The notes beneath the pieces are model-generated. The model did not search any database. It had not been told where the DNA came from and was given only the letters and a program-made list of their open reading frames with translations. From Diploschistes diacapsis (Eukaryota): a stretch of DNA of 37,653 nucleotides. Below are positions 1-37,653 of this stretch, in pieces. A program made the position numbers and the translations under genes. Positions within the stretch are counted from its first letter, which is position 1, and every line of letters begins with the position of its first letter. The DNA lies in assembly GCA_023645945.1 (NCBI GenBank), contig JALAIB010000060.1:1-37653 (forward strand), given 5' to 3'.

Positions 1-718
1 AGGGGGAGGCGTTCGCGGACGTGGCCAAGGACGGCAAGGAAATCGGGGAGGTAGTGTGCGTGGGGAATATCTGCGCGAGGGGGTACTACAAGGACCCGGC
101 GGCGACGCGGGAGCTGTTCCGCGGCGGCGTGCTGCACACGGGGGACCTGGCGGTCTGGCACGCGGACGGGGCGGTGCAGATCCTAGACCGGAAGAAGGAC
201 ATCATCATCAGCGGTGAGATATACACATTCCCCCCCCCTTCTTTTACTCTTTTTTATTTTTTACCCCTGTGGGCGATCAACCCGCCCCTCTCTTTCTCTC
301 TCTCTCTTTGTGCACCGCAACCCCAGTTACTATACCCGAAGCCCATTCTCCCCCTCCTCTCCTCTCGTAGCCAGAATACGATAATGTCCCAGCGCCCCCT
401 CCTAACGTAACCACACCCCCCGCAGGCGGCGAAAACATCTCCTCCGTCTCCCTCGAGGCGCTGCTCGCCACGCACCCGGCCATCCTCGAGGCCGCCGTGG
501 TCGCCGTCGCGGACGACCGCTGGGGCGAGCGGCCCAAGGCCTTCGTCACCGTGCACCAGGGCAAGCGGCTGCAGGCCGGCGACCTGGTCGACTGGGCCAG
601 GCGGAACCCTGCCATCAGCCGCTTCATGGTGCCCCGTGACGTCGAGGTCGTGCCCCAGCTGCCCAAGACGAGCACGGGGAAGGTCCGCAAGAATGTGCTT
701 AGGGAATGGGGGAAGTAG
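1..718 (+). CDS. AMP-dependent acyl-CoA synthetase/ligase (ANL superfamily), 3' part; exons <1-213 and 426-718, intron 214-425
   Basis: Motifs GEVVCVG..CARGYYKDP, LHTGDLA, ILDRKKDIIISG|GENISS and LPKTSTGKVRK. Intron GTGAGA...CTAAC...GCAG restores the frame; stop TAG at 716-718. Confidence 0.93.
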
Positions 719-769
719 AGGGTTTGGAGGAGGAGGAGAGGGGGGGGAAGGTGAGAGGGGAGGTATGAA

Positions 770-862
770 GTGAGGTACGAAGTGAGGGACGAAGTGAGGG
801 AAGCTGCGAGGGAAGGTGCGGTGGGAAGATGTGCGGGAAGGTGCGAGGGAAGGTGCGAGGGA
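770..862. repeat. Degenerate 12-bp G/A-rich minisatellite (GYGAGGGAAGGT-like, about 8 units) downstream of the acyl-CoA synthetase stop
   Basis: Units read directly: gtgaggtacgaa, gtgagggacgaa, gtgagggaagct, gcgagggaaggt, gcggtgggaagat, gtgcgggaaggt, gcgagggaaggt, gcgaggga. Confidence 0.85.
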
Positions 863-969
863 TGTAAACATTATGATCATCGCGCAAATATATATCACTT
901 CACTTCGCATTTTTGCTCACTTCTCTCCTCACCCCTATATCATCGACATCTTACCACATCTCGCCCAGC

Positions 970-2365
970 ATGTCTTCCGCCGATGTTGCTTCCAACTTCT
1001 TGCTATTTTTTACTCCTTACGTTCTTTTGCTTACCCCTCCCCCTTTTACCTCCCCCGTCCTCATTCCCTTCGTCGTCGTCCTCCTCCTTTTCTTCTTTTT
1101 CCGTCAACATTATCTCTGCCGACCTTTCGCCCAGGTTCAGCGGCCCTCCCCCGACTTGGTAGGTATACAACAACGCATTCACTCCCAGGCCGGTCAAGAC
1201 CACATTCGACTTGCGCGTGCCGATGTGGAGGGTCTTTTAAAGATCCTCCAAGATCGCCAAGTCGGTGTGACGGCCTGGGAGAATGAATCAGGTCGGGTTG
1301 CGGAGGAGCCGAACCACTTACGATGCCTAACTAGGATAGGTGACTATGCAGGCTCGATGTACAATCGCCTCGCATCTACCGGTGCTTTCAGCCATCTCCT
1401 TGACAGGCCCAGGCCGAAAGCAACGGATATACAGAAACTTCTAGTAGCTGACCTTGATCCGCCTAGGCGTGAACAGGTTGACTTAGCCCTCGACAAGGCA
1501 GCGAAAGGAGTCAATGTGGATCCTGCGCTGGCACGCCTGGCCATCCAGATATATGCCTCGAGGAACGACGCAAACCACTCAAAGGCCGGGAACGCCAAGT
1601 CCAGCAACGACAACATAGGCCTGCAGCGAGCCATTGCTGAGGACTTGGCGGACCTTCCCGGATTCCTTTCCAGTGAGTTCCTCGAGCATATCGACAAGAT
1701 ACGCCAGTTGATCGTGGAGTACCGGGATTGCGAGGCCGACAAGACCACCGACACGAGTGTGGATGGGGAGAAGGCCAAGGCAAATGACAAGAACAAGCCT
1801 CCGCTCCCCATGGTCTACCGCCTGGACCTTCCCCCATACCTTCGGCCAAATGATTCGAGAGAGGTCTTCGAGCTGGATCCATCGTTCTTCGATGCTGGTA
1901 TGGCTGCTATCCGTGCCAAAACCAGGCCTCGGTCCAGATCGGTCCCTGATCGGTCTGAAAAGTGGGTCAAACAGAGAAGAATCGAGCTCTTCTCTGAACA
2001 AGACCCACTTGTCAAGCGACCGAGGCTTTGGCAGCCAGCTAGTGGAACTGACAAGACCAGATATCCAAAAGCTTGGGACCTGGATCCGGAATACCTTCTT
2101 CAAACCCGAGGACACCAAAGGGTACCTTCGGGAACACGCGAACTTGCGTGAAGGGTTGCAAGCGTTGGTTGACAACACGCAGGACGCGGACAATCAGAAG
2201 CGCCTGCGGAGGCTCTTCCAGGCCATCGTAGACCAGGTCAAGAAGGCGCCTGCCTTATGGCTTAAGCAGGCAGAGAAAGAGGAGAGAGCAGAGGAGAAGA
2301 AGATGAAGGCTAGGGAGGCGAGAGGAACCGGGAATGGAGGAGAAGGTAAGTCTTCTGACCCCTAG
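970..2365 (+). CDS. Lineage-specific hypothetical protein with HEPN-like R-N-x3-H motif; C-terminus continues in a second frame (intron about 1962-2034, or frameshift)
   Basis: ATG at 970 follows a TATA-like ATATATAT (about 887-894) and a CT-rich leader. The frame is open to 2151, with helical, protein-like sequence including LARLAIQIYASRNDANHS. An overlapping frame carries protein-like ELTRPDIQKLGTWIRN...KKMKAREAR to TAG 2365. Confidence 0.65.
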
Positions 2366-2396
2366 TCGCTCTTTATTTGCATTTACTTGCTACCCC

Positions 2397-2473
2397 GGCC
2401 CTGCGACGGAGAGGCACCTTCTCGTGGTGCGGGCTGTGAGTAACGGCAGATGCCGCGAAACCAAGACCTCTCC
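2397..2473 (+). ncRNA. HDV/CPEB3-like self-cleaving ribozyme candidate (nested double pseudoknot, loop-E in P4)
   Basis: P1 GGCCC(T)GC 2397-2404 pairs with GCGGGCT 2429-2435, with a G1.U wobble. P2 GGAGAGG 2408-2414 pairs with CCTCTCC 2467-2473. P3 ACC/GGT closes L3 TTCTCGT. P1.1 is C2421-G2436. AGTA (2439-2442)/GAA (2457-2459) flank hairpin CGGC-AGAT-GCCG. Candidate catalytic C2461 lies in CCAA just before P2'. Confidence 0.72.
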
Positions 2474-2474
2474 T

Positions 2475-4169
2475 TCATAACCTGCGGCTCGGAACGCAAC
2501 CAAAGTTATAGTTTCGCAACGATACAACAGTTTCGCAAGTGCTGTTCAATATCGCCCAAGCCATGGTGTGTTCATCGTGAACTATGCCCTCGGGATATTT
2601 CTTGATCCACATGTCACCGCGCCAGAAACACCTGCAGCCATTGTACGCAGTTTCCTCGAGATCGCTCATATCAGGCACCGACCACCTCTCTGATTCACTG
2701 TCCGACTCGTCGTCTGAGCTAATACGATCTGCATAATCCGGGCTTATCCAGTATTTATCATCCCATTCGCGGACTCTGAGACGTGTCGGTTCAAGACGCG
2801 TCGGTAGGACAATCTCCTGTTCTTCAATCCGCTCCTCATCCTTCTTCAATTTTGTATTATTCTTGTTGTTCCACAATTCGCAATAGCTGCCATATTCGTA
2901 CTGTCGTTTATCTCGGAAGTATTCCCAGCGCCAGCACGCGCTATCTGCTCGACTCTGTGCGGGACAGAAATAAGGAGGATCTTCGTACCAATTCCTATCA
3001 CAAGGGAGGAGTTCTACCTCATCGCACATGCAACTCCTGATCCTATCTCGGGGAGACAGGACGAACGCACAGCAAATGAGTTGTCCTACAAGACCGAAAA
3101 TCGAATGACATCGTGGGAGCCTTTTGTTACAGATGCTTAATGTCTGCATTCTGGTAACCTCGAAGTGCGTCAAGGACGCGAACTGTTCCAGTCTCAGAAA
3201 AGGTGCAGTGGGCGTGTCCAAAGAATGTAGGAGGAAGTGAAAGCGCACTTCACAAGTCTCCAAATCTTCAATATAGTTCCAGTCGTCGAAAGCTTCACTA
3301 AAGGCTTCGCCCCATTTGCACCGCTTGATAGCAGAAAGATTCAGTTCGTCGAGTAGGAGCGTGCATTCATCGTCGAGACCTTGTGGAGCTTGGATTGCTA
3401 TACTACGCACTCGGCGCAAGGGAAAGAGTGCGCATATAAGTAGCGACAAATCAGATACCCTGTCCATCACAATCCAGTCAAGACCTTTGAGACCCGAGTG
3501 TGACAGTGTGAGCTCGCCATTGCTGAACCAGCTGCGGTCCATAGCCTCACGAAAAACAACCTTGACATGCGGAAGCCCGTCTGTGGCTTTTTCAAGAAGA
3601 CGTGCGATCCACCTAAGTCGATTCCGGGTCATGATCAGCTGCGCAGCATCGGTCGGCTCTGGGGCGGGTACTTCGATGCATATCGAACGGAACAGATGAA
3701 GAGGACAGGTCTTCAAGATTGGTAGCTTCAAGTATGCATTCGAGCCAAAAGCGCCTGGCCGCAGAAAGGTCGGCGCAAAGGACTGCACGAAGGTGCCGTA
3801 TTGATCGTGCACGTGAATCGTCGACGGCCATTCTCCCTCTTCAAGCCTGTGCGGAACGAAATCGGGTAGATCAAAAATGAGATCGCGGGTTCTGTAGATG
3901 ACTGAGATGGCTTCTTGTCGAATCTGGCGGTTGATCCTGAAAGCTGGTTGAGCAAGCCACTTTCCCTTTTTTAAATTGTGAGTATCAAGTAAATATTCTA
4001 AGATCTGCATTCGGATCTCCTTAGGAAACTTGAAAAGGCTTATGGAGCTTGCTCGTCTCGACTCTTCATGGTTCTCCCGATCCTCTTTAGTGTAACCCTT
4101 TGGAGCATAACGGTTGGCAAGGAGAGCAAGGATCGACACGCATATAAAAACCATGATGTGGAAACCCAT
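2475..4169 (-). CDS. Hypothetical protein with F-box-like motif near the N-terminus (SLFKFPKEIRMQILEYLL) and Cys/Trp-rich C-terminus
   Basis: Uninterrupted frame of more than 560 codons; first ATG at 4169. An LP.EIR..I..Y-type motif is followed by R.NRQIRQEA..V.Y, as in fungal F-box-like hypothetical proteins. Start codon uncertain. Confidence 0.75.
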   Translation of the reverse strand: MGFHIMVFICVSILALLANRYAPKGYTKEDRENHEESRRASSISLFKFPKEIRMQILEYLLDTHNLKKGKWLAQPAFRINRQIRQEAISVIYRTRDLIFDLPDFVPHRLEEGEWPSTIHVHDQYGTFVQSFAPTFLRPGAFGSNAYLKLPILKTCPLHLFRSICIEVPAPEPTDAAQLIMTRNRLRWIARLLEKATDGLPHVKVVFREAMDRSWFSNGELTLSHSGLKGLDWIVMDRVSDLSLLICALFPLRRVRSIAIQAPQGLDDECTLLLDELNLSAIKRCKWGEAFSEAFDDWNYIEDLETCEVRFHFLLHSLDTPTAPFLRLEQFASLTHFEVTRMQTLSICNKRLPRCHSIFGLVGQLICCAFVLSPRDRIRSCMCDEVELLPCDRNWYEDPPYFCPAQSRADSACWRWEYFRDKRQYEYGSYCELWNNKNNTKLKKDEERIEEQEIVLPTRLEPTRLRVREWDDKYWISPDYADRISSDDESDSESERWSVPDMSDLEETAYNGCRCFWRGDMWIKKYPEGIVHDEHTMAWAILNSTCETVVSLRNYNFGCVPSRRL

Positions 4170-4966
4170 CACGAACCTATCCTGGTAAAGAATATATGAT
4201 TGATTTTCATATCGAAGAAGAAGGTGCAATAAGTATTAAGCCAGAATTTGAATCACGACTACTATGGCCGGTGAGTCATGTGTGCTATAACGGTGAATAT
4301 TGCTCCCTTTGATTTGGTTACCAAGGTATCTAGCTACCACTGCCAGATAATAGAGTTAACGATCTTGTAATGATCGATATCATAATGGAGAAACGGGTTA
4401 AAGAGATGTATCTAGTATCACATCACCACAGTATACAATATTGCTTGTTTTGCCTGCCAAGAAATCCAAAGAGCAAGCACGAGGCCGTTGAACAATACGT
4501 AACGAAGTAACGAACTTGATTCACTCACCGTCACCCTCACTCATCCAAAAGAACCTGCACAACTCCTTGCGGTTGTCCTGGACCTTCGCAATGAACACAG
4601 GGACTAGGTTATAGGACGCTCCTCGATCCCAGACATCTCCACACTGCATCCCGCCCTGGATAGCTTATGCCCGTTACAGCCGATCAAGACAACAGCCAGC
4701 ACCAACATCCTACATCCACGCACACGTCTACATCGATCTATCTAGTGGTATCGACCATAGGAAAGATTGAGAGCTCGCAGGAGATCTGAAATATTGGGTA
4801 ATTGAGAGGTAGTCGTGTTCACACCCCATCATCACCATCCAAGTTAGCCTGCACTCTCCTATCGATGGGGTCGCTAAGAAGTAGATTGATATTAGGCTTC
4901 TTGGCTCCCTAAGAACAACGTCAAAGCCTCTGGCACCTAACTCGCCTCATCGTGGCCGAAGCCAGC

Positions 4967-6903
4967 ATGGCGGCTCGGAGAGTCTCACATCACCTTGTCC
5001 CCACGCTTAGCAACGACGAATCCGAAATCTCATCCGCACCCAGCACTCCGGGCCCCCTCAACGAAGAAGAAGGCGACTTCTTTGTCGTACAGAAACTCGA
5101 GTCTCCATTATCTTCACGCGAAGGCAGCCAACAACCTGCGAACACTCGCCAGCGCCCCAAATACCCAATCGACAACCTGCCCTCCGAACTACTCATACTC
5201 ATACTGGCAAAGCTCAGCTCGCCCCAAGACTTGCTCAACAGTTTGCTCGTGTCAAGAGGTTGGGCAAGATGCTGCGTGGACTTACTATGGCACCGTCCCC
5301 TCTTCTCATCATGGGAAAGGCTATCAATCATTGCGGAGTCAATTCAGAGAGAGGACGCATACTGGCCGTATCAGGATCTGATCCGTCGGCTCAACCTCTC
5401 TAACCTGAGCCAAGAAATCAGTGATGGGACTTTGCAGCCGTTTATCGGTTGCAAAAGAGTCGAGAGACTAACACTTACCGGATGCGAAAAGATTACAGAC
5501 CAAGGCGTAATTGCACTAGTGGAGGGGAACAAGAGCCTTCTTGCATTGGACGTGACTGGAGTCGGCGCTCTCACGGACTTGTCGATTGACGCTCTGGCAA
5601 ACAACTGTACTCGTCTTCAAGGTCTCAATATCACCGGATGCAGGAATGTCACAGATGATTCGCTCGTGCCTCTGGCTGAGGCTTGCAAGTACCTCAAGAG
5701 AGTATGGACGTCCCAATTTTCACCTTAGTCCACACTAATGACCATAGTTGAAACTGAATAAATGCTCAAACGTCACTGACGTCTCGATTGAGGCCTTCGC
5801 TCGTCGCTGCCCTTCCATGCTCGAGATCGATCTTCAAGGATGCGACAAAGTCACCAACTCTTCTATCTCTATCCTCATACAGTCCCTCATGCAGTACGGT
5901 CGCTACCTGAGGGAACTACGCCTTGCTCAGTGCAATCTCATCACAGATCATGCCTTTCTAAATTTACCATCAAGTCTTCGTTGCGACACCCTGCGCATAC
6001 TCGATCTTACCGCTTGTACTCAACTTACCGACTTTGCTGTGGAGAGAATCATCAATGTTGCACCACGATTGCGCATCCTGGTCTTAGCCAAGTGTTCCGA
6101 GATTACCGATCAGTCGGTCTTTGCCATTTGCAAGCTTGGCAAGAATTTACATGACATCCACCTCGGAAGATGCGGCCGAATAACAGACGAAGCTCTGAAG
6201 GAGCTGGTCCGTCATTGTAGCCGTATTCGCTACATTGACCTGGCAGGATGCCTTCTCGTGACCGACAACAGCGTAAGGCTCCTAGCTACTTTGCCCAAGC
6301 TGCGGCGTATCGGCCTTGTCAAGTGCCAGAACATTACAGACAGAAGTATCAAAGCTTTGGCGGACATCGGAGGCTACGACCCCAGAGCTTCCCACCGTCA
6401 CGGCTTCTCAAGCAGTTTGGAGAGGGTTCACTTGAGTTACTGTCTCAATGTTACGATCGGGGTAAGCTAGCTTGGCCTTCCTCCATAGTTGAATGCTTGC
6501 GCTGACATAACGCAGGGCATCCACGAGCTTCTCAACACTTGTCGCAAACTCACACATCTCAGTCTTACTGGGATCCAAGAGTTCTTCTCTCGCGAAGACC
6601 TCGTCAAATTCTGCCGCGATGCGCCTCCTGGTAAGTATCCTTTCTTATCTGCCGCTAGAATTGTCACTGATCACAGTTGTAGAATTCAACGAAGAGCAAC
6701 GTGGAGTGTTTTGTGTTTTCAGTGGCGATGGAGTCAACAAGCTCCGTGACTACCTTAACGAGACCGAGGAACAGCGCTATGCAAACCTCTCTGACGAGAT
6801 GTCTTACGACGAAGACGGCGACAATGAAGACGAAAGCCAAAACACCATTACTGGCCTATTTCAGAACACCGGTATAGGTGGCATGGATGATCTGGATGAA
6901 TGA
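4967..6903 (+). CDS. GRR1: SCF E3 ligase F-box/LRR protein Grr1 (GrrA); exons 4967-5701, 5748-6461, 6516-6630, 6683-6903
   Basis: F-box (IDNLPSELLILILAKL...LLWHRP), Cys-containing LRRs (CKRVERLTLTGC, RIRYIDLAGC, LPKLRRIGLVKC, LERVHLSYC, LTHLSLTG) and the C-terminal EFNEEQRGVFCVFSG motif. Three GT-AG introns (5702-5747, 6462-6515, 6631-6682) join the frames. Confidence 0.96.
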
Positions 6904-7759
6904 TCCGAGCACATCACCACTTATGTGCTCAGGTCTGAGTCGGCTTACTGGTTGTTGTCGTTGCTCTTGTGCCAATACGTTTGCTCTCATTCATGGCTGC
7001 GTTTTGCTTCTCACAAGTTTTTCATTTTTATGTATGGGGGATGGCTTCCGTGCCGAAGCTTCTGGGTCATCTGCCGAAAACCTCATCTGGCCGGACTTCA
7101 TTACGCGCGATGATTGCTTACGACATGAAAGATACCCACCAACACTGCATTCGTTCCCGGCGAAACGGCGTCTCAGCATTTTTGGAGTTTTGGTGGCATC
7201 TTGCAACAACTGGTATCGAGGGACCAGCAACATGTGATAGACAACAAAATGGAAAAAGACGCTAATGACGGCGAACCGGGCTTCATATGGGTCAAAGGCG
7301 AACCAATCACTTGCTACCTGTTCTGGCTTACTTCCTTCCACAAGCAATCTGTTCATTTCTCGCCAACCGACACTCGGCCGATGAATTGAAGCCTCGTGAT
7401 ACTTGCATAATCTCAATGACATGGAATGGCGGTCTTTTCCTTGCATTAAGCGGCGGAGATCTGGTCCCTGCGATGAATCGTTGGTCAATGTACCGAACGA
7501 ACTGGGTGTGCATATTGCTAGGAATTAGCTAACTCGCTATATTGGCTTGAGAGCTGAACCATATGCTTATTGCTATATACGAAGAGATGAAGAAACTACC
7601 ATCGGTATCATTACACTCAATTACGGGTATGCAGTGATACATCTATGTGTAAAGTACTTTCACTATATATCCCCTCGTATCCCCTTTTGGCCTCCTGCCA
7701 TAACAGCAATCGCCAATGCTTTAGCTACAACGGTAGCAATTTAGCACCGAGCAAATCCC

Positions 7760-8950
7760 TGAGTCTTGTCTTGGTGGTGATCTCCAAGTCTTGGTAGTAC
7801 TGATATCCCACGTTGGCCACACAATGGCTAAATCACCACTCTACTCCCGAAAAGGCCTCGATCGTACCAAGCCTGGTGTGATGTTCAACCTTGCTCTGCC
7901 GTAGTTCAAGGCAAGCAATCCTAAAGTACCCCTACGCCTGTATCATAGATTTGCTTGTACCAGCAGCATTTTCATATCTGCATCACCCTCGGCCTCGTTG
8001 CCGATCAAACCATAACAAACCCGAGCGTGATTCGGGAGGGAGGAGGATGGCTTGATGGAGTGGTAGTAGGCGTACAATATATTACAGTATGGGTAGCTAT
8101 CGAAGTAGAGCCGGCGCGATCTAAACGCCTAACAAGGCCATGCGCACATCAGGCTGATATTAAAAGGGAGACACCAAGGTCCCAGTCCCTACTTACGGCC
8201 ATAGGTAACTAACTTTTGTCCTTTTAGTAGGCCTCTCCTCAAGTCCCTTCTGGCGCACGCGGGTCACAGAACTCTTCGAGAATTCCAACCTGTCCATAGC
8301 AGGCGAAGAAAGAGCGCGCATAGTAGTAAGAGCCTGAGTAGCGGTACGCCGTTCAACAGAGTGTTGTTCGAAGGGGCGATCGCGAGCCTTCAAGGTCTTC
8401 GCAATTGACCTAAGACTGCTAGCTATGCTCTCCTGCGCCTCCAGCATGCTATTGACCAGCAGGACTGTCTACCTGATCCATGTCGACTATTTTTACTCCG
8501 GTCATGTCCAACTCAATCTCTGTCAAATCCTCTGTCTATAATTTTTTTACCAGTCCAGAGCTAAGGCCTATGATAATACTGCCATATTATCCCTCCTCCA
8601 AGTTCAGTAACAGACAGCTTCACGCAATATCCACCGGTACTCTGTTAGGTTGCAAAAAAGTGCAGCGCTTTTGAAAAGTGGAGAGCAATTTATTTACCTG
8701 GTCCATGTCGATTTCCACCTCAGTCTGCTTCTCGTCTACAGCTCGATATCTACTTTCAGCTCGCTTTACCTCCTCTGCTTATTCCGAGCCAAAAGCGTCT
8801 GGTTAGTATCCCTTACTTCCCTACTACAATATGCCCTCATCACTTGCAGCCTGATCACTTCCCAACTCCGAACCAGACCCTCTGTTACTCAGTGGGATGA
8901 CAAAAATGGTCCAGCTCCCCATCAGTTAGAAGGAAAACTCCAGTCAAAGT
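7760..8950 (-). pseudogene. Heavily decayed gag-like relic (possible Ty3/gypsy-type)
   Basis: Manual minus-strand translation with stops and frameshifts gives GAGPFLSSH*VTEGLVRSWE, RAYCSREVRD and IIIGLSSGLVKKL, loosely resembling fungal gypsy gag motifs (GAP.F.G..VT.FL..WE; YC..E+R; F+.GL...L..K+). No LTR or pol seen. Confidence 0.3.
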
Positions 8951-9439
8951 CGAAAGCAAGTATTCAAACACCCTACAACCAGCGGGACATTGAAACGAAC
9001 CCCCTAAGGCACGACTTGAGGCGACCATACTTGTGCACAAGGAAAGGGTGACCCAGGCAGGAAGTCTGATTGCTAGTCTCATATACAAGCCCTTTCATCC
9101 TTCCGGTCTTGCACAGCGCCAAAAGAGCCTTGTACTTGACGTGCTCGGCACAACCGAGACCATCCTCCGAACATCCAGCCCCAGTCTTTCAACTTGTTGA
9201 AAGACCCTAGTTTGCGTCGATTAACTCATTAGGGAACAAGGGCGAGCGAGTCCGGGATAATGCTGCGAGATGCTTTTGCTCTCCACCTGCGTTTTACGGC
9301 GATGGCTCGCTTTGCTTGAGGCTTCATCCAGCATGATCCCAGGCAAGATTATTCACCCATTTACTTTTTGATGACGAGCGTGAGCCTATCCATAGTATTC
9401 TCTCACTTGCCGTCACGTGCCTGCGTGATTCTGTATCCT

Positions 9440-10025
9440 ATTTTAGACTGTCCGCTCCGTTCGCGAAGATGCCACTTGTACATGGCGAACTCTGTATCGA
9501 TCACGGTCATGTAACTTAAACCATCTAGCAGGCCAGATTCGCTAGACCGGCCGTTGAAGAGCCAGTCGAAGACGCCACTTACAACAATGCTACCATCCTT
9601 CTCCCAGTCCCACTTGTTCTTCAGTCTTAGCCCTGCTGCGTTGGGGAGACCCACTGGAGTAGGAGCACCCCTAAAGTACTGGAGGATCTCGTCGTAGTTA
9701 GGAGGATCTATCTTTAGAACTGGAGTAAAGTACTTGTAATTGCCTAGACTGTCAGAGGATCGTACCGGCCTACTATCTTTCCTGAACATCTGATAGGTTC
9801 TGTTATCAGTTTTCAGCGCTCCTATTTTTGATTCGTCTTGATAGACCCAGTGCAACTTCGATATCAAAGTGGCTCTATCTCCTTGTCTGTTCTTTAATCC
9901 CATAGTACCACATACAGCTCTCAGGTGAGAAAAACACAGAACGCGCTCGTGGCCTCTAGAGATGAAGCCCTGGTACCACTGCAGGACTTCCTTTTGGGCA
10001 AGGTTCTTCTTGTTCAGGATGCCAG
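9440..10025 (-). pseudogene. Truncated but open fragment (copy A) of an uncharacterised fungal protein family
   Basis: ORF 9403-10053 encodes LCFSHLRAVCGTMGLK...FRKDSRP...WEKDGSIVVSGVFDW...EFAMYKWHLRE. It is paralogous to 13760-14020. The sequence stops looking protein-like after SGQSKIG. Confidence 0.65.
9956..10022. repeat. 67-bp perfect direct repeat, copy 1 (copy 2 at 13951-14017)
   Basis: ctagagatgaagccctggtaccactgcaggacttccttttgggcaaggttcttcttgttcaggatgc is identical at both positions. Confidence 0.95.
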
Positions 10026-10299
10026 CTTGCGTACTTTCAGTGCGGATTCGCACATTCCACGCTCCATATATGCAATGAAGGTCCCAGGAATATTTATACC
10101 CTGTAATTACTTTCGGTTGCCGTTTTTGTTTGGCAGATCCTCGTCCGTTATCTAAGTATCCGAACAGTGCCTCAGTTCGGTCGGTAATTCTTTAAGGTCT
10201 ACCATGATAGTGATGTCCCTGGAACTATATTCCTCGACGATTTGATGACTGCTGTCTTTCAAGACCTGTCTTTATCTAATGGGTCGGCTTCGATCCTCA

Positions 10300-11820
10300 C
10301 GGTTCAGAGCTATGGAAAGACTGATGCCCAGGGTTTGATAAAGTGCCTAGGAGCTCTTCAAAGCACTTGATAATTTGTCTTATTTGGCGATAAGCTTTCC
10401 AAGAGATCTAACAAAACCCTTATAAGCTTATATATCAGGTTGCTATTTTGTTTTGAACGTCTGCTGCTGTTGTAAGGCCGTGGTTTATTCTTGATCTGAA
10501 TGATAAGAACATTATCTGGAATAATGTTTTCCAATGCCTGCAATTCTTGCGACAAGTACGTTATTCTGATCAATCATGTTAATACTCGGTCGCCATCGTC
10601 TGGTTTTACATCTGTATTGTTAATTATATAACTCGATATTTACTTGACTTGGTTCAGATTTCTTTCAAACAAATCCATTGACGCTTTTGATTGTCTCGGA
10701 TCATTTCTCTTTTTCTCTGGCTTCCGTTCTCTCCTGTAATCCTTAGAAGGGCTATATGTTATGTATAGAAAAAGTATGATTCTCATGGTTGAGAGCCTTG
10801 AAAGAATTAGCAGTAAAGAGTTTCTTTAGGGTGCGATGATCACCATAGCTCTGTCCATGACCTCTTTAAAGACCTCAAGGAGGAATTGGATAGAGTCTCT
10901 ATCCTGTGCTTTCTCCTGATTCTATTTTGCGGTCGTTGAGAGCCAGAGGACAAGTCTTCAATATCTGTCTTGGGAAAGCCTCTTTTATCCCGGAATTGGT
11001 AAATTTCAGGTACAGCTGATCTAAAGGTCCCAAATGCGTAGGAGCCAGAGACTAGATTAGCTAGTGTAATATAGTTACTATCTTGGCCAAAAGCTAACTG
11101 TTGGCGAGGAGCTCGTTGGGTTGAGATTCCTGCTACGGTTCAGACTGGTTGATATTCTGTAAATCCTTCCAGTATCTCGTGATCCTAGCTTGAATTTCTT
11201 CACCTGGAGAAGCCATCCTAGGCTTGAAGTAAGTGGTCGTTTAAAAGAAACGAGTTCCATTCATCGTTACGCTTTCGTCGTTCGTGCTGGCTGTGCTAAT
11301 CTCACGCCAGCCCCTTTGAGAATTTGTGCGCCTTACTTGTAAGATTCCTGATATATATAGGATCCATCCAAGCTTAAATCCTTAATAAATCGATGAACGG
11401 CCCTTGAGGTGTGTTTATACCCTATTCGCCAAAGGTATCCATTCTTCTGCGCCTTACATGCGCCCTAAATATAGGAACTGCTTCAGGTTAATCACTGTTT
11501 TCTGCCCCAGCGCCTGCCCATATATAACCACAGGCTGCTAGATCTACCTCTTCGCGTTTTATCTGCACGTTCGTTTTTGTCTTTAGTTCTTGATTCGTCT
11601 GCGATCTCTATGCTCTTTGTGACTCTTTCCGAGATCCTTGAAGAACCTGGTGCTTATATATTCAGTTTGGTCTCTCTTGTGTTTTTTAAATGCCATGAAA
11701 TGTATGGCCTCAAGAATTTTTGAGGCTGCCTGCATTACATATCCCGGTATCTGAACGCTGTTGTCTAGGGGTTCTTTGACTCACAAAGCATATAAGCAGG
11801 TCGAGAAGCACGATATAAAG
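10300..11820 (-). pseudogene. Very degraded coding relic, weakly DUF3505 / TE-associated RecQ-helicase N-terminus-like
   Basis: Scattered minus-strand fragments in a plausible order: LYIVLLDLLICF, ISWHLKN, RYW, IQFLLEVFKEVMDRAM, *PF*GLQE. Many stops. Confidence 0.2.
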
Positions 11821-11949
11821 AAGCTAGATCCTTTTACGTTGCTTTCATTTGGTTCTCTTTCCTTCTCGGGGAAGTCTTCTCGAGATCGTTTCTCACAGAC
11901 TCAATATTTCTAGTAATATGCTTCCACTTTGAATTCCTTTGTCTTTCCA

Positions 11950-13700
11950 TTTCGCTTGAAAGAGGAGATGGAGGATGGTTTGTCTTTTCAGCCATTGTCC
12001 CCTATATATGTCCGCTGGTCTTCATCCGAGGGCAAGACGCGGAGAGTTGCAGCGCATACCCACAACATTCCACCAACATTCTGATGCTACTGGTCCACCT
12101 GATGTTTGTTTTCAATTTCTCACTTTTCTGATTCCTGTATCTTTTCCCCTTCTCATCTTCTCTAAGCTTTTTGTTGCATTCTCTCCCATAGTTTGTAATT
12201 CATACTTCAAGTTCAGCCCCGCCTCGCTTTGTATGCCTCTAATATGAGCGAATATGAAATGGTAAAGGGAAGATCTGGAGTTGTTTTGTGTTGCCCTTTC
12301 TGTTGATCCTCGTTGGGCTCCTGTGATTAGCTATTACCGCTTTCATGCTCAAGGTGCTCGATGTGCTCCTGCTTTTTTGCTTCTTTAGATACTCCATTCT
12401 CCTCACCCCCTTCCTGATCCTCGTATTTTTTCGTATCACCAGTAGTCACTATATTCTGCGTCTCGTTTTTTGCTTACTCCGTTTTAGATGCTCACCGAAG
12501 TATTGATACTGCTACATCCTCATTTTTCTTCCATGCCACCTCCAGTCTGTACTACAGTTTTTCATTCTCCTCAATGGCCCTCATAGAACAGGTAACTGAT
12601 TTCATACCTTCATATCTTCTGCGCCTGTGTCATTTCTAACCGAGCATATGATCGCAATTTTCTGGCGGCCGGTCTTTGCCCCTACGGCTATATCCTTATA
12701 CCCTTTCGTGCCGTGCTGCCTTTCCCTCATCTTCTACATTCAAATCTTTTCGGCTTTATACCCTTTGTCATGCCCTGTAGTTCCTTAAGATGTTTGTTGA
12801 CGCGCGGACTACAATCCTACCGCCTTGTCGTGGCGCACATTTGCTCTGTTGACTTTCATAAGGTGGTTCATCGGCTACTAAACATTGGTCATCTGCTCGT
12901 GTTCTGTCGCCTCGTTTCCGACATTTTGTTGACGACGGTCCGCCATCCTGAGGAATAACCAAGTTGTTACAGACTCTCGGTAGATTCTGTACGCAAGATG
13001 ACCAACCGATGATGGAACAGCTTTAGGCAGTAACTTCTGAGCTAAGGCGAAGAGTAAAGGAACATAACGCTGGTAAGCAGCTTGCATATCAACAGTGCTG
13101 GACTCAATCACTCCTTTGATTCGAGGTTGTATATCTCGAATATCTTTCCCGAGAGTTGGCTGAAGAAATAGCCCTGAGCTCCACCTGTTGAAGAAGCTCT
13201 GATATAACCTCCATTCAGTACCTTGGGTATATTTTGTATATACTATTACTCCCGATTGCCTTGCTTAGGTTTAGATTTTCCCTTTCCACTTCGTAACGGA
13301 TGAGGGAAGTATGTTCGGGCCCCTATGCACTCCTCATGCTTTTGTTCTCCATACTCCTCGTTTCCTTCCCTGTTCACATGTGTTTTACTGCTTTCGTATT
13401 TCTTATGTTTGTTGGACTTCTCAACCGACGATTGCTATCTTGAATCCTCGAACTTTCCCTGCTGGCTGTAGCCCCCGTTCTTCACAATCTTTATACTCTC
13501 CATGCTCCTTGTCTCCTCATTCAATGTGCACTCGTTTCTTCTCGTCACCGTCTGCACAGCTCGTCGTGTAGTCTGCGCCATTCCCGTACTTCTTTTAGTG
13601 CTCGTGGTCTTTCCAATTCTTCTCGCTCCTCGTGCTTCTTTTTCCTTGATACTGACAATATTCTTCCTCAACTCTGCACGCCTAATATTTTTCGCCCCTG
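11950..13700 (-). pseudogene. Decayed gene with E/K/H-rich low-complexity repeats flanking a globular segment
   Basis: Strong pyrimidine skew on +. The minus strand reads KHEE/EHGE/EYGE/EHLEHE-type units at 12050-12600 and 13300-13680. An open protein-like stretch runs from about 12880 to 13220 (EWRLYQSFFNRWSSG...AYQRYVPLLFALAQKLL). Confidence 0.4.
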
Positions 13701-13757
13701 TGATAGGGACTGGCTGGATGTATGATTGGATGATGAAGGATGAGCCCTTCCAAGATA

Positions 13758-14111
13758 CTATGGCTTACTGTCTTTTCTAAACAGCTGGTAGGTTCTGCTG
13801 CCAGTCTTTAATTCCCCTATTCTTGACTCGTCTTTACAGACCCAGTGCAACCTCGTCATCAGAGTGGCCCTGTCTCCTTGTCGGTTCTTGAGTCCCATAG
13901 CACCACATACAGCCCTCAGATGAGAAAAACAAAGAGAGCGCTCGCGGCCCCTAGAGATGAAGCCCTGGTACCACTGCAGGACTTCCTTTTGGGCAAGGTT
14001 CTTCTTGTTCAGGATGCTATGCAATTTCCCTTCCATCTTGCAGCCACAGCTATGTACCCCTGCAGCGAGGGCCATGCGCCTGGCCTTCATGACTATTGGC
14101 TGTATCGGCAT
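13758..14111 (-). pseudogene. Truncated fragment (copy B) of the same family as 9440-10025; carries the upstream CGC motif
   Basis: SCGCKMEGKLHSILNKKNLAQKEVLQWYQGFISRGRERSLCFSHLRAVCGAMGLKNRQGDRATL...RTYQLFRKDSKP*. About 81% nt identity to copy A outside the 67-bp identical tract (manual count: about 31 differences in about 166 nt). Confidence 0.65.
13951..14017. repeat. 67-bp perfect direct repeat, copy 2
   Basis: Identical to 9956-10022. Confidence 0.95.
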
Positions 14112-15949
14112 GGTAGGTGGTGGAGAAGGATTGCCAAAAATGACCGTACCCGGACTGCTCCGATCGCGGGCCCCCAGGGTTCCCTGCTCAGGCTCAATTT
14201 CCTCAGGGCCAAAAAGTCCAGTGCAAAATAGGCGTAGGCAGCGCCAAGCCCATCTAGCTTATGACTGCCCCTTTTGACTCTTTTGGTTCCCTCTCCACTA
14301 GATTATTACAGCTTCCTAGAAAAAGTAGCTTTGTAGTAATTGATACACCACTGCAACATATTCTTTAAATCCATCCTACATAGACAGCAACATAGACAGC
14401 AAGCCAAATCATCCATCGAGTTTTCAACGTGTTTTCCTGTGATTGGTCTTTTTATGCTTCTCCATCTTTGTCCTACGCTTTGCTGGTGGTGTGCGGACTA
14501 CTTATCTTATGGCGCGTGATCTTCCTAGAGGCCAGAAAACACGACCGATTAAGGATCTTGAGGATGATATATCAGGGTAAAGATAGACCTCAGTTTTTAG
14601 TATTGGGTTAAGGGTTGCGAGGTGGCTGGCTCGCCATGTTGCTTATTCTCCGGCTGATAACTGTGCTCTCTCGCCCCTTCTATCCGAGGTTTTGCTCGTC
14701 AGTTAGAACTGTATCTCCCTATAAAGCCTTGGCCTCTGAATAATTCAGAAAAAACGTCCCCTGCTATATAGTGTTGGCTCCTAACTCGGTGTAGACGCGG
14801 CTTGCAGATTTGCGCGCTTATATCTAGGAAAACAGCTACCTATTAGGTTAGAAAGCTTCATAAGACCTGGATGAGGATAATGGAAGGACTTGACATAATC
14901 CGAGCGACTTAGCGCTCGTTGATAGGGGTCAAGTCTTCGAGGCAGACAACTGGGTATCCGAATCTTCCTGCGGTAATCCGCAGAGGGTGTTTTACTTTGA
15001 AAATCAGAGTAGAGAGAGATCTCCAATTGGCTGCCTTGGCTTAAAACGACAACTGAAGGAGTCCCACAGGTGACGTAGGGGCATCCTAGGTGGAAGTATA
15101 TATACTTCAGGGACTGTGTCTTTTGGAACGAGCAATTACCTAGGAAAAGGGTGGATAGATAGAATAAGGTAGCATGACAGTCGGGGCTTCTGGTGAAGGT
15201 TTGAGTTGACTAGGTTCCCAATCCTCTTATGTGTTTTCTTTCTGGGAAAGAAGTTCGTGGTGGACGCTGGGCCATGGAAAGCCGAGCGTAAGCTTCCTCC
15301 TGCATGTTATCTAGGATGGCGTTATGATGAGCTGAGATATAAAGTAGCATTTTCGACGACCGAGCAAGATATGAATATAAGCCCAATGGTTACCTTAAAG
15401 AAAACAACCTGAATTATTGACTCTGGTTCGAGAACCGGATCCTCTTGCGTTTCTGGATTGTCTGAGCTACATGCTAAGGCTGAAGGTTTTGAGAAGCATA
15501 GAGAGTATGAGAAAGTTGCGAAGGCATCTGAAGCCGGTAGCTTGGAGTGTGCTCTACACATAAGAGGTCCACTGCTGCGGAAATGCGGCATGATATTCAC
15601 GAAGATCTGCGACTTTCCTGACTGATAAAATACCCAATCTGGAGCTGTAATTCTCTTTAGCTTGAGTCGAAAATCTATGACGCCAGGAAATTGAGTCGGT
15701 AACGGTCACTTGTCACTCGGTGATTCAAGACTTATGTATGCCACTGGCTGGTTCTCTTAGACACAGAGAGGTTGAGAACTAGTGCGGTTGCTCAATACAA
15801 CACGCCTGTAGTGTTTCATTGACATGGGATATGCCTCTAAAAGTACTGGGAGAAGGTGCGAAGATGCGATCCTGGACGTCTGCCACAATTCGTGAGATAA
15901 CCTGCGGCTTCCTATTCTTCCTCTTTCCGTCGCTCGTTAACGCTCACTT

Positions 15950-18900
15950 TTTCGTTTATTTCCTCTTATCATTTCAACAACCCAATCCCATCATGGATCT
16001 TTGATGTAGCAATCTGTACCTTACTGAAGGTTTGCAGAAGACCAGAGCGAGATTTACCACGATTGAACTAACCTAGCTGTTGTTGCAAGTCGAATGGTCT
16101 GAGCCTTGGTTTCTAGCGTTTAATCTCTACTGTCCTCAGTTCTGCTTCCGTGGTATCTCACTGCGGGAAGGACCGTTTCTTCCCATCAATCTCTCATTGC
16201 TGTGAAGTATTAAACGTTATCCTCATCGCTGTAACATTTTTGGCAAACACAAGTAAAGTCGAAGTCCTAAGGTATACCGACGCCTTGTAGAAGACTTAGT
16301 GGGTGGTAGAGCCGCTGGTGGCGTGCATTGTAGACCGCTTTTCTCTTCATAATATCGCATCATTATCTATCACCAGTGATCGAAAACTTGGGAGATCTGT
16401 TCTTCCTCTCTCTGGGGTTCAACACATGGTGGTTCGGTTGCGAGCTTCTTTCTTGACAGCTACTTAGAGGTTGCCAGGATATGTGCGCGCGCTTATGGCA
16501 CTTAATTGTAAAGCAACAAAAACCCTTGAGTCCGACGCGGTGTTGTATGGCAACCGACCATTGGGTAGAGGAATCCTAGTGGCGTGCCACAAACTCATTA
16601 TGTGGTATATTTTGCATTTATACCGTCCCTTTCTAGCATCTAATTGGGAGGGCTGCCCAGGGACAGGAACTTCGCCAGCGGCAACTCGCCCTCGGATTGC
16701 TGAAACAAATTCCGGCGACGCTGTCGTAGGCTCGCTTGTAACAATGGGTCGCAGACCAGCGCGAGTACCTGTAATGACCTGTAATGACCTGCCGCAGATT
16801 TGGTGGGCAGTTTAGCTCTGCAGCTCTGTGGTCTGTATATTTACTGTCGTCATAGATATTGTAGTATTTTTTACTTAAGAGAGCCGCACAATCGATACTC
16901 TACCTGTCCCTTTTTGACAGGCTAGAACCCAGGGTTCGATGATGATGTTTGGTTTTCAGAAGCTGTAGTGACCCTGGCGGCCCATAACGTGCTCGCTCAT
17001 GGTGAAAGATTACGGACCACAACCAAATCCTAGCGAGAGGTTGGTAGGTATACCAGAGACCCATCAGCGTCCGTTGTATACACTAGTCTGCACATCTGTT
17101 GTATGTATTGACTCTCTTTAAAAGGGGTTTCCTTTTTTGAGTTCTTCATCTAGAGCGTCAACAAAGTTTCGCCAATCATTCGCATCCATTAAAGCTCGAA
17201 TATTTTTTTACACTACCCTCGGAAAGCCTTTGCAGTGTTGGAACCTTTCTAGCTGCGTCGAAACTGGGCAAGGCAATCCTGAGCTCTTCCAGGAAGAATC
17301 ACACTGCCACGACAAAGTCCTCGTGACTATAGAAGTTGAAGCAGGAGATATGTAGGGGTGTTCCTAACAAGACAGTTACCTGCCTGTCTGCTCTTGTGCC
17401 TCCGATTCTCGTTACCTCGGTTCTGTTCCTATTTAAATTGTCTTCAGCCATAGGCGCGAGAGCCTCCCAAAGGTGTGTTGCCCTTCTAGCTGCAGTGAAG
17501 TCCGGATAGGTTAACCTAGATCGCTTTTGGTACCGAATTGCCGTTGCAGCAAGATCCTGGGAAGAGGTGAAGGCGTAGCAGAAGACCTGCATGGATTGAA
17601 ATCAGCGATAATTCTGCGCACCCGTCCATTACGGACGACGGGCATTGTTCAATATCCACACTCTTCCTAATTATGCCCAAATCCAGACCTGAAAGGGTTT
17701 GGAATGATCTTCATTCCCCATATACAGTGTTCAACCTAGAAAAGTCATCCTGAATTCTTTCAACTTTGGAGTTGTAGCCGCCGTTAGATCCTGGTTCCAT
17801 GTAATTTAACTGGTAGGCACATAACAACCCTGTAGGTACTGGAATTACGGATTATTGTTGACACACCTGGGCCTCTTCGATATACTTTGGAGCCCTGAAA
17901 CAGTCCTTGCTTTGAAGTGATTTTTTTCAGTCGTGTAGAGTCCAACTTTAGTCTCATGGATTTTCCCATTTCTTGTTATGTCTGAGGGCTAAGTGGAGAG
18001 CTTTGTACTTACAATTACAGATTTTCTTCAAAAGCCGAAGCTGTTTCCTAGCCATGGCTGGTTTTACGACTACCGATTCATCCTCGGATGAAGTGGAAGC
18101 AGCCCAACGGCGTTTTTACTCGATGTGCTTTTAGCTTTCAACCTTGCTGGCCCTGACATGGTTTGTGTTAAGACGGTAAAGTGATTGCCTACAAAAGTCG
18201 GGTGCTTTGAGCGGACCTGATTATCAAATAAAGCGACTGGATTGATGCGTCTAGTATAGCAAATTATGATGATCATCTTTTTTCAGGCATTACCTGCTTG
18301 GACATTCGCTTTGCAGAACGTATAGCAATACGGGTCGCCCTGAAACCTGTTAATGAACTTTAAATCTTGTCTGTATGCTCAAGGATTAGAGGCTCTTCTG
18401 TGGGCCTGCTCCGTCTCGAAGTGGATATTTGGAGCCCATCTCATCACAGTGCAAAGCCTGTTGTTATTGTTTTGCGTCCATTAGCCCTGCACAATGATAT
18501 TCCGACTTGGTATGGTTAGATATAGTTGCTGTGCCTTTCAACAGGATCATCCTGAATCGTGGTGTACCACTAATGACACCAATCCTTCCAGATATTATAT
18601 GCAATCATATCCTATATACTTTCACATTTTGCGGTTCCTCCTGATTCTACCACATTGGAAAGCGTGTCAGTTAGATTTACCCACTCGAAGGCATTGCCCT
18701 GAAGCGAAGCTCCCCATTGGTGAAAGCAGTGCTCCTAATCCGATTCTGTTCTCGCTTCTTGTGCAATTTGCTTTTTGTTCTTCAGCGATGATACTGAGAA
18801 GGCAATTGTGCTTGAAATCCTGGAAGAGTGACGGAGAAGAGATTGGGACTCATTAAGACCTTTCATCCGCAGTCAGTCGTCCATCCCTGGAACAGCCATG

Positions 18901-21050
18901 GCCACTCCGAAGCTGACGGAAGGAAAAGCCTAGGATAGTCAAGGAAGAGAAGTGGAGTAGCACCGAGAAGGCGACGTAAGGGACAAAGTGAAGATAGAGC
19001 CCTTCAATAGCTTGTTGGCACCTACGCTGTTTTTGCCGCTATATGTCACCCAAGACTTGAAATCCTGCCTGACAAAGTCCTACGTCCATGTCGAGAAGAC
19101 GCTACAAATAGCTTGTAAAACTTCGAAATTTGTTCTCCTGCTCTTCCCTTCAGTTTTGTAACAATTGGATCTCGCTTTCTCAGCCTTTTATTCGTCTTGT
19201 GGCCAGGGAGTATGTCCATTTATGATGATTAGTATTGAGCATCACATCCAGACGAAATGCTCTTGGATATGGTGGATGGTCGCTACTTCCTTCATAGCTC
19301 GGTTGTGTCAAGTTACTGTCCTATAAGGATTGGCGACGCCTTAACAGGCATTATAAAGTATGGGATTATCAACAGTAGGAGAGGAAATTCAGCCTGTGTC
19401 TTGTTGCTGTCCCATACTGCTCTAATGATCTATGTCGTTATAAAAGATCTGTAGGTTGGTGACGCGTAGCTCGACGCGGCTTTCAATAGTGCCACTAGGA
19501 ATCGTCCCTGCCGTTAATCTGTGAATGGAACTTGACACCTCCATACGAGTGTGCTTGCGATCATGACGCTCAAAGAATCTCCTTATCTATAATTCAGATT
19601 CAGGTTTCCCCAAGGTCCGGCAGGTTAGTTACACACCGGTGAACAGAAGAGGTGGCCTGGGAGTATATACCATGCTTGTCAAACCTGATGCGGTTCTACA
19701 TGTAAAAAGCTTGTCCCTGCTTTATTAAAGACCCATGCTTAGTTATAAAGCTTCATGACTGGCACATCTCCTGGATTCCGCCTCAGGATGCTTTCAACCT
19801 AATTTGCCCTTCACTCGCTTCGATCAGAGGTGCCACCTGGCCAACATGCTGGCATAAGCTGCATTCTGACAGGCTGCTTATCCTTTGACGTGGAATAGTC
19901 TTTGTTCTCCTCGTCGTGATACTTGAGGAGGAGGCAACTCAGGACTCTCAGGACGAGGCTTGGAAGAGTGGAAGAAGTGATCTCATAATACTGCTTGGAA
20001 GGGCGATCAGCAGGGCGATCAGAAGCGCTAGCCGGGGCAGGAATAGCGAGTTCGTCAATGCGCCCACGCCTACTGCGAGTGACGGGCTTGTTGAGAGGGG
20101 GATAAGGCAGTTGCTCTAGGCGCTGAAGGGTACGTTTGTTGATGTTATCGAAGTTGTACAAGCAGCAGGAAATAGACAACGACGAAAGCGAGATAAAAAG
20201 CTTTGCAGAAAGCAGAGTTGTTATGATCTGAAGATAGCAGAAAAACGAAATGTAGAAGTATTGAGCGTTGGGGATTAATCAACATCCGTGGTTGCTTTAT
20301 ATAATAAACAACAAACTTTCTGAACGTGTATAGAAGGGCTAGCACGCAGTTTCGCATCGAAGTCTCATCATCATTAGAACCGTTTCCTGAGTTATACTGA
20401 TTATATTGGGTGGTGATGACGCAATCAGATGTGCTAGGCTGTTCCCATACACATCGAAGTAACGAATAGCCATTTGGTCCTCTCATCTTGGAGGGCATTT
20501 GAACGAAATTTTGATTGGTTCTCTCTTCTCTGGTTTTTGCTTGTAAGGAATCAATCGGCCGACATACTAGAAAGAGTCCGTCGGAAATGCTTGATATCCG
20601 TTAACAGCCTATAGGTCTCTTAAACACTGCCTGGGATTGGTTACTACTAAATCTGGGAACCCTGATCTTTACCAGGTTTCATGATAGCGAAAGCGCAAGA
20701 AGCTCCAGTCAGATTTAGACATTTCTTCGAAGAATCTCCTCAATCTCATGTGCACTCTCGCCATGGCCTTTCTTGTTCCAGACTGTTTCAGGCAGGTCTT
20801 CCGATTAACTTGTTGAAAGCTTCGCGTCTCCCTTGGCAGGGACGTCCAGTTTAGAATCTCAGGCCGTTCCAGATGACTCTCCTTTCGTACTTCGGTTCGC
20901 TATTTCTCAATGTCTTGCTATGTTCTGAGAGCCGATAAGCAGTCTCGCTCTGTTACGAGTCTTATATGAAGGATGGCTAAAAGCGATTCTTTCACCTTTT
21001 GGCCGATCTCTCTTTTCAAATGTTTGAAGTCTTGTATATATTTCTAAAGC
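15950..21050 (-). pseudogene. Decayed NLR-like gene: NACHT C-terminal part, helical/winged-helix domain and long ankyrin array
   Basis: Frame-hopping translation gives HEIEEILRR..LELLA and SDGLFLVCRPIDSLQAK...MPSKM...WEQP (about 20430-20585, matching ADGMFL..L.IDSL...LP..L...Y...RI..Q). Ankyrin remnants follow: NKAGTSFLH (about 19700-19728), DKHG-YTP, INGRDD, HIAAK, GATPLL (about 18950), NAVGLLPLH, KALHLALRHN (17975-18004), GNTPL, GTPLHISC, IRALMDA, LACQKG..SIVRL. Confidence 0.65.
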
Positions 21051-21099
21051 ATACAGAAGAAGTCCAGAAGACCTCAGTCCAGGAAAGATATAGTGATGG

Positions 21100-21890
21100 T
21101 GCCTGCTTGTCTGGTGTGATAGATGTATGGCCCTTTGATGTGCCAGCCGAGGCGGATGCTTCGGGGAAGCGCACCCTGCGGTCGATGATCCAGGCTCTTA
21201 AGAATATTATCAGCGCCTGCGTTCTTGGTGCACAAGACTTCCAGGGCTATCAAATTTTTAAGCCTAGGGCCGTTGTTCGCGGGTGCGGTTTATCTCGGCA
21301 GTCTCCGCATCAAACTCTCGGCTTCTGCGGTAAAAATTGATGTCTTCTCCAGCTGCTGGTGTAAGGTCTTGTAGTCTTGTGCAAGAGGTATGACCGCTCG
21401 AGCCCGTTCCAGCTCCTCTGCCAGCCCCCCTACCTCCTCCTCTGCCCGCTCCTCGCCCGGCACCAGACCCCCGAGTCCGCCGCATTAAACAATTCGGATC
21501 TCATAAACTCCGCTTGCTGCTCTTCTCGGAGTTGCCCTGCCGCCGAGGCCCGTGCCGAGCCAGGTCTATCTGCTCCAAATATTGTGCTAAATGTCAGCTA
21601 GAGGGATTCCCTTAGCAAAACAGTCCTATTTGGGCTCTGAATAGGACCAGACGAGCGCAGGAGGCGGCTAGAAGACGGGGCAGAACCGGCCAAGGAAGGC
21701 GGGATGCCACTGATGTGAGTTTCAGACGTCTCGCCAGAGCTAGTAGAGAGGGTGTGGTAAACAGGCAGCGGGAATGTCAAGGGGTCCATGCGGGGCGCAG
21801 GCGGAGAGCGAACGGAAGCAGAAGGCGAGATCGGGCCAGCGTAAGGCAGCTCTGTGGCAGAATCAGGCTGGGGAGGAGCATTTGAACCGA
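21100..21890 (-). other. GC-rich coding-like insert of unknown origin with 12-bp repeats encoding (RGAG/RGGG)n
   Basis: Abrupt GC rise relative to both flanks. P/S-rich frame, then QLREEQQAE, then RGSGAGRGAGRGGGRGAGRGAG (about 21405-21470). Separates two NACHT relics. Confidence 0.45.
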
Positions 21891-21899
21891 GAGTGAGTC

Positions 21900-24230
21900 T
21901 TACCTTTTCAAGATCTCACAAAGGAACGCGGAGACGCAGCCCTCGATCGCTGGGTCACTCACGGGAAGAGATCCTAAGCCCCTTACATGATGATTCGGCT
22001 ACCGAGATACCTCAATCTTCATCTCAGAGCCGTTTCGATCGACAAGGAAGCATAATTCTTATCTCAGCTTTAACGAACTGGGGTTCTTTTCACGACCATT
22101 TAGCTAAGCAAGGCCGAGGTTGGCGCCTTCATATCAACTGGTAGGCGTCATTTATAATACTACCTATCAATCGATTGAAGCGAGGGAGAACCCCAGGTAG
22201 TTGTCGGTTTCACGAGCTTGTACCTATCATAGCAAAGGGGGGAGGGCCTTTGACAGTATCATCTGGTCTAGTGGGTCAGGTCTAGGAGAATTCCTCTGCG
22301 GTTGTGACGAAGGGGAATCGGCAATCTCCTCGTGCTTCTCAGGCTTTGTTCAAATCCTTATTTTCAGATTCTCGTGGTAAATGTTCGCAAACCTTGTCAC
22401 TGCTAAGATGCATCTCGTAATCTTCGCAGCCTCATCATCTTGATTGGTACAGTTTCCACCCTAAAAGCAATGGAGTATTCTAAAGAATATTCCCGCTGTC
22501 GCCGATAGACTAACGGACGTAACAGCCTATATTAGTTCCATAAGAATTTTGCAGCCTCAGGTGTTGATAAATAAAAAGTCTTCAACAAGCCTGATTTCAA
22601 TTTGAGTTGATGTAATTATCAAGTAGCCTTTAGCTTGAACTTCACTATATAGGTCTGACACGTCGCAATGCCTTCGGTCTCAACACTTTTTAGTCGATTG
22701 CCCAAATAGACTCAACATTACTATTTGAGGGCTGTGAACCTTCGCTCCACTCTATGGGGTAAGTAATGACTCATTGAATCGCTGTATATCAGAGATTGCG
22801 AAATAGCCAGTCACAGCTCTTTGTACCAAACTTTTCCTATCAAAGTGCAAGATATCATCTTCTGGCGCTCGTTAAGATATGTATCCTAAGCTGATTATCT
22901 TGTATGTTATAGTTACTTAATTATTGTCCTGCATCTTTCAACTCGTGTTTCTTCGCACAGGACCCCGTATATATCGCTATGAGAGATTGAGAAACGCTTA
23001 TTCTCTTTCGCGGCAATGATCGGTTTGCGGAATTTCCAAGTCCTAAAACACTCTTTATCCTTCTTTTTCATTTGCGGTTCCAGTCGGAATTGTTGACAAA
23101 GATAGGAATGCCAGATTCGGCCAGTATTGTCCTGAGTCACTTGAATGTACATCGTTGTTGCTGTCATCTTTCTTTTACCGCCTGAAGGGATGAGGAGCTT
23201 TGAGCTGCCTGATTGATCGAGTCACCGGATGTGAAGCGCTCATGGTGATGATATATAGAGCCGCGGTGGGCGTCTGTGGTTGTTACGTGACCGAAGTATA
23301 TTGGTGGGATGAAACATCCTTGGGCAGTTGTTTGAAACCTGCGCAAGCTTACTTCTCATATATAGCTAGAGCATCCAGTGAAGTACTCAACATCCCCTCG
23401 CCTTCGCCTCTTGTTGAGCTAAGGTGCTCAAAACACTGTATCCAGCTCCACAACTCTAGACGACTCTCCTGAAGAACGCTACTCTCCTGGATTGTTTCAT
23501 ACTTCGGTGTTATAATGAATCGCGACGCGTGGATCTCGAGTCGCATGAACCAAATCCTTGTCTGTGTTGTGAGCCTGGTTTTCTGTTTGTTCAGCCTGCC
23601 ATCTTTAGGTCGCGATTGCAGCTTTGCTAGAGGCCATAGCACCGATACCTCGTCCTGGAATGAAGTCCACATAATTACCGAAAAATGCTATTGTCTCTGG
23701 ATGTTGTTCCCTATAGAAAAATGCAAACCTTGGTGGGTGGCCGCCTTTTCCAAATATCTTGCAGGGTAAAGGTCTTTAGTTATTTGTTCTATGAGCACTA
23801 TAACTGCGGATAGGCACCATGAATGGATATTCGACCCGTCTGGAGCCCAGGGTTAACGAAAATTGGGAATAAGCAGAGGCGGAACTGATCCTGAGCGAGT
23901 TTGTCGAACCGTGTATTGCACGGAAAGGAGGCAACGCTCCTGCTACTTTCATACAGATCTTCCTATTCCTGAACCGTTTCATACCGTTGATCACGAGCGT
24001 ATGCAAGTCCCTCATCTACCTCAGAAAGTATGTTGGAGAGAGGGATTGTGAGCCATAAATCCGTCTCACCCAGCAAAGCGAGTTGGGAGACCTGAAGGAG
24101 GTTGTGGCATGAGTAATTGCCACCGAAAGCAGTCCTTTTCCCCTCATGACAAAGATATGAGAGGGGGAGATGGTTGGTCATGAACCAATATATACTACCA
24201 AAAAAAGGTGTTCTCCCTGAAACAGAGATC
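21900..24230 (-). pseudogene. Decayed NLR-like gene: PNP_UDP_1 effector domain followed by NACHT and winged-helix domain
   Basis: PNP_UDP_1-like motifs in the right order: GFMAHN...G R*GT (24045-24062; cf. G.IG.HNVV...G.YGT), MKRFRNRKICMKVAGALP (cf. SF.NI...L.VGIAGGVP), VAIHYN, IQCFE, ACAGFKQL. NACHT-like motifs follow: SCDWLF (22801-22818; cf. GTC.WL), FFRILHCF, NLKIRI*TKP (cf. N+KI..SSRP), NDAYQLI*RR, SSCKGL. Confidence 0.55.
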
Positions 24231-24339
24231 AACAGATAAGTTCAGAATCATACAGAACAAAACCTATGTGGTTGCTATCGGCTGAAAGAAAAACACCGAA
24301 GAAAAGTCCACTGGAGCTTGGATATGCCAATCCAGCAGA

Positions 24340-24760
24340 ATCAGGCCAGTGAATGGTCCTGAGACGTGCTACGGGCTGTCGGAAGAGAGCCTACTGAATA
24401 CTGGACTTGTCAACCATCTTCCTAGCCTGGAGTGCGGTATATTAGGGAGTACGACGAGTACCCTGAATCCAAATGTGGCCCCAAAATTGAGAAGTTTAAT
24501 CCCATTTCGGTTGGTAGATGACCCGTACGCCGAAATTTGGTCTCCAATCCTGCCATCTATAGAGTATAGAAGCACACTATTGGAGTCGGGGTCTGATTGA
24601 ATGGAGTCCCCCCTAAGTGTGCACCTGCGTTTATATCTCCGCCCTGTCTCAAAGTGAGATGGAGCAAGTGCACCACTGCAGTGGACCTGCTGTGGAGTAG
24701 TAATGACAATCTTGTATATAAATCAGAGGGTATCACTTCGCTCTCTCCTACTCGGAACTT
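24340..24760 (-). pseudogene. Ankyrin-repeat relic (probably the 3' end of another NLR-like gene)
   Basis: AVVHLLHLTLRQGGDINAG (GGDINAG at 24623-24643), IKLLNFGA and YTALQA (24424-24438), as in fungal NACHT-ANK repeats. Confidence 0.5.
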
Positions 24761-25939
24761 GAGAAAGGCATCCTTCTACTGTCCATTCTGGGACTTCAAT
24801 CCAGATATGGAACTAAGCCTTATGTCGATGTGTGACGTCTCCCGGCACTGGACCCTATCCGCATTTCAAGCAGTCTTTGTTCTTTAACAACCGGTCTCTT
24901 CCTCAAATCCACTGTAGATGAGTGTAGCCATTGGCTATATGATACTATAAGTACTTAAGTTTAAACGTTTGAAATTATCCTGCGCGATTCTTGACCGGAA
25001 TTATGACACAGGTATATCTTCTGTAGTAACTTTGTTGAACGAAAAGTATTGTCCTAAATGATTTGTGCTGGGAGTACAATGAGTGAAAGCAGACAAGACA
25101 GTTTTGCACGGTGACCTGTTGAAGGTATGAAGGTAGTCCTCTGGAGATAGTTATGCCGATAAACAAGGAAACCGAATAAGTCAGCCCAGTGTAATATCTG
25201 GCCTGAAGTCGGTTTGGACCGGGCACAAACACCTGGTAAGAGCATTCGCATTCTAAAGACCCGCTAGCCGATTGTTGATTCCGAGCAGATGGCCGACCGA
25301 CGTTGGATGCTTATCAGGTATAAAGTGGGATAGAAGAGCAACAGAAAGGGATGATATCCTGTCGGGGAGGTAACGCCGAGAGGTTATCCACCCCAGAACT
25401 CCCACATATATATATGTATATAGATAGTAACAAAGCTAGAGAATCGAGGAAAAGAAAATAGAGGAGAGTGAGAGAGTGGCGAGCTTTTAATACTTCCCAG
25501 CGCCTTTCCAGGGACCGTGTTCACTGCTGTGATTCACTGCAGCTAGCAAACACTTCAGACTCGAACATCTGACTAGTCACTCAACCAATCAGCCAATTAG
25601 CTAGCGAAATGCCGCTCCCAGCCGCTTGATTTGATCGAGAGTGTGCTGCTACAGTTCAATGTTGGAAGGACGCTATGTACTTACAAGTTGAAGTTGGAAG
25701 CGCGCGCACACGATCTTTGCTTCGGGTTTTGGGACTACTTTCGGAGATTAGGGCTTTAGGGTACAATGAGTATGTTCCTCTTACTTATGTCAATGAGAGG
25801 AGACAGGCAGAAGAGAACAGTCCGCGAGAAAGTAGATGAGAGAGACACTGTGACACCACTCCTCCGTAGGCGAAAGATAATGGCTTGACCTTGATTGTAC
25901 AGATAATTCGAAGTCCTCAGGGAATAGCTATTCTACTCT

Positions 25940-28900
25940 TTATACATCTCTTATTATCCTCGAACCTTTATCCCTGATTTCCGTCTCCACCATTTCAAGG
26001 CCCGCTAGATTGGGATAGCGCTTGGAGAAAGTCGCTTCCCAATCCTCGGGTGACATTGGTGTAGTTTCCGCTTTCGCTAATGGAGGTACAGGTTGCGCTT
26101 GCGGCTGTCTATTCGAGAGATGGGAAGGTTTAGCGGCAACTGTCGGCGTGGGGAGGCTGCCGCCCGTGCGGAGGACTTGTGGTTTTGGGGGCGCGCTTGG
26201 CCTCGCCATTTGCGGCGGTGGTGCAGGTCCTCCAGACGCCGACGGTGGCGCTATCCGTGACGTTGGCGGATGCTGAAAGAGTTTTTTTGACGGCGTTTGT
26301 GCGGTAGTATCTGCAGGAGAAACCGTGTCTGAGTCTAATGCCGTTGAAGTAGTGAATCTGCCATATCCCTCTGCTGTTTTCGTTGGTGAAGCCTTGTTGC
26401 TCTCATCTAATAACGATTGAACCTTGTTTTGTATTAACATGGCGCGACTGCTATCTTCTGGCCTTCCTCCGCCGCCGCCATTGTCTGCGAAACGCTGCTT
26501 GTAAGCTGCGGCTGCTCCTGCCACTCGCCGCTCCTCTTGTGAAAGTCGACGGCGCTCAAGCTCGCGGCGCATCTCAGGCGGCATCTCTTCAGATTCCTCA
26601 AGAACTCGACCGTCGTCGCTTCGGTCGTCAGCCGCGATAGAACCGGTGATGGGAGTCAGATTCGTGTCTGGAGCTCTGTCATCTTCGTTGGATACATTAT
26701 TGCCTTCAAATCTTTTGAAGGCGTCACCAAATCTTCCGGCGAGCAGCGACTTCGTTCCAGAAAGGGATATAGAGGGTAGGCTTGTGCGCTTGCCTGATTT
26801 CGAACTCGAGCTTTGTCTTTTCTCTTTTCGTTTGTTGGGCTCTTCTTCCTCCATTGCCTTTAAGAAATCAACGTTTGAGGATATGTTGGCTGCTTCTCCG
26901 TCACTGGATATTACCTCTTTAGCAGACGCTGGTGGGTCGTATTTCAATGTGTGAATTTTGTTCTGTGATGGGCTACGCGAATGCAGAAACCTGGTAGCCG
27001 ACTCTGGATGCGCGCTGAGTGGTCTGCTACGTCCAGCATCAGAGCGGGTTCGCGTTATTGGATCACCCAAGTCCGAGGATGGTCTTCGTTGGGACTCTAG
27101 TGAAGCTCTGGCAGATAACGGCGCTTTCGAAGTTGTCACCGTCGTAGTTTGGGAAATTGATCGATGATCTAAAAGAGTTGGTCGCGGTCTCAACGATATC
27201 TCCATTTCTGGCTGATCTCTATTGGGTGGAAAGAAAGGCCTTGGCTGGCTTGAAGCTCGATTATCGGTTTGTGGTACTCTCAATTCGGGTGTCGTCAGAT
27301 CTGGTTTGTCATCAAGCGATGTCCGAGGCGAAGTCATCGTCCCTGTCGAGACCATTGTAGACGTTTTTGATAGGGATCCTTTGGCCTTGGGGCTGTCTAA
27401 GGTTTGGGTACCGACATTCGTGCGATTGGCGAGCGTTGGAACGGATATTGACTGAGGAGTAGCGTCACCTTCAGGTATCGAAGCAGAAATAAACGCCTCA
27501 TCTGCAAGTGCTTCTGTGACTCTTTGGGATAGCTCTTTCGGCTGGGCAGGAGCTTGTGGTTTTTGATCAAAGGCGAAATTCCCCCCCGATTCATGGAGAA
27601 GGGAGAACTGGTCAAGAGACGGAAACCGCTTTGAGATGTCGTCAGGATCGGTGGATGCTATACCTGACTTACCAGAGTCAAGGGCAGCGAATGGGTCACT
27701 GGCTACAACTCTTCTGGATGAGGGACTAGGCTTCGCTGAAGGTTTGTTTGGGCGTAGCTCCGTTGGCCTCCCTCGGCGCATTGGGGTAACTTCCGGAATT
27801 ACAGCTTTTTCTTCAAGCGGAAACGCTTTATATGCTCCTACAACCGGAGGCGAGGCTACGGCAGATGGGGGATTAGGTAGCTCTTGATTTCGTCTCGCCT
27901 GGGACGCAGTTCTGCCAGAATAAATCTGTAGGTAGTTCAGAAAAGTAGAGGGACTTCGGGCAGCTACGGGCTTACGTCTTGGATGGGTATTTCGGTCCCA
28001 CGCATCTGACAAACCTCCCTCATAACTTGATAGATGTTCGGCCGCAACTGTGGTTTCTCCTGAAGCATCATAGCTGCTGCAATCAGCGAGAGGCTCAGTT
28101 AGACAGCTGGAGCCTACCTATAAGCTTCTTTAAAGCATCAGAAAATGGAGGGTAACCAGGGAATTTGAAGCTAGCATTCAGAATGGCCATTTGGCCTTGG
28201 TCTTCGAACGGAGTAGTGTAGTAGCATAGCTTGTACAGCAATACGCCCAATGCCCATATATCGCTTTTTTCGTCGATTGGCTGCTTACGATAGACATCGA
28301 TCATCTCGGGACTCCGGTACTGCATCGTCGTATGTCTCTGCACATCCTCTTCGATCAAGCGCCCTTCCGCCGCGTTTGACGCTGCTGGCCGGGGTGAAGC
28401 TGTGGAGCCAAAGTCACAGAGCTTGTATTTCTTGGACGGGCCGGAAGACGTGATGAGAACGTTCTCTACCTTCAAGTCTCTGTGTAGCAGAGGAGGCTTA
28501 AGGTAATGCATGCATGCGACCCCCTGCGCGACATCCGAAAAGATCTTCATGATCTCCGGCTCAGTCAAACGATTTTGTAGCCGAGTATTCATGAAGTCGA
28601 TCAAACCCCCTCCGTTGCAGTATTCCATAAGCAAGAAGACCTCGTATCCTCCTCCTTTCAGTTGTGAGGCGTGCGAGTCGATATAACGCACTATGTGTTT
28701 GTGACCTTTAAGCTTCTTCATTGTCTCAACTTCTATCCTCATGCTTGTCAAGGCTTCCTTATCGGGGACTGCAACTCTCTTCAGGGCTGCGACATCCTCG
28801 CCATCTACTGGCTTGGGTAGTCGCACCAGGTACAGATGGGCAAAGCCCCCCTCAGAGATATACTTCTCAACAATGACGCGATGGTTGCCGACTTGCACCT

Positions 28901-29027
28901 TCGTTCCCGCCGCAAAGGTGCCTGCTGGCGCCGCAGAAGTTGCGGGAGTACTGCCGTGGGCGCCATGAGGTATAGGCTGACGAGGCACATTAATAGGGTA
29001 GGGAGAGCGAATCGCGGAGGAGGACAT
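25940..29027 (-). CDS. ARK1: Ark1/Prk1 (NAK) family actin-regulating Ser/Thr kinase; exons 29027-28118, 28073(or 28076)-27976, 27925-25940
   Basis: Kinase motifs SEGGFAHLY, ALKRVAVPDK, YEVFLLMEYC, LLHRDLKVENVL, KLCDFGS, HTTMQYRSPEMID and KLCYYTTPFE. Introns 28117-28074 and 27975-27926 have GT-AG ends. Long P/S-rich tail ending WEATFSKRYPNLAGLEMVETEI. Confidence 0.93.
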
Positions 29028-29677
29028 TGTGGGCAATGGAATACTCGCCCGGAGCACTCGAGGGAGGACTGCTATCTATCTAACATGGAGCAAACTGTGG
29101 GGTGCCTAAGCACGATCGAAGAAAATCATTAGGTAGACTCCAATCTCGGATATTGTAAGTAAAGTCTTGGCGGAGGGACTTTGGAGGGCTAAGTTGTAAG
29201 TTGGTAGCGGCGGCAGATGATGATGATTGATCTTCAAAACCAGAATCATCAAACCGATTGCTGCCTTGAAGCTTTCGGTCAAACGGCGCTGCCTTCAACT
29301 AGAATCTCATCACGTGTTGGTTGGTGAGCTGTCGATCGGACTGGAAGGGCCCGCATTGCAGTCATGTCTGTACATTAGCATAATAAGAGCTGTTCTGCCC
29401 TTTGGCATGCAGAAGCCTGCAAGCACGCTAACAACTCAACATGGTCGAACGATAACTAACGATAAGGCTGTAGTGTCTTCGCGGCTCCCTGAGAGAAGGA
29501 CCAATCATGCGAGGTCTGAGATTTCAATGAAAGTCCGCATCGATCTCTATAGTATATCGGGGACCAAGGCTGCGGACTTTGAGCCCTGAGGGAATGTGTT
29601 TGTTTGGACACGTATCCTTGGATATGAACTGGGACGGTTTGCATGGGAATGGGCGTGCTTGCAGTGGCAATCCCTTC

Positions 29678-29705
29678 ACAGTTTACAGTTTACAGTTTAC
29701 AATTT
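29678..29705. repeat. (ACAGTTT)3 ACAATTT heptamer repeat in the divergent ARK1-MOT1 intergenic region
   Basis: Read directly; a second short repeat, (TTACCCA)3(TCACCCA), lies at about 30155-30185. Confidence 0.8.
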
Positions 29706-30419
29706 GTGTACGGGTAGGACTGCAACAACGACGGATATGGTAATAGTATGAAGTTGAAACTAAAGCGAGTTGCGGGAAGAGGATAAACAACAACAGATGG
29801 AGGCTTTTACAGTAAATCATCCTCAAGCCGGAAGCGGGAGATGGAAATGGTGTGTGGGGGTGGGTGGTGAATCCATGTGGATCAGCGATTAACGATTAGC
29901 GTGTTCTGCCCCTGGCACATCAACCATCATACCCCCAACCCTAGCCCCTTTCTGCCTTTCTGCCTTTTCTGCTTTCAAAGTCTCGCTTCCCATATGTAGT
30001 GTGTGTCTCGCCCCCTCGTTTATTTAAGCTGCTCTCGCGACCCTCGACCCTCCTCCCGCCTACCACACATGACTGACCGTATGTGCACACTACTAACTAC
30101 TACCAACCTCAACTTCTTTCCCCGCTTAGCCTTTTTCGAACAACCCACTACCCTTTACCCATTACCCATTACCCATCACCCATCACTCACTCACAATTTG
30201 CATACATTTCAGCACATTCATTTCCCCTATTGCTCCAATCGCAGCTCGCCAAATTACTGTGTCACTCAATATGCATGCAACTCGCATCCAAAATCAATAA
30301 GTATTAATCTCACCCATATTTCGCGATTCTTGCTCGCATTTATCTATCGTTTGTCTATTTCGATGACATCTCCGACTTCATAAATGCCGAATGAGTGAGG
30401 ATGCGACAGCAATGCGACG

Positions 30420-33400
30420 ATGACTTCTCGGTGAGTTATGCCAAGCCTTATGCAAACCCAGTGATATTATATTATGCTTATGCTGACTGATACGTGACAC
30501 AGATTGGATCGCTTAGTAACGTACGAACTTCCCCCTTGCTTGCCCTATCCTGTATCTTGGTAGTACGCACTGACCTTTGGCAGGCTCCTGGAAACAGGTA
30601 GCACAAACCTTATCCGGAATACTGCAGCTCAGCAGCTGGCTGAGCTCCAGAAGCAGCATCCGGATGAATTATTTAATTTACTATCACGAGTAATTCCCTT
30701 TCTTCGCTCTGCAAAATGGGACACTCGCCTTGCTGCAGCCAAAGCTGTCGGAGGTATCGTAGACAACACGCAGAAATTCGATCCAAACGAAGACGAAGAC
30801 GACGTCAAGAACGAAGACGGCCATTGTGAGGGTGAAGCTGAAGACATCAAGTTGGAGAACCGCCATGCCAAGATCGAGCCTGGAAGCAATGGTGTCAAGC
30901 TAGGTGCGAACAGCGACCAACTTCAACTTGCATCGCTTGAAATTGCTAGCATCCTTCGATATGGCAAGAAGCTGGTTGGAAGCGCTGAGAGAGAGCATGA
31001 CTATGCTCTTGCTGGCATGGAAGCAGCTGCTCGACTCGCACACTTGAAAAGCACGCTAAAAGGTCGATTGGGTCTACTAGGCGAGTATTTCGACGACGAT
31101 ATTCTCCTTGAGAAGGAGATGGCCCAGCCAATGCACTCGAACGGTGCCCCGTCCACGCCGGCGCTTGCCCGCATCGATACGAGTCGGAGCCCTAAAGTTC
31201 GTCAGAACAGCATGCAGTCTCCTATGGCTGCTCGGTCACCGCGTGCGTCATTTGGGCAGAGCGACATGGCAGGGTTAACCGCTCGGCAGCTGAACCAACT
31301 CAAACGCAAGAACAAGGCAAACATGAAAGACCAGGCAAGAAAAGTCCGCATACTTGATCTTGGTCCACGAAGAGACAGCGAAATCCCAACACCAATCGCG
31401 GAGAGCGCGCCCGTAAAGCTTGAAGAGGGACTTGAGACCAAATCGGAAATCTTCAGCGTGGATCGCGCGGGCGAAGATGACGAGACGAAGCTTGTGGCGG
31501 ACTATAAGGGCAATATACTACCTGCGAAACCATCGATCCAGACCGAAGCTGAAGACGAGGGCCGAGAATGGCCGTTTGAGAAGCTCTGCGAGATATTGGC
31601 CGTGGATCTATTTGACGCTAGTTGGGAAATCCGTCATGGAGCGGCCATGGGTCTCAGAGAAATCATAAGGTCTCACGGTACTGGTGCTGGGCGAATGCGG
31701 GGACAGTCGAGATCTGAGAATAACAAGCTGAACGCCGCATGGCTCGATGATTTGGCATGTCGCTACTGCTGTGTTCTCATGCTTGATCGCTTCGGAGATT
31801 ACATATCAGATAATGTAGTCGCCCCAATACGAGAAACTACCGGTCAAGCTTTGGCGACTCTTCTACTTCACCTTCCTTCGGACCGCCTGCATAATATCTA
31901 TCAGGTTCTACGCTCGATGGTCTTGCAGCAGAACTTGGGTCTGTCCATGCCCATATGGGAGGTGTGTCATGGCGGGATGCTAGGATTCAAATATCTTGGG
32001 GCTGTCCGCAAGGATTTTCTCATCACGCATCTCGACGGCCTCGTCGAATCTGTTCTGAAGGGTCTCACTGATGCCGATGACGACGTGCGGGCAGTGAGCG
32101 CGGCAACTTTGACACCAATCGCGGAAGATCTGGTCCGTTTACGGCCAAATCTCTTGCAATGCTTGATGAATATTGTCTGGGATTGCCTCTCGGACCTTAG
32201 AGACGACCTTAGTGCCAGTACTGGGCACGTAATGGATTTGCTTGCCAAGCTCTGCAGTCACGACGCTGTGATAACAGCCATGAAGGACAATGCTCTAGCC
32301 GAGGGTGGGGAGCAAGCCGAGTCTGAGCACTCCTTCCAGCGTCTCGTTCCACGGCTTTATCCTTTCCTGCGACATACTATCCCAAGCGTCAGATCTGCTG
32401 TTTTGCGAGCCTTGGAGACCTTCCTGCGACTTGCGGACGTGAAGACCAAGACCTGGGTCGATTCCAAGATTCTGCGGCTCACGTTTCAGAACATCTTCGT
32501 CGAACGTTACAGCGATGTGCTCGAGCTATCCTCTCAAGTCTGGGATTCGATGGACAATCTCCTTCAAGCGGAAAGCCGCTTCCTCCCTGAGTTCGAAGTA
32601 TACGCCAACCAGCTTCTAGCTCTCGCCTTGCATCCGGTCGGTGTTGCTCGGCATCCCATTCCTGTCGACTATTCTCTCATCATGAAGCCTTCTGGTCAGC
32701 TTCTTGCGGAGCCGGCAGCCCCCCAACGAAAACACAGCCCCCCTACTTCCGGCGAACCTCCTACAAAACGACGTCGCCGTTCGGAGAAGAAAGAAGAGCC
32801 GGCGATCAAAGCACACAACGTGGACGGACACATGCTTCAAGGTGATGTAGATCTTGTTGGTCTAGATACGCTGATTCGGTCAAGAATCTACACTGCGCGA
32901 GCATACGGCAAAGCGCTTGCGCTTGCACAAGGTCACACTATTCCCATGGTATATGATCGTCTAGCTGAAGCTCTGGAATCGTGTTACGCGACGACCCAAA
33001 TCAATGCTGCCATGATTCTGGAGGAGCAAGTTCGGCTCAGTGGGAAAGACATGGCTCTCCCTGCTCCGATAACAGAAAGACTTCGATCGATCACTGAAGA
33101 TGAGCGACCTGAAGCCTATACGGAGCTTGTTGGCTACTTGCAAATAGCCCGAGCCCAATGCCAGTCACTCGTCAACACTTTCAGAGATCAAGGCAAAGTT
33201 CCACAGACAAAATTACCGCATGTTGCTGTCGTGGTTCAAGGAGATCCCGGAGCCGGACCACAAGCCTTCACGATCGCCAATGCAAAAACAATTATTAGCA
33301 GCGACTTTGAGCGGCTCAGGAAATCAATGTCATCTGCCCAGCGTCTCACATCAGCGCAAGCGCTCAATGAGGCAAGGGCTAATGTTAGAATCGCTATCGA

Positions 33401-36323
33401 AGAAGCTCACAAAGCAAAAGCAGAACGCGACATGCGATGTCGTGCCGCAGCAGCTGGCGCTCTTGTAGCCTTGGGAGATATTCCAAAGAAGCCCGGGAAA
33501 GTCATCAAGGGGCTTATGGACAGCGTGAAGAGCGAAGAGAATTCTGACCTGCAAAGGAGATCGGCTTCGTCTGTGTCGTTATTGCTAGCATATTACGCCA
33601 GTGGTCAAGCATCTTCTCGAGGACCGGCGGACAAAATCATTGCTAATTTAACGAAATTCTACTGTGTCGATACCTCGGATACGCCAGAGTTCCTACCAAA
33701 TGCGGAGTTCCTTGATGCCGTCCTTTCTTTACGCAAGGAAGAAGATCGCAAAGATCACGCTGACGCCGCCAGGTACGAAACGGAAGCCAAAGCAGCCCGT
33801 ATAACACGCAGAGGGGCCAGGGAAGCACTGGATCGACTCTCTGCCCAGTTCGGTGCGGAGCTCTTTGAACATGCCCCCGTTCTCAAGACCATGGTCCAGC
33901 AACCCTTGCAAGACGTCTTTGGGGCCGAGGCCGAAGATGTTGAAGTTCAAGATCCCAGTCTTGGTCAGGATGTTGTCGACGCCCTATCGATTCTGCGCGT
34001 TCTAGTCCCAGCTCTGCACCGTGATCTGCATTCTTTCGTGGACCGGCTGATACCCCTGATTCTGAAGGCGCTAAAGTGCAAGTTTTCGGTCTTCCGATAC
34101 GCTGCAGCAAAATGCTTTGCTACAATCTGCAGCGTCTGGACCGTAAAAGGTATGACGACCTTGGTGGAAAAGGTGTTGCCCTCGATCGCGAACGCGAGCT
34201 TTCTACAGTACCGCCAAGGAGCTACCGAGACCGTCTACCACCTTATTCATATCATGGAAGACGGCATCTTACCGTACGTCGTGTTCCTCATAGTCCCTAT
34301 CCTTGGACGGATGAGCGATTCGAACAGCGATGTGCGGCTGATTGCTACAACGACGTTTGCCACCCTAGTCAAGCTGGTACCGCTCGAAGCTGGCATACCG
34401 GACCCGCCAGGATTCTCGGCAGAGTTGCTCAAGGGTCGTGATAAAGAGCGCAAGTTTGTAGCACAGATGCTGGACCCCAAAAAGACAGAGCCTTTCGAGC
34501 TACCCGTGGCCATCAAGGCTACTCTTCGATCATACCAGCAAGATGGCGTCAACTGGCTGTGGTTCCTCAATAAATTCAATCTCCACGGTGTCCTGTGCGA
34601 TGACATGGGTCTCGGTAAGACTTTGCAGACCATTTGTATCGTTGCAAGCGATCACCACCTACGTGCCGAGGAGTTCGCCAAGACTCAAGCTACAGAAGTT
34701 CGCCGGTTGCCTTCACTCATAGTGTGTCCGCCGACTTTGTCTGGGCATTGGCAGCAAGAGCTTCAGCAGTTTGCGCCTTTTCTTACTTCTGTCGCCTACG
34801 TGGGCCCCCCCAGTGATAGGCAGAAGCTTAGGTCCCGTTTGACGGATTGTGACATTGTCATCACTTCTTACGATGTGTGCAGAAACGATGTTGAGCTGTT
34901 TGCACCTCTCAATTGGAACTATTGCGTTCTGGACGAGGGCCACCTGATCAAGAACCCTCTAGCCAAGACTACGTTGGCTGTCAAGCGGCTCAACAGCAAT
35001 CATCGGCTCATCCTCTCAGGAACCCCAATTCAAAATAATGTTCTGGAGCTCTGGTCGCTCTTCGACTTTCTCATGCCCGGCTTCCTAGGCTCGGAGAAGG
35101 TCTTCCGCGATCGCTTTGCGAAGCCAATCGCCGCCAGTCGCAATGCCAAATCATCCTCCAAAGAACAAGAAAGAGGGGCCCTTGCCATCGAAAGCCTGCA
35201 TAAGCAAGTCCTTCCCTTTCTCCTCCGGCGTCTCAAAGAAGAAGTCTTGGAAGACCTTCCTCCGAAAATTGTTCAAAACTACTACTGCGACCTTAGCGAG
35301 CTCCAGCGCAAGCTGTTTGACGACTTTTCCAAGAAAGAGCGCAAGCAGCTCGAGAACAACGCCGGCAGCCAGGAGAAAGAAGCCAAACAGCACATCTTTC
35401 AGGCCCTGCAGTACATGCGCAAGTTGTGCAACTCTCCATCCCTTGTCGTCAAGGAAGGGTACAAGCAGGCCGACGAGGTCAATAGCTGGCTCAGCCGGAA
35501 GGGATCCAACCTCCGTGACATCGCCCACGCGCCCAAACTCTCTGCCCTACGCGATTTGTTACTGGACTGCGGAATTGGCAGCCCCCCTCCCGCAGAAGGC
35601 GAGCTCGGCGCCGATGCCTCCAACTTTGTTTCGCCCCACCGCGCCCTCATCTTCTGCCAGATGAAAGAGATGCTCGACATCGTACAGAACGACGTCCTCA
35701 GGAAACTCTTGCCTTCCGTCCAATACCTCCGTCTAGACGGCGGCGTCGAGGCCAACAAACGGCAGAACATCGTGAACCAGTTCAATACTGATCCCTCGTA
35801 CGACGTGCTCCTGTTAACGACCAGCGTCGGCGGCCTCGGCCTGAACCTGACGGGCGCGGATACCGTGATCTTCGTCGAGCACGACTGGAACCCGCAGCGC
35901 GACATGCAGGCCATGGACCGCGCGCACCGCATAGGGCAGAAGAAGGTGGTCAACGTATACCGGCTGATCACACGCGGCACGCTCGAGGAAAAGATATTGA
36001 ACCTGCAGCGCTTCAAGATCGACGTCGCGTCCACCGTGGTGAACCAGCAGAACGCGGGCCTTGGCACCATGGACACGGACCAAATTCTGGATCTGTTTAG
36101 TCTGGACGAGAGTGCGCCGGGCGAGGCGGGCGGTGGCGGTGGTGCTGCGGGAACGGCGTTCGGAGGGAGGGGAGGGGAGGACGAGGCGGTGGATGCGATG
36201 GGAGATGTGAGGGAGAAGGGAAAGAAGGGGTTTTTGGATGATTTGGGGGAGCTGTGGGATGAGAGCCAATATAAGGAGGAGTATAACTTGGACAGCTTCT
36301 TGGCGAGCATGGGGAAGGGGTAG
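30420..36323 (+). CDS. MOT1: TBP-associated factor Mot1 (BTAF1) Snf2 ATPase; exons 30420-30430, 30503-30520, 30584-36323
   Basis: Spliced N-terminus MTSR|LDRLVT|LLETGSTNLIRNTAAQQLA; HEAT region (WEIRHGAAMGLRE, DRFGDYISDNVVAPIRET); SNF2 motifs LCDDMGLGKTLQ, VLDEGH, LSGTPIQNN, LNLTGADTVIF and QAMDRAHRIGQ. Introns 30431-30502 and 30521-30583. Confidence 0.97.
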
Positions 36324-36742
36324 GTGGCGTTGGCGGGAGTTCGTTTTAGGGGAAAAGGGGGTCAAAGGAGTAAGGAGGGAGGGAAGGAAAAAGAGGGCGG
36401 ATTTGGAAGTTCTGCGTGCATGCGAGCATAGCGATGGCGCTTTTGTGGCTGATTGGTTGGTCACGGATTTCTGGAATCACTTACTTAGCTTGCAACGGTG
36501 CAGCGATACAGTGGTCCTCTTCGCTCATACTCATAGGTACCCTGCTAGTTAAAACTATAGGTAGCGGAACAGTGTGGTGGGACGGTCCTGCCTTTTGCCG
36601 TCTGCGAGGCGCAGTTCACGCCCGCCCGCGGGATGGCGAGGCAGTAACTGCCATTGTACATTCGAGAAGCAACATTTCACGACATCATATCCGATTCAAA
36701 CCCTCTCAAGTCTCCCCACCATGACTTCTTCCTCCTCGAGCC

Positions 36743-37653
36743 CTAGTTCTGCCTGGGCTTAACAATCCCCTCGTGCAACACATAATACACCACCGTGCTG
36801 TCGTCCCCAACCGTCGCGAGTAGCACCCGTTTCGCTCGGTCGCGGCCTTTCCAGTCCTTTTTTCCTGCCCCACTTTTCATCTCCTGCCCCCCCTGCTTCT
36901 CCTCCTCTCCGCCCTTCCCTTTTCCCTCCTTCACTTCCTTTCCTCCCTCCTTGCCCATGCTCTCCCCACCCTCGGTTCCGCAGTCCTCCCCTGCATTATC
37001 GCCCAGTCCATCATCTACTTCTGCTGCAGCTCGTCCATGATCCGAACCTCGACCTCGACCCTGACCCTGAGGTCCAGAATGGGATTCGGGCAAAGGCATA
37101 GGAGGCGGCAGCGCGGGAATCGCGTCGAATACCTCTGCCATCTGGCGCAGGGTCCATTTCTCGGCTAGGTGGGTGGGGAGCACCCATTCGCGCTCGGGCG
37201 CGTTGTAGGCGGTTATCAGCTGGGTGGATGTGGGCTCGTTTTCGTTTTCAAGGGGAGGGGCGAAGAGGGAGCTGGGGATGAAGCCGAGGCTCAAGGGGGA
37301 AAGGGTTGCAGTTCTGGGTGGGGTGATGGAGGGGGGTGGTAATGTAGATGTGGATGTGGCTTTGGGTGTAGACGCAGGTGCGGTGGTAGATAATGGAGGA
37401 GTAGAGGAGGGAGTAGTAGACGTCGCATCTCTGGCTTGACCTTGGCTTTGGCCCTGGCCCTGGCCTTGATCCTGAGCTCGCAAGTTCCATGACGCAACCT
37501 CGCCACCATGCTCCCGCCCCTCTGCTTCAATTCCATCGTCCCGAGGCCCCTCATCCCCGTCTTCGTCCCCAGCTGTCAGCGACGCCGAACCTCGCTCGGC
37601 CACAACGCCCGCTTTCCCCTTCTCTCCACCCTTTCCCCGCTTCCCCCCTCTCT
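36743..37653 (-). CDS. SEN15: tRNA-splicing endonuclease subunit Sen15 (fungal type), 5'-partial, with long low-complexity insertions
   Basis: PEREWVLPTHLAEKWTLRQMAEVFDAI and the C-terminal KRVLLATVGDDSTVVYYVLHEGIVKPRQN*. The frame stays open to the window edge. Confidence 0.88.
   Translation of the reverse strand, partial: RGGKRGKGGEKGKAGVVAERGSASLTAGDEDGDEGPRDDGIEAEGREHGGEVASWNLRAQDQGQGQGQSQGQARDATSTTPSSTPPLSTTAPASTPKATSTSTLPPPSITPPRTATLSPLSLGFIPSSLFAPPLENENEPTSTQLITAYNAPEREWVLPTHLAEKWTLRQMAEVFDAIPALPPPMPLPESHSGPQGQGRGRGSDHGRAAAEVDDGLGDNAGEDCGTEGGESMGKEGGKEVKEGKGKGGEEEKQGGQEMKSGAGKKDWKGRDRAKRVLLATVGDDSTVVYYVLHEGIVKPRQN

Follow-up and report, generated by a model that had tools for sequence, protein, structure and literature searches.

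The short gap between two convergent open reading frames near the beginning of contig JALAIB010000060.1 of Diploschistes diacapsis raises a question in two parts: does RNA transcribed across the gap contain a self-cleaving ribozyme, and if it does, is that ribozyme a working one with some use at this position? A first-pass annotation, made from the letters of the DNA, had proposed an HDV-class element of the loop-E variant type known from fungi, and the proposal is examined here over the entire stretch of 37,653 nucleotides that was analysed (hereafter the window). In our judgement, there is a strong probability that positions 2397-2473 of the forward (+) strand are an HDV-class self-cleaving ribozyme of this variant type. 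The judgement has two components that differ in their security. That the candidate belongs to the loop-E HDV-like family by descent we regard as close to certain; that this particular copy is catalytically active is, by analogy with related ribozymes, a reasonable expectation that we hold with appreciably less assurance.

The accessible text of Li and Breaker (2017; PMC5640933) describes 230 HDV ribozyme variants from 26 fungal species, those listed including Ajellomyces, Arthroderma and Aspergillus, and the reference to fungal loop-E variants in the first-pass annotation agrees in content with that text. The variants are described there as differing in three respects: (i) the cleavage-site pair is typically, albeit not universally, C-G; (ii) a loop E replaces part of P4; and (iii) an additional nucleotide, mostly C, is present at the P2/P3 junction. 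Features (ii) and (iii) violate the descriptors employed in earlier HDV searches. Constructs from Penicillium chrysogenum and Aspergillus niger were cut in vitro at the base of P1, in both cases giving products with a 2',3'-cyclic phosphate and a 5'-OH, and the same text speaks of "widely variable gene associations". In the literature, we found no report joining HDV-like self-cleaving ribozymes with lichens.

Architecture of the element and its chance level

The elements of the HDV and CPEB3 fold are complete and in canonical order across the 77 bases of 2397-2473 (+), the strand to which all positions in this section refer. Both direct reading of the sequence and a descriptor scan placed every one of them where the first-pass annotation had put it, and each part that it had listed (a P1 with a G.U wobble and one bulged nucleotide, a perfect 7-bp P2, a 3-bp P3, a 7-nt L3, a 1-bp P1.1, a loop E, a hairpin and CCAA) is present. 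The 5' strand of P1, GGCCCUGC (2397-2404), begins with G2397, which forms the wobble with U2435 at the predicted cleavage site between C2396 and G2397; it is assigned from the sequence, the descriptor and the duplex energy, and its 3' strand, GCGGGCU (2429-2435), from the sequence, comparison with the family and the duplex energy. Seven pairs are formed in all and are interrupted by the bulged U2402, whereas the P1 of the HDV class is an uninterrupted 6-7 bp. A GAC linker (J1/2, 2405-2407), read from the sequence and identical in the family locus L104 (family loci are given here by such numbers), leads to the 5' strand of P2, GGAGAGG (2408-2414), whose seven perfect pairs are made with CCUCUCC at the far end of the element (2467-2473). 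This latter strand is assigned from the sequence, the descriptor and the family comparison, and covariation within the family extends to the P2 columns. C2415, the additional base that separates P2 from P3 and corresponds to feature (iii) of the fungal variants as the accessible text gives it, is able to pair with G2465.

P3 consists of ACC (2416-2418) and its partner GGU (2426-2428, assigned from the sequence and the family alignment), and these three pairs close a seven-nucleotide L3, UUCUCGU (2419-2425), in which the conserved U, C and CG of the HDV class are found. C2421 of this loop pairs with G2436 to form the single pair of P1.1, and G2436 and U2437 (2436-2437) are followed by the 5' strand of the loop E. 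At the level of the sequence, the loop E comprises AGUA (2439-2442) opposite GAA (2457-2459), carried in the strands G-AGUA-A (2438-2443) and C-GAA-A (2456-2460), and corresponds to feature (ii) of the accessible fungal description; it is capped by the 4-bp hairpin of the distal P4, CGGC-AGAU-GCCG (2444-2455), and family members show covariation at the P4 columns as well. J4/2 is CCAA (2461-2464). Its first base, C2461, lies within a GAAAC motif that occurs in every retrieved member and is aligned, weakly, to the catalytic C of the Rfam model drz-agam-1; it is the predicted catalytic cytosine, a role transferred from established knowledge of the HDV ribozyme. G2465 and an unpaired A2466 (2465-2466) precede the 3' strand of P2, and the identical GA is found ahead of that strand in L104, L152 and L263, which have the C...GA arrangement of the candidate. 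The first-pass annotation had allowed that the bulge in P2, which is A2466 once C2415-G2465 is taken as a pair, could be either a variant feature or early decay, and the former part is borne out while the latter is not, because an arrangement that recurs in other members is not damage.

Two blemishes are left, the bulge at U2402 and a mismatch of A2443 with C2456 beside the loop E, and it is on their account that we describe the activity of the candidate as likely but unproven. Despite its bulge, the P1 duplex has a computed energy of -9.5 kcal/mol and is the seventh most stable among 44 P1 duplexes compared, a set which comprises 37 clear members and seven doubtful or non-family rows (L060, L066, L126, L145, L153, L167 and L112, the P1 of the last having been mis-picked). 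An alternative register of P1 that starts from G2398, and would move the cut to 2397/2398, exchanges the bulge for a C.C mismatch and reaches -4.8 kcal/mol; as such, 2396/2397 is most likely the cleavage site. At the position of the mismatch, a standard pair is found in 37 of the 43 aligned rows, the candidate being among the other six. Neither the A2443.C2456 mismatch nor the second register of P1 appears in the first-pass annotation.

The weight that can be given to the generic fold was estimated with our own HDV descriptor, which specifies a P1 of 6-7 bp, a P2 of at least 5 bp, a 3-bp P3, an L3 of the form NYCNCGN, the G of P1.1 and a CNRA junction, and which tolerates at most one bulge in each of P1 and P2. 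Over both strands of the 37.6-kb window, the scan returned a single match, 2397-2473 (+). Applied to 2378 shuffles of the window that preserve its dinucleotides, the relaxed descriptor found 728 loci (0.31 per window), and 55 matches (0.023 per window) were equal to the candidate in having a P1 of 7 bp and a P2 of at least 7 bp, so that the generic fold alone is within chance for a large scan. It is the loop-E core and the family evidence that raise the candidate above chance, the comparative evidence being decisive. Minimum-free-energy folding was unremarkable (z of -0.94 on the + strand and -0.35 on the - strand), as is to be expected since pseudoknots lie outside that type of folding, and the result carries no weight as evidence.

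Metagenomic relatives and covariation

The family was retrieved with a core pattern drawn from the candidate, namely CTCGY, a gap of 9-11, GTGAGTA, a gap of 8-30 and GAAACNAA, which contains unpaired core bases only, with 18.5 specified. At least 118 loci in the JGI metagenomes carry this pattern; among the 118 metagenome matches listed, 32 pass the full descriptor of the P1, P2 and P3 helices, and by inspection approximately 50 possess the architecture of the candidate. A near-identical pattern applied to viral contigs as a control gave 56 loci, and none of the 56 passes the helix descriptor. The core pattern itself, applied as a second control to 185,579 prokaryote species genomes, gave at least 116 loci; the descriptor is passed by three among the 116 prokaryote matches listed, and L222 and L263 look real. 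Given these results in the controls, the linear core alone is insufficient to bring the helices with it. Members are frequent in the metagenomes and scarce among the prokaryote genomes, a distribution that fits a mainly eukaryotic origin.

The constancy of GAAAC and of the counterparts of G2436 and U2437 in every retrieved locus is a consequence of the search pattern, which demanded them. Other positions lie outside the pattern and are conserved all the same: L3 begins with the same U in all 35 aligned sequences, the CC/GG of P3 is nearly invariant in the family, and the candidate agrees with the family at both. P3 in the family takes the form RCC/GGY or GCG/CGC, with 100% pairing; in 42 of the 43 aligned rows the column of C2415 pairs with the base that follows CNAA, and most members carry the L3 of the candidate. 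The longer string C-ACC-UUCUCGU-GGU-G is common to the candidate, L074, L082 and L104, and L152 has C-AUC at its start. The cleavage-site pair is more variable; over 43 rows, some of them mis-registered, its column contains G.U (14), G-C (9), A-U (3), U.G (1), other combinations (12) and gaps (4), and in L082 the pair is C-G. A P1 with a mismatch or bulge is present in members that score well with the covariance model R1 (L076 at 60.8, L087 at 59.2 and L112 at 55.2 bits), and the degenerate copies L072 and L157 have lost the 5' strand of P1.

R1 was built, with P1, P3 and P4, from an alignment of 35 non-redundant members that excludes the candidate (A1). A second alignment of 43 sequences that includes the candidate (A2) was fitted to R1, and its pairs were counted with P2 added as a pseudoknot. 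Standard pairs occupy 82.2% of the cells of A2 as compared to 52.0% in shuffles, with 0 of 500 shuffles as high, and the covariation score is 0.731 against 0.221 for shuffled alignments and 0.14-0.20 when the partners are slid by 1-3 columns, values to be read with the qualification that A2 was fitted to a model already holding P1, P3 and P4. Changes on both sides are seen at 21 of 22 pairs and in all four helices from P1 to P4, the pseudoknot included; the first-pass annotation had looked to homologues for covariation, and the 43 aligned sequences supply it. The 5' strand of P1 is mis-registered in A2 in those members with a long J1/2, the candidate amongst them, and therefore the paired figures for P1 and P2 and the score of the candidate are lowered rather than inflated.

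On the window, R1 returns the candidate at 44.9 bits (E 5.7e-12), and the next match has 7 bits. The 43 unique sequences of the family score between 43 and 75 bits, and the candidate ranks 42nd of the 43; loci that carry the pattern and are not clear members score 8-26 bits, L096, L128 and L130 reach 25.5-33.1 bits, and a distinct UCCUCGC subgroup obtains 23-35 bits. Part of the candidate's score is circular, since the family was fetched with a pattern drawn from the candidate, and about 12 to 37 bits above the pattern-matched background come from features outside the pattern. Taken together, the variant features (as they appear in the accessible fungal description), the covarying family and the 44.9 bits obtained with R1 support the assignment to the HDV class, and to its fungal loop-E type, that the first-pass annotation had made. 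Dozens of covarying members are obtained when a short core pattern is combined with a check of the helices, and the subclass is therefore probably under-annotated.

Comparison with known HDV-like ribozymes

The HDV ribozyme itself has a 2-bp P1.1 and an 8-nt L3 and generates products with a 2',3'-cyclic phosphate and a 5'-OH, and the P1.1 of the CPEB3 ribozyme is a single pair. By analogy, the candidate would share with the HDV ribozyme its fold, presumably its chemistry, a catalytic C in J4/2 and a G.U pair at the cleavage site; unlike the candidate, the HDV ribozyme has no loop E. The fungal variants, insofar as the accessible text describes them (PMC5640933), have in common with the candidate the nested double-pseudoknot order of HDV, an AGUA/GAA loop E at the base of P4, the additional C at the P2/P3 junction (C2415 here) and a variable gene context. 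They differ in their typical C-G cleavage pair, as opposed to G2397.U2435, and the candidate is further set apart from them by the bulged U of its P1 and by the A.C mismatch that flanks its loop E.

At gathering thresholds, no family of Rfam 15 was matched anywhere in the window. A permissive scan of 2330-2540 gave a single HDV-type match, to drz-agam-1 of Anopheles gambiae (RF01787), together with two irrelevant matches, and gave none to HDV_ribozyme. The match to drz-agam-1 is local and low (11.7 bits, where the gathering score is 37; E 8.2), extends over model positions 21-74 of 82, and aligns P3, L3, P1', P4 and J4/2. Common to both are the core ACCU.CUCGUGGU, which runs from P3 through L3 and P3' to P1', and a C-N-A-A J4/2, with C2461 placed by this weak alignment in the catalytic-C column; the P4 of the model is without a loop E. 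CPEB3 (RF00622) gave no match in the region at E values up to 10. It shares with the candidate a 7-nt L3 of the form UUCNCGU, the Rfam consensus being UUCACGU precisely as the first-pass annotation had given it, and is unlike the candidate in its regular P4 helix and in being intronic and mammalian.

A gathering score is likewise reached by none of 20 clear family loci, the best of them being L098, which matches the full-length CPEB3 model at 24.7 bits (gathering score 35), and for this reason the missing Rfam match is uninformative as a refutation. No model of Rfam 15 detects the loop-E HDV type. What is gained here is a new member for a known variant class that is without a detecting Rfam model, and the known catalysis of HDV-type ribozymes is unchanged by the finding.

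Genomic context, rival readings and possible role

The ribozyme occupies the gap between the two ORFs (2366-2474), which is 109 bp in length and not the 110 bp initially reported for it. Upstream, and in the same sense, is a gene at 913-2365 (+) whose stop codon ends 31 nt ahead of the predicted cleavage site. In the window this gene is split between two frames that overlap (913-2151 and 1757-2365). A single base at 2096 is missing from two relatives, and its loss would give one continuous upstream ORF; the gene is frameshifted here with respect to them, and the host transcript may therefore be defective. It matched no Pfam family, and no homologue besides itself was found. On the other side of the gap, a convergent ORF of 584 aa (2475-4229, -) has its stop codon at 2475-2477, 2 nt beyond the 3' end of the ribozyme; it is also without a Pfam family, and has eight unnamed homologues at 37-42% identity. 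The proteins of the window are eukaryotic and fungus-like, and include a SNF2/DUF3535 Mot1-like protein, an F-box/LRR protein, Sen15 and a protein kinase. The best-matching DNA run, X1, bears a lichen metagenome label and may be the source itself, and no RNA run was found for the locus. Two others, X3 and X4, contain no contig across 2223-2551. A close relative, X2 (approximately 96% identical), covers 2097-3040 in one contig with 35 differences to the window. None of the 31 differences listed (35 in total) falls inside 2387-2481, those listed around the element being at 2362, 2386, 2482, 2495, 2511 and 2513. This conservation may be taken as a weak sign of constraint on the element (p of about 0.05 by our own estimate, and no compensatory change was seen).

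Could so small an element be ordinary intergenic or 3'-untranslated sequence that fits an HDV descriptor by chance? The descriptor is certainly permissive, with 0.31 matches per shuffled window and 0.023 equal to the candidate, the minimum-free-energy z values are only -0.94 (+) and -0.35 (-), and there is no Rfam match above threshold. Nonetheless, the helices are rarely formed in the linear-core controls, where 0 of 56 viral loci and three among the 116 prokaryote matches listed pass, the candidate stands with R1 some 12 to 37 bits above loci that share the core by chance, conserved positions outside the pattern are matched as well, and both hallmarks given in the accessible fungal description, the loop E and the extra C, occur together in a fungus-like genome; we consider a chance resemblance to be exceedingly improbable. 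A more serious possibility, albeit still an unlikely one, is that the element is a true descendant of the family which is decaying, catalytically dead and of no use to the organism today, the P1 bulge and the A.C mismatch being its early degeneration. Such a fate would be in keeping with the second-lowest R1 score of 43, with two flaws in helices that most members keep intact, with an upstream gene that is frameshifted in the assembly and with the existence of clearly degenerate relatives (L072 and L157, without the P1 5' strand). It is less easily reconciled with a core in which every unpaired base is intact, with a P2, P3 and P4 hairpin that are perfect, with a P1 that is still among the more stable in the family at -9.5 kcal/mol, or with the fact that no difference listed from X2 lies inside the element. 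Furthermore, L076, L087 and L112 score well despite an imperfect P1, and a single transition would turn an A.C pair into a standard one, while protonation allows such a pair to adopt a wobble.

HDV-like ribozymes occur at the 5' ends of non-LTR retrotransposons, and the candidate might conceivably be active and yet serve to process the 5' end of a mobile element, or of some independent RNA further downstream, instead of belonging to the 3' end of the upstream gene. Two family loci adjoin Exo_endo_phos ORFs, in L120 upstream of the ribozyme (36 bits) and in L135 starting 9 nt downstream of it (22.3 bits, under the Pfam cut-off), and in L110 about four tandem repeats of approximately 28 nt are found immediately upstream of the ribozyme. 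In the window, by contrast, no long ORF follows on the + strand, where the downstream sequence is antisense to the 584-aa ORF with its eight homologues; no reverse transcriptase or endonuclease domain was found in the flanking ORFs, and there is no second copy. We regard this arrangement as a highly improbable one for the present locus.

If the candidate is the active loop-E ribozyme that we favour, the + strand would be transcribed, presumably as the 3' untranslated region of the upstream gene or as read-through, and the RNA would fold into the nested double pseudoknot of P1/P1.1/P4 and P2/P3. By extension of the HDV mechanism, C2461 in J4/2 would act as the general acid, and a Mg2+ held by L3 would activate the 2'-OH of C2396. 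The chain would then be cut between C2396 and G2397, as suggested by that mechanism and by the in vitro cleavage of the two fungal variants, leaving the upstream RNA with a 2',3'-cyclic phosphate 31 nt past the stop codon and the downstream, ribozyme-bearing RNA with a 5'-OH. Likely effects would be that the upstream mRNA loses its poly(A) tail, and that read-through antisense to the convergent gene is severed from the capped 5' part of the transcript.

It may be further postulated that the element cuts co-transcriptionally as a deliberate insulator and 3'-end device placed between convergent genes, and that the loop-E subclass extends beyond fungi, a combined suggestion that we advance tentatively and consider doubtful. 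Were it true, a sense mRNA would end in a cyclic phosphate instead of poly(A) 31 nt after its stop codon, and read-through would be severed before turning antisense to the neighbouring gene, which would amount to a ribozyme-based 3'-end and insulator device; the loop-E HDV subclass would moreover be one that also occurs near retrotransposon-type endonuclease ORFs, a sigma-70 gene and tRNA arrays. An intact-core copy 31 nt behind a stop codon and beside a convergent gene provides a convenient test case for function, in particular for asking if ribozymes of this kind define the 3' ends of mRNAs or stop read-through between convergent genes.

Elsewhere, the contexts of the family loci are heterogeneous, in agreement with the variable gene associations mentioned in the accessible text of the fungal report. 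A general rule by which a same-strand ORF ends just upstream of the ribozyme is rejected, as an ORF of at least 90 aa ending no more than 150 nt upstream is present in four of the 18 family loci that have at least 1 kb of upstream flank. Synteny was not found with L074, where the ORF preceding the ribozyme bears no relation to the upstream ORFs of the window, nor with L110, whose convergent ORF is unrelated to the 584-aa ORF. A role resembling that of theta ribozymes is not indicated, an adjoining tRNA being absent both by the ribozyme in the window and in 45 of the 47 family loci scanned; tRNA arrays occur in L102 and L118 at a distance of 370-620 nt from the ribozyme. On a metagenome contig, a bacterial-type sigma-70 gene is located near a loop-E core with covarying helices.

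Genomic settings of the family loci

The loop-E HDV core of the family is also present on two AT-rich metagenome contigs, where its P4 is long (L102:244-329 and L118:871-955, both on the minus strand). On both contigs the core is enclosed by arrays of tRNA genes on its own strand (Met, Met, Glu, Glu, Ala), with an RNA-ligase ORF close by. These surroundings are phage-like or bacterial-like, not fungal. On a 130-kb metagenome contig, R1, the covariance model built from 35 family sequences with the candidate left out, scored a family-like ribozyme at 43.4 bits (L124:1480-1547, plus strand), in which the helix parser found no P2. A complete sigma-70 ORF (regions 1.2, 2, 3 and 4) lies approximately 157 nt upstream. 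Bacteria may be further hosts of the loop-E HDV subclass.

Among the matches listed, clean family members also occur on two contigs filed as prokaryote assemblies, L222 and L263, the former 8,967 bp long and from a MAG that bears the label Oceanobacter sp., the latter having the identical arrangement of an extra C before P3 and GA before P2' that is seen in the window ribozyme. These two loci may represent eukaryotic contamination of the bins, or they may be true bacterial copies.

A different setting is encountered at two metagenome loci with Exo_endo_phos ORFs, the domain being that of a retrotransposon-type endonuclease. At L120 the ORF (140-1399, plus strand; 36 bits) is upstream of the family ribozyme, and at L135 (731-1138, plus strand) it starts 9 nt downstream of the ribozyme, with a score of 22.3 bits that is under the Pfam cut-off. 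The proximity of these ORFs suggests non-LTR retrotransposons as the home of some family members.

A distinct subgroup

Nine of the matches listed (L066, L069, L075, L091, L094, L099, L117, L121 and L167) have in common the core GUGAGUA...GAAACGAA. Their L3 is UCCUCGC in all except L121 (8/9), which has UUCUCGU, and P1' is GGGGCU in five of the nine. R1 scores these loci at only 23-35 bits, P1 and P2 are short or imperfect, and the subgroup may constitute a separate lineage of HDV-like elements.

Upstream gene and fragment matches in the window

The gene upstream of the window ribozyme (913-2365, plus strand) reads as two overlapping frames, 913-2151 and 1757-2365. The contigs of two related sequencing runs, X2 and X3, have one base fewer at position 2096, and loss of this base would result in a single ORF of approximately 484 codons; the window copy therefore contains either a true frameshift or an assembly error.

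Elsewhere in the window, R1 matched the plus-strand fragments GCCUUGUCGUGGCG and CUUCUCGUG (12812-12835 and 6252-6260) at 7 and 6.4 bits, respectively. The similarity is confined to the P3/L3 core, and both were rejected as ribozymes, being short fragments at chance level.

Repeats and a second, weaker match

At L110, a tandem array (1566-1700, minus strand) of approximately four repeats, each about 28 nt long (CCTGTCCTACCGAAAGGTTGTGAGAGC), abuts the ribozyme cleavage site on its upstream side, and at least the last of these repeats is also present at L108. L103 has a second, weaker R1 match (347-456, minus strand; 28.8 bits) on the same contig and strand as its main ribozyme, about 1 kb away.
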